DNA of 63,957 nucleotides, filler included, from Actinomycetota bacterium (GCA_009886115.1; 5 parts of 5 records of this genome joined end to end with filler, not necessarily neighbours in it), one strand, 5' to 3'; shown: positions 1 to 63,957, counted from the whole stretch's first letter. Numbers and translations are program-made. Notes: generated by a model not told the origin, from the sequence alone.

Positions 1-197
1 CGTGTCGACGTTCAAGTAATCCACCGCGTGGTGGGTGGTGTGTTCAAGTAATCCTCCGGCGGGCGTTCACGTATTCCCTCGCGGCGCGTTCACGTTATGG
101 AGCGGCGCCGGGGTGGTGACGAACGGCGGAGCATCCCTGGGTTCGGTTCCTTGTCCTCGTAGGACCTGGCTCGTCAACCGGCGAGCTGGGAGCGAAC

Positions 198-1823
198 ATG
201 GCAAGGAGAACGTTCGAGATGATCGACGTTGTAGAGATTTTGCAGCACTGGCATTCGGGCCGTGCGAAGGCGGAGGTCGCGGCGAGCGTCGGGGTGGACC
301 GGGGTACGGTCCGTAAGTACGTCGCCGCCGCGGAGGCGGCTGGCCTGGTGTCGGGCGGGCCGCCGTTGAGCCGGGCTGAGTGGTTGGCGTTGGCGCGGGG
401 CTGGTTCCCGGAGTTGATCGACGCAAAGGCACGGAGTCTCACGTTCGGGACGATCAACGCGCACCGCGACCGTATTGAGGCGATGCTCAAGACGAACAAG
501 CCGACGACGGTGTGGCAGCGGCTGCGCGATGAGCACGGCCTCACGGTGAGCGTGACGAGCTTCCGCCGGTACGTGTGGCTCGAGTTCCCCGACGAGGTGT
601 CGGCGGACGACGCGACGGTGTTGCGCCCCGACGTGGAGCCGGGCAGCGAAGCCCAGATCGACTACGGCTATCTCGCGTTGTGGCCGGACCCCGAGTCGGG
701 CCGCAGCCGGAAGTTGAACGTGTTCGTGATGGTGTTGACGATGTGCCGGCACATGTTCATCCGGCCGGTGTTCGCCATGGATCAGACGGCGTGGATCGAC
801 GCGCACGTCGCCGCGTTCGAGTTCTTCGGTGGGGTGCCGGCCCGGTTGGTGCCGGACAACTTGAAGACCGGGACGATCAAGCCGGACTTGTATGACCCGA
901 AGCTCAACCGTGGGTACGTCGAGTTGGCCGAGCACTACGGCTGTCTCGTCGACCCGGCGCGGGCGGTGAAACCGAAGGACAAGCCGAGGGTCGAGCGGCC
1001 GATGAGCTACATCCGGGAGAGCTTCTTCCGGGGCCGCGACTGGGAGAGTCTCGAGCAGATGCAGACCGCGGGGGTGACGTGGAGCGCCGAAGTCGCGGGG
1101 CAGCGCCGGCATCGCAGCCTCGATGGGGCGACGCCCGCCGCGGTGTTCGCCGCGGTCGAACAACCGGCGCTGCTGGGTCTGCCCCGGCAGCGGTTCGAGG
1201 CGGCCACGTGGTCGCGCCCGAAGGTGGGGACGGACTGCCACATCAACGTCGGTGGCGTCCTGTATTCGGTGCCGTGGCGCTACATCGGCCAGCACGTCGA
1301 GGCGCGCCGCAGCGCCCGGCTGATGGAGGCGTTCGTCGGCCCCGACCTGATCAAGACCCACGCCCGCATCGCGAAGGGCGTGCAGACCGACTGGGCCGAC
1401 TACCCGCCGGAGAAGGCGGCGTTCTTCATGCGGACCCCTGTGTGGTGTCGCACGCGCGCCGTCGAGCTCGGTCCCGACGTGACCGCCGTGATCGAGGACC
1501 TGATGGCCGTCAACGCGCTGCATCGCCTCCGGTCGTGTCAAGGCATCATCGGCCTCGCCGACAAGTACACCGCGGTGCGCCTCAATGCCGCGTGTCGTCG
1601 CGCGCTCGACGTCGGCGACCCGACCTATCGGACGGTCAAGGGCATCCTCGCCGCGGGGACCGAGACCCAGACCACCGACGACACCGACCCGCCCGTCGCA
1701 CCCGCGCATCTCCACGGTGCCCGCCGGCTCTTCGACCCCGACGACCTCGACGGGGACATCGGTGATGAGGTCCACGGTGACATCGGTGACGACCGCGACG
1801 GGGACATCGAGGTGGCGTCATGA
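198..1823 (+). CDS. istA: IS21 transposase IstA (DDE)
   Basis: N-terminal HTH; QIDYG, VPDNLK and KPRVERP motifs; C-terminal YSVP beta-barrel region. Confidence 0.95.
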   Translation: MARRTFEMIDVVEILQHWHSGRAKAEVAASVGVDRGTVRKYVAAAEAAGLVSGGPPLSRAEWLALARGWFPELIDAKARSLTFGTINAHRDRIEAMLKTNKPTTVWQRLRDEHGLTVSVTSFRRYVWLEFPDEVSADDATVLRPDVEPGSEAQIDYGYLALWPDPESGRSRKLNVFVMVLTMCRHMFIRPVFAMDQTAWIDAHVAAFEFFGGVPARLVPDNLKTGTIKPDLYDPKLNRGYVELAEHYGCLVDPARAVKPKDKPRVERPMSYIRESFFRGRDWESLEQMQTAGVTWSAEVAGQRRHRSLDGATPAAVFAAVEQPALLGLPRQRFEAATWSRPKVGTDCHINVGGVLYSVPWRYIGQHVEARRSARLMEAFVGPDLIKTHARIAKGVQTDWADYPPEKAAFFMRTPVWCRTRAVELGPDVTAVIEDLMAVNALHRLRSCQGIIGLADKYTAVRLNAACRRALDVGDPTYRTVKGILAAGTETQTTDDTDPPVAPAHLHGARRLFDPDDLDGDIGDEVHGDIGDDRDGDIEVAS

Positions 1824-2590
1824 CCCGACCCCATCAGCTCGAGACGACGCTGCGGACCCTGCGGCTGTCCGGGATGCTCGACACCCTCGACGCGCGCCTC
1901 GCGCAAGCCCAAGCCGGCGACCTCGGTCACCTCGAGTTCCTCCAGGTGCTCTGCGAAGACGAGATCGGCCGGCGCGACGCCACCGCCCTCACCCGACGGA
2001 TCCGCCAGGCCCGCTTCGAGCAACTCGCCACGCTCGAGGACTTCGACTTCACGTACAACCCGAAGATCCCCGCCGCCCACCTCCGCGATCTCGCAGCGGG
2101 CCGCTACATCACCGCGGGTCAAGCCGTCATCCTCCACGGCCCCGTCGGCGTGGGCAAGACGCACCTCGCGCAGGCGCTCGCCCATCACGCCTGCCGCCAC
2201 GGCCACACCGCCGTGTTCACCAAGACCAGTCGCCTCCTCGCCGATCTCGCCGGCGGGCACGCCGACCGCACCTGGGGCGCCCGGCTACGCCGCTGGGCCA
2301 AACCCGACGTGCTCGTGCTCGACGACTTCGCAATGCGGGACCTCACCACCGGCCAAGCCGACGACATCTACGAGCTCGTCACCGAACGTGCCGGCCAGTC
2401 GCTGATCCTCACGTCGAACCGCAAACCGCTCGACTGGTATCCACTGTTCCCGAACCCCGTCGTCGCCGAGTCGATCCTCGACCGGCTCATCAACTCCGCC
2501 CACACCATCCACCTCGACGGACGCAGCTACCGGCCCACCCGCCGACCCCAACCACCCGCCCAACCCGCACCAGGAGCCGCCACCGAGTAG
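1820..2590 (+). CDS. istB: IS21 helper AAA+ ATPase IstB
   Basis: Walker A GPVGVGKT, Walker B VLVLDDF, TSN and ILDRL motifs; ATGA overlap with istA. Confidence 0.95.
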   Translation: MTRPHQLETTLRTLRLSGMLDTLDARLAQAQAGDLGHLEFLQVLCEDEIGRRDATALTRRIRQARFEQLATLEDFDFTYNPKIPAAHLRDLAAGRYITAGQAVILHGPVGVGKTHLAQALAHHACRHGHTAVFTKTSRLLADLAGGHADRTWGARLRRWAKPDVLVLDDFAMRDLTTGQADDIYELVTERAGQSLILTSNRKPLDWYPLFPNPVVAESILDRLINSAHTIHLDGRSYRPTRRPQPPAQPAPGAATE

Positions 2591-2722
2591 AACTCACCCG
2601 GAACCAACCGAGGGATAACCCGAACGCACCCCCGGTGGATTACGCGAACGTCGACAATCCGATACCTGCTGGACACGGACTGACAATTCCGTCACCCCGA
2701 ATCTCTGCCTGGAGGCTTAGTC

Positions 2723-4489
2723 GTGCCCATGCTCGTGCGGCCTCTGCGTCGGATGATCCAGCAGAACACGCTGAAGTTGCTGTGCATGTCGCTGTGCGGT
2801 GCCATGGTGGTGATAGGGGGCGTCGGTGTGTTCGGGTTGGTGAGGGCCGAGGACGATGTCGACGATCTGACCAACCGTCTCATTCCCGCGCATGACCAGC
2901 TGCTCGAGGTTGACCGCAGCCTCTTGGAGGCCCAGCTCTCACTCGAGCGGGCGATGAAGGAATCCGACCCGGGCCAGCGTTACCTCGACCTCGAAATTTC
3001 AGCCCACTCCATCGTGAAAGGAGGGGCGGCATGGAACACCTACCGCTCCCTCATCGTCGGAGGTGAACAGGTCGTCGAGCTCGAGACGGGGTTCGAGACC
3101 ATCCGGGCAGCCTGGCTCGTGGTGGTCACTACTCTCCAGTCGAGAGCCGCTCTCACCGGGGCGTACACCGACCACGCGACGGCTTCGCGCATAGTGACGA
3201 GCCGTGCCCGCTTCGAGATCGTGCGCTATTTCGCCCGGCGCATCGACCAAGCCGTCTACGGCCCCGAGATTACCGATCGGGGCGCGCTGATCGGATCCGA
3301 GGCGCACACAACGCGGAACGTGCTGATCCTCGTCTCGACGAGCGCGTTCGTCTTCGGCTCCATCGTGAGTCGTTCCCGAGTACGTGCGTCCCAGATCCAG
3401 CAGCGGGCGATCGAGGATCGGGATCGACTGCGGGAGGCCCAATCGCATCGCAACGAGTTCGAGGCTCGACTGCATCGAGCGCTCGAGATGTCCAAGACCG
3501 AAGACGCGGCGTTGACCACCATCACGATGGCGCTCAATCAGGCCGCGCCCGGAGCACCGCTCCAGCTGCTCATCGCCGATTCGAGTCGGGCGCACCTCCG
3601 CCAAGCCCTCACCACCGACATGGACAACCCCGAAAGAGGCTGCCGGGTGCTCACCCCGTCGGAATGCCCGGCCGTCAACCGGGGCCAGACGTTGGTGTTC
3701 GAGACGAGCGCTTCCTTCGACGCCTGTCCGTTCCTGCGGGACCGAGGTGACGCCCGATCGGCGGTGTGCATTCCCGTGAGCATCATGGGTGTGGCATCCG
3801 GCGTGCTGCACACGACGGGACCAGATGGTCATCGCGCCGACGCGGATCAGGTCTTGGCGCTCGAACAGATCGCCGCCAAGGCCGGGGAGCGGGTCGGGCT
3901 TTTGCGGGTTTTCAACCGCTCCGAGTTGCAGGCCGCGACCGACCCACTGACGGGGCTGGCCAACCGGCGCAGCCTGGAACAGCAGGTACAGGACCTGACG
4001 AGGGCCGGCACTCGTTACTCCGTGGCCTACGGTGACCTCGATCGTTTCAAGCTGCTCAACGACGATCACGGCCATGAGACCGGCGATCGCGCACTGCGCC
4101 TCTTCGCTCGGGTGCTCCAGGAGTCGGTTCGTGATGTCGATATCGTGGCGCGCTGGGGGGGCGAGGAGTTCATCGTGATCCTGCCATCGACCTCGGCCAC
4201 GAATGGGGCCAAGATCCTCGAACGCGTGCAGGAGGAGCTCGTACTCGCGCTCAGCTCAGGGACCGCACCGCAGTTCACCGTGAGCTTCGGTGTCTGTGGA
4301 TTCGACGACGCGACCACCCTCGACGAGCGGATCGAGGTGGCCGATTCCGCGTTGCATGCCGCCAAACTCGCAGGCCGGAACCGGGTCGTGGTCGCCGGGG
4401 TCGAACCGTCCGAGGGCCCGGAGGCCGGAACCCTCGAGCAGCTCGTCGGCACCTTCACCTCGTCCGCCACCGCCACGGAGGAGTCGTGA
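2723..4489 (+). CDS. Membrane-bound diguanylate cyclase (2 TM sensor, GAF-like, GGDEF)
   Basis: TDPLTGLANRR, DLDRFK, RDVD I-site, ARWGGEEF; two hydrophobic segments. Start could be 2729. Confidence 0.9.
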   Translation: MPMLVRPLRRMIQQNTLKLLCMSLCGAMVVIGGVGVFGLVRAEDDVDDLTNRLIPAHDQLLEVDRSLLEAQLSLERAMKESDPGQRYLDLEISAHSIVKGGAAWNTYRSLIVGGEQVVELETGFETIRAAWLVVVTTLQSRAALTGAYTDHATASRIVTSRARFEIVRYFARRIDQAVYGPEITDRGALIGSEAHTTRNVLILVSTSAFVFGSIVSRSRVRASQIQQRAIEDRDRLREAQSHRNEFEARLHRALEMSKTEDAALTTITMALNQAAPGAPLQLLIADSSRAHLRQALTTDMDNPERGCRVLTPSECPAVNRGQTLVFETSASFDACPFLRDRGDARSAVCIPVSIMGVASGVLHTTGPDGHRADADQVLALEQIAAKAGERVGLLRVFNRSELQAATDPLTGLANRRSLEQQVQDLTRAGTRYSVAYGDLDRFKLLNDDHGHETGDRALRLFARVLQESVRDVDIVARWGGEEFIVILPSTSATNGAKILERVQEELVLALSSGTAPQFTVSFGVCGFDDATTLDERIEVADSALHAAKLAGRNRVVVAGVEPSEGPEAGTLEQLVGTFTSSATATEES

Positions 4490-4959
4490 TCGTGAACCGG
4501 CGAGCTCCGTCATCGGCCGGAAAGGCCGTCCTGGTCGCCTTGGTGCTCGCACTGCTGCCAGCAGTCGCAGCCTGCGACAGCGGCGCGGAGACTGCCGACG
4601 CATCGGCGTCGGACTTCGAGCACACGCTCGTGCCGGACCGGCTGCTCAACGTCAACGCCATCGAGTTCGCGTACAACGCTACGCAATGGTCGGTCCCCGC
4701 CGGCCTGGAGTTCACCGTCACGTTCAACAACCTCGGAACCATCCCTCACGAATGGGCGGTCCTCAAACAGGGCGTCCAGCTCGACGCCGGGTCCGGCTTC
4801 AAGGAGGAGATGGTGCTCTTCGAAATCGAGGCACTCACAGAAGGGCAATCGATCGTGCAACGCTTCGAGATCAAAGACCCCGGTATCTACCAGGTCATCT
4901 GCCCTCTCCCCGGACATCTCGATGCGGGCATGACCAGCACGCTGACCGTGGCCGAGTGA
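4486..4959 (+). CDS. Cupredoxin (blue copper) lipoprotein
   Basis: Signal peptide with lipobox-like VAAC; type-1 Cu ligands PH...CPLPGH...M; GTGA overlap with the DGC. Confidence 0.85.
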   Translation: MIVNRRAPSSAGKAVLVALVLALLPAVAACDSGAETADASASDFEHTLVPDRLLNVNAIEFAYNATQWSVPAGLEFTVTFNNLGTIPHEWAVLKQGVQLDAGSGFKEEMVLFEIEALTEGQSIVQRFEIKDPGIYQVICPLPGHLDAGMTSTLTVAE

Positions 4960-5114
4960 ACCTGCTCCGTGTCCCACATCCACAACGATCCGCCGAAGCC
5001 CGGAGCCGGCTCAGGGCGACGACTTCCCTGTCCTGGTCGAGATCCGCGGGACCTGACGATCGGAGTGGAACGGCGCGATCCCCCCAACGGTCTGCGTGGG
5101 GACCGGTATCCGCG

Positions 5115-5200
5115 TGCCTTCGCTGACATTTGGGAAGTGGCGGCGACCAGGTCGAGCAGCTCAGCAGTGGTGAACGGCTTCTCGAGCAGGGGCCCCGTCG
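5115..5200 (-). pseudogene. Possible C-terminal remnant of a receiver (REC) domain
   Basis: LLEKPFTTAELLDLV matches the REC KPF/alpha5 pattern; no upstream REC sequence recognisable. Confidence 0.35.
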
Positions 5201-5262
5201 AGATGCTCCCGGTCGCCGAAGAGGACGACTGCCGCGCTACCACTCGGTCATCCGCGCCGGTG

Positions 5263-5685
5263 TCAGCTCGTGAACGCGACCGCGATTCCGAGCGACCGCG
5301 CCGCGGCGGCGAGGTCGGCATCTCCGGTCGCAACCACGAAATCGGTGTGCGCCGCAGCCGCCGCCGCTGCCAGGTGAACGGCGTCGTAGCCGCGCAGTCC
5401 ATGCGCATGCGCCAACTCGCCAGCAGCTTGGGCCAGCCTCGCAGTGATCTCGATGTGGTCGATCTCGGTGATGATCGCGTCGAGCTCGTCGATGGCTGCG
5501 GTGAGCTGCGGGCCGGTGATGCGTCCCATGCGCCGGGCCTTGGCCAGCGTGGCTCGGGCCTCGGGATAGAGCAGACGGACGCTGGCGCTTCGGTCGGCGT
5601 CATTCCACACCCGCGTGAAGATCCCTGACGAGGGCTCGTCGATGATCAGGGGAATGACGGCCGAGGTATCAAAGTAGGCAATCAC
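5263..5685 (-). CDS. vapC: VapC PIN-domain toxin
   Basis: AYFDTSA, YPEARA, LRGYDAVHLA and ATGD PIN acidic motifs; GTG start overlaps the antitoxin stop. Confidence 0.9.
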   Translation of the reverse strand: MIAYFDTSAVIPLIIDEPSSGIFTRVWNDADRSASVRLLYPEARATLAKARRMGRITGPQLTAAIDELDAIITEIDHIEITARLAQAAGELAHAHGLRGYDAVHLAAAAAAAHTDFVVATGDADLAAAARSLGIAVAFTS

Positions 5686-5939
5686 TGCCGTTGGTCGGCC
5701 ACGAGATCGCTGACGATGCCCGTGGCCGTGATGCGTCGAGCCGTTCGTGGACGCTTGGTCGAGAGCGCTGGAGTGACGAGACCCTCGGCGATGAGGCGAT
5801 CGAGGGTGCGACGTTGGTCGAGCGGAACGAGCCGGGCCACGGCCTTGCCGTGGTCTGTGACAATGACTTCTCGTCCATCGCGAACCGCCTTGAGGTAACG
5901 GCTGAGATGATCTCGCAGCTCTCGGACTCCAGCTTCCAT
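5682..5939 (-). CDS. vapB: Phd/YefM-family antitoxin
   Basis: MEAGVRELRDHLSRYL...VIVTDHGKAVARLVP; 85 aa, directly upstream of vapC. Confidence 0.9.
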   Translation of the reverse strand: MEAGVRELRDHLSRYLKAVRDGREVIVTDHGKAVARLVPLDQRRTLDRLIAEGLVTPALSTKRPRTARRITATGIVSDLVADQRQ

Positions 5940-6115
5940 CCAACGATTATGGCGCTTTCTGATCCAGAAGTCTAGCCACTTTTCAGCCGAAGGTGACGAG
6001 GAGCTGGGGCGGGTTGGTGTGGTCGCGGGCCGTGACTCAGCTCTGGTAGCGATGAGCGACCAACCTCCACCCCGACCCCGACCGGGACGACCGGTGATCA
6101 GGGTTCGTCTGACGC

Positions 6116-9082
6116 TCAGTGGGCCGTGGTCACGTCGATCGGTACGACGGTCCAGGGCAGCTCGCCGTGCACCATGGCGGTAGCTTTGTCGGCGGAGACC
6201 GGTCGAGAGAAGAAATAACCCTGGGCGAGGTCGCAGCCCAGGTCGAGCAGCACGCTGATCTGCGGGATGTTCTCGACCCCCTCGGCGACCACCTTGTAGC
6301 CGAGCGTGCGGGCGAGCGCCACCGACGCCGCGACGATCGCTGTGCTTCGACGCGTCGTGGTGACCTCGGCCACGAAGCTCCGGTCGATCTTGAGCGCGTC
6401 GAAAGCGAAGCGCTGGAGGTACGACAGCGACGAGTACCCCGTCCCGAAGTCGTCGATGCTCACGCTCAGTCCCCTCGCCCGCAACGACGCCAAGACCTCC
6501 TGCGCCCGATCCGGGTCTCCGAGCAACGACGTCTCGGTGACCTCGAGGGTGATGCTCGACGGAGCCACGCCGTGACGCTCGAGGCAGCCGAGCACCGACT
6601 CGACGTAACCCGGGCTCGTGAGGTGCCGACCCGAGACGTTCACCGAGATGGCGACAGGTGAAGTTGCCTCGTCGTTCCAGGTGGCCACCTGCCGGCAGGC
6701 CCGATCGAACACCCAATCGTCGATCCGGTCGACGAGAGCCGATTCCTCGGCAATGAGAAGGAAATGGTCCGGGCTCAACAGGCCTCGATCGGGATGCTGC
6801 CAGCGCACCAACGCTTCGAAGCCGACGAGCGACGCGTCGGCGAGGCGGACCACGGGTTGGTAGAAGACGCGCAGCTCGTCCTCGGTGATGGCGCGGCGCA
6901 GCTCGAGCTCGGTGCGGTGGCGGTACTCCACCTCGGAGCGCATGGCTTCGTCGAAATAGCGGGCCACGCCTCGGCCGGCGTCCTTGGCTCGATACATCGC
7001 GACGTCGGCATCGGCGATCAATGTCTCGGCATCGTGGTGAGCGCCGGCTGCAGCGATTCCGATGCTGGCCGAGACGAACACGGTGACGCCGTCCAGGTGG
7101 AACCCCTTCTCGAAGACCGACAGGATGCGCCGGGCCACACGGGTCACGTCCTCGAGGTCGGGCACGTCGTCACAGATGACCGCGAACTCGTCGCCACCAA
7201 GCCGGGCCACCGTGTCAGAAGTCCGGACCTCGGCCTGGAGCCGCCGGGCGGCGTCCACGAGGAGCACGTCGCCCGCGGCGTGGCCCAGGTTGTCGTTGAC
7301 CTCCTTGAACCGGTCGAGGTCGAGGTACAGCACGGCAAGGCCGCGCCCAGAACGCCGGCAGCGGGCCAGCGCCGCGGTGAGCCGGTCGAGCACGTTCTGC
7401 CGGTTGGGGAGCCCCGTGAGCGGATCGAACATCGCCTGACGGGCCAGCAGGGCAAGGGCTCCACGCAGCTCGGTGATGTCTCGCGCGATCACCGAGACGT
7501 ACTCGACCGCACCCGCCGGGGACCGATGCGCGAGCATCGCCACCGACGACGGCGATCGCGTCCCATCGTGCGACACCAGGTCGAACTCGCCCCGCCAATG
7601 ACCGGTTCCCAGCGTGGTGGTCATGGCCTGATCGTTGAACATGCCGTGGTGATCCGGGTGCACCAGGACGGTGTAGTGACGAGCCTCACAACCCGCATCG
7701 CCGCCCGAGAGGGCACGGCGACCGACCTCGTTCAGGTGCAACAGCGTTCCGGACGGGTTGCACAACGCGATCACGTCGGTGGCCGCCTCGACCACACGGG
7801 TGAGCCGAGCGGTGTCGGCTTCGCGGGACCGCAACTCGGCCTGGCTTCGTTGGAGCTCGTCCACGGAGACGGTGGTGCGTTGCAGGAGGTCGGTGGTGGC
7901 ATCGAGGTCACGGGCCAGATCGCCGAGCTCATCCCGGCGGGTGCTGGCGATGCGATGGTCGAGCTGACCCGAGCGCACGGCCTCCAGTGCCACCGCGAGG
8001 TCACGCACGGGTCGGCGCACCATGCGAGCCACCCCCCAACCGACGACAACCGCGGCCAGTGCGATCGCCAGGGCGCCGACCAGGAACAGCTTGCGGACAG
8101 TGTCGGTGTTGGTCGCGGCACGCTCGGAGGCCTCGGCCAGCCCAGCATCGGCGATGACCTGGATCTGGTCGTCGAGCAGTTCGTCGAGCCCCTCGCGGAG
8201 CTCGACGAACTCGGTCACGCCGTCGGTGAGCCCCGACTGGACGTCGAGGAGCGCCAGGGCGCCGACCACCACGCTCGCCACGGCGTCCTCGACCTCCGGG
8301 GCCCCCACCGACTCGACCAGCACCGGCAGCTCATCAACCAGGGCCAGCGCTGCCGACTTTTCGACCGTGCTGTCGCGCTCGATGCGGCCGATCGTCGCCA
8401 TGACCTCGGAGACCAACGACTCGGTCTGGTCCTCGAGCGCATCGAGACCGGCCGCGTCGAGGGCGCGATCGAGCTCGCCCTCGGATGCGACGAGCGCGGC
8501 CTCGTGGACCTCGCGCCGGTCACGCCGGTCGACCAGCTGCTCGCCCAGCGCGTCGTAGGCCGTGAACTGGGCCAGGATCCGGGCCGAGAAGTCACGTTCC
8601 ACGGCCGACGACGCCAGCGACTGGTAGCGCTCGTGGAAGCGCATGAAGTCGGCGCGGTCGTCGGCCATCCGGGCCCGTCCGACCGGGTCAGCCGCCTGGA
8701 GGTACCTGAGCACGCCGAGTCCGTAGCCGACGACGTTGATCTCCATCTCGTAGGCGGCCGCAGCCTTGGGCTGATCGACTTCGACGACGCGCTCGACGTA
8801 GCGGTGCGCGCTTCGGGCGGCCAGCGCCAGGACCAGCCCGCCCACGGCGGTAAGGACCGCCAGGACGGCCATCCCGGCGCTGATCTTCACCCACAGCCGT
8901 GTGAGCCGGCGCGAGGTCCGCAGCATGCTGCGCGCGGCTGGCCCGTCCGGTACGCCCGGGCGAGCGCCCGTGTCGGCCCCGGCCGTCGACCCCACCCCAT
9001 CGGGGGGGTCTCCGCGCCGCTGGGAGCCTGGCGGTGGTCGTGTGGCATCTGTCGATCCACCCATATGCCGCGCCAATCCCAT
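6116..9082 (-). CDS. Membrane HAMP-PAS-GGDEF-EAL diguanylate cyclase/phosphodiesterase
   Basis: RTSD..RLGGDEF, FEALVRW, IDDFGTGYSSL, AEGVE and QGY all intact; 2 TM, HAMP, PAS. True start may be downstream. Confidence 0.92.
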   Translation of the reverse strand: MGLARHMGGSTDATRPPPGSQRRGDPPDGVGSTAGADTGARPGVPDGPAARSMLRTSRRLTRLWVKISAGMAVLAVLTAVGGLVLALAARSAHRYVERVVEVDQPKAAAAYEMEINVVGYGLGVLRYLQAADPVGRARMADDRADFMRFHERYQSLASSAVERDFSARILAQFTAYDALGEQLVDRRDRREVHEAALVASEGELDRALDAAGLDALEDQTESLVSEVMATIGRIERDSTVEKSAALALVDELPVLVESVGAPEVEDAVASVVVGALALLDVQSGLTDGVTEFVELREGLDELLDDQIQVIADAGLAEASERAATNTDTVRKLFLVGALAIALAAVVVGWGVARMVRRPVRDLAVALEAVRSGQLDHRIASTRRDELGDLARDLDATTDLLQRTTVSVDELQRSQAELRSREADTARLTRVVEAATDVIALCNPSGTLLHLNEVGRRALSGGDAGCEARHYTVLVHPDHHGMFNDQAMTTTLGTGHWRGEFDLVSHDGTRSPSSVAMLAHRSPAGAVEYVSVIARDITELRGALALLARQAMFDPLTGLPNRQNVLDRLTAALARCRRSGRGLAVLYLDLDRFKEVNDNLGHAAGDVLLVDAARRLQAEVRTSDTVARLGGDEFAVICDDVPDLEDVTRVARRILSVFEKGFHLDGVTVFVSASIGIAAAGAHHDAETLIADADVAMYRAKDAGRGVARYFDEAMRSEVEYRHRTELELRRAITEDELRVFYQPVVRLADASLVGFEALVRWQHPDRGLLSPDHFLLIAEESALVDRIDDWVFDRACRQVATWNDEATSPVAISVNVSGRHLTSPGYVESVLGCLERHGVAPSSITLEVTETSLLGDPDRAQEVLASLRARGLSVSIDDFGTGYSSLSYLQRFAFDALKIDRSFVAEVTTTRRSTAIVAASVALARTLGYKVVAEGVENIPQISVLLDLGCDLAQGYFFSRPVSADKATAMVHGELPWTVVPIDVTTAH

Positions 9083-9313
9083 CGTCGGGTCACCGGTTCA
9101 TCGGCACCACGGAGGGTTCGCTTGAGCCTTTCCATGGTTTTCGTCCGATTGGCAGGATCGTCCTCGCGGCACATCCAGGCGGCACATCAAGCACGCACCT
9201 GCGACCGGATCCGGGCACCATCGTGTCGGGCCGAGCGGCGAGGTGCCCGCTCCCGCACACTGACGGCGATCTGCGGCACCCCCTCGATCGTCCTATGGGG
9301 CGCGCTGACGAAC

Positions 9314-9481
9314 GGTTCGTCGGCGTATCTCGTCCGCTACCCGACGGCCGACGGCAAGCAGCATTCCAAGCAGTTCGACCGTCGACGCGACGCCGAGCAG
9401 TTCGCCAGCACCGTCGAGGTCGAACGAGGGCTCGGAACGCTCGTCGACCCTCGGCTGGGCCGCACCACCGCCGACGAATGA
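9314..9481 (+). pseudogene. N-terminal arm-binding fragment of a tyrosine (phage-type) integrase
   Basis: YLVRYPTADGKQHSKQFDRRRDAEQFA...GTLVDPRLGRTT resembles actinobacterial integrase N-termini; stops at 9481 with no catalytic domain. Confidence 0.6.
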
Positions 9482-9893
9482 GCGCGAGGAGCGCCTCGTC
9501 CACCGTCGACAGATCACCGTCGACCTGCACGGGCCTACCAGTGCGTTGACGATCACCGGGTCGAGCATCGAGCCGCCTTGCGCCACCATGCGGATGGCGT
9601 CGGCGAGCTGGTCGCCTTCTGCGATGCGGTCCTTGAGCAGGTACGCGTAGCCCGACGCGCCTTCTGAGAGCAGGGCGACGGCGTAGTCGGGATCGTCGTA
9701 CTGCGAGAGCACCACGACGCCCGTCCCCGGATGGCGCATGCGGATGAGCTGCGCGGCGTCGATCCCCTCGCGCTGGAAGGCCGGGGGCATGCGGATGTCG
9801 GTCACGATCACCCTGGGGCGCGGCTGCTTCGGCGCCGGCGACGAGCGAGTCGTAGTCGTCGGCGAGGAACACGGTGATCGCGGCCGTCTCCAT
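9479..9893 (-). pseudogene. NarL-type response regulator remnant
   Basis: VFLADD, IVTDIRMPP, VVVLSQY and YLLKDRI motifs; internal deletion after ADD, frameshifts near 9812 and 9540, output domain absent. Confidence 0.8.
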
Positions 9894-10026
9894 GGCGGCC
9901 ATTGGACCGCTTCGGGCGCGCCGTGAACAGGGGGCAGGCCTCCACGACAGTGGTGGTGTCAGCCGCACCTCACGGTGACGGGCCTGCGCCCTGTTCGGCG
10001 ATCTGGCCGATGCGTACGTTCGGTGC

Positions 10027-10500
10027 ATGCTCTACGAATCCTCGGTCACATCCCTGTCCTGGATCGCTTCCGAAGCCATCAGCGGCCTGCCCGAGCTGCC
10101 ATTCCAGACGGGCACGTTCCACAACGACAGCGTTCCGCCCGACGAGCTCGTCGATCGCGCCTCCGGCGGGGGAATCGGCGGGGGAATCGGCGCGACGATC
10201 GAGGAGCTGCGCCTCGCCGACCGGTTCTGCTTCGTCGTCGGAGCTGATGAGCGGCGGCCGCACACCGAGCATCCGCAAGCTCAAGGCTGGAGCGACACTC
10301 GTGCGTCAGGGCGATTCCGGAGCGACGCTGTTCGTCCCACTCGACGGCATACTCCGCGTCGAGGTCGACGGCGTGCGCGTCGCCGAGCTGGGCCCCGGGG
10401 CAGTGCTCGGTGAGCGCGCCGTGATCGAGGGTGGGCGCCGCACGGCCACCCTGGTGGCGGTGACCGCGTGCCGGTTGGCCGAGATCGCCGGGCTCGACAT
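10027..10500 (+). pseudogene. Cyclic-nucleotide-binding protein remnant
   Basis: N-terminal block in one frame; CNB block LVRQGDSG...ELGPGAVLGERAVIEGGRRTATLVA in another; middle apparently deleted. Confidence 0.7.
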
Positions 10501-10554
10501 CGCCTCCGATCAGGACGCCGGTCCCCACAACACCGGTCCGCTGCGCGCCGAGCC

Positions 10555-11110
10555 GCAGGATCCGCTCGCTGTGCTGAGCCGGGCCATGGGACCGCCGCAC
10601 TTCCCCATCACACCGGCGGACCTCCGGGGCGACTGGACCTTCGAGTCGTACGGGGCGGCGTCGTTCGTGGCCGAGGGCTTCACGATCACGGCGCGCGAGA
10701 TACCGCACAAAGGCGGCCGCACCATGGGGTTGCGGATCACCGACGGTGGAGCAACGATCGCCTATCTCTCCGATCACGCGCCCCAGCAGCTCGGAACGGG
10801 GTCTCACGGGGTCGGCGAGCACCATCAGGCCGCCAGGGTTCTCGCGGAAGGGGTCGAACTGCTCGTGCACGACGCCCGATACACCGCTGACGAGCTCCCG
10901 ACCCGTGGCGCGTTCGGCCATGCCGCCGCCGAGTACGCGCTGGGTCTGGCCGAGGCTGCAGGAGCGCACCGGGTGCTCTTGTTCCACCACGACCCCCGGA
11001 GGTCCGGCGCCGAGGTTGCGGAACTGGAGCGCCGCCTTGCCCGGGCCGGCGCGGCCGCCGACGTGAGCGTCGCCGCCGCCCGCGAGGGCAGCGAGATCCG
11101 GCTGGGGTGA
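10555..11110 (+). pseudogene. MBL-fold metallohydrolase, C-terminal half
   Basis: MGPPHFP, IPHKGG, YLSDH, LVHDARY, GH and FHHDP motifs; the N-terminal HxHxDH motif is missing. Confidence 0.75.
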
Positions 11111-11226
11111 GACAGGTGCTGCGAGCGCATACGCCCGGGGCAAACCGTCCGGCTTCGCGCCATACGGCTCCTGCAGCGCGACCTGGGAGAAACCCGCGCC
11201 GCCCCGGGCGCCGTGCTGAGGAGCGA

Positions 11227-13587
11227 ATGACGATGGGTTCGCGGGGTGCGCTGCGGCTGCTCGTCGTCAGCGGGGCCCGACGCCGGTGGCGGGCGCTGGT
11301 CGCTCTGGCGCTGGCGACGGCGCTCGGAGGCGGTCTGCTCCTCACGGTGTGGACGGGAGCCCGACGGATCGGCTCGGTCTCGAGCCGTTTCGAGGATGCG
11401 ACCCTCGGGCCGGAACTGATCGGCGTGCTCCCGGCAACCGATGATTGGCGGGCCTTGGTCGTCGGGCTCGAAGCGCAGCCGGGCGCACCGGCGGTGGCCG
11501 CGTTCACGTACATGGGCGTCGCCCCTGAGCGGTTCACCGATCTGGCCGGGGCACATGTCGGGCTGACGCCGTCCTTCGGCGACACCATCTACCGGCCCCG
11601 CATTCTGGAGGGACGCCGAGCCGATCCGGCCCGGGCCGACGAGCTCACGATCAACGCCGCGATGGCAGAGGTGACGGGTCTGAGCGTCGGCGACGACGTC
11701 ACCCTGGTGGCCGACGGCACCGAGATACGCCAGCAAGCTCGTGTCGTCGGCATCCACCAAGGGGGCTTCGACGTCGGTTCCAACGCCGGGGACGCCAATG
11801 CGCTCCTGACGCCTGCCTTCGCCGACCGGTGGTACGAAACCTGGGCCGACGGCGCGGATGCGGCCGGTTTCGGCGACCAGCTCCTCGTCGTGGTGATCGC
11901 CCGGGCGGGGCACGGGGCCGACCTCCGGCGCGGCACCGACACCGTCGACACCGGCGCTCCCGGCAGCGACGTGCTGGAGCCGTTCGAGGCCCCCGAGGTC
12001 GACGACTCGTTGGCCACCCAACGCGACGCCTACCTGATCCTGCTCGCGGTGGCCGGGCTCGCCGTGGTGGTGGCCGTCGCCCAGGCCGCCGGCGGTGTCG
12101 TCCGGCGCGGCTCCGACGACGTGGCGGCGCTCGGGGCGATGGGGCTGCGTCGGCGCGAGCGCGAGCTGGGCCTGGCCGGCCCCGTCGGGGCGGCGTTGCT
12201 GTGCGGCGCCGCGCTGGCCCCGCTCGTCGGCCTGCTCGGCTCGAGCCGGGTGCCGACCGGGTTCGCGGGCTCGTTGGAGCCCGATCCCGGGGTCCATGCC
12301 GATCTGCTCGTCCTCCTCACGGGGCCCGTTGCCCTTGCGGCCGTGCTGGCCGGGTTGGCCTGGATGTCAGCGGGACGGGTGAGCAGCCAGCGTCGCGTCC
12401 GCAGCTCGGGCGAACGAACTCGTCGGGTCATCCCGACGTCGACGGGTCGTCCGGGGGCGCTCGTCGGGTGGCGCTCGGCCGCCGGGTGGGGCACCCGGAC
12501 GGGCCGCGTGCAGGCCCGCGGCACGGTCGCAGCCCTGGCTGCGGCGACGGCATTGGTGGTGGCCGTCACCGGGTGGTCGAGCTCATCGGAGCGGTTGCAG
12601 GCCGACCCCCACCGGTACGGTTGGGCCTGGGACGCCTTCATCTTCGAGCAGCGCGAGGGGGCAGATCTGGAGCTGGCCGCTGAGATCGAGGCGGGAGGGC
12701 CCGCCGTGGATGGGGCCGTCGCCGGGTGGGCCCGGGCCAACGTCGGGGCGTTGGCCGTCGACATCGGACCCTCGTTCGCGGGCACAGGAGAGGTCTCGGT
12801 CCTCGGCATCGACACCGGGCATGACACCTTGTGGCCGCCACTGGTTCGCGGGCGTGTGCCGTCGACCGCCTTCGAGGTGATCGTGGGCCGTGACGAACTC
12901 ACCGCTAGGCATCTCGATCTGGGAGACGTGATACCGACCACGTCGGGCGAGACCTTGACCGTCGTCGGTGAGGCGGTCGTCCCCGAGCTGGGCAATGGTT
13001 CGTTCGGCTTCAACCTGGCGATGCCACTCGTTGGAGCCATCCGGGCCGGCACCCGGTTCGACTACCAGGGCGTGCTCGTGGATCTGGCCCCGGGCGCGAC
13101 GCTCGACGACCTCGGGTCGATCGGTACGTCCGACACGGCCGTCCGCGGGCCCTCTCCCCCGCCCGGGGTTCTGAACCTGGGCCTGATCGGCCGGGTCGAT
13201 GTGGTCGTGGTGGCCCTCGTCGCCCTGGCCGGCTCGATCACGCTGCTGCACGGGCTCTGGGTCGCCGGGCGGGCCCGCCGGCGCGACCACGCGGTGTTGC
13301 GGGCCCTGGGCGGTCGTCGGAGGGTCGTGGCTGAGGCCCTGGCGTGGCATGGGGCCCTGATCACCGTCACCGGAGTGGCCATCGGCGCGCCCCTCGGCCT
13401 CGTCGCCGGACGCCTGGCCTGGCAGCGCACCGCCCGCGACATCGGCGTGCTGAGCACGTTCAGCCCGGGATGGACCACCGTGGCGCTCGTCGTGCTCTCG
13501 GCGCTGGGCGCGGCCGTTGCCGCAACAGCCGTGCTGGTGTTGGCGGCTCGCCGGGTCTCGACCATCGCGCAGCTCCGTGTCGAGTGA
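11227..13587 (+). CDS. FtsX/MacB-type ABC transporter permease
   Basis: Duplicated permease architecture; RRRDHAVLRALG motif; GAGGAG RBS. Confidence 0.85.
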   Translation: MTMGSRGALRLLVVSGARRRWRALVALALATALGGGLLLTVWTGARRIGSVSSRFEDATLGPELIGVLPATDDWRALVVGLEAQPGAPAVAAFTYMGVAPERFTDLAGAHVGLTPSFGDTIYRPRILEGRRADPARADELTINAAMAEVTGLSVGDDVTLVADGTEIRQQARVVGIHQGGFDVGSNAGDANALLTPAFADRWYETWADGADAAGFGDQLLVVVIARAGHGADLRRGTDTVDTGAPGSDVLEPFEAPEVDDSLATQRDAYLILLAVAGLAVVVAVAQAAGGVVRRGSDDVAALGAMGLRRRERELGLAGPVGAALLCGAALAPLVGLLGSSRVPTGFAGSLEPDPGVHADLLVLLTGPVALAAVLAGLAWMSAGRVSSQRRVRSSGERTRRVIPTSTGRPGALVGWRSAAGWGTRTGRVQARGTVAALAAATALVVAVTGWSSSSERLQADPHRYGWAWDAFIFEQREGADLELAAEIEAGGPAVDGAVAGWARANVGALAVDIGPSFAGTGEVSVLGIDTGHDTLWPPLVRGRVPSTAFEVIVGRDELTARHLDLGDVIPTTSGETLTVVGEAVVPELGNGSFGFNLAMPLVGAIRAGTRFDYQGVLVDLAPGATLDDLGSIGTSDTAVRGPSPPPGVLNLGLIGRVDVVVVALVALAGSITLLHGLWVAGRARRRDHAVLRALGGRRRVVAEALAWHGALITVTGVAIGAPLGLVAGRLAWQRTARDIGVLSTFSPGWTTVALVVLSALGAAVAATAVLVLAARRVSTIAQLRVE

Positions 13588-13621
13588 GCGTGACTCGCAG
13601 ACCGGTACCGGCCGCCCCGGC

Positions 13622-13673
13622 CGAACAGGAGTGAGTTGTAGGGGGTATGGGGCGCTGTACTCACTCCTGGTCG
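13622..13673. repeat. 52-bp palindromic element, family A copy 1
   Basis: CGAACAGGAGTGAG...CTCACTCCTGGTCG; related copies at 29410 and 48571. Confidence 0.8.
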
Positions 13674-13746
13674 AGCGTTGTGGCGCTTGCTCGAGCGTTG
13701 CCTGGTCGAGCGTTGTTGCCTGGTCGAGCGTTGCCTGGTCGAGCAG
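13668..13746. repeat. Degenerate tandem repeat of TGGTCGAGCGTTG(CC), about 5 units
   Basis: Seen directly, starting in the right arm of the family A palindrome. Confidence 0.8.
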
Positions 13747-13835
13747 TTTGGGGAGCCGGGAGGTGTGGCTGGCACACCGGCGAGGTACGGCTGGTCCCCT
13801 TGTCGGCCCTCGCTGAGCCGGCGATGCTGCTCGTG

Positions 13836-16271
13836 ATGGGCTCGATCCGGTTCCTCGCCCGGTGCCAGCGCCGCCGGCAGATCCTGGCGCTCGTGGTGTT
13901 GGCCGTGCTGGCCGGCACCATGGGCGGCGCGGCGACGTCGCTCCTCGCCGGCGCCCGTCGCTCGTCGACGGTCGTAGACCGGTTCTTCGACGACGCGCCC
14001 CACTACGAGGTCTTGGCGTACGCGCCCGGGCTGAGCCGGGAGCAGGTGCTCGCGGTGCCCGGGGTGGTGCGCGCCGACCCGTTGGGATACGTGGCCATGA
14101 TGCGGATCGACGATGCCGGTCGCCCGATCGTCGGCGTGGCCGGCCTGACGGTCGACTTCGCCGCGCCGGCCGACCCGACGATGCGCCTGCTCGAGGGTCA
14201 CTTCCCCGACGGCTCCGACACCTCCCACGTGCTGGTGAACGACCCCTTCCAGCGCCAGCTCCGGCTCGGGGCTGGCGACGACGTGACCGTGCGGCTCTTC
14301 GGCCTCGACCAGGGCCCGGAGCTGGAACGAGGCATCTACGAACCGGACGGGCCGATCTACACCTTCCACATCGACGGTGTCGCCCGGGCTCCGGAGGACG
14401 TCGCGTTCGAGGAGGTCACCCAGGTGAGATCCGAGAGTTCGTACGACAGGTACGCCAACATCGCGATGCTCGTCTCGTACGACTTCTGGCTCCTTCAGCA
14501 CGAAGAGTTCCTCGACTTCGGTGCCGCGTTCAATGTCTCGCTCACCGCCGGGCCCGCAGGGGTCGAGGCCTTCGAGGCCACGATCACCGGGCTCGTGGGC
14601 GACGATGGCGAGCCGCCGGGCTTCGAGCCCCCGGGCACGGGGGGGAGGCGGGCGTCGTTCGAGGCGCCGGTCGACCTCGAGACGACATCGCTGCTGGCTC
14701 TGGGGGTCGGGCTGGCGGTCAGCGGCATCGCGGTCGTCATCCTGCTCGTGCGCATCGGGCAGCGGCGCCACGAGCGGGAGGTCCCCGCGCTGCGAGCCGT
14801 TGGCTTCACGTCGTCGCAGCTCGCGACGGCGTCCGCGTTCCGGGTCGTGCCGGCCGCGGCGGGCGCCGCGGCGCTCTCGGTCGTCGTCGCGGTCGGGCTT
14901 TCGGGGCGCTACCCGATCGGCTTCGGGCGTCAGCTCGAGCTCGACCCCGGGGTGCACGTCGACCTGTTGGTGATCCTGACCGGTGGGATCGCCACCGGCC
15001 TGGCCGTGCTCGGGAGCGCGTTCCTCGCCGCCAGGCCGCCCCGGACCCGGCGGGCCACAGCGCTCCGACCCACGCTGGCCCGCTGGCTCGGCCGGGTGGG
15101 CGCGCCGAACGGGATGGCGCTGGGGGCCCACCTGGCGTTCCAGACGCCCGACGGGAGGCGCTCGTCGACGGCCCGCCAGGGCGTCGTCGGCGCGGCCCTG
15201 GCCGTTATCGTCGCCGTATCGGTGGGTACGTGGCTCGCCGGCGTCGACCGCCTCTACTCCGAGCCCGACCGTCACGGCTGGCCCTGGGACGTCGCCATCG
15301 GCAACAGCAACTTCACGCTCGGCCCCGACCGCGCGGCCGCGCTGGCCGCCGACCCCCGGCTCGCGGCGGCCACGTTGGTGACCTACGGGCAGGCCACGCT
15401 GGGAGGCGAATCGGTCGAGGTGATGGCCTTCGACCCGGGCGGTACCGCCCCGCCGGTGGTCATCTCCGGTCGGCTGCCGGTGGCGCCGACCGAGGTGGCC
15501 CTCGGAGGGTCGTGGGCCGCGGCCCGGACAAAGCTGGGCACAGGCATCGGCTCGAAGATCGAGCTCTCCGTGGCCGGGGGCGAGTTCGACCACGGCAGCG
15601 CGGGCCCGCCGGTTGAGCTGACGGTCGTGGGTCTGGCGTTGGCACCGATCTTCGGGGAATCCGAAGTCGGCGATGTCGCCGTCGTGACCCTCGACGCGAT
15701 CGCGGCCGCCGGCGGCGACGCCACCCCCAGCTACCTTCTGGCCCGGGTCGACCCGACCGCAGACCCGACCTCAGGCTCAGATAGCGACGCCGTGATCGCC
15801 CAACTTCGCGGCGAGCTCACCGAGGAGATGACCACCGACATCATCCCGGCCCGGGTCGTGAACCTGCACCGCGTACGCAGCGTGCCCGTCCTCGGGCTGG
15901 CCGTGGCCGCGCTGCTCGGCGCCGTGGTGATCGGCTCGACGCTGGCGGCCGGCGTCCGGACCCACCGCCGAGAGCTGGCGATCCTCCGGGCGCTGGGGCT
16001 CGACCGCCGGGGGGCGCGGCACGGTTCGCTCTGGCAGGGCTTGCTGAGCTGGATGGTCATCGTCGGCGTGGGGGTACCCGTCGGGCTGGTCGCCGGGGTG
16101 AACCTCTGGCGACGCACGACCGACGACCTCGGTGTCGCGCCCGGCGCGGTCACGCCCGTCCGGTACGGGCTCGTCACCATCGGCGCATCGGCGCTCTCGG
16201 TCGCTGTGGCGGTGGCGACGACCCGGAGATCACGCCGGACGTCCTTGGCAACGCTCCTGCACGTCGGGTGA
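13836..16271 (+). CDS. FtsX/MacB-type ABC transporter permease (paralogue)
   Basis: RRELAILRALG, GWPWD; same layout as the upstream permease. Start uncertain (13824/13836). Confidence 0.85.
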   Translation: MGSIRFLARCQRRRQILALVVLAVLAGTMGGAATSLLAGARRSSTVVDRFFDDAPHYEVLAYAPGLSREQVLAVPGVVRADPLGYVAMMRIDDAGRPIVGVAGLTVDFAAPADPTMRLLEGHFPDGSDTSHVLVNDPFQRQLRLGAGDDVTVRLFGLDQGPELERGIYEPDGPIYTFHIDGVARAPEDVAFEEVTQVRSESSYDRYANIAMLVSYDFWLLQHEEFLDFGAAFNVSLTAGPAGVEAFEATITGLVGDDGEPPGFEPPGTGGRRASFEAPVDLETTSLLALGVGLAVSGIAVVILLVRIGQRRHEREVPALRAVGFTSSQLATASAFRVVPAAAGAAALSVVVAVGLSGRYPIGFGRQLELDPGVHVDLLVILTGGIATGLAVLGSAFLAARPPRTRRATALRPTLARWLGRVGAPNGMALGAHLAFQTPDGRRSSTARQGVVGAALAVIVAVSVGTWLAGVDRLYSEPDRHGWPWDVAIGNSNFTLGPDRAAALAADPRLAAATLVTYGQATLGGESVEVMAFDPGGTAPPVVISGRLPVAPTEVALGGSWAAARTKLGTGIGSKIELSVAGGEFDHGSAGPPVELTVVGLALAPIFGESEVGDVAVVTLDAIAAAGGDATPSYLLARVDPTADPTSGSDSDAVIAQLRGELTEEMTTDIIPARVVNLHRVRSVPVLGLAVAALLGAVVIGSTLAAGVRTHRRELAILRALGLDRRGARHGSLWQGLLSWMVIVGVGVPVGLVAGVNLWRRTTDDLGVAPGAVTPVRYGLVTIGASALSVAVAVATTRRSRRTSLATLLHVG

Positions 16272-16313
16272 CACGCAGCCCGTCCCCGGTCCCCGGTCCC
16301 CGGTCCCCCGTCA

Positions 16314-16413
16314 NNNNNNNNNNNNNNNNNNNNNNNNNNNNNNNNNNNNNNNNNNNNTTAATTAATTAANNNNNNNNNNNNNNNNNNNNNNNNNNNNNNN
16401 NNNNNNNNNNNNN
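16314..16413. other. Artificial contig spacer
   Basis: 100 nt of N with TTAATTAATTAA. Confidence 0.99.
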
Positions 16414-16490
16414 GCCACCAACCCGAGCGGAAAGGGGTTCTGGCTGGCGGTGAAGCCCGCCGTCTGAGCCCCGCTGTCTGATTTCACCCG

Positions 16491-16537
16491 TTCTGTGTGC
16501 AGAATGCGCCGCCAGGCGACGCATTCTGCACACAGAT
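16491..16537. repeat. 47-bp palindromic element, family B
   Basis: Perfect 17-bp stem TCTGTGTGCAGAATGCG / CGCATTCTGCACACAGA between convergent genes. Confidence 0.85.
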
Positions 16538-16558
16538 GGCTGGCTCCCGGCGGCTGCG

Positions 16559-16759
16559 CTACCGGCGGCGGCGGATGATGAGATCGGCTACGAGTCCGGT
16601 CCAGCCGGTCTGGTGCGACGCCCCGACCCCCCGACCGGTGTCGCCGTGGAAGTACTCGTGGAACGGGATGAGCCCGTGCCAGGCCGGGTCGTCCTGGAAC
16701 TTGGCGTCGGAGCCGAAGACCGGCCGGCGGCCCGTCGCATCGTCGCAGAAGATCGAGAC
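16559..16759 (-). pseudogene. C-terminal fragment of an MGH1-like/GH63 glucosidase
   Basis: GRRPVFG...[27 protein letters not shown]-terminal signature; abruptly joined to an opposite-strand gene. Confidence 0.85.
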
Positions 16760-17623
16760 AACGTCACGCTCCTCACGAACGCCTATGTCAGCCGCCTCGA
16801 AACGGGGGCCGACGGTCGGCGCGTCGAGCGGGTCGTGGTGGAGCGCGACGGTGAGCGGCTCGAGCTGAGCGCCGACGTCATGGTCGTCTCGGCCGGGGCC
16901 ATCAACTCCGCTGCGCTGCTCCTGCGCTCGGCCAGCGACGCCCATCCGGATGGGCTGGGCAATGGCTCGGGCGTCGTCGGGCGGAACCTCATGCTGCACA
17001 ACAACTCGTCGCTCATCGCGTTCTCGAACACCCCGAACCCCACCAAGTTCCAGAAGACGCTCGGCATCAACGACTTCTACTTCGGTGACGGCGACTGGCC
17101 CTACCCGTTGGGGGCCATACAGATGCTGGGCAAGAGCGACGCGGTGGTGATTCCGTTCGACGATCCCGACCACCCTGACCCTGCCGACCTGGCGCTGCAC
17201 GCCATCGACTTCTGGCTCACCACCGAGGACCTCCCCCGACTCGATAACCGGGTGACGGTCAAGCTCGACGGCGGGATCAGCCTGTCGTACAGGCCGACGA
17301 ACATCGAGGCGCACAAGCGTCTCGTCGCGAAGTTCAAGAGCCTGCTCGAGACGATGCGTTGCCGTAACGAGGTGCGCGACAACCCGCACTATCTCGGGGG
17401 CAAACTCGGTATCTCGGCCGTGGCGCACCAGAACGGCACGGTGCGTTTCGGAACCGACTCCACGACTTCGGCGCTCGACGTCAACTGCAAGCTGCACGAG
17501 CTCGACAACACCTACGTCGTCGACTCCAGCTTCTTCGTGTCGTCCTCGGCGGTGAACCCCACGCTCACGATCATCGCCAACGCCCTGCGGGTCGCCGACC
17601 ACATCGCCGACCGCCTTCGGTAG
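16760..17623 (+). pseudogene. GMC-family oxidoreductase lacking its N-terminal FAD-binding half
   Basis: [38 protein letters not shown]; no GxGxxG and no start. Confidence 0.85.
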
Positions 17624-17796
17624 TCAAGAGGGGAAAGGGATGGAGCAGTCGATCGTCTCGCTCGGCACGATGGCCCTCGTCGTCGCCAGGCCGTCAACGT
17701 CCTCGGCTGAGCACCTCGGCACCCGCACGCGCCCCGTTGATTCGCGGTGCTGCTCACTGCACCGTTGTTCACCGAAGTGACCGAGGAGAGAACCCC

Positions 17797-19026
17797 ATGG
17801 AGACGTCGTTCGCCGATCTGTCCATCGTGCTGGCCGTCGCCTTCGTGGCCCCGCTGGCCCTGGGACTGGTCCCCAAGCTGCGGCTTCCCGGCGTCGTGCT
17901 GGAGCTGATCCTCGGTATCGTCATCGGACCCGACGTGCTCGGCTGGGTCGAGGTCGACGAGACGCTGCGGGTGCTGTCCGTCATCGGTCTCGGGTTCCTG
18001 TTGTTCTTCGCTGGCACGGAGGTCGAGTTCGACAAGCTCCGCGGACGGGTGCTGCGTCTGTCGTTCGTCGCCTTCGTCGTGTCATTCGCCATCGCAGTCG
18101 TGACCGGACTGATCTTCGACGCCGCGGGCGTGCTCGACGAGCCGTTCCTGTTGGCGATCATCCTCTCGGCTACCGGGCTCGGCGTGGTGGTGTCGGTCCT
18201 CAAGGACGCCGGCCGGGTGTCGACCACGCTGGGCCAGATCGTCATCGCCGGCGCGACCGTCGCCGACTTCGTCACGGTGATCCTCCTGTCGCTCCTGTTC
18301 TCGGCCGAGGAGGCGGGCACCGGCTCGCGGATCGTGCTGCTGGGTGCGTTCGCCTTGGTGGTGCTGATGATCGCCGGGTTGCTCGCCGCCGAGGCGCGCT
18401 CGAGCCGGTTCCAGGCCGTGCTGTCGCGGCTCCAGGACACCACCGCCCAGATCCGGGTGCGGGGCGCGATGCTCCTGCTCGGAGCGTTCTTGTTCTTCGC
18501 CGGCCGTTTCGGGCTCGAAGCGATCCTCGGCGCCTTCGTCGCCGGCGCGCTCGTCAGCTACTTCGATCGTGACCCCGAGATGCGCCACCCGCTGTTCCGG
18601 GTGAAGCTCGAGGCGATCGGCTTCGGCTTCGTTATCCCGATCTTCTTCGTGGTGAGCGGCGTGCGCTTCGACCTCTCGGCGCTCTTCGCCAGCGGCTCGA
18701 CGATCGCCCGGGTGCCGCTCTTCCTGGTCGCCATGCTGGTGGTGCGCGGCGTGCCGGCATTGCTGTTCCGCCGTGAGCTCGACGGCCGGTCGGTGGCCGC
18801 GGCTGCGCTCTTGCAGGCGACGTCGTTGTCGTTCGTGGTGGCTGCCACCCAGATCGGCGTCGAGATCGGCATGCTCAGCGAGGCCAACGCCGCAGCGCTG
18901 GTCGGGGCCGGGCTCCTGAACCACCTCCTGTTCCCCATCGCCGCGCTCACCATCCTGCGCCGAGCTGGGCATGACGAGTCGAATCCCGGAGCTGTAACGA
19001 GTGGCCCCGTGGGTGACACCTCGTAG
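17797..19026 (+). CDS. Cation:proton antiporter (CPA2/Kef-type membrane domain)
   Basis: About 12 TM segments; FLLFFAGTEVE, ILGAFVAG, FVIPIFFV. Confidence 0.88.
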   Translation: METSFADLSIVLAVAFVAPLALGLVPKLRLPGVVLELILGIVIGPDVLGWVEVDETLRVLSVIGLGFLLFFAGTEVEFDKLRGRVLRLSFVAFVVSFAIAVVTGLIFDAAGVLDEPFLLAIILSATGLGVVVSVLKDAGRVSTTLGQIVIAGATVADFVTVILLSLLFSAEEAGTGSRIVLLGAFALVVLMIAGLLAAEARSSRFQAVLSRLQDTTAQIRVRGAMLLLGAFLFFAGRFGLEAILGAFVAGALVSYFDRDPEMRHPLFRVKLEAIGFGFVIPIFFVVSGVRFDLSALFASGSTIARVPLFLVAMLVVRGVPALLFRRELDGRSVAAAALLQATSLSFVVAATQIGVEIGMLSEANAAALVGAGLLNHLLFPIAALTILRRAGHDESNPGAVTSGPVGDTS

Positions 19027-19061
19027 GCAACAGTCGAACGCATCACACAAGGAGCTGGTCG

Positions 19062-19883
19062 ATGAAGGGATTGCAGGGGAAGACGGCCATCGTGACCGGG
19101 GGCGCCTCGGGGATCGGTCAGGCGATCGCCATCCGGCTCGCCGAGGAAGGCGTCAACGTCGCCATCAACTACGTGGGCCGTCCCGACGGGGCGCTGGCCA
19201 CGAAGGAGGCGATCGAGGGCGAGGTCGATGCCTGCCTGTGCGCCATGCGCGACACGGGAACGCGGCCCCTGCTCGTGGAAGCCGACGTCTCGAACGAGGA
19301 CGACGTCACCCGCATGTTCAAGCAGGTGGTCGGCGAATACGGTCACCTCGATTTCCTGGTGAACAACGCCGGCATCCAGATCGCGTCTCCATCGGAGACG
19401 CTCACCGCCGCCGACTTCGACCGGGTGCTGAACGTGAACCTCCGGGGCTCGTTTCTGTGCGCCCGCGCAGCCTTGCGTCACCTGGTCGAGGAGTCTCGTC
19501 CGGGAGCGATCGTCAACGTGTCGAGCGTGCACCAGGAGATCCCCAAGCCCGGCTTCCTCGGGTACTCCGTGAGCAAGGGTGGGATGCAGAACCTCACCCG
19601 TTCGCTAGCCCTCGAGTACGCCGGACGGGGGATCCGGGTCAACGCCGTCGCTCCCGGCGCCACGATCACTCCGATCAACCGGGCCTGGGTCGACGAGCCC
19701 GAGAAGCGGGCGATGGTCGAGTCACACATCCCCATGGGGCGTGCGGGCACGGCCGAGGAGATGGCCGCAGTGGCTGCGTTCTTGTTCAGTGACGAGGCGG
19801 CCTACGTCACCGGCCAGACGATCTACGTTGACGGTGGCTTGACCCTGTTCGCCGACTTCCGCACCACGTGGAGCTCGGAGTGA
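19062..19883 (+). CDS. Glucose 1-dehydrogenase-like SDR
   Basis: TGGASGIG, NNAG, SSVHQEIP, YSVSK, PGATITPIN. Confidence 0.88.
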   Translation: MKGLQGKTAIVTGGASGIGQAIAIRLAEEGVNVAINYVGRPDGALATKEAIEGEVDACLCAMRDTGTRPLLVEADVSNEDDVTRMFKQVVGEYGHLDFLVNNAGIQIASPSETLTAADFDRVLNVNLRGSFLCARAALRHLVEESRPGAIVNVSSVHQEIPKPGFLGYSVSKGGMQNLTRSLALEYAGRGIRVNAVAPGATITPINRAWVDEPEKRAMVESHIPMGRAGTAEEMAAVAAFLFSDEAAYVTGQTIYVDGGLTLFADFRTTWSSE

Positions 19884-19895
19884 GTTCTTATCCGC

Positions 19896-19943
19896 CAACT
19901 GTCAGCGTCGCGCCCCGTATCCGGGGTGTCACGCTGACAGTTG
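19896..19943. repeat. 48-bp palindromic element, family C copy 1
   Basis: CAACTGTCAGCGT...ACGCTGACAGTTG; second copy at 50752. Confidence 0.85.
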
Positions 19944-19966
19944 GATTGAAATTGTGAGGAAACCAC

Positions 19967-20662
19967 ATGTTCGAGGAGTTCCCAGCGTCGTTCGTCACCA
20001 CCCGGATCGCCCTGCATTGCCTCGCCGAGCACGTGCTGTGCGTGGTGCGCCACCAGGCCGTGGGTCGTATCGGGTTGGTCCCGATCGAGAGCGGGATCGC
20101 CAGTCCCCCCTTCGGCACCGAGAATCGCCAGGTCGCGGTGATCGGCTCCGATCTGGTCGATCGCAACGATCACGGCGAACGTCGTGAGCCGGTCTCGACG
20201 ATCGGCGCCGCAGCTCGGTTCTTCGACGTGGCACCCGGTGTTCCGAACGGGATGTGGCATCCGGTGACGAGCCCCGATCTCGATGCCCCGCTCGCGCTCG
20301 ACTCGGAGTCGGTCGCTGCCCTCCATCGGTGGTTCGGGTTCGCGGTCGACGTGCACCGCCGCTTCGCCGAGGTTGTCGGCGGCGGAGCGTCGGACGAGGT
20401 CCCGGCGCCCACGCTCTGGCCCGAGCATTTCGATCTGGCGACGAGCTTCGGCCGCGCGAACTTCGGGGCCTCACCGGGCGACGAGACGAGCATCGAGCCC
20501 TACCTGTACGTCGGGCCGCACGATCGGCCGTTCCCCCCGGCACCCGACGGCTTCTGGAACCAACCGTATGGCGCGTCGCTGCCGGCGTCGGCCGTCGACT
20601 CCATCGATTCCGCCTTGGCGTTCCTGATGGAGGGCCACCGGCTCTTCGGAGCACAAGGGTAA
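19967..20662 (+). CDS. Conserved hypothetical protein
   Basis: GAGGA RBS; protein-like motifs LWPEHFDLA, NFGASPGD, EPYLYVGP. Confidence 0.75.
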   Translation: MFEEFPASFVTTRIALHCLAEHVLCVVRHQAVGRIGLVPIESGIASPPFGTENRQVAVIGSDLVDRNDHGERREPVSTIGAAARFFDVAPGVPNGMWHPVTSPDLDAPLALDSESVAALHRWFGFAVDVHRRFAEVVGGGASDEVPAPTLWPEHFDLATSFGRANFGASPGDETSIEPYLYVGPHDRPFPPAPDGFWNQPYGASLPASAVDSIDSALAFLMEGHRLFGAQG

Positions 20663-20673
20663 GGGTGACTGCG

Positions 20674-22629
20674 ATGCACTTCGGACGCCAGGTCTGCAAC
20701 GACCTCGATGCGGCGAGCACTCGCGAGTGGCTGGTCGCCGACGGGATCGGCGGGTACGCCATGGGTACCGTCGCCGGCCTGCGCACGCGGCGCTACCACG
20801 GGCTGCTCGTGGTGGCTGGCGAGCACCTGGGCGCCCGTTCGGTGGGCCTGGCCGAGCTCGACGCCGTCGTGGTCATCGGCGATCGGCGCGTCGCGCTGTC
20901 GTGTCACGAATGGGCCGGCGGTGCGGTCGAGCCCAACGGCCATCACCTGCTCGAGCGGTTCGAGCTGGTCGACGGGCTGCCCCGCTGGCGATGGAACCTC
21001 GGCGGCGTCGTGATCGAGCGCGAACTCGCCGTGGCTTACGGTCGGTCGCTCAGCGCCGTGGTGCATCGGCTGATCAGGGCCGACGGGCCGGTCAGGCTCG
21101 AGCTCACGCCCTTGTGCACCTGGCGTGACGCTCACGGGGAGCGCTTCGCGTACGGCGAGCCGTCGGTCACGCCGGCCAGCGACGGCTTCGTGTTCGAGGA
21201 TCGCTTCCGTGTCGTCGGCCCTAACTGGCAGCCGTCAGGCGAGTGGTATCGGGGCGCCTGGCTGCGGGCCGAGGCCGACCGCGGGCTGGGCGCCGTCGAG
21301 GATCTGTGGGCGGCCGGCCGCTTCGTGGCGGTGCTCGACGCAGGTGAGGAATGCCGCGTTGTCGCCGGGGCCGCTCCCTTCGACGGTTGTCTCCCCGACG
21401 CGGCAACGGTGATCGGTGAGCGCAGGGCCTGGGCCCGATCGGTCGTCGCAACAGCTCACGCGAGCGGCGACCACGACGCGACCCTGGCCCTGGCCGCCGA
21501 CTCGTTCATCGTGTCAACCCCGACCGGCCCGTCGGTCGTTGCCGGCTATCCGTGGTTCGGGGAGTGGTCACGCGACACCATGACTTCGTACGAAGGCCTG
21601 TTCCTCGCCACCCGCCGCTACGACGAGGGACGGGCGCTGCTCCAGCGGGCCTCGCAGACCCTGTCCGAGGGCATGCTGGCCAACACCGCCGACGCCGGCG
21701 GGCTCGAGTACAACACGGCCGACGGAACGCTTTGGTTCGTGCACGCGCTGGATCGCCACGTTGCGGCCACCGGCGACACCGACCTGGCGGCATCCGTCTA
21801 CGCCGATGTCGAAGGGATCTTCGACTGGCACGTGCGGGGCGCCCGGTTCGGCATCGGCGTCGACCCGGCCGACGGGCTGCTGCGCCAAGGCGCCGACGGT
21901 CTCGCGCTCACCTGGATGGACGCCCGGGTTGACGGGCGCCCGATCACCGGTCGGGTCGGCAAGTCTGTGGAGGTCAACGCGCTGTGGATCTCGGCGCTGG
22001 GGACGGCCGTCGAGCTGGCCAGGCACGTCGGTAAGGATCCCAGTCGTTGGGCCGCCCTGGCCGCCGACGCCAGCGCGGCCTTCGCCCGACGCTTCCCCCG
22101 TCCCGACGGTCAGGGGCTCTACGACGTGGTCGACGGTCCCGCCGGCGACGACGCCTCGGTGCGGCCGAACCAGCTCCTTGCTCTGTCGCTGCCCCACGGT
22201 CCGGGCGGTCCCCACTCGATCGTCGACGTCTGCCGGATCGAGCTGCTCACATCGCTCGGGATGCGATCACTCGCCCCGAGCGACCCGGCGTACCGGGGCC
22301 GCCATCAGGGCGGTCCCGCCGAGCGCGACGGCGCCTATCACCAAGGCACCGTCTGGCCCTGGCTCATCGGCCCGTACGTGGAGGCGGAGCAGAAGGCCAC
22401 GACCTCGAACCGCACCTCGAGCGCGTCTCGCGAACGGAGCCGGCTGGGCTCGCTCTCGTCGACGACCGATCTCCTGTTCGGGCTGCTCGACCATCTTGGC
22501 GAGTGGGGTCTGGGTTCGGTGTCGGAGACCGCCGACGGTGACGCGCCTCATCGAGCGACGGGCTGCCCCTTCCAGGCCTGGTCGGTGGCCGAGACCATCC
22601 GAGCCAAGGCGCTTCTCGATCGTTCCTGA
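20674..22629 (+). CDS. Amylo-alpha-1,6-glucosidase (glycogen debranching, GDE_N + GDE_C)
   Basis: REWLVADGIGGYA, RRYHGLL, AGYPWFGEWSRD, TWMDA, RPNQL, YHQGTVWPWL, QAWSVAE. Confidence 0.93.
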   Translation: MHFGRQVCNDLDAASTREWLVADGIGGYAMGTVAGLRTRRYHGLLVVAGEHLGARSVGLAELDAVVVIGDRRVALSCHEWAGGAVEPNGHHLLERFELVDGLPRWRWNLGGVVIERELAVAYGRSLSAVVHRLIRADGPVRLELTPLCTWRDAHGERFAYGEPSVTPASDGFVFEDRFRVVGPNWQPSGEWYRGAWLRAEADRGLGAVEDLWAAGRFVAVLDAGEECRVVAGAAPFDGCLPDAATVIGERRAWARSVVATAHASGDHDATLALAADSFIVSTPTGPSVVAGYPWFGEWSRDTMTSYEGLFLATRRYDEGRALLQRASQTLSEGMLANTADAGGLEYNTADGTLWFVHALDRHVAATGDTDLAASVYADVEGIFDWHVRGARFGIGVDPADGLLRQGADGLALTWMDARVDGRPITGRVGKSVEVNALWISALGTAVELARHVGKDPSRWAALAADASAAFARRFPRPDGQGLYDVVDGPAGDDASVRPNQLLALSLPHGPGGPHSIVDVCRIELLTSLGMRSLAPSDPAYRGRHQGGPAERDGAYHQGTVWPWLIGPYVEAEQKATTSNRTSSASRERSRLGSLSSTTDLLFGLLDHLGEWGLGSVSETADGDAPHRATGCPFQAWSVAETIRAKALLDRS

Positions 22630-22688
22630 TCAACGGTCGGTGAGGCCCTCTTCCAGTCCCTGAATGCCGACAGGAGCTCGTCGAGCAC

Positions 22689-23032
22689 CTAGTTACCCAT
22701 GGAGGCCAGGCACCAAGCGGGATCGCCCGGCATCGTCGGCGGCTCGGCCGGCTTCTCGTGAAACGCCGCGATCCCCTGTCCCGGCCCGGCCTCGATGATC
22801 CCGAAGGCCGAACCTCCGCTCACCGGCACGGGCAGTGCCGCCACCGTTGCGCCGCCACCGGCGAGCATGCGATCGGCGATCATCTGACGCGGATCCATCC
22901 GGTAGATGTGATCGGCGCCGAACACGCACACCAGGTCGGGGTTCTCACTCTCGATCAGGTTCATGTTCTGCAGTACGGCGTCGGCCGAACCCTCGAACCA
23001 GTGCGGGCCGCGGCGCATCTGAGCCGAGATGT
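22689..23032 (-). pseudogene. glgC: Internal fragment of glucose-1-phosphate adenylyltransferase
   Basis: AQMR...WFEGSADAVLQN, FGADHIYRMD, FHEKP, ASMGN then TAG; both termini missing. Confidence 0.85.
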
Positions 23033-23335
23033 CTACAGGGCAGGTTTCTCGAGCGCTCCCGGCGTCGACGCCTTCCAGTCTCGGAACGCGTGGATCAGAC
23101 CGTCGAGTACCCCGGCGGGCACGAGATCCTCCTCGAGCCCTCCGACGGCCTCGACGGTCACCCGGATCTGATCGAGCCACCTGTCGCAGCCCTGGCAGAC
23201 GGTGATGTGGTGCTCGAAGCGGGCCCGGTCGTCGAGCGCGAGCGCGCCCTCGAGATAGTCGGTGCACAGCGCGATGAAGTCGGCGCAAGTGAGCGTGCCC
23301 CAGTCGACCGACGGGTCGTTCTCATCAGGAAACAC
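23033..23335 (-). CDS. Zinc-binding anti-sigma factor (zf-HC2)
   Basis: C...TDYLEG...HITVCQGC (HxxxCxxC); overlaps the sigma stop. Confidence 0.88.
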   Translation of the reverse strand: MFPDENDPSVDWGTLTCADFIALCTDYLEGALALDDRARFEHHITVCQGCDRWLDQIRVTVEAVGGLEEDLVPAGVLDGLIHAFRDWKASTPGALEKPAL

Positions 23336-23975
23336 GGAGATACTCCTCCAACACGTTCCTCACCCTGGTTCGAGCCCGGTGCAACAGCACCCGCTGGTTG
23401 GCTTCTGAGAGTTGCAGCGCTTCGCAGACCTCGGCCGAAGTCCAACCGTCGATGTCCCTGAGCGTGATCACCTCGCGCTGAGCGGGAGGCAGCTTGTCTA
23501 TCGTCTCGTTGATCAGTGCTCGCGTTTCATTCCCGAGCGCTCGTTCTTCGGGGGCTCCGTCCCACGACTCCGGGTACGACGACCACCAACCGGCGAACTT
23601 GGGATCGTCGGAGCCCCTCAAGCGGGACGGATCAACGAGCCAGTCGCCACTCTCGTCCTGCGCGGTGCCGGTGGAGGCGAAAGGAATACTGCGCTTCTCC
23701 TTCACTCCCTTTGTACGCGCAATGTTCGCCAGGATCGTGAACAGCCACGTCTTGAGCGACGATCGCCCTTCGAAGCGGTCGATACCCCGCAATACGCCGA
23801 CCCAGGTCTCCTGGGCGACCTCTTCAGCCACGGCACGGCTCGACACATACGTCATCGCCGTGCGTATCAGTGTCGGCTGATAACGCTCCACGAGGATCCG
23901 GAACGCATCCTCATCGCGCGCTCGCAAGAGCGCGACCAAGTCCGCGTCCTGCGGTGTCGACTGGCGGTCGGTCAT
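23325..23975 (-). CDS. ECF RNA polymerase sigma-70 factor
   Basis: AEEVAQETW, FEGRSSLKTWL (region 2); LPPAQREVITLRD...LHRAR (region 4). Confidence 0.93.
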   Translation of the reverse strand: MTDRQSTPQDADLVALLRARDEDAFRILVERYQPTLIRTAMTYVSSRAVAEEVAQETWVGVLRGIDRFEGRSSLKTWLFTILANIARTKGVKEKRSIPFASTGTAQDESGDWLVDPSRLRGSDDPKFAGWWSSYPESWDGAPEERALGNETRALINETIDKLPPAQREVITLRDIDGWTSAEVCEALQLSEANQRVLLHRARTRVRNVLEEYLRVS

Positions 23976-23988
23976 CACGGGGTTGTCG

Positions 23989-24975
23989 TCACCTGACGAA
24001 GGCGAGCGACAGGGCGAAGTCGCCCGCGGAGTCGGTCCACCACGAGTCGAGCTCGAAGCCCGTCGCGTCGAGCTCACGGGCCACCTTGGCCAGACGGAAC
24101 TTGGCGCTGATCTCGGTCCGGATCTCCTCGCCTGCTTCGATGTCGATCGACATCCCGAGGGTCGGGATCGAGACCGTCTGGTCGTCGAGCGAGCGGAGCC
24201 GCATCTCGATCCACTCCTCGGTCGCGTTCCACAGTGCCACGTGAGCGAAACGATCGGGCGCGAAGTCGGCGCCCAACCGATGGTTCATCACGTGCAACAC
24301 GTTACGGTTGAACTCGGCGGTGACCCCGGCCGCGTCGTCGTATGCCGGCACGAGTCGAGCCGGATCTTTGACCAGGTCGGTCCCCAGGAGCAGCGAGTCG
24401 CCCGGTGCGAGACCAGCCCGCAGGTCGCTCAGGAACGCCTTGCGCTGCAAGGGATCCATGTTTCCGATCGTTCCCCCGAGGAATGCGACCATCCGCCGCC
24501 CACCCGTCGGCAGCTTCGGCAGATGGCGTTCGAAGTCACCGACCACGGCGTGGACGTCGAGCCCCGGGTGCTCGGCGGCAATGGCCTGGCTGGCATCGAC
24601 CAGCGTCTGCTCGCTCACGTCGAAGGGGATGAAGCGGCGGAGCTGGCTGGTCAGCTCGAAGGCATCGAGGAGGATCCGGGTCTTCTCGGACGTGCCCGAC
24701 CCCAACTCGACGAGGGTGTCGGCGCCTGAGCGAGCCGCGATCTTGGCGGCCTCGCGTTCGAGGATCTCGCGCTCGCATCGGGTCGGGTAGTACTCGGGTA
24801 GCCGGGTGATGAGGTCGAACAGTTCCGAGCCCCGATCGTCGTAGAACCATTTGGGCGGAAGGGTACGCGGGCGCTCACCCAGGCCGAGGAACACATCGTC
24901 GCGGAGCGCACGGGCGAGGTCGTCGGCCTGCAAGTGCACGTCGACGCGGATCGTCGAGGGCATCGAACTCTCCAT
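23989..24975 (-). CDS. egtD: L-histidine N-alpha-methyltransferase
   Basis: PPKWFYDDRGS, EYYPTR, ELGSGTSEKT, GGTIGN, TEISAKF. Confidence 0.95.
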   Translation of the reverse strand: MESSMPSTIRVDVHLQADDLARALRDDVFLGLGERPRTLPPKWFYDDRGSELFDLITRLPEYYPTRCEREILEREAAKIAARSGADTLVELGSGTSEKTRILLDAFELTSQLRRFIPFDVSEQTLVDASQAIAAEHPGLDVHAVVGDFERHLPKLPTGGRRMVAFLGGTIGNMDPLQRKAFLSDLRAGLAPGDSLLLGTDLVKDPARLVPAYDDAAGVTAEFNRNVLHVMNHRLGADFAPDRFAHVALWNATEEWIEMRLRSLDDQTVSIPTLGMSIDIEAGEEIRTEISAKFRLAKVARELDATGFELDSWWTDSAGDFALSLAFVR

Positions 24976-24988
24976 GGGGTTTGAGGAC

Positions 24989-26440
24989 TCACACGTCGCG
25001 CGAATCGGCGACGCGTGAATCGGCGTCGCGCGCGCAGCGGAAGCCAGAGAAGATCTGCCGGCGAATCGGGTAATCCCAGTTACGGAAGGTGGTGCGGACA
25101 GCGCTCGGGTGCGTCGCCCAGCTCCCGCCCTTGAGCACCTTGTACTCGGGCCCCCAGAAGACCTCGGAATACTCGCGATACGGGAACGCTCTAAAACCCG
25201 GCCACGCCACGAGGTCAGAAGCCGTCCACTCCCACACGTCGCCCACCATCTGATGGCACCCGTTGGGGCTCACGCCGTCAGGGCGGGAACCCACCGGGGA
25301 CGGGCCGTAGCTGTGGCGACCGCTCACGGCGAGGTTGGCGTGGCGCGTCTCGGGTTCGAGATCGCCCCACGGGTATCGATGCTTGGTGGAGGTGACGGGG
25401 TCCCACGACGCGGCCTTCTCCCATTCGGCCTCGGTGGGGAGGCGCTGGCCCGCCCACCGGGCATACGCGTCGGCCTCGTACCAACACACGTGCTGCACCG
25501 GCTCGTCGAGCGGGAGCTCCTCATCCCAGCCGAAGCGGTTCCGGCGCACCGCCCGGCCTCGATCGTTGACGCCGAGCCAGAACTGGGGATGACACAGCTC
25601 GGCCTCGTCGCGCCACGTCCAACCGGTCGGGCTCCACCAGCGAGGATCGCGATAACCGTCCGCTTCCATGAACTGGAGGTAGGCCCCGTTGGTGACCGGC
25701 GTGGTGTCGATCCAGAAGGGCGAGAGGTCGATCTCGTGGGCGGGGCGCTCGTTGTCGTAGGCCCACGGCTCATCGTCGGTGCCCATGACGAATGGGCCAC
25801 CCTCGATGAGTACCTCAGCCGGGAGCACAGTGGCAGCGGCCGTTCTCGGACCGGCTGCACCCACACGGGGCTCGGGCTCGATCAGTGCCGGCCGATATCC
25901 CGGGAGAGCCATGAGCTGCAGGGTCGCCAGCATCGTCTCGATGTGCTGGTGCTCGTGCTGGATCACCATCCCGTACACGAACCCGTCGTGCTGGAGGGGA
26001 TCGCCACCATCGAACGAGGCTCGCCGGAGCAGGTCGAGCGCCCGGTCGCGGACGGCATGAAGATAACGACGCGCCGCCTCGGGCCCGAGCATCGCCAAGT
26101 TGGGACGGTCGCGGCGGGGATGGCGGAATGCGTCGTAGATCTCGTCGTGTTCGGGGCCGAGGCCGGCCGCACCGAGCGCTCGGACGAGCCACTGATCTTC
26201 GTAATTCCCGATGTGGGCGAGATCCCAGAGCAGTGGCGACATGAGCGGCGAGTGCTGCTGGCGGAGGTGAACCTCGGAGAGGGGTTCGAGCAGCGCCATC
26301 GCTCTCGCACGGGCTCCCACCAGCTCGCCCTCGATGCGCTCGACGGTGGGCTGCTCGACGTGCTCGACGTGCTCGAACGGGGGCGGGTCGACGATGGCGT
26401 CGAGGTCCTGGCACGCGGGCGCAGTCGGCGACCCGGTCAC
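24989..26440 (-). CDS. egtB: Ergothioneine sulfoxide synthase (DinB + FGE domains)
   Basis: LMSPLLWDLAH, QHEHQHIE Fe ligands, RLPTEAEWE, RNWDYPIRRQIF; GTGA overlap with egtA. Confidence 0.93.
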   Translation of the reverse strand: MTGSPTAPACQDLDAIVDPPPFEHVEHVEQPTVERIEGELVGARARAMALLEPLSEVHLRQQHSPLMSPLLWDLAHIGNYEDQWLVRALGAAGLGPEHDEIYDAFRHPRRDRPNLAMLGPEAARRYLHAVRDRALDLLRRASFDGGDPLQHDGFVYGMVIQHEHQHIETMLATLQLMALPGYRPALIEPEPRVGAAGPRTAAATVLPAEVLIEGGPFVMGTDDEPWAYDNERPAHEIDLSPFWIDTTPVTNGAYLQFMEADGYRDPRWWSPTGWTWRDEAELCHPQFWLGVNDRGRAVRRNRFGWDEELPLDEPVQHVCWYEADAYARWAGQRLPTEAEWEKAASWDPVTSTKHRYPWGDLEPETRHANLAVSGRHSYGPSPVGSRPDGVSPNGCHQMVGDVWEWTASDLVAWPGFRAFPYREYSEVFWGPEYKVLKGGSWATHPSAVRTTFRNWDYPIRRQIFSGFRCARDADSRVADSRDV

Positions 26441-27723
26441 GCCACGTGCTCGATCGCCGCGGCCAGGCCCAGCTCGAACATGGTCGACGGAGAGGTACCG
26501 CCCGAGCTCCGCACGGGCTCGAGGGTGTCGTCGGCCGGGCAACGACCTCGTGCGGTGTAGCGATCGAGATACAGCGAGCACAGCTCGACCAGTTCGGCGT
26601 CGATGGCGTTGCGCTCCATGGCCTCGATGGCGGACACGAAACAGGTGACCGCCGCCCTGGCCAGCGCGGGATGGCCCGGGCCGTAGCGGCCGGCGTCGCA
26701 CCACAGCCCGCTCGTGCCCCGCGACGCCTGGTCGGCCTCGGCCGCCGCCAGAGGGTCGTCGAGCAGAGTCGTCGTCACGGCCGCGGCGACCTTCCACCAC
26801 GGGCACGGCAGGGCGTCGAGATACCGGATCTCCAACCAGCCCTTGGGTCGTACCGGCGGGAAGAGGGTCGTGAGGTGATAGTCGAGGTCTTCGGTCGACG
26901 GGAACCCCAGCTCGTGTCCCTGCATGATCCAATCGACGAACCGCAGTGGCTCGGTGATCGGCTGGTACGTGTCGGCGTTCGTGCGAATGCACATCACCCG
27001 CGCCGTGAGGGCGTAGTCGAGCCACGCCGCGCGTCCCCGGCGGGCATCGACCGGACGGGTGCGGGACGGGTCGATGGCCCACCAGACGGCCGAACGGGTG
27101 GAGCGCCAGCCGGTGACGCGGCCACCGGCCAAGGGGGAATTCGCGAATGTGGCGATCAGCGTCGGGCCGAGTTGCTGGGCCAGGCGCCAGCGCCGTTCGG
27201 CGTCCACGGCGTCGCGCCCGTTGTCGAGGTTCACCTGGACCGAGCCCGTCCGGCTCATCATCCAGCGCCCAGCGCAACCGCCGGAGTCGAAATAAGCCTC
27301 CATCGCGTCGTAACGGGGAGCGCGGAGCTGCCGGTGGGGTTGACGCACCGGGTCGACCCCGGCGCCGATCAGGGAGCACCCGTCCCGTGCGAGGGCCTCG
27401 GCCACGACCGCACGATCAGCTTCCATCACATGACAGGCCTCGACGACGCCTCGTCGGGGCGGGGAGCTGAGCTCGACCTGGCCCCCGGGCTCATACGTGA
27501 TCCGGCTTCCTCCGGGTAACGCGCCGTCGTGGCCGCACCGTTCGAGCCGGGACCGCACGGCGTCGAGGTCGACGATGGCCGACGAATCCTCGTCGGAGAA
27601 CACGTGCCACTCGCACTCGAGGCCGACCGTGCCGGACCCGGTGGATGCGAAGCTGCGCTGCCAGACGTGCTCACGAGCTGCAGCGACGGTGAGCGGGGAT
27701 GAGTGAGGAATGCTGGCGGTCAC
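26437..27723 (-). CDS. egtA: Glutamate-cysteine ligase
   Basis: EPGGQVELS, VQVNLD, FANSP, HLTTLFPPVRP, LEIRYLD. Start approximate. Confidence 0.9.
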   Translation of the reverse strand: MTASIPHSSPLTVAAAREHVWQRSFASTGSGTVGLECEWHVFSDEDSSAIVDLDAVRSRLERCGHDGALPGGSRITYEPGGQVELSSPPRRGVVEACHVMEADRAVVAEALARDGCSLIGAGVDPVRQPHRQLRAPRYDAMEAYFDSGGCAGRWMMSRTGSVQVNLDNGRDAVDAERRWRLAQQLGPTLIATFANSPLAGGRVTGWRSTRSAVWWAIDPSRTRPVDARRGRAAWLDYALTARVMCIRTNADTYQPITEPLRFVDWIMQGHELGFPSTEDLDYHLTTLFPPVRPKGWLEIRYLDALPCPWWKVAAAVTTTLLDDPLAAAEADQASRGTSGLWCDAGRYGPGHPALARAAVTCFVSAIEAMERNAIDAELVELCSLYLDRYTARGRCPADDTLEPVRSSGGTSPSTMFELGLAAAIEHVA

Positions 27724-27991
27724 TCTTGGGTCCCCATCGGGCGCCGGACGCGGAGAGACTCGACGACCACCCAAAGTGGGGATGTGTGCCCACTCGCCGT
27801 TTCGATCATGACCGTGTGGTCCTTCCCGGTTCATTCGCGTTACACGCGACCTCGTGGAACCGCCAGCAGTAGTTGTACCCCTCTTCGCTCACGCGAAACA
27901 GGGCGGATGTCGTAACGATCGCTGAACTCTCGGTGACGTGTCGGGGATATCGGTGAGGTGTATCGACGATTCGCTCCCAGGAGGGCAGCTC

Positions 27992-28401
27992 ATGAACCCC
28001 GACAATCGTGACGATGCGAACCACAACGGCGACGGCGACCGCCCGTCCGACTACGACGTGATCGTCATCGGGGGCGGGCCCGCGGGCGAGAACGTGGCCG
28101 GCCGCTGTGCCGACGGGGGCTTGAGGGTCGTGCTGGTCGAGCGCGAGCTCGTCGGAGGGGAGTGCTCGTACTGGGGCTGTATGCCGTCGAAGGTACTCCT
28201 GCGACCGGGCGAGGTGGTCGCGGCGGCTCGACGGGTACCCGGAGCAGCCCAGGCCGTCACCGGAGCCATCGACGTGGCCGCGGTGCTGGCCCGACGCGAC
28301 TCGACGGTCGGGAATTTCGACGACGAAGGCCAGCTCCCGTGGCTGGATTCGAAAGGGATCGCCCTGGTACGCGGCACGGCCCGCCTGACCGGCGAACGCA
28401 C
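27992..28401 (+). CDS. Class I pyridine nucleotide-disulfide oxidoreductase, cut by contig end
   Basis: GGGPAG and GGECSYWGCMPSK redox disulfide motif. Confidence 0.88.
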
Positions 28402-28501
28402 NNNNNNNNNNNNNNNNNNNNNNNNNNNNNNNNNNNNNNNNNNNNTTAATTAATTAANNNNNNNNNNNNNNNNNNNNNNNNNNNNNNNNNNNNNNNNNNN
28501 N
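28402..28501. other. Artificial contig spacer
   Basis: N run with TTAATTAATTAA. Confidence 0.99.
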
Positions 28502-28606
28502 CACGATCGAGCGCCATCTTTCGTCACCCTAGAACCCCGGGGAGGGTCGATCGATACTTTCCCCTTGGGGCGCCTGGAATACCTCGCACGGTGACCGGAC
28601 GGCTAC

Positions 28607-28680
28607 GCATTCGCGGGGCATTCGCGGGGCGTTCGCGGGCATTCGGCGGGCGTTCGCGGGCGTTCGCGGGGCGTTCGGCG
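28607..28680. repeat. Degenerate 10-11 bp tandem repeat GC(A/G)TTCGCGGG, about 7 units
   Basis: Seen directly upstream of the methyltransferase. Confidence 0.8.
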
Positions 28681-28764
28681 ATCCGCGGATGGGCTCGACG
28701 AACGTCGGCCGACTCCTCGTCGCTCCGTTCGCTCAGGTCGGGCGCGGCTGTAGCGTTCGCAGCG

Positions 28765-29394
28765 ATGGCAATCGACGAGACGTTGTTCAATCGAGCCAAG
28801 GCCGCCAAGGGGTTCATGCCCGACGACGAGGGGCTGGCGCTTCACGACGCGGCCCTGGTGGGTGCGGCCGTGGGACCCCTGCTGGAAATCGGAACGTACT
28901 GCGGGAAATCGGCCGTCTACCTGGGGGCGGCGGCTCGTGCCGCAGCCACGGTCGTGTTCACCGTCGACCACCATCGCGGAAGCGAGGAGAACCAGGCCGG
29001 CTGGCCCTGGCACGACCCCACGGTTGTCGACGCCGGCACCGGCCGCATGGACACGCTGCCGTTCTTCCGCCGCACGATCGAGGACGCCGGGCTCGAAGAC
29101 GTGGTGATCGCGGTGATCGGCCGTTCCACCACGGTCGCCCGATGGTGGGGCCGCTCGTTGGGATTCGTGTTCATCGACGGCGGTCATGCCGAGGATGTGG
29201 CCCAGGCCGACCTCGTCGCCTGGGCGCCGCACCTCGCCGTCGGGGGCGTACTGGCCATCCACGACGTGTTCGAGGACCCGGCCGACGGCGGCCAAGCCCC
29301 GTTCCACGTCTGGCAGACGGCCCTCGCCTCCGGCGACTACGAGGACTGGCGCCGCACCGGCTCGCTCCGGTGCCTCCGCCGCCTGAGCGCCTGA
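28765..29394 (+). CDS. Class I SAM methyltransferase, MeT1-like (MMP 1-O-methyltransferase)
   Basis: GFMPDDEG, EIGTYCGKS, VDHHRGSEE, FIDGGH, IHDVF; cluster context. Confidence 0.8.
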   Translation: MAIDETLFNRAKAAKGFMPDDEGLALHDAALVGAAVGPLLEIGTYCGKSAVYLGAAARAAATVVFTVDHHRGSEENQAGWPWHDPTVVDAGTGRMDTLPFFRRTIEDAGLEDVVIAVIGRSTTVARWWGRSLGFVFIDGGHAEDVAQADLVAWAPHLAVGGVLAIHDVFEDPADGGQAPFHVWQTALASGDYEDWRRTGSLRCLRRLSA

Positions 29395-29409
29395 GCCGGG
29401 CTGACCACT

Positions 29410-29461
29410 CGATCAGGAGTGAGAAGTACCTGCTGGAGGGGGCACAACTCACTCTTGGTCG
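29410..29461. repeat. 52-bp palindromic element, family A copy 2
   Basis: CGATCAGGAGTGAG...CTCACTCTTGGTCG at a convergent junction; overlaps the 3' end of the minus-strand gene. Confidence 0.8.
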
Positions 29462-30492
29462 GGAAGGCCGTCACCACGGAACAGGCGGGCGGTGGGCGAT
29501 GACGGGGAGTCGAGGCCGTCGGCGGCGAGAATGATCGCGGCCGACGTCCACGTCGACTTCCGATCGGGCCAGAAGACGTCATCGGGGAAGACCCACCCTT
29601 CCCAGTAGGCGCCATCGTCGGCCCGGAGGAACTGCACAGCGTCGAACACCGCCCGGGCATGGACCCGGTCGCCGATCGCCAGCAACGCCAACACCAGCTC
29701 GCACGACTCGGCGGCGGTCACCCACGGGCGATCGTGGACGCAGCGCACACCCATCCCCGGCTCGAGGAACATCTCCCACCGCTCGCCCAAGCGACGCACG
29801 GCCTCGGGGCCGCGGAGCGCTCCTCCGAGGATGGGGTAGTACCAGTCCATCGCCCAGCGGTCGCGCGAGCCGAAGGCCTCGGGCCGGTGCAACAACGCGT
29901 CGCGCAATCGGCCGAGGGCGCTGTGCCAGTGCCTCCGCTCGTGCCCCAACGCCGTGGCGACGGCCAGGGCGCAGCTGAGGCTCATGTGAATCGACGACGA
30001 CCCGGTGAGCAGGGCCTCCTCCCACGGACGGCCATCGGCATGACGGGCCCACCACACGGCGCCGCTGGGAGCCTGCAAGCCGAGGACGAACTCGATGGCC
30101 GCGTCGACCATGGGCCACATCTCGGCCAGGAACGCCCCGTCACCGGTTTCCAGATGATGCTGCCAGACGCCGACGGCCACGTACGCGCAGATGTTCGTGT
30201 CGACGTTGGGGTCCTTCACCGTGAGCCCGTCGGCGTGGTAGTAGCTCGCCCAGGTGCCATCGTCGCGTTGCGTGGACCGCAACCAGCCGTAGGCCCGCTC
30301 GGCCTCGCGATGCAGACCGCCCACCGTGAGGGCCATGGCCGACTCGACGTGGTTCCACGGGTCGACGTGGTCGCCCGGGCACCACAGGACGGCCCCCGAC
30401 GGGAGCTGCACCGAGGCGATGGCCTCCACGGTCTCCTTGCGCTGCACCCGGCTGAGCGCGTGCTCCATCGGGATCGCGTCGTGTTCGGTCAT
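29449..30492 (-). CDS. Alpha/alpha-barrel 'prenyltransferase-like' protein, MmpH-like hydrolase
   Basis: DPWNHVE, QRDDGTW, ALLTGSSS, MDWYYP, PWVTAAESCE; ATGA-coupled to the methyltransferase. Confidence 0.75.
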   Translation of the reverse strand: MTEHDAIPMEHALSRVQRKETVEAIASVQLPSGAVLWCPGDHVDPWNHVESAMALTVGGLHREAERAYGWLRSTQRDDGTWASYYHADGLTVKDPNVDTNICAYVAVGVWQHHLETGDGAFLAEMWPMVDAAIEFVLGLQAPSGAVWWARHADGRPWEEALLTGSSSIHMSLSCALAVATALGHERRHWHSALGRLRDALLHRPEAFGSRDRWAMDWYYPILGGALRGPEAVRRLGERWEMFLEPGMGVRCVHDRPWVTAAESCELVLALLAIGDRVHARAVFDAVQFLRADDGAYWEGWVFPDDVFWPDRKSTWTSAAIILAADGLDSPSSPTARLFRGDGLPDQE

Positions 30493-31220
30493 GGGGCCTC
30501 GGGCTTCTGGGCGTAGATCACCAGGCTCTTGCCCATGATCGGGGTGAGCACACGATCGGCCCAGCGCGTCGAGCGAGGAGCCTCGACGATGTCGCGCACC
30601 AGCATCCGGTGATACCACCGCAGCAAACGGGAACCCTCGTGCTCGGGGTTCTTGCGCACCCCGTCGATGCAGCGCAGCCACCAGTAGGCCGAGTGCAGGC
30701 CGTGAGCGTGATGGTGCCCGACGAGGGTGAGACCGGCCTCGCGCAGCTTGGTCTCGATGTTGGCGCGACGGTAGATGCGGATGTGACCGCCCGGGGTGTC
30801 GTAGTAGTCGTTCGAGAGCGTCCAGCAGACGAGCTCGGGGTACCAGCGAGGCACCGTGACACCGATCGTGCCGCCCGGCGCCAACACCCGGGTCAGCTCG
30901 GCCAACGCGCCACGGTCGTCGGCGACGTGCTCGAGCACCTCCGAGACCACGACCCGGTCGAAGGCCCCGTCGGGGAACGGGACGTGGAGCGCATCGGCCA
31001 TCGCCACGAGCCAGTCGGCGCCCGGATCGAGCCCGCCCTCGTCAGCCATCGCCGTGAGGATCGCCGCGGCCTCCTTCAACCCTCCGCCGTCGCGGTCGAG
31101 CGCCACGACCCGGGCGCCGCGGCGGTACATCTCGAACGCGTGCCGGCCCGCGCCACAGCCCACATCGAGCGCCCGGTCTCCGGGGCTGAGCCCGAGCACG
31201 TCGAAGTCGACCGTCAGCAC
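30489..31220 (-). CDS. Class I SAM methyltransferase (putative mannose 3-O-methyltransferase)
   Basis: LTVDFD, LDVGCGAGRH, SEVLEH, GGHIRIY. Confidence 0.85.
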   Translation of the reverse strand: MLTVDFDVLGLSPGDRALDVGCGAGRHAFEMYRRGARVVALDRDGGGLKEAAAILTAMADEGGLDPGADWLVAMADALHVPFPDGAFDRVVVSEVLEHVADDRGALAELTRVLAPGGTIGVTVPRWYPELVCWTLSNDYYDTPGGHIRIYRRANIETKLREAGLTLVGHHHAHGLHSAYWWLRCIDGVRKNPEHEGSRLLRWYHRMLVRDIVEAPRSTRWADRVLTPIMGKSLVIYAQKPEAP

Positions 31221-31222
31221 GA

Positions 31223-32533
31223 CTACCAGCGACCGGTGAGGATCTCGTCGTAGAGCGCGGCCGTCCCTACCGCGGTGGCCCGCCAGGTGAACCGATCGAG
31301 CACGCGAGCCTTTCCGGCGGCGCCGATGCGCGAGCGGAGCTCGGCGTCGCCCAGGGCCCGCAGGATCATCTGGGCCAAGGCGTCGGGATCACCGGGCGGC
31401 ACGAGCAGGCAGGTCTCGCCGCTGGTGCCGGCCACTTCGGGTAGCGCGCCCCCCGTGGTCGCAACGAGCGGCACCCCACAGGCCATGGCCTCCACAGCCG
31501 GGAGCGAGAAACCCTCGTACAGCGACGGCACCACGGCCACCTCGGCCTCAGCGTAGAGATGGCGCAGCCGGGCGTCGTCGATGCCCTTTTCGAAGCGCAC
31601 AGCCGACTGCAACCCGAGGCGCTCGATGGTGGCGCTCACCCGAGCTCGGGGCGATCCGATCACCTGCAGGTGGGCGTCGGGGCGTTCGGCACGGACCTTG
31701 GCCAACGCCTCGAGCAGCGGCACGAGCCCCTTGAGTGGGATGTCGCTCGATGTGGTGACCATCAAACGCCCCGGCACCCGCTCGACCCCGGGCTCGGGAT
31801 GGAAGATCTCGGTGTCGACACCCACGGCCACCACGCGGAGGTTCTCGGATCGGGCGTCGAGATCGCGCACGATGTCGCGGCGCGACGACTCGGAGACCGT
31901 CACCATGTGCGGCAGCTTGCGCACCACCCTGATCTGCGGTCCCAGGAAGCCGTACCAACGCTTTTGGACCATCCGCTTCCACCGGGTGGTGGCCGCGGCC
32001 ATGTCGAGGTCGCGGTCCTTGGTGATGGGATGGTGGACGGTCGCCAGCACCGTGTGGCCGTCGGCGATCATCCCGAGCACGCCGGGGCCGAGGCACTGGT
32101 TGTCGTGCACGATGTCGAAGTCGCCGACCCGGTCCTTGAGCAGCCGTCTGGCCCGCCAGCTCCAGGTGATCGGCTCGGGGAACATGCCGGTCGAGAACAT
32201 CGCCACCTCGGCGAGGTCGTAGCGGCTCTTGTACTCCCAGATGGCCGGGAGCCGGAAGGGATGCGGCTCGGCATAGAGGTCGAGACCCGGAACCTTGACC
32301 AGCTCGACGCCGTCGTCGAGGTGGGGATACGGCTCGCCCGAGAACACGGTGACCTTGTGGCCCATGGCCGTGAGCTCGCGCGCCATGTAGCGGGTGTACA
32401 CGCCTTGACCACCCGAGAGCGGGTTGCCCCGGTACGTCAGCCAGGCGATTCGCAGCGGCCGGTCGGAGGAGCTGGGCGGTTCGGGATCGGCGTGGAGGCG
32501 CGCGGCAACGGGGGTGGGGTCAGCGGAAGGCAT
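31223..32533 (-). CDS. GT4 glycosyltransferase, ManT-like
   Basis: GGQGVY, HDNQ, PSLYEGFSLPAVEAMACG (EX7E). Confidence 0.88.
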   Translation of the reverse strand: MPSADPTPVAARLHADPEPPSSSDRPLRIAWLTYRGNPLSGGQGVYTRYMARELTAMGHKVTVFSGEPYPHLDDGVELVKVPGLDLYAEPHPFRLPAIWEYKSRYDLAEVAMFSTGMFPEPITWSWRARRLLKDRVGDFDIVHDNQCLGPGVLGMIADGHTVLATVHHPITKDRDLDMAAATTRWKRMVQKRWYGFLGPQIRVVRKLPHMVTVSESSRRDIVRDLDARSENLRVVAVGVDTEIFHPEPGVERVPGRLMVTTSSDIPLKGLVPLLEALAKVRAERPDAHLQVIGSPRARVSATIERLGLQSAVRFEKGIDDARLRHLYAEAEVAVVPSLYEGFSLPAVEAMACGVPLVATTGGALPEVAGTSGETCLLVPPGDPDALAQMILRALGDAELRSRIGAAGKARVLDRFTWRATAVGTAALYDEILTGRW

Positions 32534-32605
32534 GGAACTGCCGAGGGTACGGCGCCGACCCCCTCCTTCACCACTCGATCTTCGGATTCGAGGGCTCGAG
32601 AGGGC

Positions 32606-33232
32606 TCAGACGCCGGTCACGTTGCCCGGGTTCAGCACACCGGACTCACAGGGGCCTTCCGGCTCCGGAGACCCGTCCGAGTCGACGTACTCGTCGATGA
32701 AGGCGGCCAACGCCGGATCGGTCGGCCCGGTCACGGCGAGCTGCACGCCCCAGGCACTGGCCACGACCGGAGCGCTCAACCCGGCCGCGGGCGAGACGAC
32801 GACCTTCTCCTCGCCCGCTATGGCCTCGAGCGCGGTGAGATCCGCAGGGGCCAGAGCGGGGTCGTAGGCCAGCCACACGACGCCGTGCTCGAGGCTGTGG
32901 ACGGTGGCCTCGTTGGGCACGGGGCTGGTGTAGAAGCCGCAGTCGGCCCAGCCGGGCGGCGCCCAGTGCCGTCCCCATGCGGGAGGATTCCCATGGGTCT
33001 CGACCGGGTACTCGACCGTCTCGCCGATCTCGACGTGATCGCGGTCGTCGACCTCGAAGACCACGACACCGGCGAGGGGGCCGGAACCGACGGTCGTCGG
33101 GGTCGTCGGGCCGCCGGCGTCGTCATCGTCGTCGCCCCCGCACGCCGCCATCGTGGCGAGGAGAGCGACGGCGATGACGAGCACACAGGTGCGGGAGCGG
33201 GCGAAGCGGCTCAGTATCCGAGATCGGGGCAT
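32606..33232 (-). CDS. DUF3105-like lipoprotein
   Basis: Lipobox MAAC; PPAWGRH, VHSLEHGVVWLAY, SAWG. Confidence 0.75.
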   Translation of the reverse strand: MPRSRILSRFARSRTCVLVIAVALLATMAACGGDDDDDAGGPTTPTTVGSGPLAGVVVFEVDDRDHVEIGETVEYPVETHGNPPAWGRHWAPPGWADCGFYTSPVPNEATVHSLEHGVVWLAYDPALAPADLTALEAIAGEEKVVVSPAAGLSAPVVASAWGVQLAVTGPTDPALAAFIDEYVDSDGSPEPEGPCESGVLNPGNVTGV

Positions 33233-33270
33233 GGCCGGGGATGCTATTCGCCCCGTCCGCCCACCCGGCC

Positions 33271-33726
33271 TCACTCCTGCTCGAGGTCCTCGTAGCTGCC
33301 GTGGACAGGGGAACCGTGGTGGTTCACCATCAGCCAGCGACCGTCCTCACGCACGAAGACGTTCGTTGCTGCCACGGTCGAACCGGAGCTGGGCTCGACG
33401 GCCTCACCGTCGGCATCGCCCCGGTAGGCCTGGAGGATGCTCTCGTCGACGGTCACCCATCCGACGTCGCCCGTCACGTGGATCCGCTCGTTGGTGAGGA
33501 AGAACTGGATGTACGGCGTGCCTCGGAAGATCGCCTCCAGGGACGCCGCCACCTTGGCCCACCCGTGCAGGGTCGGCCATCCGGGGTGGGTGATGCTCGC
33601 CCGCTCCGATCGGTCCCAGACCTCCGCCATCACATCGAGATCGCGCGTCTCGAAGGCGCTGTAGAACGCCTGGTTGGCTGTGGCGACGGCGGCGATGTCG
33701 GACGGGGGCGGAGGCGTGGAAGGCAC
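33271..33726 (-). CDS. NTF2/SnoaL-like protein
   Basis: ANQAFYSAFE..D...HPGW, ATNVF, WLMVNHHGS. Confidence 0.8.
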   Translation of the reverse strand: MPSTPPPPSDIAAVATANQAFYSAFETRDLDVMAEVWDRSERASITHPGWPTLHGWAKVAASLEAIFRGTPYIQFFLTNERIHVTGDVGWVTVDESILQAYRGDADGEAVEPSSGSTVAATNVFVREDGRWLMVNHHGSPVHGSYEDLEQE

Positions 33727-33804
33727 CCCTGCATCGTGGCATACGCTCCGGGGGTCCCAGACGTTCGAAGAGCACCGGCGCGCGATTCCGAGGAGGTGCC
33801 CGTG

Positions 33805-35022
33805 ATGGCCGACGACCTGATCTTCGTGTCGCGCATCACGCGGCTCGCCCTCATCGATCTCGACGACACGCCCCTCGGCCGCATCGAGGACGTCATCGTG
33901 CTGCCACACCACGACGACGAGGCCCCCTGGGTCGTCGGCTTCGTGGCCCGGGTGCAGCGTCGGCGGATCTTCGTGAACGCCAACCGGATCGCCAGCCTCG
34001 ACTCCCGGGGTGTGCAGCTACGGAGCGCGTCGGTGAACCTGCGACGGTTCGAGCAGCGTCCTGGGGAGATCCTCACCTCCGGTCTCCTCACCGGCCGACG
34101 CGTCGGCGATCTGCTGCTGCGCGACATCGGGCTCCGTCGGGTCTCGGGGGTCTACCCCGGCTGGGAGGTCGCGGAGCTCATCGTCGGCGGCGGCGGGCCC
34201 ATCCCGCTTCGGCGCCGCCCCGTCAAGACGCTGTCGTGGACCGCCGCCCCCGACCTGTTCGACATCGGCCAGACCGCCCGCGAGGCTGCGGCGCTCACCG
34301 ACCTGCACCCGTCGGAGGGCGCCAAGCGACTCCGGGCGCTGCCCAAGCACCGCCGCCAGGAGCTGGTGCGAGCCATGGAGGAGGAAGATCTCGCCCACCT
34401 TCTCGAGGAGCTGCCCGAGCCCGAGCAGGTGCAACTCCTTGCGGCCCTCGATCTGGCCCAGGCGGTCGGCGTGCTCGAGGCCATGGCTCCCGACGACGCG
34501 GCCGACCTGCTCGCCGAGCTCCCGAGCGACGAGCGCACGGAGCTGCTCGAGGCGATGGACGACGACGATGCCGAGTCGCTGCAACGGTTGCTGGCCCACG
34601 GCCAACACACCGCCGGCGGGTTGATGAACCCCGAGCCGGTGATCGTGGTCGCCAGCGCTCCCGTGGCCGAGGCCCTGGCCAAGCTCCGCGATCGCGATCT
34701 GGCCGCGCCACTCGCGACCCAGGTGTTCGTGGTCGAGCCCCCCATCGAGACACCGACAGGACGGTTCTTGGGTTTCGTCGGATTCCAGCGGTTGCTGCGC
34801 GAACCCCCGTCGCTGACCGTGGGCCAGTGCCTCGAGGACGACGACGACGCGATCTCGGTGGCACCGGAGATGCCCGAGACCGCCGTTGCTGAGCGGCTCG
34901 CCGAGTACAACCTGCTCGCCGTGCCGGTCTGCGACGAGCGTGGACGGTTGCTCGGCGCGGTGACCGTCGACGACGTGCTCGACCGCACGCTGCCCGTCGG
35001 ATGGCGGAGCCGGCGGCGATGA
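33805..35022 (+). CDS. MgtE intracellular/CBS-domain protein with N-terminal PRC-like barrel
   Basis: MAPDDAADLL, TAGGLM, YNLLAVPV, GAVTVDDVLD; GAGGAGG RBS. Confidence 0.88.
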   Translation: MADDLIFVSRITRLALIDLDDTPLGRIEDVIVLPHHDDEAPWVVGFVARVQRRRIFVNANRIASLDSRGVQLRSASVNLRRFEQRPGEILTSGLLTGRRVGDLLLRDIGLRRVSGVYPGWEVAELIVGGGGPIPLRRRPVKTLSWTAAPDLFDIGQTAREAAALTDLHPSEGAKRLRALPKHRRQELVRAMEEEDLAHLLEELPEPEQVQLLAALDLAQAVGVLEAMAPDDAADLLAELPSDERTELLEAMDDDDAESLQRLLAHGQHTAGGLMNPEPVIVVASAPVAEALAKLRDRDLAAPLATQVFVVEPPIETPTGRFLGFVGFQRLLREPPSLTVGQCLEDDDDAISVAPEMPETAVAERLAEYNLLAVPVCDERGRLLGAVTVDDVLDRTLPVGWRSRRR

Positions 35023-35666
35023 GCGCGCGCCGTCGCGACACTCGGCGCGACCGGCTCTCGAAGCCGCTGCTACGCCGGGGCCTCGGGGTCCACTACGACC
35101 CCGAGGCGTTCGGCAAGTTCTCCGAAGGCATCGCCCGACTGTTGGGAACGGGGCGCTACCTCGCCGCGCAGACCGTCCTCGTGATCGTCTGGATCGGGTT
35201 CAACATCGCCGCTGTCGCCTTGCGTTTCGACAAGTACCCCTTCATCTTGTTGAACCTGGCGTTCTCGACGCAGGCGGCCTACGCCGCTCCCTTGATCCTG
35301 TTGGCCCAGAACCGCCAGGCCGAGCGCGACAAGATCCAGCTCGAGAACGACCGCGCGGTCAACACCCGAACCCAGGCCGACACGGAGTACCTGGCCCGCG
35401 AGATGGCGTCGATCCGGATTCAGCTCTCCGACGTGGTGACCACCGAGGACCTCGCCGACGCCATCGACCGGGTCACCCACGCCATCGAACGGCTCGAGCT
35501 GCGCTTGTCTGCCCTGGTCCCGCTCGGCGTGTCAGGTGCGCCTGGTGCGCTTGGCGCGCTTGGCGCGCTTGCTGGGTCTGGCCCGACGGGTGTGTCTGGC
35601 CCGGCACGCCCGTCCGGTACGCCTGGTACGTCCGGTACGTCCGGGGACGGCTCAGCCGGCCCGTAG
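35019..35666 (+). CDS. DUF1003 membrane protein
   Basis: FDKYPFILLNLAFSTQAAYAAPLILLAQNRQ; ATGA-coupled; low-complexity tail. Confidence 0.88.
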   Translation: MSARRRDTRRDRLSKPLLRRGLGVHYDPEAFGKFSEGIARLLGTGRYLAAQTVLVIVWIGFNIAAVALRFDKYPFILLNLAFSTQAAYAAPLILLAQNRQAERDKIQLENDRAVNTRTQADTEYLAREMASIRIQLSDVVTTEDLADAIDRVTHAIERLELRLSALVPLGVSGAPGALGALGALAGSGPTGVSGPARPSGTPGTSGTSGDGSAGP

Positions 35667-36656
35667 CTCGGCGATCACCCGCGCCGCGGTGTCGGGATCG
35701 CGCTGCGAGAGGAAGATCGTCGTCCGGTCGACGATGCCGCCGTGACGCTCGATGATCGTGCGGGCCAGACGCTCGGGCGCGGCCCGTACGGCGAACGTGT
35801 CGAGGATCTCGTCGTCGATGAGCGAACCCATGTCGTCCCAACGACCCTGCTTCGACAGCCCGTTGAGCTCGTCGGCGATGGCGCCCCATCCGTGGATCTC
35901 GAGCACGGGGCGGTAGGCGGGCGTCGAGCCGTAGAACGCGATCTGCTTGCGGGTTGCGTCGGCGTTGCGCTCCATCTCGGCATCGTCGGCGCCGGTGACG
36001 ACAAAGCCCGGGAGCACGACCTCCACGTCGGCCCGGGTGCGTCCGGCCCGGGCCAGGCCCCGGTCGAGTGCCGGGAGCGTGACCTCCCGCAGGTACCGCT
36101 CGTTGGTGAACGCATGGAGCAGCAGCCCGTCGGCCACCTCGCCGGCCACCTCGGTCATCAGCTCGCCCACCGCCGCGAGCCAGACCCGCGGCGGACCGGC
36201 AGCAGAGCGCTCGGGCATGAACATGGGCGTCATCAACGTGTGGGTGTAGTACTCGCCCCGGAACTCGAGCTTGGCGCCGTCGTTCCACGTGGCCCAGATG
36301 GCTCGCATGGCGAGGATGAGCTCGCGCATGCGAGCTGCTGGGTGCGACCACGGCATCGAGAAGCGCTTGGTGATGTGCGGCTTGATCTGCGAGCCGAGCC
36401 CCAACACCATGCGGCCGCCCGAGAATCGCTGGAGATCGTGCGCTGTCTGCGCCAGGGTCATGGGGTTGCGGGCGAACGCCACGGCGATCGATGTGATGAG
36501 ATCGACCCGCGTGCTGTGTTCGGCCGCGACGGCCAAGGGGAGGAACGGGTCTGCGTTGACCTCCGCTGTGATGACCCCGTCGTAGCCGAGGGCCTCGAGC
36601 TCGCGCACCCGCTTCGCTGCCCCCGCCAGGTCCCCCACCGCCGCGTCGATCTTCAT
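35652..36656 (-). CDS. LLM-class, probably F420-dependent oxidoreductase
   Basis: DPFLPL, IAVAFARNP, LGLGSQIKPHI, QIAFYGSTPAY. Confidence 0.88.
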   Translation of the reverse strand: MKIDAAVGDLAGAAKRVRELEALGYDGVITAEVNADPFLPLAVAAEHSTRVDLITSIAVAFARNPMTLAQTAHDLQRFSGGRMVLGLGSQIKPHITKRFSMPWSHPAARMRELILAMRAIWATWNDGAKLEFRGEYYTHTLMTPMFMPERSAAGPPRVWLAAVGELMTEVAGEVADGLLLHAFTNERYLREVTLPALDRGLARAGRTRADVEVVLPGFVVTGADDAEMERNADATRKQIAFYGSTPAYRPVLEIHGWGAIADELNGLSKQGRWDDMGSLIDDEILDTFAVRAAPERLARTIIERHGGIVDRTTIFLSQRDPDTAARVIAELRAG

Positions 36657-36728
36657 GGCCGTGCACCCTACGACCCCTCGGGTGGCGCGGCCATGGGGCG
36701 ACGGGCCGATGGGGGCTAGCGTGCAGCC

Positions 36729-37178
36729 ATGCGTACTGGTGAGCTCGTCGACGATTTCGAGGCGACCGACCAGCATGGAGCGTCGGTACGACTCTCCGAG
36801 CTGGTGGCCGAAGGCCCGATCGTCTTGTTCTTCTACCCCAAGGCCATGACCCCCGGCTGAACTCGCGAGAGCTGTCATTTCCGCGACCTGGCCGCCGAGT
36901 TCTCGGAGCTCGGAGCCCGGCCCGTGGGAATCAGCGCCGATCCGGTGGATCGGCAACGCGAGTTCGACGCCAAGAACGACCTGGCCTTCCCGTTGTTGTC
37001 CGATCCCAGCCGGACGGTCGCCGCGCAGTTCGGCGTGAAACGGTTCGGGAAGCTGCCGAGCAAGCGAGCCACGTTCGTGATCGATCGTGATCGCCGCCTG
37101 CTGGCCGCCATCACCAGCGAGACCAGCATGAACAAGCACGCCGACGACGCCCTGGAGGCTCTGCGCAGCGCGCAGTGA
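36729..37178 (+). CDS. bcp: Bcp/PrxQ peroxiredoxin with in-frame TGA (codon 44) at the peroxidatic position; candidate selenoprotein
   Basis: ATG36729 MRTGELVDDFEATDQHG...VLFFYPKAMTPG-TGA(36858-36860)-TRESCHFRD...GISAD...FPLLSD...RATFVID...LRSAQ stop. Frame otherwise intact, 149 aa. Confidence 0.85.
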
Positions 37179-37201
37179 CCCCACCCCATCGCATCGCAGC
37201 G

Positions 37202-37248
37202 TTCTTTGTGTCCACGGCGGCGTCTGCGCTCACCGTGGACGCAAAGAA
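37202..37248. repeat. 47-bp palindromic element, divergent family B member
   Basis: TTCTTTGTGTCCACGG...CCGTGGACGCAAAGAA; same length and similar ends to 56546 and 16491. Confidence 0.65.
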
Positions 37249-37302
37249 GCGGGGAGCGTCCCGTAACGCACCGGTGTCGTAGGGCACTGGTATGGTCCGC
37301 GG

Positions 37303-38223
37303 GTGCCTCTTCCGTTGCCCGTGAGCCTCTCGCCCAGCAAGGTCTCGGCGTTCCAGGACTGCCCGATGGCCTTCCGGTTCTCGGCGATCGACCGCATCCC
37401 CCAGCCGCCCACCCAGGCCACCACCAAGGGCACGCTGGTGCACCGCGCGCTCGAGTTGCTGATGTTGCGCTCGGCGCCGGAGCGCACCCCCGAGCACGCC
37501 GCCGCCGACCTCGCCACCGCCCGGCGGGAGATCTCGACCCATTCCGACTTCATGCTGCTCGGCCTCGACGAAGCGCAGGAGGCCACCTTCTTCGCCAGCG
37601 CCGAGGTCCTGCTCGATCGCTACTTCAGCCTCGAAGACCCCACGACCGTCCGCCCCATCGGGCTCGAGGTCATGGTCTCGACGGCACTGCCCACCGTCGA
37701 CGGCAGCGTCGCCCTCGGCGCGGGCGACACCCCGGTGGTGCTGCGAGGCATCATCGACCGCCTCGAGCTCGACGCCGACGGCGAGCTGATCGTCACCGAC
37801 TACAAGACCGGCGCCGTACCCGGCATGGGTTTCGAGCAGTCGAGGATGGCTGGGGTCAACATCTACGCCATGCTCGTCGAGCGCGTCGTCGGACGGCGGC
37901 CCGTGCGGGTGCAGCTCCTGTATCTCTCCAAGCCCGAGGCCATCATCGCCTACCCCACCGAGCAGAAGGTGCGGGCGGTCGAGAAGCGCACCGCGGCCCT
38001 GTGGAGCGCCGTCGAGCGGGCGTGCGAGCGCGACGACTTCCGCCCCCGCCCCGGCAAGCTCTGCGACTACTGCTCGTACAAGCCCTACTGCCCGGCGTGG
38101 GGTGGGGATCCGGCACAGGCCATCGAGCTCCGCGAGATGCTGAAAGACGGTTCGCGCCAACGGCTCGGCGCCAACCCCGTCCCCCGCACCGGCGACGCGC
38201 CCATCGGCGTCGGCGCGCTCTGA
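37303..38223 (+). CDS. RecB-family PD-(D/E)XK exonuclease with Cys cluster
   Basis: LSPS..F.DCP, GTLVH, GIIDRL, DYKTG, CDYCSYKPYCP; TATGGT 6 nt before the GTG (probably leaderless). Confidence 0.88.
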   Translation: MPLPLPVSLSPSKVSAFQDCPMAFRFSAIDRIPQPPTQATTKGTLVHRALELLMLRSAPERTPEHAAADLATARREISTHSDFMLLGLDEAQEATFFASAEVLLDRYFSLEDPTTVRPIGLEVMVSTALPTVDGSVALGAGDTPVVLRGIIDRLELDADGELIVTDYKTGAVPGMGFEQSRMAGVNIYAMLVERVVGRRPVRVQLLYLSKPEAIIAYPTEQKVRAVEKRTAALWSAVERACERDDFRPRPGKLCDYCSYKPYCPAWGGDPAQAIELREMLKDGSRQRLGANPVPRTGDAPIGVGAL

Positions 38224-38234
38224 GCCAGTCGACC

Positions 38235-38786
38235 GTGCCCGAGGCTCCCCGTCGGTTCGCCGATCGTGTCCAGAACGTCGACGCCTCAGTCGACCGGTGG
38301 GTCGACGCGCACCGCTCCCCCACGCTCGACCGGGTGTTCTTCTCCCTCTCGGCCGCGGCCGACCACAGCATCCTGTGGCACACGATCGGCGCCGTGCGGG
38401 GAGCCTGCCAACCCCGCTTCGCCCGGCGCACCGTCGAGCTCGCCGCGATCCTGGGGGCCGAGTCGTTCCTCACGAACGTCGTGGTGAAGTCGGCGTTCAA
38501 GCGGGTCAGGCCCGACGACCGTCACCCCGGCGAGCCGCTGCCCTACGGTGTGCGCCGCCCCATCACGAGCTCGTTCCCGTCGGGCCACGCCGCAGCAGCC
38601 ATGACCGCAGCCGCCGTGCTCTCGCTCGACGACCGCGGGCGCGCCCCGATCTACTACGGCCTCGGCGCGTTCGTCGCGTCGAGCCGCGTCTATGTGCGGC
38701 TGCACCATGCCTCCGACGTCGCTGGCGGCCTCGTGTGGGGCGTCGTGCTGGGCCGAGCCGCCCGGCGGGTGTTGCGACGTCGCTGA
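38235..38786 (+). CDS. PAP2-family phosphatase
   Basis: KSAFKRVRP, SFPSGH, SRVYVRLHHASDV. Confidence 0.88.
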   Translation: MPEAPRRFADRVQNVDASVDRWVDAHRSPTLDRVFFSLSAAADHSILWHTIGAVRGACQPRFARRTVELAAILGAESFLTNVVVKSAFKRVRPDDRHPGEPLPYGVRRPITSSFPSGHAAAAMTAAAVLSLDDRGRAPIYYGLGAFVASSRVYVRLHHASDVAGGLVWGVVLGRAARRVLRRR

Positions 38787-38869
38787 GACTGCAACGTCCG
38801 TCACCTCGAACCGGTCCGGCTGGACCTCCACGGCGGCCGCGTAGGCTGCGAGCCACACGGGGAGGGGCG

Positions 38870-40255
38870 ATGGGCGAGCGGCTGAACGGGGTGGAGGCGC
38901 TGATGTGGGCGGCCGAGGCCGACCCCATGCTGCGCTCCGACTTCCTGGCCGTCACGATGCTCGACCGGGCGCCCGACCGGGAGCGGATGCTCGATCGTCT
39001 CGCGGTCGTCGCCGACGCCATCCCGAGGTTGGGTCAACGAGTCGTCACGTCGCGTGTCCCGGGACGGTCACCCGAGTGGTGTGACGCCGACGATTTCTCG
39101 GTGGCCGACCACGTGCACGAGGTGTCAGCGCCATCACGAACCAGCCATCGGCGCGAGCTCGACCTCGCCGCCGAGATCGGCGACCGGGCCCTCGACCGCA
39201 CCCGGCCCATGTGGCGTATGACGATCGTGACCGGGCTCCCCCGCGGCCGGGCCATGATGGTGCACCATCTCGACCATGTCGTCGCCGACGGGATGGGCGC
39301 GGTGCACCTGGCGCTGGCGATGCTCGATCTGGAGCGCGATCCGCCCCCGAAGGGCGACCGTCACCGAGGTTCGCGAAGCCTCCGACCGGATCCGCCTCGG
39401 AACACGGCGGCCCCCAAGGGACTCCGCGACCTCATGCGCGACGCCTTCGCCCAGACGATGACCGTGCAACGTAAGGTCGCCGAGCGCAGCCTCGAGGCGA
39501 CCATTGCAGCCCTGCGCGATCCCGATCGGGCGGCCGAGACCGTGCGGTCGGTCCGCTCGCAGCTCCTGGTCCGCGACCCGGCTCGGTCGCCGGTGATGAC
39601 GGCACGGTCGGGCAGCCGCCATCTCGACACGTTCTCGGTGCCGCTCGCCGATGCCAAGGCCTCGGCGGTCAGCCTCGGCGGCACGTTGAACGACTGGTTC
39701 GTCACCGGGCTCAGCGGGGCGTTGGCCCGGTACCACGCCGCGCTCGAGGGCCCGTGCGACGAGTTGCGCATGGCCATGCCGGTCAGCCTGCGAGAGGCTG
39801 GCAACGGAGCCGGAGCCGGGAACCAGTGGGCCAACGCCAGAGTGCTGATACCGCTCACGCCCGCCGATCCCCGGGCCCGGCACGCCGCGATCAAGGAGCG
39901 CCTGGCGGCAGTGCGCAAGGAGCCTGCGCTCGCCCTCACCGAGGATCTCGCCGACCTGGCAGCCCGTGTGCCCGGACCGGTGCTCAGGCGAGCGGCCCGT
40001 CAACAGGTGGCCACCGTCGACTTCGCAGCCTCGAACGTGCCGGGTCCGCCGATGACCGTGTACTTCGCCGGCAGCCGTCTCGACGCCACCTACCCCATGG
40101 GCCCCTTGGGGGGCAGCGCTCTCAACGTGACGCTGGCGTCGTACCGCGACCGGGTCGACCTCGGCATCGTCACCGACACCGCAGCGGTCACCGACCCGGC
40201 CCGCTTGCTCCGCAACCTGCGCTCGTCGTTTCGCGAGCTGCTCGCTCTCGGCTGA
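38870..40255 (+). CDS. Wax ester synthase/diacylglycerol acyltransferase (WS/DGAT)
   Basis: LDRTRPMW, DHVVADG (variant of HHxxxDG), GTLND, SNVPGP, NVTLASY. Confidence 0.85.
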   Translation: MGERLNGVEALMWAAEADPMLRSDFLAVTMLDRAPDRERMLDRLAVVADAIPRLGQRVVTSRVPGRSPEWCDADDFSVADHVHEVSAPSRTSHRRELDLAAEIGDRALDRTRPMWRMTIVTGLPRGRAMMVHHLDHVVADGMGAVHLALAMLDLERDPPPKGDRHRGSRSLRPDPPRNTAAPKGLRDLMRDAFAQTMTVQRKVAERSLEATIAALRDPDRAAETVRSVRSQLLVRDPARSPVMTARSGSRHLDTFSVPLADAKASAVSLGGTLNDWFVTGLSGALARYHAALEGPCDELRMAMPVSLREAGNGAGAGNQWANARVLIPLTPADPRARHAAIKERLAAVRKEPALALTEDLADLAARVPGPVLRRAARQQVATVDFAASNVPGPPMTVYFAGSRLDATYPMGPLGGSALNVTLASYRDRVDLGIVTDTAAVTDPARLLRNLRSSFRELLALG

Positions 40256-40271
40256 GGGGGCCGGCGAAGCC

Positions 40272-40925
40272 GTGGTCGACCTCGATCGCCTCCCCGACCT
40301 CGACCCCGCCACGGTCGACCCCGATCCGATCGCGCAGTTCAACGCGTGGCTCCGGGAGGCTCGAGAGACGCAGCCCCGGTGGGCCGACGCCATGGTGCTG
40401 GCAACGGTGGGGACCGACGGAAACCCATCGGCTCGGGCGGTGCTGCTGCGGGGACACGATGTCGACGGGTTCCGGTTCCACACGAACCGCGACTCGCACA
40501 AGGGCCGTGAGCTTGCCGTGAACCCCAAGGCGGCACTGGTGTTCCTGTGGTGGGGAGTCGAGCGGCAGGTACGGGTCGAGGGGGTCGTCGAGCATCTGAG
40601 CGACGCCGAGTCGGATGCTTACTGGGCCTCCCGTCCTCGGGGGAGCCAAGCCTCGGCCTGGGCGTCGCCGCAGAGCGAGGTGGTGGCCGAGCGGGGCGCA
40701 CTCGACGCCGCCGCCGCGGCGATCGAAGCCCGCTTCGGCGACGATCCGATACCGCGTCCCGCGCACTGGGGCGGATTCCTGCTACGGCACACCAGCGTCG
40801 AGCTCTGGCAGGGCCGCACGTCGAGGTTGCACGACCGGGTCCGGTACCGCCCGGCCGCCGTGGCCGAAGGCGGCGCGACGGAACTGCCGATCCGCACCTG
40901 GGTCACCGAGCGCCTGGCACCCTGA
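40272..40925 (+). CDS. pdxH: Pyridoxamine 5'-phosphate oxidase
   Basis: MVLAT, RQVRVEG, SRPRGSQ, WGG, ELWQGR..RLHDR, ERLAP. Confidence 0.93.
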   Translation: MVDLDRLPDLDPATVDPDPIAQFNAWLREARETQPRWADAMVLATVGTDGNPSARAVLLRGHDVDGFRFHTNRDSHKGRELAVNPKAALVFLWWGVERQVRVEGVVEHLSDAESDAYWASRPRGSQASAWASPQSEVVAERGALDAAAAAIEARFGDDPIPRPAHWGGFLLRHTSVELWQGRTSRLHDRVRYRPAAVAEGGATELPIRTWVTERLAP

Positions 40926-40932
40926 GCCACGC

Positions 40933-41781
40933 GTGCTCGTCGCCACGGTCCTCGCCCTCACGGCCGCCGTCCTGCATGCCGGTTGGAACCTGGCCGTCAA
41001 GACCAGCACCGACCGGTTCCTCGCCCTGTGGGGCCAGTTCGTCGTGGGCGGAGCGATCGGCGCGGCCGGGCTCGTCGTGTTGGCGCTGACCACCGGCGAC
41101 ACCGTCGAGGCCGGGGCCCTGCCCTGGGCCGCGCTGTCGGCGCTGTCGCATCTCCCGTACGCGCTGCTGCTCGCTGCTGCGTACGACCACGGCGACTTCT
41201 CGCTCGTGTACCCCGTCGGCCGGGGTGCCGGCGCGCTCGGCGCGGCCATCGGTGGGGCGTTGCTCCTCGACGACCGGCTCTCACCGGGCGGGTGGATGGC
41301 CGTCATCGTGGTGGCAGGCGGGCTGGCCTCGTTCGTCCCCCGGGGCTCGTCGGGACGGGGCTTGCGCGACGCATGTCTGTTGGCGGCGGTCATCGCCACC
41401 TACACGCTGCTCGACGCTCAGGGCGCCCGACGCTCGACGGGCGTCGGCTACGTGCTCTGTATCTATGTCGGCGCCGGGGTCGTGATCTCGGCGTACGGTC
41501 TGGCTCGGGGTCGGGGGCACGAGTTGCGCGAGCTCGGCCGGACGAGCGCTGGCCGGCGCTCGGTCGGGCTCGCCGGGGTGGCATCGGTGGTCACATACGG
41601 GCTGGTGCTGGCGGCCGTACGTCGGGCTCCGGTGGGCTACGTGGCTGCGTTGCGCGAATCGTCGGTCGTGCTGGCGGCCGTCATCGGATGGCGGCTGCTG
41701 GGCGAGCCGTTGGGCCGGGCCCGGATCGCGTCGTCAGCGGTCGTCGCCTCCGGTTTGATGCTGCTCGTCGCCTTCCGCTGA
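40933..41781 (+). CDS. EamA/DMT-family transporter
   Basis: AVLHAGWN, GDFSLVYPVGRG, VAALRESSV; about 10 TM. Confidence 0.88.
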   Translation: MLVATVLALTAAVLHAGWNLAVKTSTDRFLALWGQFVVGGAIGAAGLVVLALTTGDTVEAGALPWAALSALSHLPYALLLAAAYDHGDFSLVYPVGRGAGALGAAIGGALLLDDRLSPGGWMAVIVVAGGLASFVPRGSSGRGLRDACLLAAVIATYTLLDAQGARRSTGVGYVLCIYVGAGVVISAYGLARGRGHELRELGRTSAGRRSVGLAGVASVVTYGLVLAAVRRAPVGYVAALRESSVVLAAVIGWRLLGEPLGRARIASSAVVASGLMLLVAFR

Positions 41782-41847
41782 CGCCTCGCAGTCCGCCCCG
41801 CCCCGCCCCGGTCGCCCCGGCCCGGTCGCCCCGGCCGCCCCAGGTGG

Positions 41848-42969
41848 TCAGTCGTCCATCAGGCCGTTGAGGCGCTCGGTGGTGTCGATCCACTCCTCGA
41901 CCATGCTGAGCACCACATCCCGGGCGGGACGTACCCGGTCGATGCTGCCGACGATCTGGCCGACGGGGTACCCGGCGAAACCCTTGTCGTGCACCCTCGA
42001 GAAACGCTCGGCGGCCTCGCCGTAGAGCAACCCCTGCAACGGCATCGGGAGCGGCTCGGGAGCGTCGGGCCGGTCCCAGGCCTCGGTCCACTTCGTGCGG
42101 AGCTGGCGGGCGGGCTTGCCGGTCATGACCCGGGCCCGGACGGCGTCCTTCGACGTGGCCGCCAGCAGGTTCTCGGTGACCTCGGGGAACATGTCGGCCT
42201 CCTGGGTGAGCAGCCAGACCGAGCCCGTCCACACACCCTGGGCTCCGAGCGCCATGGCCGCTGCCATCTGGCGACCGTCGCCGATCCCGCCGGCGGCGAG
42301 CACGGGAACGGACGGGCCCACCGCGTCGACGACCTGGGGGACGAGCACGAACGTCGAGATCTCGCCGCAGTGGCCGCCGGCTTCGGTGCCCTGGGCCACG
42401 ATCACGTCGACGCCGATCGAGACCTGCCGCTCGGCGTGTTGCTTCGAGCCGACGAGCGCCCCGACGAGGAGGCCGTTGTCGTGGCACAGGTCGACGATGT
42501 ACTTGGGCGGCGGCCCGAGCGCGTTCACGACCATCTTCACGCCGGCGTGGCCGAGGGTGACCTCCATCTGGCCCGGGCCCTCGGCGTCGACGTTCAGGCC
42601 CGCAGCCTTGGGCGCCCGGTGCTCGAAGTCGTCGGGAAGGCGCGGGATGCCGGCCTCGTCGAGCAGACGGTGCACGAAGTCGCGATGTCCTTGGGGTATA
42701 AGGGTTTTCAGGTACTCTGGCGTGGCCTCGGCTCCACCGCCTTGACCCACGTACTTGGCCGGCATGGCGAAGTCGACGCCGTAGGGGCGCCCGTTGACAT
42801 GCTCGTCGATCCACTTCAGCTCGATCTCGAGCCGGTCGGGCTCGTACGCCAACGCCCCGAGCACGCCGAAGCCGCCGGCGTTGGTGACGGCGGCCACGAC
42901 GTCACGGCAATGGCTGAACGCGAAGATCGGGAACTCGATACCGAGCTGGTCGCAGATCGGGGTCCGCAT
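41848..42969 (-). CDS. Nitronate monooxygenase-family flavoprotein
   Basis: PIFAFSHCRDVV, AQGTEAGGH, LAAGGIGDG, GAQGVWTGS. Confidence 0.88.
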   Translation of the reverse strand: MRTPICDQLGIEFPIFAFSHCRDVVAAVTNAGGFGVLGALAYEPDRLEIELKWIDEHVNGRPYGVDFAMPAKYVGQGGGAEATPEYLKTLIPQGHRDFVHRLLDEAGIPRLPDDFEHRAPKAAGLNVDAEGPGQMEVTLGHAGVKMVVNALGPPPKYIVDLCHDNGLLVGALVGSKQHAERQVSIGVDVIVAQGTEAGGHCGEISTFVLVPQVVDAVGPSVPVLAAGGIGDGRQMAAAMALGAQGVWTGSVWLLTQEADMFPEVTENLLAATSKDAVRARVMTGKPARQLRTKWTEAWDRPDAPEPLPMPLQGLLYGEAAERFSRVHDKGFAGYPVGQIVGSIDRVRPARDVVLSMVEEWIDTTERLNGLMDD

Positions 42970-42981
42970 CAGGGTCTCCTT

Positions 42982-43027
42982 GGAACGGGAATCGGGATCG
43001 GGAACGGGAATCGGGATCGGGAACGGG
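42982..43027. repeat. 18-bp tandem repeat GGAACGGGAATCGGGATC/G, about 2.5 units
   Basis: Seen directly. Confidence 0.8.
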
Positions 43028-43070
43028 TGCGCTCACCGGGGAGTGTCGCAGATCGGGCGCGGCGACGCTC

Positions 43071-43424
43071 TCAGCGGGTCATCTCGAGCCACTCGCCGTG
43101 TCCCGGGTCGAGCCAGCCCCGGTGGGCGCAGGGTCGGCGCTCGTCGACGACGTAGAGGTGGACGGTCGGTGCGTCGTCGGCCAGCTCCAGCAGGTCGCGC
43201 TGGCGCGGGTGGGGCGCCGACCGTTCGAGCAGGCTCACCAGGGCTGACGCCGCGAGGACCCGACTGGCGCACAACAGGCACGCCGAGACCGTGGCGTCCT
43301 CAAGGCCCCCCGCGAGCTCGAGGAGCGCTTCGGCCTCGGCCTCGTCGAGCCAGACCTCGCCGTCGTCGCAGTCGATGATCCGAAGCCCACCCCGGGTGAA
43401 GGTCTCGGCGTCCGTCCCCGTCAT
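43071..43424 (-). CDS. Hypothetical protein with CxxC and CxH (possible Zn site)
   Basis: 117 aa; CLLC...CAH; fills the intergenic space with protein-like composition. Confidence 0.6.
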   Translation of the reverse strand: MTGTDAETFTRGGLRIIDCDDGEVWLDEAEAEALLELAGGLEDATVSACLLCASRVLAASALVSLLERSAPHPRQRDLLELADDAPTVHLYVVDERRPCAHRGWLDPGHGEWLEMTR

Positions 43425-43497
43425 CGATCGCGACCCTACTCGGGGTCGCGATCGGACACCGGCCGAACGAGGGAAGAGGCGCGTAGGCTCGTCGCCC

Positions 43498-44532
43498 ATG
43501 CGAGCTGTCACCTTCGTTGCCGAGCCGACTCCTGCAGCGGGCGGGGCCGATCGCCCTCGGGCCCGGTCCGCGGCGATCGTGGTCGCCGACGACCGCACGG
43601 TGCCCGATCCCGTGGCCGACCAGGTCGTGGTCCGGGTGCACGGCGCCGGGCTCAACCGCGCCGACCTCGTCCAACGCTCCGGCGGCTACCCGGCACCTCC
43701 CGGGGTTCCCGCAGACATTCCCGGGCTCGAGTTCGCCGGCATCGTCGAAGCCGTCGGCGATCAGGTCCGCACCCTCCGGCCCGGGGACCGCGTGTTCGGC
43801 GTCACCGGGGGCGGCGCCCAGGCCGAGTACGTGCTCACCGTCGAGGCGTGTTGCGTCATCGTTCCCGCCAACCTCGATCTGGTGCCGGCCGGCGGCATCC
43901 CCGAGACCTCCATCACCGCGCACGACGCCCTCTTCACCCGCTGCCGCCTCGCTCCGGGCGAACGGGTGCTCGTACATGCGGTCGGATCGGGTGTCGGGAC
44001 CGCCGCCGTCCAGCTCGTCAAGGCCATCGGTGGCTTCGTCGTGGGGACCGCGCGCACCCCCGACAAGCTGGAGCGAGCCCGAGGGCTCGGGCTCGACCAC
44101 GGCATCTGTGTCGGGCGCGAGCTCGACCCTCGGGCCGTGGCGCTCGAGATCGCGTCGGTCTGCGACGGGATCGACGTCGTGCTCGATCTCGTCAGCGGTC
44201 CGTATCTCGGCATCGACGTCGCCGTGTGCGCACCCAAGGGCCGGATCGTGCTCGTGGGCTCACTGGCCGGCGCGGCGGCGGAGCTGTCGATCGGCGCCGT
44301 CATGGTGAAGCGTCTCGAGATCCACGGGACGGTGCTGCGGCCCCGGACGCTCTGGGAGAAGGCCATCGCCACCACGGCGTTCGCCGCGCAGATCGTCCCC
44401 ATGCTCGCCTCGGGTCGCATCTCGCCCGCACCGGTCGTGGAGGCGGTGGTGCCGCTGGCCGATGCCGCGGCTGCCTACGACCTGCTGGCGAGCGACGCGA
44501 CGTTCGGCAAGGTCATCCTCGACTGCCGCTGA
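43498..44532 (+). CDS. NAD(P)H:quinone oxidoreductase (PIG3/MDR family)
   Basis: GLNRAD, GGYPAPPG, PGLEFAG, GSGVG, FGKVIL; TAGGCT 8 nt upstream. Confidence 0.9.
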   Translation: MRAVTFVAEPTPAAGGADRPRARSAAIVVADDRTVPDPVADQVVVRVHGAGLNRADLVQRSGGYPAPPGVPADIPGLEFAGIVEAVGDQVRTLRPGDRVFGVTGGGAQAEYVLTVEACCVIVPANLDLVPAGGIPETSITAHDALFTRCRLAPGERVLVHAVGSGVGTAAVQLVKAIGGFVVGTARTPDKLERARGLGLDHGICVGRELDPRAVALEIASVCDGIDVVLDLVSGPYLGIDVAVCAPKGRIVLVGSLAGAAAELSIGAVMVKRLEIHGTVLRPRTLWEKAIATTAFAAQIVPMLASGRISPAPVVEAVVPLADAAAAYDLLASDATFGKVILDCR

Positions 44533-44605
44533 CGGCCGAGACCTCGGACCCCGCCTCGACCTGCACCCACCGTCTGGCCGACGCCGGGCCGCCGCCGGGC
44601 CGGAG

Positions 44606-44705
44606 NNNNNNNNNNNNNNNNNNNNNNNNNNNNNNNNNNNNNNNNNNNNTTAATTAATTAANNNNNNNNNNNNNNNNNNNNNNNNNNNNNNNNNNNNNNN
44701 NNNNN
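44606..44705. other. Artificial contig spacer
   Basis: N run with TTAATTAATTAA. Confidence 0.99.
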
Positions 44706-44773
44706 GCGTCGCCAGGGCCGTCACCCGGAACCGCACGGTGCGGGTTCGTCCCACCCCGCCGGAGCGGCTCGGT

Positions 44774-44781
<8 letters not shown>
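44706..44781 (-). CDS. Probable sensor histidine kinase N-terminus, cut by contig end
   Basis: MAE...TVRFRVTALA; overlaps the response regulator stop. Confidence 0.6.
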
Positions 44782-45448
<667 letters not shown>

Positions 45449-45542
45449 CGCGTGTGTCCTCGATTGGGGAGGAAGTACGGGGCTCCGGCCGACTCGGGCG
45501 CCAACCATCGCGCCGGACGGGCGACGAGCGTCGCCGATGCAC

Positions 45543-45672
45543 CCTGAACCGCTCCTGAACGTAGCTGGTCGAGACCCGACGGTGACCGGCGAGCTGCGGG
45601 CGGCCCGCTCAACGTCCGCCGAGCCCATCCCGTGCCGCGGCGGTCGTCATCGGCGGTCAGGCTGGATTCAGG
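45543..45672. promoter_or_regulatory. Two oppositely oriented 11-bp-period direct repeats, putative OmpR-type operators
   Basis: CCTGAAC-N4-CCTGAAC at 45543-45560 and TCAGG-N6-TCAGG at 45657-45672 in the divergent region. Confidence 0.55.
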
Positions 45673-45720
45673 AGGCGACCGACATGATCGCTGCATCAGA
45701 TCGCCGACCCGGAGGACATC

Positions 45721-46047
45721 ATGAAACGACGCACGACCATCCTGCTCTCGAGTGCCATCGCCGTGGCCGCCATCGCCGGCGCCACCGGCTTCAGCGCCCT
45801 CGGCGACGACAACGAACGACCGATCACCGGAACCGATCTCGAACGGGCCAGCGCAGCCGCGCTGGCGCACACCGGGCAGGGACGGGTGTCCGATACCGAG
45901 GTGGGTGACGAGGACAGCTACTACGAGGTCGAGGTCACCCTCGACGACGGCTCGGAGACCGACGTGCAGCTCGACGCCGACTTCAACGTGGTGAGCACCG
46001 AGGCCGATACCGAGACCGAGACCGAGGAGTCCGGCGACAGCGACTGA
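45721..46047 (+). CDS. Secreted PepSY-domain protein
   Basis: Signal peptide; YEVEVTLDDG..DVQLDADF; GGAGG RBS. Confidence 0.85.
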   Translation: MKRRTTILLSSAIAVAAIAGATGFSALGDDNERPITGTDLERASAAALAHTGQGRVSDTEVGDEDSYYEVEVTLDDGSETDVQLDADFNVVSTEADTETETEESGDSD

Positions 46048-46048
46048 C

Positions 46049-46099
46049 CTGCCACCGAGCTGTCACCGAGCTGTCACCGAGCTGTCACTGAACAGTCAC
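46049..46099. repeat. 11-bp tandem repeat CTGTCACCGAG, about 4.5 units
   Basis: Seen directly between the PepSY gene and ask. Confidence 0.85.
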
Positions 46100-46194
46100 A
46101 GGCGGCGCCCGCTGGAGCGCCCGTCCGTCCCTCGAGGGCCCGTCCAGGAAAGAATCCCGGGCCGGGCCCTCGACGCTGGTACCCTCCAACGTCC

Positions 46195-47412
<1,218 letters not shown>

Positions 47413-47413
47413 G

Positions 47414-48523
47414 ATGAGCGGAGCGTCTGAACGACGTTGGGGGGGCGACGACGTACGGGTCGGCCTCATCGGGGCCACCGGCCTGGTCGGCACCGAGATG
47501 CTGGCGATCCTGGCCGAGCGGAAGTTCCCCGTCGGCGAGCTGCGGGCCTACGCCTCGGCCCGAAGTGAGGGACGGGCCCTGCCCTTCGCCGGCGGGCCCG
47601 GGCGCGACCGGCCCGACAGCACCGGCGGACCCCGCTCGGTGGTGTGCCAGACCATGAAGGACGGCTGCTTCGACGGGCTCGACCTCGTGATCGTCGATGT
47701 CGACGATCCGATCGCCCTGGAGTGGGCCCCCATCGCCTCCGCCGCAGGCGCCCGGGTCATCGACAACTCGGCGGCGTTCCGCATGGATCCCGACGTCCCG
47801 CTCGTGGTGGCCGAGGTGAACCCCGAAGACCTGGCCGTGTTGCCCAAGGGCATCGCGTCGTGCCCCAACTGCACGACCATGGTGCTGCTCACGGCCATCG
47901 CGCCGCTGCACCGCGCTGCCAGGATCAAGCGGATGATCGTCTCCACGTACCAGGCCACCTCCGGGGCCGGCCAGGTCGGTATCGACGAGCTCGACGAGCA
48001 GTCGTCGAAGTACGGGCCGGGCCAGGCCGAGGTGCTGCGCCGGGCGGGCACGAACCCCGACGCGCTCCGTCCGGGCAACGTGTGGAAGCGTCCGATCGCA
48101 GGCAACGTGATCCCCCTCGCCGGGTCGGTGAAGGAAGCCGGCTACACGTCCGAGGAATGGAAGCTCGTGCGCGAGAGCCGCAAGATCCTCCACGACGAAA
48201 CGCTGGCCATATCGGGCACCTGCGTTCGGGTACCGGTGTTCGTGGGTCACTCGATGAGCGCCAACATCGAGTTCCACCGGCCGGTGTCGAAGGCCGAAGC
48301 GGCGGCGCTGCTGGCGGTCGCGCCCGGCGTGTCGTTGGTCGACGGCGGCGACGGCTGGCCCACGGCGCTCGAGGGGGCTGGCATCGACCCCGTGCTCGTC
48401 GGCCGTCTGCGCGAAGACCCGTCCCTGCCCGGCGCCATCGACCTCTGGGTCACCGGCGACAACCTCCGCAAGGGCGCCGCGCTCAACGCCGTCCAGATGG
48501 CCGAGGTCATGTTCGCCCGCTGA
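47414..48523 (+). CDS. asd: Aspartate-semialdehyde dehydrogenase
   Basis: GATGLVG, DNSAAFRM, PNCTT, TYQATSGAG, CVRVPVFVGHS, DNLRKGAALNAVQ. Confidence 0.96.
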   Translation: MSGASERRWGGDDVRVGLIGATGLVGTEMLAILAERKFPVGELRAYASARSEGRALPFAGGPGRDRPDSTGGPRSVVCQTMKDGCFDGLDLVIVDVDDPIALEWAPIASAAGARVIDNSAAFRMDPDVPLVVAEVNPEDLAVLPKGIASCPNCTTMVLLTAIAPLHRAARIKRMIVSTYQATSGAGQVGIDELDEQSSKYGPGQAEVLRRAGTNPDALRPGNVWKRPIAGNVIPLAGSVKEAGYTSEEWKLVRESRKILHDETLAISGTCVRVPVFVGHSMSANIEFHRPVSKAEAAALLAVAPGVSLVDGGDGWPTALEGAGIDPVLVGRLREDPSLPGAIDLWVTGDNLRKGAALNAVQMAEVMFAR

Positions 48524-48570
48524 CGGGCTGACGGGTCGCCGCCGCGCCGGCCCGAGACCAGGACCGCCTG

Positions 48571-48622
48571 CGACCAGGAGTGAGGAGTGCCGGCTCTGCG
48601 CCGTACTCCTCACTCCTGGTCG
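48571..48622. repeat. 52-bp palindromic element, family A copy 3
   Basis: CGACCAGGAGTGAGGAGT / ACTCCTCACTCCTGGTCG perfect 18-bp arms. Confidence 0.88.
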
Positions 48623-48666
48623 GCGGTCGATCGCTGCTCCCGGTGACATATTGATGCAGTGCTGAT

Positions 48667-48918
48667 ATGCTTCGATGTACGAGAACGACGATCCGACTCG
48701 ATCCGGCCTTGCTGTCCGAGGCGAAGGCGCATGCGGCCCGCTCGGGACGGACGCTGACCAACCTCATCGAGGAGGCTCTGCGCGAGGCACTCAGCCGGGG
48801 TGCATCGACGCTCGACACCGCGCCGTACCGGGTCGAGGCGTTCTGCGGAACCGGGCTTGCGCCCGGGGTCGATCTCGACGACTCGGCCGCCCTGCTCGAT
48901 CTCATGGAGGGGAAGTGA
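48667..48918 (+). CDS. vapB: VapB ribbon-helix-helix antitoxin
   Basis: RTTIRLD..LL.EAK..AA..GRTL..LIEEALR, PGVDLDDSAALLD. Start uncertain. Confidence 0.85.
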   Translation: MLRCTRTTIRLDPALLSEAKAHAARSGRTLTNLIEEALREALSRGASTLDTAPYRVEAFCGTGLAPGVDLDDSAALLDLMEGK

Positions 48919-49349
48919 TCCTCCCCGACGTCAACGTGCTCGTGTACAGCCACCGGGCCGACGTTGATCGACACGACGACTACCGGACGTGGCTCGAAGA
49001 CCAGGTGAACAGCGACCGGGCCTTCGGCGTGAGCGAGCTCGTCCTCAGCGGCTTCGTGCGCGTCGTCACCCATCCCCGGATCTTCAGTCAGCCGACGCCG
49101 CTCGACGTGGCGCTGCACGATGTCGAGCGGCTCCAGCAGCGCCCCAACTGCGTGGTCCATCGCCCGGGGAGCCGTCACTGGGAGATCTTCGCCGAGCTCT
49201 GCCGGCGGGCTGGGGCCAAGGGGAACCTTGTCGCCGACGCGTACCACGCGGCCCTGGCGATCGAGTCTGGTAGCGACTGGGTCACGACCGATCGCGACTT
49301 CGCCCGCTTCCCCGGGTTGCGCTGGCGTCATCCGCTCGAACCCGAGTGA
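48915..49349 (+). CDS. vapC: VapC PIN toxin
   Basis: ILPDVNVLVY, GNLVADAYHAALAIE, TTDRDFARF; GTGA overlap. Confidence 0.92.
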   Translation: MILPDVNVLVYSHRADVDRHDDYRTWLEDQVNSDRAFGVSELVLSGFVRVVTHPRIFSQPTPLDVALHDVERLQQRPNCVVHRPGSRHWEIFAELCRRAGAKGNLVADAYHAALAIESGSDWVTTDRDFARFPGLRWRHPLEPE

Positions 49350-49476
49350 CCCACCGACCCGGCCGCATCGGATACGCCGAGCACCTGTGTGTCCGCGAGC
49401 GTGCAGGCGCGCCTGCTCGCGGGTGCTCGGTGTCCTCGCAGGTGCTCGGGATTTCGGAGGTCGCTAGCGTGTCGGC

Positions 49477-50715
49477 ATGAGCGAGACCACTGCCAGGGCC
49501 GCCGAGTCGATGCGTACCGCACACGACACCGCCGAGTACGACGTGCCCTCCTACGCCGAGTGGGACCGGGCTCAGCCGTATGCCACCTGGGCCTCGGCGC
49601 GAGCCCGAACCGCCGTCCAGCCCGTCCCGCCGGGGATGGGCGGATCCCGGCCGGGACATCACGTGCTGCGCTACGCCGAGGCCGAGGAGGTGCTGCGCGA
49701 TCCCGAGACGTTCTCGTCGCGCATCAACATGGAGCACATCGGGCAGTTCCACGGCGAGATGATCGTGGGCATGGACGGCGCCGAGCACCGGGCCTACCGG
49801 AACCTCGTGGCGCACGCGTTCCGGGCGTCGAAGCTCGAGCACTGGGGGCCCGACCTCATCGAGCCTGTCATCACCGATCTGCTCGACCGCATCGCCCCGC
49901 TGGGAAAGGCCGACCTCGTCGCCGACGTCACCGGCCGCTATCCGGTCCAGGTGATCCTCACCATCGCCGGGGTGCCCCGTGACGACCACGAGCGCTTCGC
50001 CGTGTGGGCCGAGCACCTCAACCTCGGGCCCCTCGATCCGCCCCGGGGCTTCGCGGCCAAGGACGCCATGCGGGCCTACCTCAAGCCGATCATCGAGGCC
50101 CGCCGGGCGCAGCCGACGGGCGATCTGATCAGCGAGATCGTGCACGCCGAGATCCCCGGGCCCAACGGGGCCATGGAGAAGCTGCCCGACGAGAGGATCT
50201 ACGGCTTCCTGGGCCTGCTGCTACCGGCCGGGGCCGAGACGACGTTCCGGGCCATGGGCAACTGCCTGTACGCGCTGCTCACCCATCCCGAGGCGCTGGC
50301 CCGGGTGTACGCCGACCGGAGCCTGCTGCACAACGCCGTCGAGGAGACGCTGCGCTGGGAGTCGTCGGTCACCATGGTCAGCCGAGTGGCGACCCGCGAC
50401 ACCGTGGTGGGTGGATGCCCCATCGCAGCCGGCGCGCCCGTCGGTGTGATCACGGCCTCGTGCAACCGTGACGAGGCCCGCTACGAGAACCCCGACGAGT
50501 GGGATCTCGACCGTCCGCTGGGCAACCTCATGACGTTCGGCACGGGCCCCCACCAGTGCCTCGGGATGCACCTGGCCCGCCTCGAGCTGCGGGCCGGGCT
50601 GTCGGCCATCCTCGACCGGCTCCCCAACCTGCGCCTCGACCCTGCTGTCGCCCACCCCGAGATCGTCGGCTACCCCTTCCGCGGCCCCGCCACCCTCCCC
50701 GTGCTCTTCGGCTGA
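49477..50715 (+). CDS. Cytochrome P450
   Basis: AGAETT, EETLR, FGTGPHQCLG. Confidence 0.95.
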   Translation: MSETTARAAESMRTAHDTAEYDVPSYAEWDRAQPYATWASARARTAVQPVPPGMGGSRPGHHVLRYAEAEEVLRDPETFSSRINMEHIGQFHGEMIVGMDGAEHRAYRNLVAHAFRASKLEHWGPDLIEPVITDLLDRIAPLGKADLVADVTGRYPVQVILTIAGVPRDDHERFAVWAEHLNLGPLDPPRGFAAKDAMRAYLKPIIEARRAQPTGDLISEIVHAEIPGPNGAMEKLPDERIYGFLGLLLPAGAETTFRAMGNCLYALLTHPEALARVYADRSLLHNAVEETLRWESSVTMVSRVATRDTVVGGCPIAAGAPVGVITASCNRDEARYENPDEWDLDRPLGNLMTFGTGPHQCLGMHLARLELRAGLSAILDRLPNLRLDPAVAHPEIVGYPFRGPATLPVLFG

Positions 50716-50751
50716 GCGAGCGCGGCGGGCCCCGAGCGGTCACCCCACCAC

Positions 50752-50799
50752 CAACTGTCAGCGTGGCGGGCCGGATCCGGCCCGCCACGCTGACAGTTG
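50752..50799. repeat. 48-bp perfect palindrome, family C copy 2
   Basis: CAACTGTCAGCGTGGCGGGCCGGA is followed immediately by its exact reverse complement; between convergent genes. Confidence 0.9.
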
Positions 50800-50802
50800 C
50801 GA

Positions 50803-51282
50803 TCAGAGGCGCCAGTGCACCAGCGTGAACGCGGGAGCCGCGAGCGACTCCGATGCCGGATGGTCCTCGAACACCGCGGTCGCCGGGGCGCCGATCGGGA
50901 TGACGGCGTCCTCGGCGAGCGGACCGTCGGCACCGGGCATCAGGTTGCCGACCACACGCACGCCGTCGGCCTGGGGGAGCTCGACGACGAGCACGATGTA
51001 GGGCACGGCGTGGGTCACGGCCGGATGGGCCGGATGCCAGACCCGGGTCCACGAGTACACGACGCCCGTCGGCGAGACCGCCTCGAACGCGCGGTCACGG
51101 GAATGGCACCGGTGGCAGATCCACTCGGGGCCCCATTGCCATGCGCCACACGGCCCGCAGCGCTGGACGCGCAGCTCGTGGGCGAGCGTGCCCTCCCAGT
51201 ACGGAGCGTCGAGCCCATCGGGCGACGGCACCGGCCGAGGCAGCCCGTCGGGCAACAAGAACTGACCGGTCGCCGCTGTCAC
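50803..51282 (-). CDS. DUF35 Zn-ribbon/OB-fold protein
   Basis: CGPC...CHRC, GVVYSWT, PYIVLVVEL; GTGA-coupled to the thiolase-like gene. Confidence 0.9.
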   Translation of the reverse strand: MTAATGQFLLPDGLPRPVPSPDGLDAPYWEGTLAHELRVQRCGPCGAWQWGPEWICHRCHSRDRAFEAVSPTGVVYSWTRVWHPAHPAVTHAVPYIVLVVELPQADGVRVVGNLMPGADGPLAEDAVIPIGAPATAVFEDHPASESLAAPAFTLVHWRL

Positions 51283-52466
51283 AGGGTCTCCTCGGAGCCG
51301 TAGATGCAGTCGGAGGTGGGGGCGACCATGGGGCCGCTGAACACCAGTGACACCTTGGCGTCGGGGACCTGGTTGCACGACTCGCCCCAGACCTGACGCA
51401 CGCCTTCGAGCTGTAATTCCAGGCCGTGCACGTAGCACTCGGCGAGGTTGCCGCCGCTGGTGTTGAAGGGCATCCGTCCCGTCGGGGAGATCAGGTTCTC
51501 GAACGTGCATGCCTCGTTCACGTCGTCGTAGGTGCACAGACCGTGCTCGACGAGGCCCATCACGACCCCGCCGGTGAAGTTCACGTAGCCCTGCACGACG
51601 TCGACGTCGGACGGGGCCACGCCGGCCATCTCGTACAGCCGGGGCACGAGCGTGGTGAACCCGGCCGAGGCGTAGGGCTCGGCGTTGTGGACGGTTGTCC
51701 CTTCCCGGAAACCGTTGCCAGCAGCGGCCCCGAGCAGATAGCACGGTCGTGCCGCATGGCGGAGGTCCTTGGCCCGTTCGGCCGACACGATGACGATCGC
51801 CGCTGCGCCGTCGTTCTCCATGCAGCAGTCGAAGAGGTGGAAGGGCTCGGCGATCCACCGGGAGTTGTCGTAGTCGTCGGGCCCGAGCGGCCGTCCATAC
51901 ATGACGGCCCGGGGGTTCTGCTGGGCGTGGTGGTACGAGGCCAGGGCCAGCGCCTTCTGGGTGGACGGCGACACGCCCCGCTCGTGGAACAGGCGCATCA
52001 CCCGGAGCGCGAACTGCTGCGCGGCACTGGTGAGCCCGTAGGGTGCCGTGAGAGCAGCCGGACCCGAGATCGTCGGGGTTTGGGCTCCGGCGCCGAAGCG
52101 GCGGAACTGACCCTGGGCCAGCGACCGGTACACGACCACGGTCTCGGCCATGCCCGTGGCGATGGCCATGGCGGCGTTGGCCACCGCGGCCGAGCCCATG
52201 GCGCCCCCGCCGCCGAAGACCATGTTCGAGTATCGGAGGCCGTTCACGCCCAGTGCCGCAGCCAAGCGCGTGGGGTCGGAACGCTCGTCGGCGTAGGCCG
52301 AGAACCCGTCGATCTCACGCGGGTCGAGCCCCGCGTCGGTGCAGGCGTTGAGGATCGACTCGCAGCACATCACGAACTCGGGGTCGGGCGAACGCCCCCG
52401 CTTGTAATAGGTGCTCTCACCGGCGCCTGCGACGGCGACGGCTCCTCTCAGCGTGCGCGACCCCAT
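51279..52466 (-). CDS. SCP2/Ltp2-type thiolase-fold protein (probable aldolase)
   Basis: DCCMENDGA, NTSGGNLAECYVHG; no Cys in the usual nucleophile loop (GGGGAMGS). Confidence 0.85.
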   Translation of the reverse strand: MGSRTLRGAVAVAGAGESTYYKRGRSPDPEFVMCCESILNACTDAGLDPREIDGFSAYADERSDPTRLAAALGVNGLRYSNMVFGGGGAMGSAAVANAAMAIATGMAETVVVYRSLAQGQFRRFGAGAQTPTISGPAALTAPYGLTSAAQQFALRVMRLFHERGVSPSTQKALALASYHHAQQNPRAVMYGRPLGPDDYDNSRWIAEPFHLFDCCMENDGAAAIVIVSAERAKDLRHAARPCYLLGAAAGNGFREGTTVHNAEPYASAGFTTLVPRLYEMAGVAPSDVDVVQGYVNFTGGVVMGLVEHGLCTYDDVNEACTFENLISPTGRMPFNTSGGNLAECYVHGLELQLEGVRQVWGESCNQVPDAKVSLVFSGPMVAPTSDCIYGSEETL

Positions 52467-52475
52467 GGCCGGAGG

Positions 52476-53354
52476 CTACCGGCGTGGCGCGCCCACCGCG
52501 TCGAGCAGTGCCCGGTGGCAGACGGGCGAACCGGCCACGATGTCGCCACTCGCCAGCCAGGCCCGCTGATCGCCCGTCCAGTCGGTCACGATCCCGCCGG
52601 CTTCGCGCACGAGCAGCGCGCCGGCGGCAACGTCCCACGGGCCGAGTGCGGCATGGAAGAACCCGTCGAGCGATCCGGCGGCCGTCCAGGCCAGATCGAG
52701 CGAGGCCGAGCCGATCCGGCGCAGGTCCTCGACCTCGGCCAGCACCCGCGCGAGCACCGCCGGCGCTCGTCGGTCGTCGCGACGCCGGGCCCGGGGCAAG
52801 TGCCCGTGCCCGCACACCGCCTCGGCCACCGGACGGGCCGAGACGTGCACGGGCTCGCTGTCGGGATGGCCCGAATGGCCGAGATGGGCGGCATGGTCGA
52901 GACGGTCGAGGTGTGCTCCGGCGCCCTTCACTGCACTGAAGGTGAGTCCCAGCATGGGCGCGTGCACCACGCCGACGACGGGCTCGCCGTCCACCACGAG
53001 CCCCACCGACACGCCCACCATCGGCAGTCCACGCACGAAGTTGGTCGTACCGTCGAGCGGGTCGACCAGCCACGTGGGTCGGGCCCAGGCCTCCCACGAC
53101 CGGGGTCCGCCCCCTTCCTCACCGAGCACCGCCACCTCGGGGGTCTCGGCGGCGAGAACGGCGCGCACGGCCGCCTCCGACGCGAGATCGGCGTCGGTCA
53201 CGTGGTCGCCGGGGGCCTTGGAGCGGACGGCGAGCTTTTCGAGCGCATGGAAGTGGCGGGTCACCTCGACGCCGCCGGCCTTCGCAGCCCGGATCGCCAC
53301 CGTCCGCAGCCGGGCCAGGGCCGCCTCCGAGAGCGCGGGTCGACCGGCGGTCAC
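52476..53354 (-). CDS. Inositol monophosphatase-family protein
   Basis: VTDAD, GEE, WLVDPLDGTTNF, WDVAAG. Confidence 0.9.
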   Translation of the reverse strand: MTAGRPALSEAALARLRTVAIRAAKAGGVEVTRHFHALEKLAVRSKAPGDHVTDADLASEAAVRAVLAAETPEVAVLGEEGGGPRSWEAWARPTWLVDPLDGTTNFVRGLPMVGVSVGLVVDGEPVVGVVHAPMLGLTFSAVKGAGAHLDRLDHAAHLGHSGHPDSEPVHVSARPVAEAVCGHGHLPRARRRDDRRAPAVLARVLAEVEDLRRIGSASLDLAWTAAGSLDGFFHAALGPWDVAAGALLVREAGGIVTDWTGDQRAWLASGDIVAGSPVCHRALLDAVGAPRR

Positions 53355-53414
53355 GTCGGTCCGGGAACAGTCACGTCGGACACGTCGTACACGTCGTACA
53401 CGTCGGGTGCGGCC

Positions 53415-55034
53415 TCAGCCGTCGCAGCCACCGCCACCGCCCAGGGCCTCGCCGATGTCGAGTCGGGCCACCACGGTGACGGGACCCGGATCGAACGCGT
53501 GGACCGTCGTCCAACCCCCGGGTGACGCTTCGAGGCACGCCGTGCCGTCGTCGGCGACGCCGAAGTGGTCGGAGTAGCGCACCCGCACGAGCATCGACCC
53601 GGGCTGCTCGACATCGAGCGTGAAGCTGTCGACGGTGAGGTCGGTGATCACGGCCGGCCCGTCGACGAGCGAGATGCCGCCGAGCACCTCGTAGACCGTC
53701 CACTCGGTCGAATCGAAGACCCGCTGGAGGTAGGGCAGGCCCTGGCGGATGAGGTTGGCCTCGTGGAGACCAGCATCGTCGAACGCCCCGTCGGGCAGAT
53801 GGGGCACGGCCACGAACCGCACCCGATTCTCGCTCAACCAGGCTCCGTAGCTGATGAAGTTGAGCTGGTCCTCGCCATAGAAGATCTCGTTGTGCTTCTC
53901 GTCGAGCTGGCGTTCCCAGCCCCGGGCGATCGGGAACTCGTCGGCGATGTAGGCCGCCTCCCAGTGGTTCGCCAGCGCCGGGACCTCGACGCGGAACGGC
54001 TCACCCTGAGCCCATTCCGTGCGCAGGAACCCGAGGACGGGCTCGAAGTACGACTCGTTCACCGAGGCGTCGGACCGGAGCTTGAGCAGGTCGCGCACCG
54101 GTGCCTGCCACTGCCACACGAGCATCGGGACGGCCAGCAACGCGACGGCGAGACGGCGATGCTGACCCACAGCGGCGACCACGATCGGACCGGCCACGAG
54201 CGTGCCCAACCGGATCGAGTTCATCCCCATGGCCGAGGGCACGAGGAAGGCCCCGGCGCAGGCCAGCGCGTAGAGCCACAGACCCAGGCGGACGACCCGC
54301 TCGTCGCTCGGGAGCAACCACGCGCACAACGGCATCAGCCCCATAGCAGGCAGGAAGGCCCACCACGGGAAGGGGAACACGCCACCCTCGGGGAACAGGG
54401 CCTGGGTCAAGGCGATGGCCGCGAGCGGAGCGACCACCATCGCGAGGCCGATGCGGCGGGTCGCCCGCTCGCGCCGGAAGGCGATGACGACGGCCACCCC
54501 GGACAAGGCGATGAACGCCCCGGCGACCGGGCTGGCCAGGACCGTGAGCGCTCCGAGCACGGCGGTGAGCACGGGACGGCGCCGGACCGCGGCCCAAGCA
54601 GCGGTCATCCCGACCGCGACACCGAGCGCGAACGTGAGCCGTCCGGAGAGGAGGTTGAGGGCCATCCCCACGGTGAACCACGAGGTCGCCAACCAGGCCC
54701 GGCCCCAGCGCTCCTGCACCAGTCGAGCGAAGACAAGGGTCGCCACCACGAGCGACGCGGCGCCCACGAGCCGCGCGTCGGTGAGGGCGGCCAGGGGCGG
54801 GAACAGCAGGGAGTAGGCGGGCGTGTGGTGGCCGCCGTACCAGAAGTTGTCCCAGGTAGCAAAGCCGGCCCGCTCGAAGAGCTCCGTGCGGAAGACCTGC
54901 GCGGCGAGGTCGCCGGTGGGGACGGGCTCGAGCACGTAGAGCAACGCGAGCAGGACGGCCGGGCCCAGGACGACCAGGTCGTTGCGGCGCCGGCTGGGCG
55001 CCGTGGTGGCGGTGACGCTGTAGTTGGCACTCAT
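53415..55034 (-). CDS. Polytopic membrane protein, possibly GT-C-like
   Basis: DLAAQ, WDNFWYGGHH, SGRLTF, ARGWERQLD; many TM segments plus a C-terminal soluble domain. Confidence 0.7.
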   Translation of the reverse strand: MSANYSVTATTAPSRRRNDLVVLGPAVLLALLYVLEPVPTGDLAAQVFRTELFERAGFATWDNFWYGGHHTPAYSLLFPPLAALTDARLVGAASLVVATLVFARLVQERWGRAWLATSWFTVGMALNLLSGRLTFALGVAVGMTAAWAAVRRRPVLTAVLGALTVLASPVAGAFIALSGVAVVIAFRRERATRRIGLAMVVAPLAAIALTQALFPEGGVFPFPWWAFLPAMGLMPLCAWLLPSDERVVRLGLWLYALACAGAFLVPSAMGMNSIRLGTLVAGPIVVAAVGQHRRLAVALLAVPMLVWQWQAPVRDLLKLRSDASVNESYFEPVLGFLRTEWAQGEPFRVEVPALANHWEAAYIADEFPIARGWERQLDEKHNEIFYGEDQLNFISYGAWLSENRVRFVAVPHLPDGAFDDAGLHEANLIRQGLPYLQRVFDSTEWTVYEVLGGISLVDGPAVITDLTVDSFTLDVEQPGSMLVRVRYSDHFGVADDGTACLEASPGGWTTVHAFDPGPVTVVARLDIGEALGGGGGCDG

Positions 55035-55292
55035 GGCGAGGTCTCGCTCATGGTCACGTCCGTATCAACAGCTTTCCGATTTCGCGCCATCTCCCCCTGT
55101 CACCCTAGGGCATCGCAAGCCCGTCAGTGGACTCTTTTCACGGTGACGTCGGGCACGCAAGATCGCGCACCCATGGGGACCCAGGGCTCGTCCCGGCCGA
55201 TGCCATCGCCGGACGCGCGATGATGCCCGGGAGCGTGGCGCGTGGCGCGCGCCGCCTGTTCCGTCGGTTCCGATACTGGCCTGGAGATCTTC

Positions 55293-56486
55293 GTGAGCAC
55301 TGCCGAAACCCGCGTGATCGACCTCCTCGACGGCAACTTCTACGTCGACGATCCGTACACCACCTACGCCTGGATGCGAGCGCACGCTCCGGCCTACTGG
55401 GACGCGACCAACGAGCTGTGGGGCATCTCCCGCTACGACGACGTGCTCGAGATCGAAAAGCGCAAGGACGTGTTCATCAGCTCCGACACGACCAAGGGCG
55501 GGTACCGCCCGAACCTGCCGGCCGACCCCGCGATGATCGGCATCGACGACCCGCTGCACGCTCGCCGGCGGAACCTCGTCTCGCGCCGTTTCACGCCCCG
55601 GGCCGTGAGCCAGTGGGAAGGCCACGTGCGGTCGGTCGTGACGGCCCTCCTCGATGCTGTGGAGGCCAAGGGCGGCGAGGCCGAGATCATCGAGGAGCTG
55701 TCGGCGCCGTTGCCCGCCATGATGATCGGCAGGCTCCTGGGCTTCCCCGACGAGCGTTGGCCCGACCTCAAGCGCTGGTCTGAGACCACCATCGCCTTGG
55801 GCGGCGGGCCGCGGTACTTCAACGACGAGGGCTTCGCGGCGGCGATCGAGTTCGCCACGGCGAGCGTCGAGCTGTACCACGAGCGCAAGGCGTGCCCGGT
55901 CGACGACGTGATGTCGGTGTGGACCCAGGCCACGATCGACGGTCAACCACTTGACGAGCACACGGTCGCGGCCGACTGCCTGCTCGTTCTCGACGGCGGC
56001 GCCGAGACGACGCGCACGGTCATCGGGCGCACGATCTTGAACCTGATCTCACACCCCGAGCAGTGGGCGGCGCTCAAGGCCGGTGCCGATCTCACGGTGG
56101 CGATCGAGGAGTTCATCCGCTACGTGACGCCCATCCACAACATGTGCCGGGTCGCCAACCGGCCCTTCGACATCGGCGGGCAGACGATCGAGACCGGTCA
56201 GCAGGTCGTGCTCATGTACTCGTCGGCCAACCGCGACGAGGCCCACTTCGTCGATGGGGAGCTCTTCGACGTGACCAGGAACCCCAACAACCACTTGTCG
56301 TTCGGGTTCGGGACGCACTTCTGCCTCGGCGCCGCGCTGGCCCGGCTGGAGATCAAGGTGTTCTTCGAGGAGCTCCTCCGCCGGGTGGGCTCGATGCGGC
56401 TCGTGCCGGGCACCGGGATCGTCGAGATGCCGAACGCCTTCGTGTACGGCCTCGCCTCGGCGCAGGTCGCCTTCGATTTCTCGTAG
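55293..56486 (+). CDS. Cytochrome P450, CYP142-like
   Basis: DLLDGNFY, MIGIDDP.H..RR, GGAETTR, EEFIR, FGFGTHFCLG; resembles mycobacterial CYP142 (from recall). Confidence 0.9.
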   Translation: MSTAETRVIDLLDGNFYVDDPYTTYAWMRAHAPAYWDATNELWGISRYDDVLEIEKRKDVFISSDTTKGGYRPNLPADPAMIGIDDPLHARRRNLVSRRFTPRAVSQWEGHVRSVVTALLDAVEAKGGEAEIIEELSAPLPAMMIGRLLGFPDERWPDLKRWSETTIALGGGPRYFNDEGFAAAIEFATASVELYHERKACPVDDVMSVWTQATIDGQPLDEHTVAADCLLVLDGGAETTRTVIGRTILNLISHPEQWAALKAGADLTVAIEEFIRYVTPIHNMCRVANRPFDIGGQTIETGQQVVLMYSSANRDEAHFVDGELFDVTRNPNNHLSFGFGTHFCLGAALARLEIKVFFEELLRRVGSMRLVPGTGIVEMPNAFVYGLASAQVAFDFS

Positions 56487-56545
56487 GGCGACCCCGGGGC
56501 CACCCAGGATATGCTGCCGACCGTGGCGATGGTCCAGCCCCACCC

Positions 56546-56592
56546 TTCTGTGTGCAAAGTTCGTCGCGTGGCGACGATTTCTGCACACAGAA
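56546..56592. repeat. 47-bp palindromic element, family B
   Basis: TTCTGTGTGCA...TGCACACAGAA. Confidence 0.85.
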
Positions 56593-56608
56593 CGCGAGGG
56601 TTGCTGTC

Positions 56609-58870
56609 GTGCTGATCGTGGCCCACCGGGCCTGCCATCCGGTTCACGGGGGCCGCAGACGCCGTCGGACGGTGGGGATGGCGGTGTTGTGCGCCATAGC
56701 CTCGGCCACGCTCGTCGTGACCTCGGGGCCCGTCGTGGCGGCGCCCGCCGACCGTGTATCGGTGGCGGCGGCGGCCAGCCCGACGGTGACCGGTCCGATC
56801 ACCGGCGGCAACTGGGGGGTTCCGCAGAACGCTTCGTCGTTCGATCTGGCCCCGCACGGGTTCACGGAGGTGGAGTACTTCCTCGAGGGGACGGCCAACG
56901 CGTACACCTCCGCCACGGCGCTGACCACCGACGGCGCATGGTCGGTCACTCCGACGACACCGGCTGCGTACAAGACCCGGATCCTCGTCCGCAAGCCGTC
57001 GGCTGCCACCTTCAACGGCACGGTCCTCGTCGAGTGGATGAACGTCAGCGGCGGCCTCGACTCGGGACCGGACGCGACCTACGTACGTGATCTGATCCTC
57101 CGGGCCGGTTACGCCTGGGTCGGCGTCTCGGCCCAGATCGTCGGCGTCAACGGCTTCCCGGCCGGGAACATCCTCGGCAACGCCAGTGCCCTCAAGAACT
57201 GGGACCCGGTGCGCTACGCGTCGCTCGTGCATCCCGGCGACAGCTACTCGTACGACATGTTCTCCCAAGCCGGTCAGGCGATGCGCACGCCGGTCGGCGT
57301 CAACCCGCTGGCCGGTCTGACGGTGAACAAGGTGATCGCCGTCGGCGAGTCGCAGTCGGCCAGCCGGCTCGTCACCTACCTGAACGCCGTCCACCCGCTC
57401 GTGAAGGTGTTCGACGGGTATCTGATCCACAGCCGCGGTCGCAGCGGTGGTCCTCTCTCTCAAAGCCCGCTGCCGGCGCTCGCGGCCCCGTCGGGGCTGA
57501 CGATCCGCACCGACGTCGGCGTTCCCGTGCTCGTGCTCCAGGCCGAGACCGACGTGCCCAACACGGTGGCGGCCCGCCAGCCCGACACCTCGACCTACCG
57601 TCTCTGGGAGGTCGCCGGTTCCTCCCACGCCGACGAGTACCTGCTCTCCAAGTCGATCGTCGACAGCGTGCGCCTGTCGCCCGGGCCTTCCTCGGCGATC
57701 AGCTCGTGTGGGAACCGTTCCAACACGCTCCTGTTCCACAACGTGGCGATCGCGGCATTCGCCCATCTCGACGCCTGGGTGAAGAACGGAACGCTCCCGC
57801 CGCCCGCTCCTCGAATCGACATCGTGGCCGGCACCACCAACACCATCGCTCGCGACGCCGACGGCAACGCAACGGGCGGTATCCGCACACCCCAACTCGA
57901 CGTGCCCATCGCCACCCTGACCGGCGCCGCCGGGGCCGGGTCGGTCTTTTGCTCGCTGTTCGGTCAGACGATCCCCTTCAGCCCGGCCACGCTGGCCGCG
58001 AGATACCCGACGCGGTCGGCCTACATCACGGCATTCAATACGGCGACCGATCGGGCGGTCACCGCCGGCCACATCCTCGCTGTCGACGCCGCCGTGCTGA
58101 AGACCAGGGTCCTTCAGGACGTCTTCAATCTCGGCAACGCGGCCTTCCACGGCTCGACCGGTTCAACCGATCTCAACAGCGACCCCATCGGAATCGCCTC
58201 GACCCCCACGGGCAACGGCTACTGGGAGGTCGGAGCCGACGGCGGCGTGTTCGGCTACGGCGACGCAGTGTTCCGGGGCTCCACGGGGGCGCTCCGCCTG
58301 AACGCACCCGTGGTCGGGATGGCCGCGGATCCGTTGGGACGGGGCTACTGGACGGTCGCGGCCGACGGGGGCGTGTTCGCCTTCGGCGCCCCGTTCTTCG
58401 GCTCGGCCGGCGCGTTGACGTTGAACGAGCCCATCGTGGGCATGGCACCGACCGTGACCGGAAAGGGCTACTGGCTCGTCGCTCGTGACGGAGGCGTGTT
58501 CGCCTATGGCGATGCCGTGTTCGCGGGCTCGACCGGGGCCATCCGTCTCAACTCGCCCGTCGTCGCCATGGCCGCCGATCCCGACGGGGCCGGGTACTGG
58601 CTCCTCGCCGGAGACGGGGGCGTGTTCGCCTTCGGTGCCCGGAACCTCAACCCCCCGTATCTGCTGCCGGCACTTGACGACTTTGCCGTGGCCATCGCTC
58701 CGTCGCCAACCGGGCTCGGCTACTGGATCGCCTGGCGGGGCGGTCGGGTCCACCACTTCGGCGACGCTGCGAACCTGGGTGACGCCGCATCGAACGGACG
58801 CGACATCGTCGGAATCGCCACCAACCCGAGCGGAAAGGGGTTCTGGCTGGCGGTGAAGCCCGCCGTCTGA
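56609..58870 (+). CDS. Secreted alpha/beta-hydrolase with C-terminal GYWxVAxDGGVF beta-repeat domain
   Basis: Signal peptide; VLVEWMNVSGG, GESQSA nucleophile elbow, EVAGSSH; about 6 G(Y/F)W repeats. Start uncertain. Confidence 0.8.
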   Translation: MLIVAHRACHPVHGGRRRRRTVGMAVLCAIASATLVVTSGPVVAAPADRVSVAAAASPTVTGPITGGNWGVPQNASSFDLAPHGFTEVEYFLEGTANAYTSATALTTDGAWSVTPTTPAAYKTRILVRKPSAATFNGTVLVEWMNVSGGLDSGPDATYVRDLILRAGYAWVGVSAQIVGVNGFPAGNILGNASALKNWDPVRYASLVHPGDSYSYDMFSQAGQAMRTPVGVNPLAGLTVNKVIAVGESQSASRLVTYLNAVHPLVKVFDGYLIHSRGRSGGPLSQSPLPALAAPSGLTIRTDVGVPVLVLQAETDVPNTVAARQPDTSTYRLWEVAGSSHADEYLLSKSIVDSVRLSPGPSSAISSCGNRSNTLLFHNVAIAAFAHLDAWVKNGTLPPPAPRIDIVAGTTNTIARDADGNATGGIRTPQLDVPIATLTGAAGAGSVFCSLFGQTIPFSPATLAARYPTRSAYITAFNTATDRAVTAGHILAVDAAVLKTRVLQDVFNLGNAAFHGSTGSTDLNSDPIGIASTPTGNGYWEVGADGGVFGYGDAVFRGSTGALRLNAPVVGMAADPLGRGYWTVAADGGVFAFGAPFFGSAGALTLNEPIVGMAPTVTGKGYWLVARDGGVFAYGDAVFAGSTGAIRLNSPVVAMAADPDGAGYWLLAGDGGVFAFGARNLNPPYLLPALDDFAVAIAPSPTGLGYWIAWRGGRVHHFGDAANLGDAASNGRDIVGIATNPSGKGFWLAVKPAV

Positions 58871-58925
58871 GCCCCGCTGTCTGATTTCACCCGTTCTGTG
58901 TGCAGAATGCGCCGCCAGGCGACGC

Positions 58926-59025
58926 NNNNNNNNNNNNNNNNNNNNNNNNNNNNNNNNNNNNNNNNNNNNTTAATTAATTAANNNNNNNNNNNNNNNNNNN
59001 NNNNNNNNNNNNNNNNNNNNNNNNN
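58926..59025. other. Artificial contig spacer
   Basis: N run with TTAATTAATTAA. Confidence 0.99.
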
Positions 59026-59226
59026 ACCGCCGCTGTGCTCCTCGCCGCCGCCGCAACCCACGCCGACCTGCTCGGCATCGCCGGCTACCCCATCGCGAAC
59101 GCCTGCCGCAGCCTTGCCCAAACCGCCGTCGACGCCCACCCCGGCGACCTCACCACCGCCCGACAACGCGGCGAGAACATGACCGTCGACGAGCTCTGCG
59201 ACTACGCCCTTGCCACCCTCACCTGA
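59026..59226 (+). CDS. C-terminus of a probable cyclase/ATPase/TPR regulator, cut by contig start
   Basis: AAVLLAAA...ARQRGENMTVDELCDYAL resembles the tail of such proteins. Confidence 0.55.
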   Translation, partial: TAAVLLAAAATHADLLGIAGYPIANACRSLAQTAVDAHPGDLTTARQRGENMTVDELCDYALATLT

Positions 59227-59306
59227 GGTGAGCGATCCGAGGAAGCGAGGCGGTCAGCTCCGGCTACGCCGAAGTCGAATCGCCATGCCCCATAACATGA
59301 GGGCCC

Positions 59307-60650
59307 TCAGGTTTCCGCTATCGGCTGGCGCGACCACTCGTCGAACAGGGTGCGCGCCTCGGCCCACTGGTCGTCGGGGAACAGGTGCAGGCGGCGCAGC
59401 CTGCCGTCGGCGGCGTGGTCGCCGACGAGGACGTACGACCACTCCCACTCCCCATCGTCCGCGGTGTGGCCGGTGTTCCGGCCGCTGGCGAGGCTGCAAC
59501 GCCCCGAGCGGTAGATCTTGGAGAAGACGTTCGTGTTGACCGGGCTGACCTCGCGCATCGTTCGATGCCACTCGAGCATTCCCTCGCGGCCGAGGGTCCC
59601 GTAGCCCATCGGGCGGTGGTCGGTGGAGACGAGGTCGGGAGTGGTCAGCTCGTTGAGGCCCTCCCAGTCGCCCTGCGAGAAGGTGGTCTGGATCGCGGCG
59701 AGCACCGGTCGGCGTCGGTGTACGCGTCGCCCTCGATCAGACGGTGACGTTCCTCAAGCTCTGCGAGCGCGGCCGGTAGGTCGGTCTCGTCGAACTCCAC
59801 GTACCTGCTGGCAAGACCGGCTTCGTCCAGCTCCAACAACGTGAGGCTGACGCCGAGGAAGCCGTTCGGCGCGGTGAAGGTAGTAAGGGCGAGGCCGAGG
59901 CGATGACCGCGGACCGCGAGCGGCTCGATCTGCTGCAAACCGAAGAACTCGTTCAAACCTTCTGCCGCCCGCTGCATCTCGGCCTGGCCGTGCATTGGCG
60001 GGAGCGAGATGAGCTGCCGACGGTCGATCATCTCGATGTCGTCCGTGGTCATCTCGACGAGCCGCCCGGGTTCCCCGTTCGACATCAGCCACCCGCCGCG
60101 ACGAGCGACGCCGATGGCCCGGTTGTCGACGTGCGGGGTGCGCGGGTCCGCGCTCGCGAGCTCCTCGAAGCGGGCGCGGGCCGCGGCCTCGTCCTCGATA
60201 TCGAAGATCTCCATGCGCATGATCAGGCCGGCGACGCTCTGCGACACGCTCCAGGTCGGCCACGAGAAGTGGCTGCCATCGGCCGAATGCCCAGACGTCT
60301 CGACCATGAGCAGGGCGACACCGCCGCGTACCTCGAGCGTGCGCAACACGTGCGCCACGTCGGGCACCTGCTCGGTGTGCAGCCGGTTCGACTCGAGGAG
60401 GCTGGCCCGGTCGTGCAACGGCCAGCCGAGCGTGCGATGGCTGACCACCACCAGATCGGTCGACAACAGCGACTCGAACGCTGTCCAGTCCCGCCGTACG
60501 TGGGACCGGAAGTCGTCGCCCAGCCGCCGCACATGGTCGGCGTGAGTGGCGCCCTCGCCGGCGCAATATCGTCGTGCACATTCTTCCCCTGCCCTGTCCA
60601 CCGTCGGATCACGCGCATCTCCTCGCCGGTCGCGCGGCGTCCTGACGACG
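59307..60650 (-). pseudogene. SnoaL/NTF2-repeat protein fragment with frameshift near 59706
   Basis: Repeated RDW...(S/D)HR, LAVRG and FD.ED..AA.ARFEEL units split between two frames; no clear start. Confidence 0.7.
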
Positions 60651-60706
60651 ACCCGTCAACGCGTCGCTTCGCGGCCTTCGTCGCGCAGCCGGGGCGACGC
60701 CGGCGG

Positions 60707-61102
60707 TCAGGGCTTGCGGGCCGAGACGATCCAGGTTGCGGACTGGTAGCAGACCCCGTGCTCGGTGGTGTGCTCGGCGATCGTCGTGCGCAGGGACGCG
60801 AGGGCAGCGTCACGGCGGGCGTCGTCGAGGCCTTCGCGCATCCATTCGGTGAGACCGCTGACGAAGTCGAACGCGTCGTCGGGGTCGGGGCCGAAGCTCA
60901 TCGGCTCGTGAAGGCCTTGGAAGGAGATGTTGGTGAAGCCGGCGATGCTGAGGATGGCTCTCACGCGATCGGGGTCGGCGAGCGCGAACGGGCTGGGGGC
61001 TTCGGGGGGTGGTGTCGGGAGGTCACGGCCGACGGCCATCGCGGTGCGGAACTCGGTGAGCCACTCGTTGTCGTTGATGCCCTGCCAGGTGAGGAGCGTG
61101 AG
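60707..61102 (-). pseudogene. Class I methyltransferase C-terminal fragment
   Basis: LTWQ...NEW...PSPFALADPDRVRAIL..AGF...WIVSAR; SAM-binding N-terminus absent. Confidence 0.75.
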
Positions 61103-61606
61103 AAGCTCTACGAGGAGCCGAAGAAGCTCGTCGCCCACGGGCTGGCCCGGGCGTCATCGGAGATGGTGGGCCAGCGCCGCCGCACCGTCTACACCATCAC
61201 CGCCGAGGGGCGGCGGGCCCTGGCCGGGTGGGTTCCCACCCCGGGGGCAGGCCCCGTCGTCGAGTTCGAGCAGCTGATCAAGGTGTTCTTCGCCGAGCAC
61301 GGGACCAAGGCCGATCTGCTCGCGACGCTCGCCGACGTGCGCGCATGGAGCGTCGAGCGCCTGGCCGCCGGTGCCGCCGTCCCGCAGGCCTACCTCGACG
61401 GGTTGGGTCCGTTCCCGGAGCGCCTGCCGTGGCTCGTCCTCGTCGGGCAGTTCCTGGTCGAGTTCCATCTCATGGTCGAGCACTGGGCCGACTGGGCCAG
61501 CGAGATCGTCATCGAATGGCCTGACGACGTCGCGGCCGCGCAGCCTGACCGGGAGGCGCTCGAGATGCAGGCGACCATCGCCAGGGACCACGCCCGAGAC
61601 TCCTGA
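61103..61606 (+). pseudogene. PadR-family regulator lacking its N-terminus
   Basis: KLYEEPKKLVAHGL...RTVYTITAEGRRAL..W; begins mid winged-helix. Confidence 0.8.
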
Positions 61607-61848
61607 CGCACCACAGGGGGAGACTCGACGAATCCCCGGGACGGTCCAGGTGGTTGACGTTCAATCCGAGGGTCGGGGACCGAGGAGGTCCGCGCCCCCA
61701 ACGCGGCCCGCCGCGACGAAGTCCACGGCCAGAGCCTGCACCGAGGCGATTCGCCTCGCGTCATCCATGGCCCCGTCCCTCACCCGTCAGGCCCACCCAG
61801 GAGTACCGGCGGGTTCGCCTTCCGACAATGGACCCAGCCCGCGAAGAA

Positions 61849-62040
61849 CACATCGGCGGCGCCATCACCGGCGGCGCCATCGCCGGCCTCCAGCTCGTGT
61901 TCGCCCAACGCTCGGGCTGCGCTCGTACCGCATGCCCGACCCGCGCCTGTTCCTGTGCTCGGCCTCGACCCCACCCAGCGAGGGCGTCCACGGCATGTAC
62001 GGCCACCACGCCGCCAACGCCGCCCTGGCCCACCGTGCTG
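61849..62040 (+). pseudogene. Phytoene-dehydrogenase-like FAD oxidoreductase 3' remnant, copy 1
   Basis: IGGAITGG...LQLVF, then LFLCSASTPP..GVHGMYGHHAA; frameshifted. Confidence 0.7.
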
Positions 62041-62128
62041 AGCTCAGGCGACGCGGAACGCTCGCGGTGCCGCAGCGTCCGGAACGCTCGCAGCGCCGGT
62101 CAGCTCGCCCGGTAGCCTCGGCTCCCTC

Positions 62129-62201
62129 GGGCGTTTAGCTCAGCTGGTAGAGCACCTCCCTTACAAGGAGGTGGCCGGGGGTTCGAGTCCCTCAACGCCC
62201 A
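62129..62201 (+). tRNA. tRNA-Val(TAC)
   Basis: Acceptor GGGCGTT/AACGCCC, D arm GCTC/GAGC, anticodon arm CCTCC-CTTACAA-GGAGG, T loop TTCGAGT; CCA not encoded. Confidence 0.97.
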
Positions 62202-62261
62202 CGGGTCGTTGTCGATCCGACAACGGGCTCCACGTTGCGGTCACCGGTGGCAGAATGACTC

Positions 62262-62579
62262 ATGTCTCGCGTCACGCTCGACGTAGTCGGAGAGCTCGCC
62301 GTTGACGCGGCGCGCCTCGTGGATGTCTGCGAGCGGTACGGGATCGCCGAGCTTGCTGTCTTCGGGTCAGTAGCGCGAGGAGTGGCAACGCCGACGAGTG
62401 ATGTCGATCTGCTGTACGTGATGGCACCTGGGTGCTCGCTTGGCTTTGCGATCAACCGGCTGGAGGACGAGCTCGCCGAGGTCTTCGGCCGTCGAGTCGA
62501 TCTCGTTGCCAAGCGCGCCGTCCACCGGATGCTGCGCGACAACGTGCTGGCGGAGGCTCGGACGTTGTATGCGGCGTGA
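62262..62579 (+). CDS. mntA: MNT nucleotidyltransferase antitoxin
   Basis: VFGSVARG...SDVDLL (GSX10DXD), GRRVDLV. Confidence 0.9.
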   Translation: MSRVTLDVVGELAVDAARLVDVCERYGIAELAVFGSVARGVATPTSDVDLLYVMAPGCSLGFAINRLEDELAEVFGRRVDLVAKRAVHRMLRDNVLAEARTLYAA

Positions 62580-62919
62580 CGCCGTTCTGCTGGATGAGAT
62601 CGTCAACGCGGTCGGTCGGATCTTCGAGCTCACTGCGGAAATGTCCGCAGCCGAGATCGAAGTTCGCCCCGATCGCCGCGACTCGCTTCTCTGGAACTTC
62701 ACGGTGCTGGGCGAAGCGGTGAGCCAACTCTCCGCTGGTCTCAAAGCCGAACACCCGGCCATCCCGTGGACAGACGCGAGCCGGATACGCAACCGCATCG
62801 TGCACGGTTACTGGTCGGTCGACTTCGAGGTTCTCAGTGCAACAGCACGCGACGACCTGCCGTCCTTCCTGGCTGGTGTCGAGACCGTGTTGGCTTCCCT
62901 CATTGAGGACGCAGGGTAG
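62569..62919 (+). CDS. hepT: HEPN (DUF86) RNase toxin
   Basis: LGEAV, HPAIPW, RNRIVHGY (RX4HXY); overlaps the mntA stop. Confidence 0.9.
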   Translation: MRRDAVLLDEIVNAVGRIFELTAEMSAAEIEVRPDRRDSLLWNFTVLGEAVSQLSAGLKAEHPAIPWTDASRIRNRIVHGYWSVDFEVLSATARDDLPSFLAGVETVLASLIEDAG

Positions 62920-62988
62920 GCGACGACCTCAGGGTGCGGTGCTCCGGTGGAGATGAGCGATCACAGTCGTCCGAGGGATCCCGAATTG

Positions 62989-63212
62989 AGCTTCGCCCCC
63001 GGGTTCGGTGACGTGGTAGCCGCCCGCCACGTCGCCGATCCCGCCTGGTTCGAGGACCAAAACGAGAACTACGTCGGCGGCGACATCGCGGGCGGCTCGC
63101 ATGCTGGCCTCCAGCTCCTGTTCCGCCCCACGCTCGGCCTGCGCCGCCGGAGTCCACGGGCATGTACGGCCACCACGCCGCCAACGCCGCCCTGGCCACC
63201 GTGTTGCGCTGA
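62989..63212 (+). pseudogene. Phytoene-dehydrogenase-like FAD oxidoreductase 3' remnant, copy 2
   Basis: FAPGF.DVV..R...NENYVGGDIAGG...LQLLFRP, deletion, then GMYGHHAANAAL. Confidence 0.75.
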
Positions 63213-63424
63213 CGTGACCCCGAGTGCCCACGGGGCCGCAGCCGCCCGGAACGCTCGCAGCGCCTGTCAGCCGGCCCGGTAGCCTCGGATGCAGTGGGTG
63301 GCCGAGTAGCGGTCGCGGATCTGCCGCTCGGCATTCCCGACCACCGCCTCGGTGACGGTGTCCGACCTCGGTGTTCTGGGCGGGCCCTGAGCGCCGTCTG
63401 ACCTGGTTGTGGGAGGCTCTGTGG

Positions 63425-63957
63425 GTGGAGAGTCCGCCCACTGGCACTGTGACGTTTCTGTTCACGGATATTGAGGGTTCGACGCGTCGGTGGCAGGACG
63501 AACCGGAGGCGATGCGGGCGTTGTTGGTGGAGCATGATGCGATCTTGCGGGACGTGATCGACAAGCGGCACGGTCATCTGTTCAAGCACACCGGTGATGG
63601 TGTGGCGGCGGTGTTCGCGTCTGCGGCCGACGCGGTGGCGGCGGCGGTCGACGCACAAGGACGGCTGCAGGGTGTTCTTCCGGTGCGGATGGGGTTGCAC
63701 ACCGGCGAAGCGGAGTTGCGCGACGGCGACTATTTCGGCTCGACGTTGAATCGTTGCGCAAGGTTGATGGGTGTGGCGCACGGTGGGCAGGTCGTGTGCG
63801 GTGAGGTGACCGCGGGTCTGGTGCGTGATCGTGACGATCTACGCGATTTGGGTGAGCATCGGTTGCGGGATCTGTCGCGGGCTGAGCATGTCTGGCAGGT
63901 CGGTGGCGGCGAGTTTCCGGCGTTGCGGTCGTTGGAGAATGCGCCGACGAACCTTCC
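63425..63957 (+). CDS. Class III adenylate/guanylate cyclase-domain protein (probably cyclase-ATPase-TPR), runs off the window
   Basis: PTGTVTFLFTDIEGST, KHTGDG, VRMGLHTGE, DYFGSTLNRCARL, HGGQ, LGEHRLRDL, PTNL. Not listed in the ORF track. Confidence 0.9.
   Translation, partial: MESPPTGTVTFLFTDIEGSTRRWQDEPEAMRALLVEHDAILRDVIDKRHGHLFKHTGDGVAAVFASAADAVAAAVDAQGRLQGVLPVRMGLHTGEAELRDGDYFGSTLNRCARLMGVAHGGQVVCGEVTAGLVRDRDDLRDLGEHRLRDLSRAEHVWQVGGGEFPALRSLENAPTNL

Follow-up and report, generated by a model that had tools for sequence, protein, structure and literature searches.

Insertion of selenocysteine (Sec) in bacteria is thought to need a SECIS element immediately 3′ of the UGA codon, of which that of E. 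coli fdhF is the best-studied case, and gene finders search a window of 16–37 nt for it. In the part of a 2026 review that sets out the bSECIS model (PMC13188914), the element has a loop of 3–9 nt with G among its first two bases, a stem of 4–16 bp, an energy of −7.5 kcal/mol or lower and a distance of 16–37 nt from the UGA. The same part of the review places a subset of putative bSECIS elements outside this model (PMC13188914).

Among the proteins made in this way, Prx (PF00578/COG1225 Bcp; TxxU) is listed as a prokaryotic selenoprotein family in the relevant sections of two reports (PMC9312934, PMC13188914), and the corresponding section of a third records 12 members and 5 Cys-to-Sec conversions (PMC1794560). 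The locus described here carries a Bcp-type peroxiredoxin frame with a TGA at the catalytic position. Judged from sequence comparisons, it is very probably a real, unannotated selenoprotein gene.

A peroxiredoxin frame interrupted by a single TGA

The window, that is the whole 63,957-nt stretch of DNA that was analysed, is a scaffold that strings together no fewer than five contigs (C16, C17, C19, C20 and C26) with 352 N, so its parts are not known to adjoin one another. Its source genome, G000, is a metagenome assembly of 224 contigs (95.6% complete, 3% contamination) in which the peroxiredoxin gene lies on contig C19. The initial annotation had proposed a 149-codon Bcp frame, broken only by a TGA and hidden from the ORF track. 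Re-reading of the window bears this out. From the ATG at 36729 to 37178 on the plus strand the sole in-frame interruption is the TGA at 36858–36860 (codon 44), and the ORF list cuts the gene into pieces of 43 aa (36729..36860) and 84 aa (36924..37178).

The read-through frame matches AhpC-TSA (PF00578, E 1.9e-34, 118.7 bits, cut-off 26) over residues 4–124 and, as a second Pfam match, Redoxin (E 4.3e-20). Among solved structures, PDB 5epf_A ('Peroxiredoxin') comes nearest, at E 1.6e-50 and with a collinear alignment across residues 1–147. With the UGA read as Cys, scores stayed below the cut-offs of the NCBIfam models for Bcp (equivalog NF006960, 93.5 bits, cut-off 140), PrxQ (NF053650, 89 bits, cut-off 260) and PrxU (NF040737). 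The PrxU score of 26.4 bits, where the cut-off is 270, places the protein outside the prototype PrxU subfamily.

The TGA was claimed to stand at the peroxidatic Cys of PxxxTxxC, and orthologues agree. The site reads P37-K-A-M-T41-P-G-U44 in G000. Within the order, 30/30 Cys-type orthologues have Cys in the TGA column, where G000 and G001, a second species of the same genus, have U; in the larger set described below the column is Cys in 93/93 Cys forms and U in 19 Sec forms. On either side of the column the order-level alignment varies little or not at all, with Y-P-x-A-[ML]-T-x-G before it and T-x-E-x-C-H-F behind it. Cys49 is invariant in the 32 order-level rows and present in 18/19 Sec forms and 93/93 Cys forms of the larger set, and Arg113 is found in 19/19 and 93/93, respectively. 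A resolving Cys at +5 and an active-site Arg are what we take to be the marks of the BCP/PrxQ atypical 2-Cys subfamily. By its residues, the motif P37-x3-T41-x2-U44-x4-C49 is assigned to this atypical 2-Cys Bcp/PrxQ type. One Sec form, L093, is without the resolving Cys, E-S-K-H replacing E-S-C-H.

Table 1. Positions of the features discussed (window coordinates unless a contig is named)
Feature	Position	Strand	Basis or remark
Sec-Bcp/PrxQ peroxiredoxin gene	36729..37178	+	149 codons plus TGA stop at 37176–37178; orthologue alignments
UGA predicted to be read as selenocysteine (residue 44)	36858..36860	+	peroxidatic position of P37-x3-T41-x2-U44
TGT, resolving Cys49 (U-x4-C)	36873..36875	+	conserved column
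Domain I, long 65-nt hairpin starting 10 nt past the UGA	36871..36935	+	closing helix, columns 14–27/67–78 of alignment A2
Apex hairpin of domain I, loop 36903–36905	36895..36913	+	RNAalifold and pair counts
hp3, 8-bp hairpin, GGU loop 36944–36946	36936..36954	+	candidate SelB-binding SECIS hairpin; loop 83 nt past the UGA
TAGCGT, −10-like TAnnnT box whose end lies 6 nt from the ATG	36717..36722	+	read from the sequence; putative
Luciferase-like monooxygenase gene, divergent neighbour	35652..36656	−	PF00296, E 1.4e-62; context only
Ten other candidate Sec genes (six AhpC/TSA, three CMD, fdhA), on G000 contigs outside the window	C80:18558-19829 (fdhA); C3:4016-4393, C168:5818-6156, C92:802-1134, C125:8726-9073, C128:77429-77725, C27:31622-31951, C122:2753-3001, C23:40415-40663, C120:7943-8122		

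Conservation of the TGA and of the frame beyond it

A decaying Bcp gene that has suffered a TGC-to-TGA nonsense mutation would look much like this locus at first sight, as one substitution is enough and gene callers split the frame. The relatives of the gene argue against such a pseudogene. In the collection, G001 is the only other genome of the host's taxonomic family, and its orthologue is 93% identical with the TGA at the same codon. Over codons 45–147 the two differ by a dS of 0.295 and a dN of 0.051 (omega 0.17). Downstream of the TGA there are 18.5 synonymous changes in 75.8 sites and 11.5 non-synonymous changes in 233.2 sites, and the binomial p for the synonymous excess is about 8e-6 to 4e-5. 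Purifying selection thus continues past the TGA, which is not the behaviour of a pseudogene.

In the order, an orthologue at E ≤ 1e-40 was found in 69/264 genomes; TGA occurs only in G000 and G001, and 67 frames are open. selA was found in 166/264 genomes, therefore most carriers of the Cys form could decode Sec. The orthologue tally includes two genomes flagged as unpublished (G048 and G049, the latter being Cys-form row L053) and the selA tally seven (G112, G049, G092, G091, G048, G242 and G113); the Sec-form evidence rests on none of the flagged genomes.

In the whole collection, the best 80 loci, with one genome per species, comprise 17 with TGA, 61 with TGC and 2 with TGT, and the eleven closest all carry TGA. 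By title, the TGA loci come from MAGs labelled Acidimicrobiales, Actinomycetota, Ca. Microthrix, Myxococcota, Deltaproteobacteria and, in one case, Gammaproteobacteria. These 17 together with G000 and G001 make up the 19 Sec forms that were compared with 93 Cys forms, and relatives of both kinds are therefore at hand (19 TGA, 93 TGC/TGT). Each of the 19 Sec forms has an open frame of 148–155 aa with exactly one TGA. Their mean pairwise amino-acid identity is 0.649 upstream of the TGA and 0.667 downstream, so identity past the TGA is at least as high as before it. selA scored above the cut-off in 18/18 genomes searched (17 Sec-form genomes plus that of L096, a Cys form) and also in G001, which with G000 gives 19/19 Sec-form genomes. 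The same TGA in 19 genomes with intact frames, the omega value, the even identity, the presence of selA and a Sec-form-specific RNA structure with compensatory changes (see below) all speak against the pseudogene, and we regard it as very improbable.

A tree of 112 rows, built without the Sec/Cys column, groups the 19 Sec forms in a single 20-member clade (SH-aLRT 95) nested within Acidimicrobiia Cys forms, and two state changes suffice. The sole Cys form inside it is L096, from a Ca. Microthrix MAG, which has TGC in a genome that keeps selA. L083, L084 and L087 (labelled Myxococcota/Deltaproteobacteria) and L086 (Gammaproteobacteria) hold a Sec-Bcp within this otherwise actinobacterial clade, and their genes have the same RNA structure as the rest of it. 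Either horizontal transfer or mis-binned contigs would explain their placement.

A sequencing or assembly error would not be out of place in a fragmented metagenome assembly with 224 contigs and 352 N in the window. Against an error, however, Logan contigs from three DNA runs of three studies, one of which may be the source sample, cover 36858–36860 without a difference, and the TGA recurs in independently assembled genomes of other species. The DNA-run contigs differ from the window only past the stop codon, at 37183 and 37187. Nor does TGA appear to be a sense codon genome-wide: it ends bcp itself in G000 and G001, and selA, selB, selD and the 67 Cys-form orthologues are open without an internal TGA. 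Because TGA is also the stop codon of the same gene, recoding would be local. Error and genome-wide reassignment are, together, scarcely credible. A metatranscriptome contig (run X8) spans only 36934–37123 with 0 differences; since it does not reach the TGA and may stem from DNA carry-over, it shows neither expression nor read-through.

Selenocysteine machinery and other candidate selenoproteins

A selenoprotein implies Sec machinery in the host, and all of the parts looked for were found in G000 above curated cut-offs. selA (458.7 bits) lies on contig C73 and adjoins selB (320.5 bits, with its neighbours in frame), selD (398.4 bits) lies on contig C57, and tRNA-Sec (66.2 bits, anticodon TCA by ARAGORN) is again on C73. 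The peroxiredoxin gene (C19) and the machinery (C73, C57) are tied together by binning only. The selA match begins at model position 2 in G000 and the Myxococcota MAGs and at position 50–68 in most actinobacterial Sec-form MAGs (L081–L115), where the frame is open over about 420–440 aa. The actinobacterial Sec-form group may have a shorter SelA N-terminal domain.

The best molybdopterin-oxidoreductase match in G000 (fdhA, contig C80) contains a single TGA in the context CNRT-U-HAPSV (C80:19601–19599, minus strand), followed by a canonical hairpin, CGUCGUC-GGUCU-GGCGACG, whose GGUCU loop begins 18 nt past the UGA. A single in-frame TGA is also present at redox motifs (TPG-U-T, WASW-U-GC, G-U-xxC and C-x2-U) in 7/13 AhpC-TSA matches and 3/18 CMD (AhpD-like) matches. 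Because of the fdhA TGA with its canonical hairpin and the TGA at redox motifs of other frames, the Sec machinery is, as read from the genome, in use.

Seven of the ten other candidates (Table 1) have a passing hairpin 17–25 nt past the UGA with a loop that holds G then U. The candidates on C27 and C125 have a weaker hairpin at 17–25 nt, judged by eye, and a hairpin scan past the UGA of the C23 candidate gave none. With fdhA, at least 7 Prx-like candidates and 3 AhpD-like candidates, G000 looks selenoprotein-rich.

RNA structure downstream of the UGA

The Sec forms share a conserved two-hairpin RNA structure that is specific to them. It was derived from A2, a gap-free alignment of the 19 Sec forms, in which RNAalifold predicts a long hairpin at columns 14–78 (domain I) and, immediately behind it, one of 8 bp at columns 79–97 (hp3). 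In a refined structure of 33 pairs, 86.8% of the cells are paired, and this drops to 29–49% when the partners are slid by 1–3 columns. 12/33 pairs changed on both sides (shuffles 5.0 ± 1.5, 0/500 as high); because the 19 Sec rows are akin to one another, the shuffle controls overstate this significance.

Compensatory changes occur in four pairs of hp3, namely 81/95 (C-G, U-G, U-A, A-U), 84/92 (U-A, C-G, U-G), 85/91 (C-G, U-A) and 86/90 (C-G, G-C, A-U, G-U). L090 and L094 keep the hp3 helix with an encoded peptide altered from D-P-V-D-R to D-S-V-S-R. Scored over A2 pairs 80–86/90–96, leaving out the eighth pair 79/97, hp3 is complete (7/7) in 15/19 Sec forms and has 6/7 pairs in three more; 0/93 Cys forms have at least 6/7. 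The GGU loop is kept in 17/19 Sec rows. In L093 (3130-3240) hp3 carries the loop GGUCU, as does the fdhA hairpin of G000, and two closing-helix pairs of domain I are changed on both sides.

The closing helix of domain I is 94% paired in the Sec forms, and all 12 of its pairs form in 12/19 Sec forms and 2/93 Cys forms. An 8-pair subset also forms in 26/93 Cys forms, so part of this helix is imposed by conserved codons. The 84-nt fold has a median z of −3.44 in the Sec forms (64% GC) compared with 0.0 in the Cys forms (72% GC). Its minimum-energy fold contains both closing helix and hp3 in 13/19 Sec forms and 0/93 Cys forms. In G000 the fold reaches −50.6 kcal/mol (z −4.98, 0/200 shuffles as stable). 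Codon choice is frozen at codons 47–76 in Sec forms only, a synonymous-site constraint seen at S48 (AGC, 0.95), L61 (CTC, 0.93), P72 (CCG, 0.92), R75 (CGG, 0.94) and D71/D74 (GAT, 0.84/0.87).

Two members of the Sec clade depart from this pattern. L096 (3130-3240), the nested Cys form, has lost both Sec-specific hairpins (z +0.42), as if Sec had reverted to Cys and the SECIS had then decayed. L085, from an Acidimicrobiales-labelled MAG (3130-3240), keeps the TGA within an open frame of 149 aa; hp3 is absent (2/7 pairs), the apex helix is weakened, with 5/6 pairs kept, and the RNA does not fold stably (z −0.19). Either this copy is decaying or hp3 is dispensable.

Other structures were considered. 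The initial annotation had named as SECIS a helix between CGAGAGCT (36866–36873) and AGTTCTCG (36898–36905). These can pair on paper, yet the helix lacks conservation, its terminal pair being broken in G001, and it appears in no minimum-energy fold and not in the consensus structure of the 19 Sec forms. That part of the initial annotation did not stand. A small hairpin right after the UGA (GGAAA/UUUCC, loop GCUGUCA, at about 10 nt) is not predicted by RNAalifold; it is in competition with domain I's closing helix, and a ribosome with the UGA in its A site would cover it. An Rfam search of 36700–37200 returned nothing relevant, only a sub-threshold match to mir-341 on the minus strand (E 0.33).

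Fit to the bacterial SECIS model

Hairpins with bulge-free stems were scanned over 110 nt past the UGA of the 19 Sec forms. No positionally conserved hairpin of this kind was found at 16–37 nt. The only one that obeys the loop, stem and energy rules is hp3, which does so in 14/19 Sec rows at 82–83 nt; in G000 it has 8 bp, a GGU loop and −12.9 kcal/mol, all within the bSECIS limits. The apex hairpin of domain I, 42 nt from the UGA, follows the loop and energy rules in 3/19 rows. With hp3 at 82–83 nt and the apex at 42 nt, both outside the 16–37 nt spacing, the bSECIS constraint is broken.

The closing helix of domain I begins with its first base 10 nt past the UGA, and its last base abuts hp3. 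With domain I left out of the count, 10 + 8 = 18 nt therefore separate the UGA from the GGU loop, as in fdhA. We infer from this arrangement that domain I folds the intervening RNA away. L085 with its TGA but no hp3, the closing-helix pairs that conserved codons impose and the kinship of the Sec rows weigh against this reading. Binding of SelB to hp3 is the reading we lean towards, by a modest degree.

SelB might instead recognise the apex of domain I (36895–36913) or the whole two-hairpin fold of a real selenoprotein gene, which would leave hp3 an accessory role such as stabilising, pausing or regulating. The apex helix is Sec-specific, with 6/6 pairs in 14/19 Sec forms and 2/93 Cys forms, and has undergone two compensatory changes. 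Its spacing of 42 nt is nearer to the 16–37 nt rule, and L085 keeps 5/6 apex pairs without hp3. The loops, however, tell against the apex. Its own loop varies (GCN, UCG, UCC, GGU, ACC, AAC) and in G000 lacks a G among its first two bases, and it passes the loop and energy rules in 3/19 rows compared with 14/19 for hp3. The hp3 loop, GGU in 17/19 rows, matches the G[G|U] pattern and is similar to the loops with GU in the remaining candidate selenoprotein genes of G000. Recognition of the apex or of the whole fold seems to us rather unlikely, and hp3 is kept as the preferred candidate for the SelB site.

Upstream region and neighbouring genes

The gene and a luciferase-like monooxygenase gene diverge across 72 nt, and the arrangement is the same in G001. 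The monooxygenase probably starts at the ATG at 36656, which was picked by eye, rather than at the far-upstream start of an overlapping 510-aa mechanical ORF. That ORF overlaps bcp. A PD-(D/E)XK nuclease lies downstream of bcp. Neither flanking gene, monooxygenase or nuclease, showed a link to selenium.

The TAGCGT box that had been noted 6 nt before the ATG is present (Table 1); its counterpart in G001 is TACCCT, equally far from the ATG. In both species a TAnnnT thus stands at −12 without a Shine-Dalgarno sequence, and L081 and L115 have the same upstream arrangement. Most of the remaining Sec forms carry a Shine-Dalgarno sequence of the GGAGG type instead, and their TAnnnT lies farther upstream. 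A sigma-70 consensus scan of 36400–37400 found 0 promoter-like sites; this consensus is uninformative for actinobacterial promoters. From these signals, a leaderless bcp mRNA is plausible in the host genus.

Discussion

The initial annotation had read the locus as a selenoprotein with Sec at the peroxidatic site in a Sec-decoding actinobacterial lineage. Machinery, relatives, selection and independent assemblies agree with that reading. The account as a whole, of an intact Sec-Bcp/PrxQ gene whose UGA is recoded through a conserved Sec-specific RNA structure, we hold to be highly probable. We infer incorporation of selenium at the UGA from these comparative data: SelA, SelB, SelD and tRNA-Sec would insert selenocysteine at 36858–36860.

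The predicted product would be a Bcp/PrxQ-type (atypical 2-Cys) thiol peroxidase, a catalytic role taken from its family. Sec44 would attack the peroxide and become a selenenic acid, Cys49 would resolve this to a selenenylsulfide, and a thioredoxin-type reductant would presumably reduce the selenenylsulfide. Recoding would be directed by the conserved RNA structure within the coding region, which only Sec forms possess. Domain I would begin about where the mRNA exits a ribosome paused on the UGA, and SelB may bind the GGU hairpin hp3, with the surplus distance taken up by folding of the long hairpin. That the Acidimicrobiales Sec-Bcp clade has a new bacterial SECIS architecture, a GGU hairpin 83 nt away that is returned to about 18 nt by a 65-nt hairpin, is a tentative proposal with a chance a little short of even.

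Should the proposal be true, the spacing rule for bacterial SECIS elements concerns folded geometry, not linear distance. The clade would then offer a natural test case for the positioning of SelB, SECIS and ribosome. SECIS-dependent searches may miss genes with a displaced hairpin of this type, and the gene is one more that annotation pipelines have split in two. Among the papers listed by a literature search, none dealt with long-distance bacterial SECIS elements or with Acidimicrobiia selenoproteins, which is no proof of absence.

The enzyme type is already known, and the protein is a further member of a catalogued selenoprotein family, an incremental addition to it; the displaced candidate SECIS is the unusual part. 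Like the Prx selenoprotein family, the protein has the AhpC/TSA fold, has predicted Sec as the peroxidatic residue of PxxxTxxU, has Cys homologues at the Sec column and occurs only in Sec-decoding genomes. Unlike the rest of that family, the present clade sits among Acidimicrobiales Cys forms, nearest to enzymes of the PDB 5epf type, and its conserved candidate SECIS breaks the family-independent bSECIS spacing rule. With the Cys-type BCP/PrxQ enzymes (PDB 5epf_A; E. coli-type NF006960) it shares a full-length collinear alignment, the conserved Arg, a length of about 150 aa and the P-x3-T-x2-[C/U]-x4-C motif. It differs from them in that Sec would replace the peroxidatic Cys, and in scoring 93.5 bits against the NF006960 cut-off of 140.

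The RNA element can be compared in the same way. Like the bSECIS consensus, hp3 has a GGU (or C-GGU-G) loop that fits N1-G[G|U]-N-N2, an 8-bp stem and a place within the coding sequence, 3′ of the UGA. Unlike the consensus, it is separated from the 10-nt spacer by a conserved 65-nt hairpin. Its closest counterpart in the same genome is the fdhA SECIS, whose loop likewise starts with G-G-U (GGUCU compared with GGU) and which lies at the same 18 nt once domain I is skipped. The fdhA hairpin adjoins its UGA directly, whereas in Sec-Bcp domain I stands between the two.
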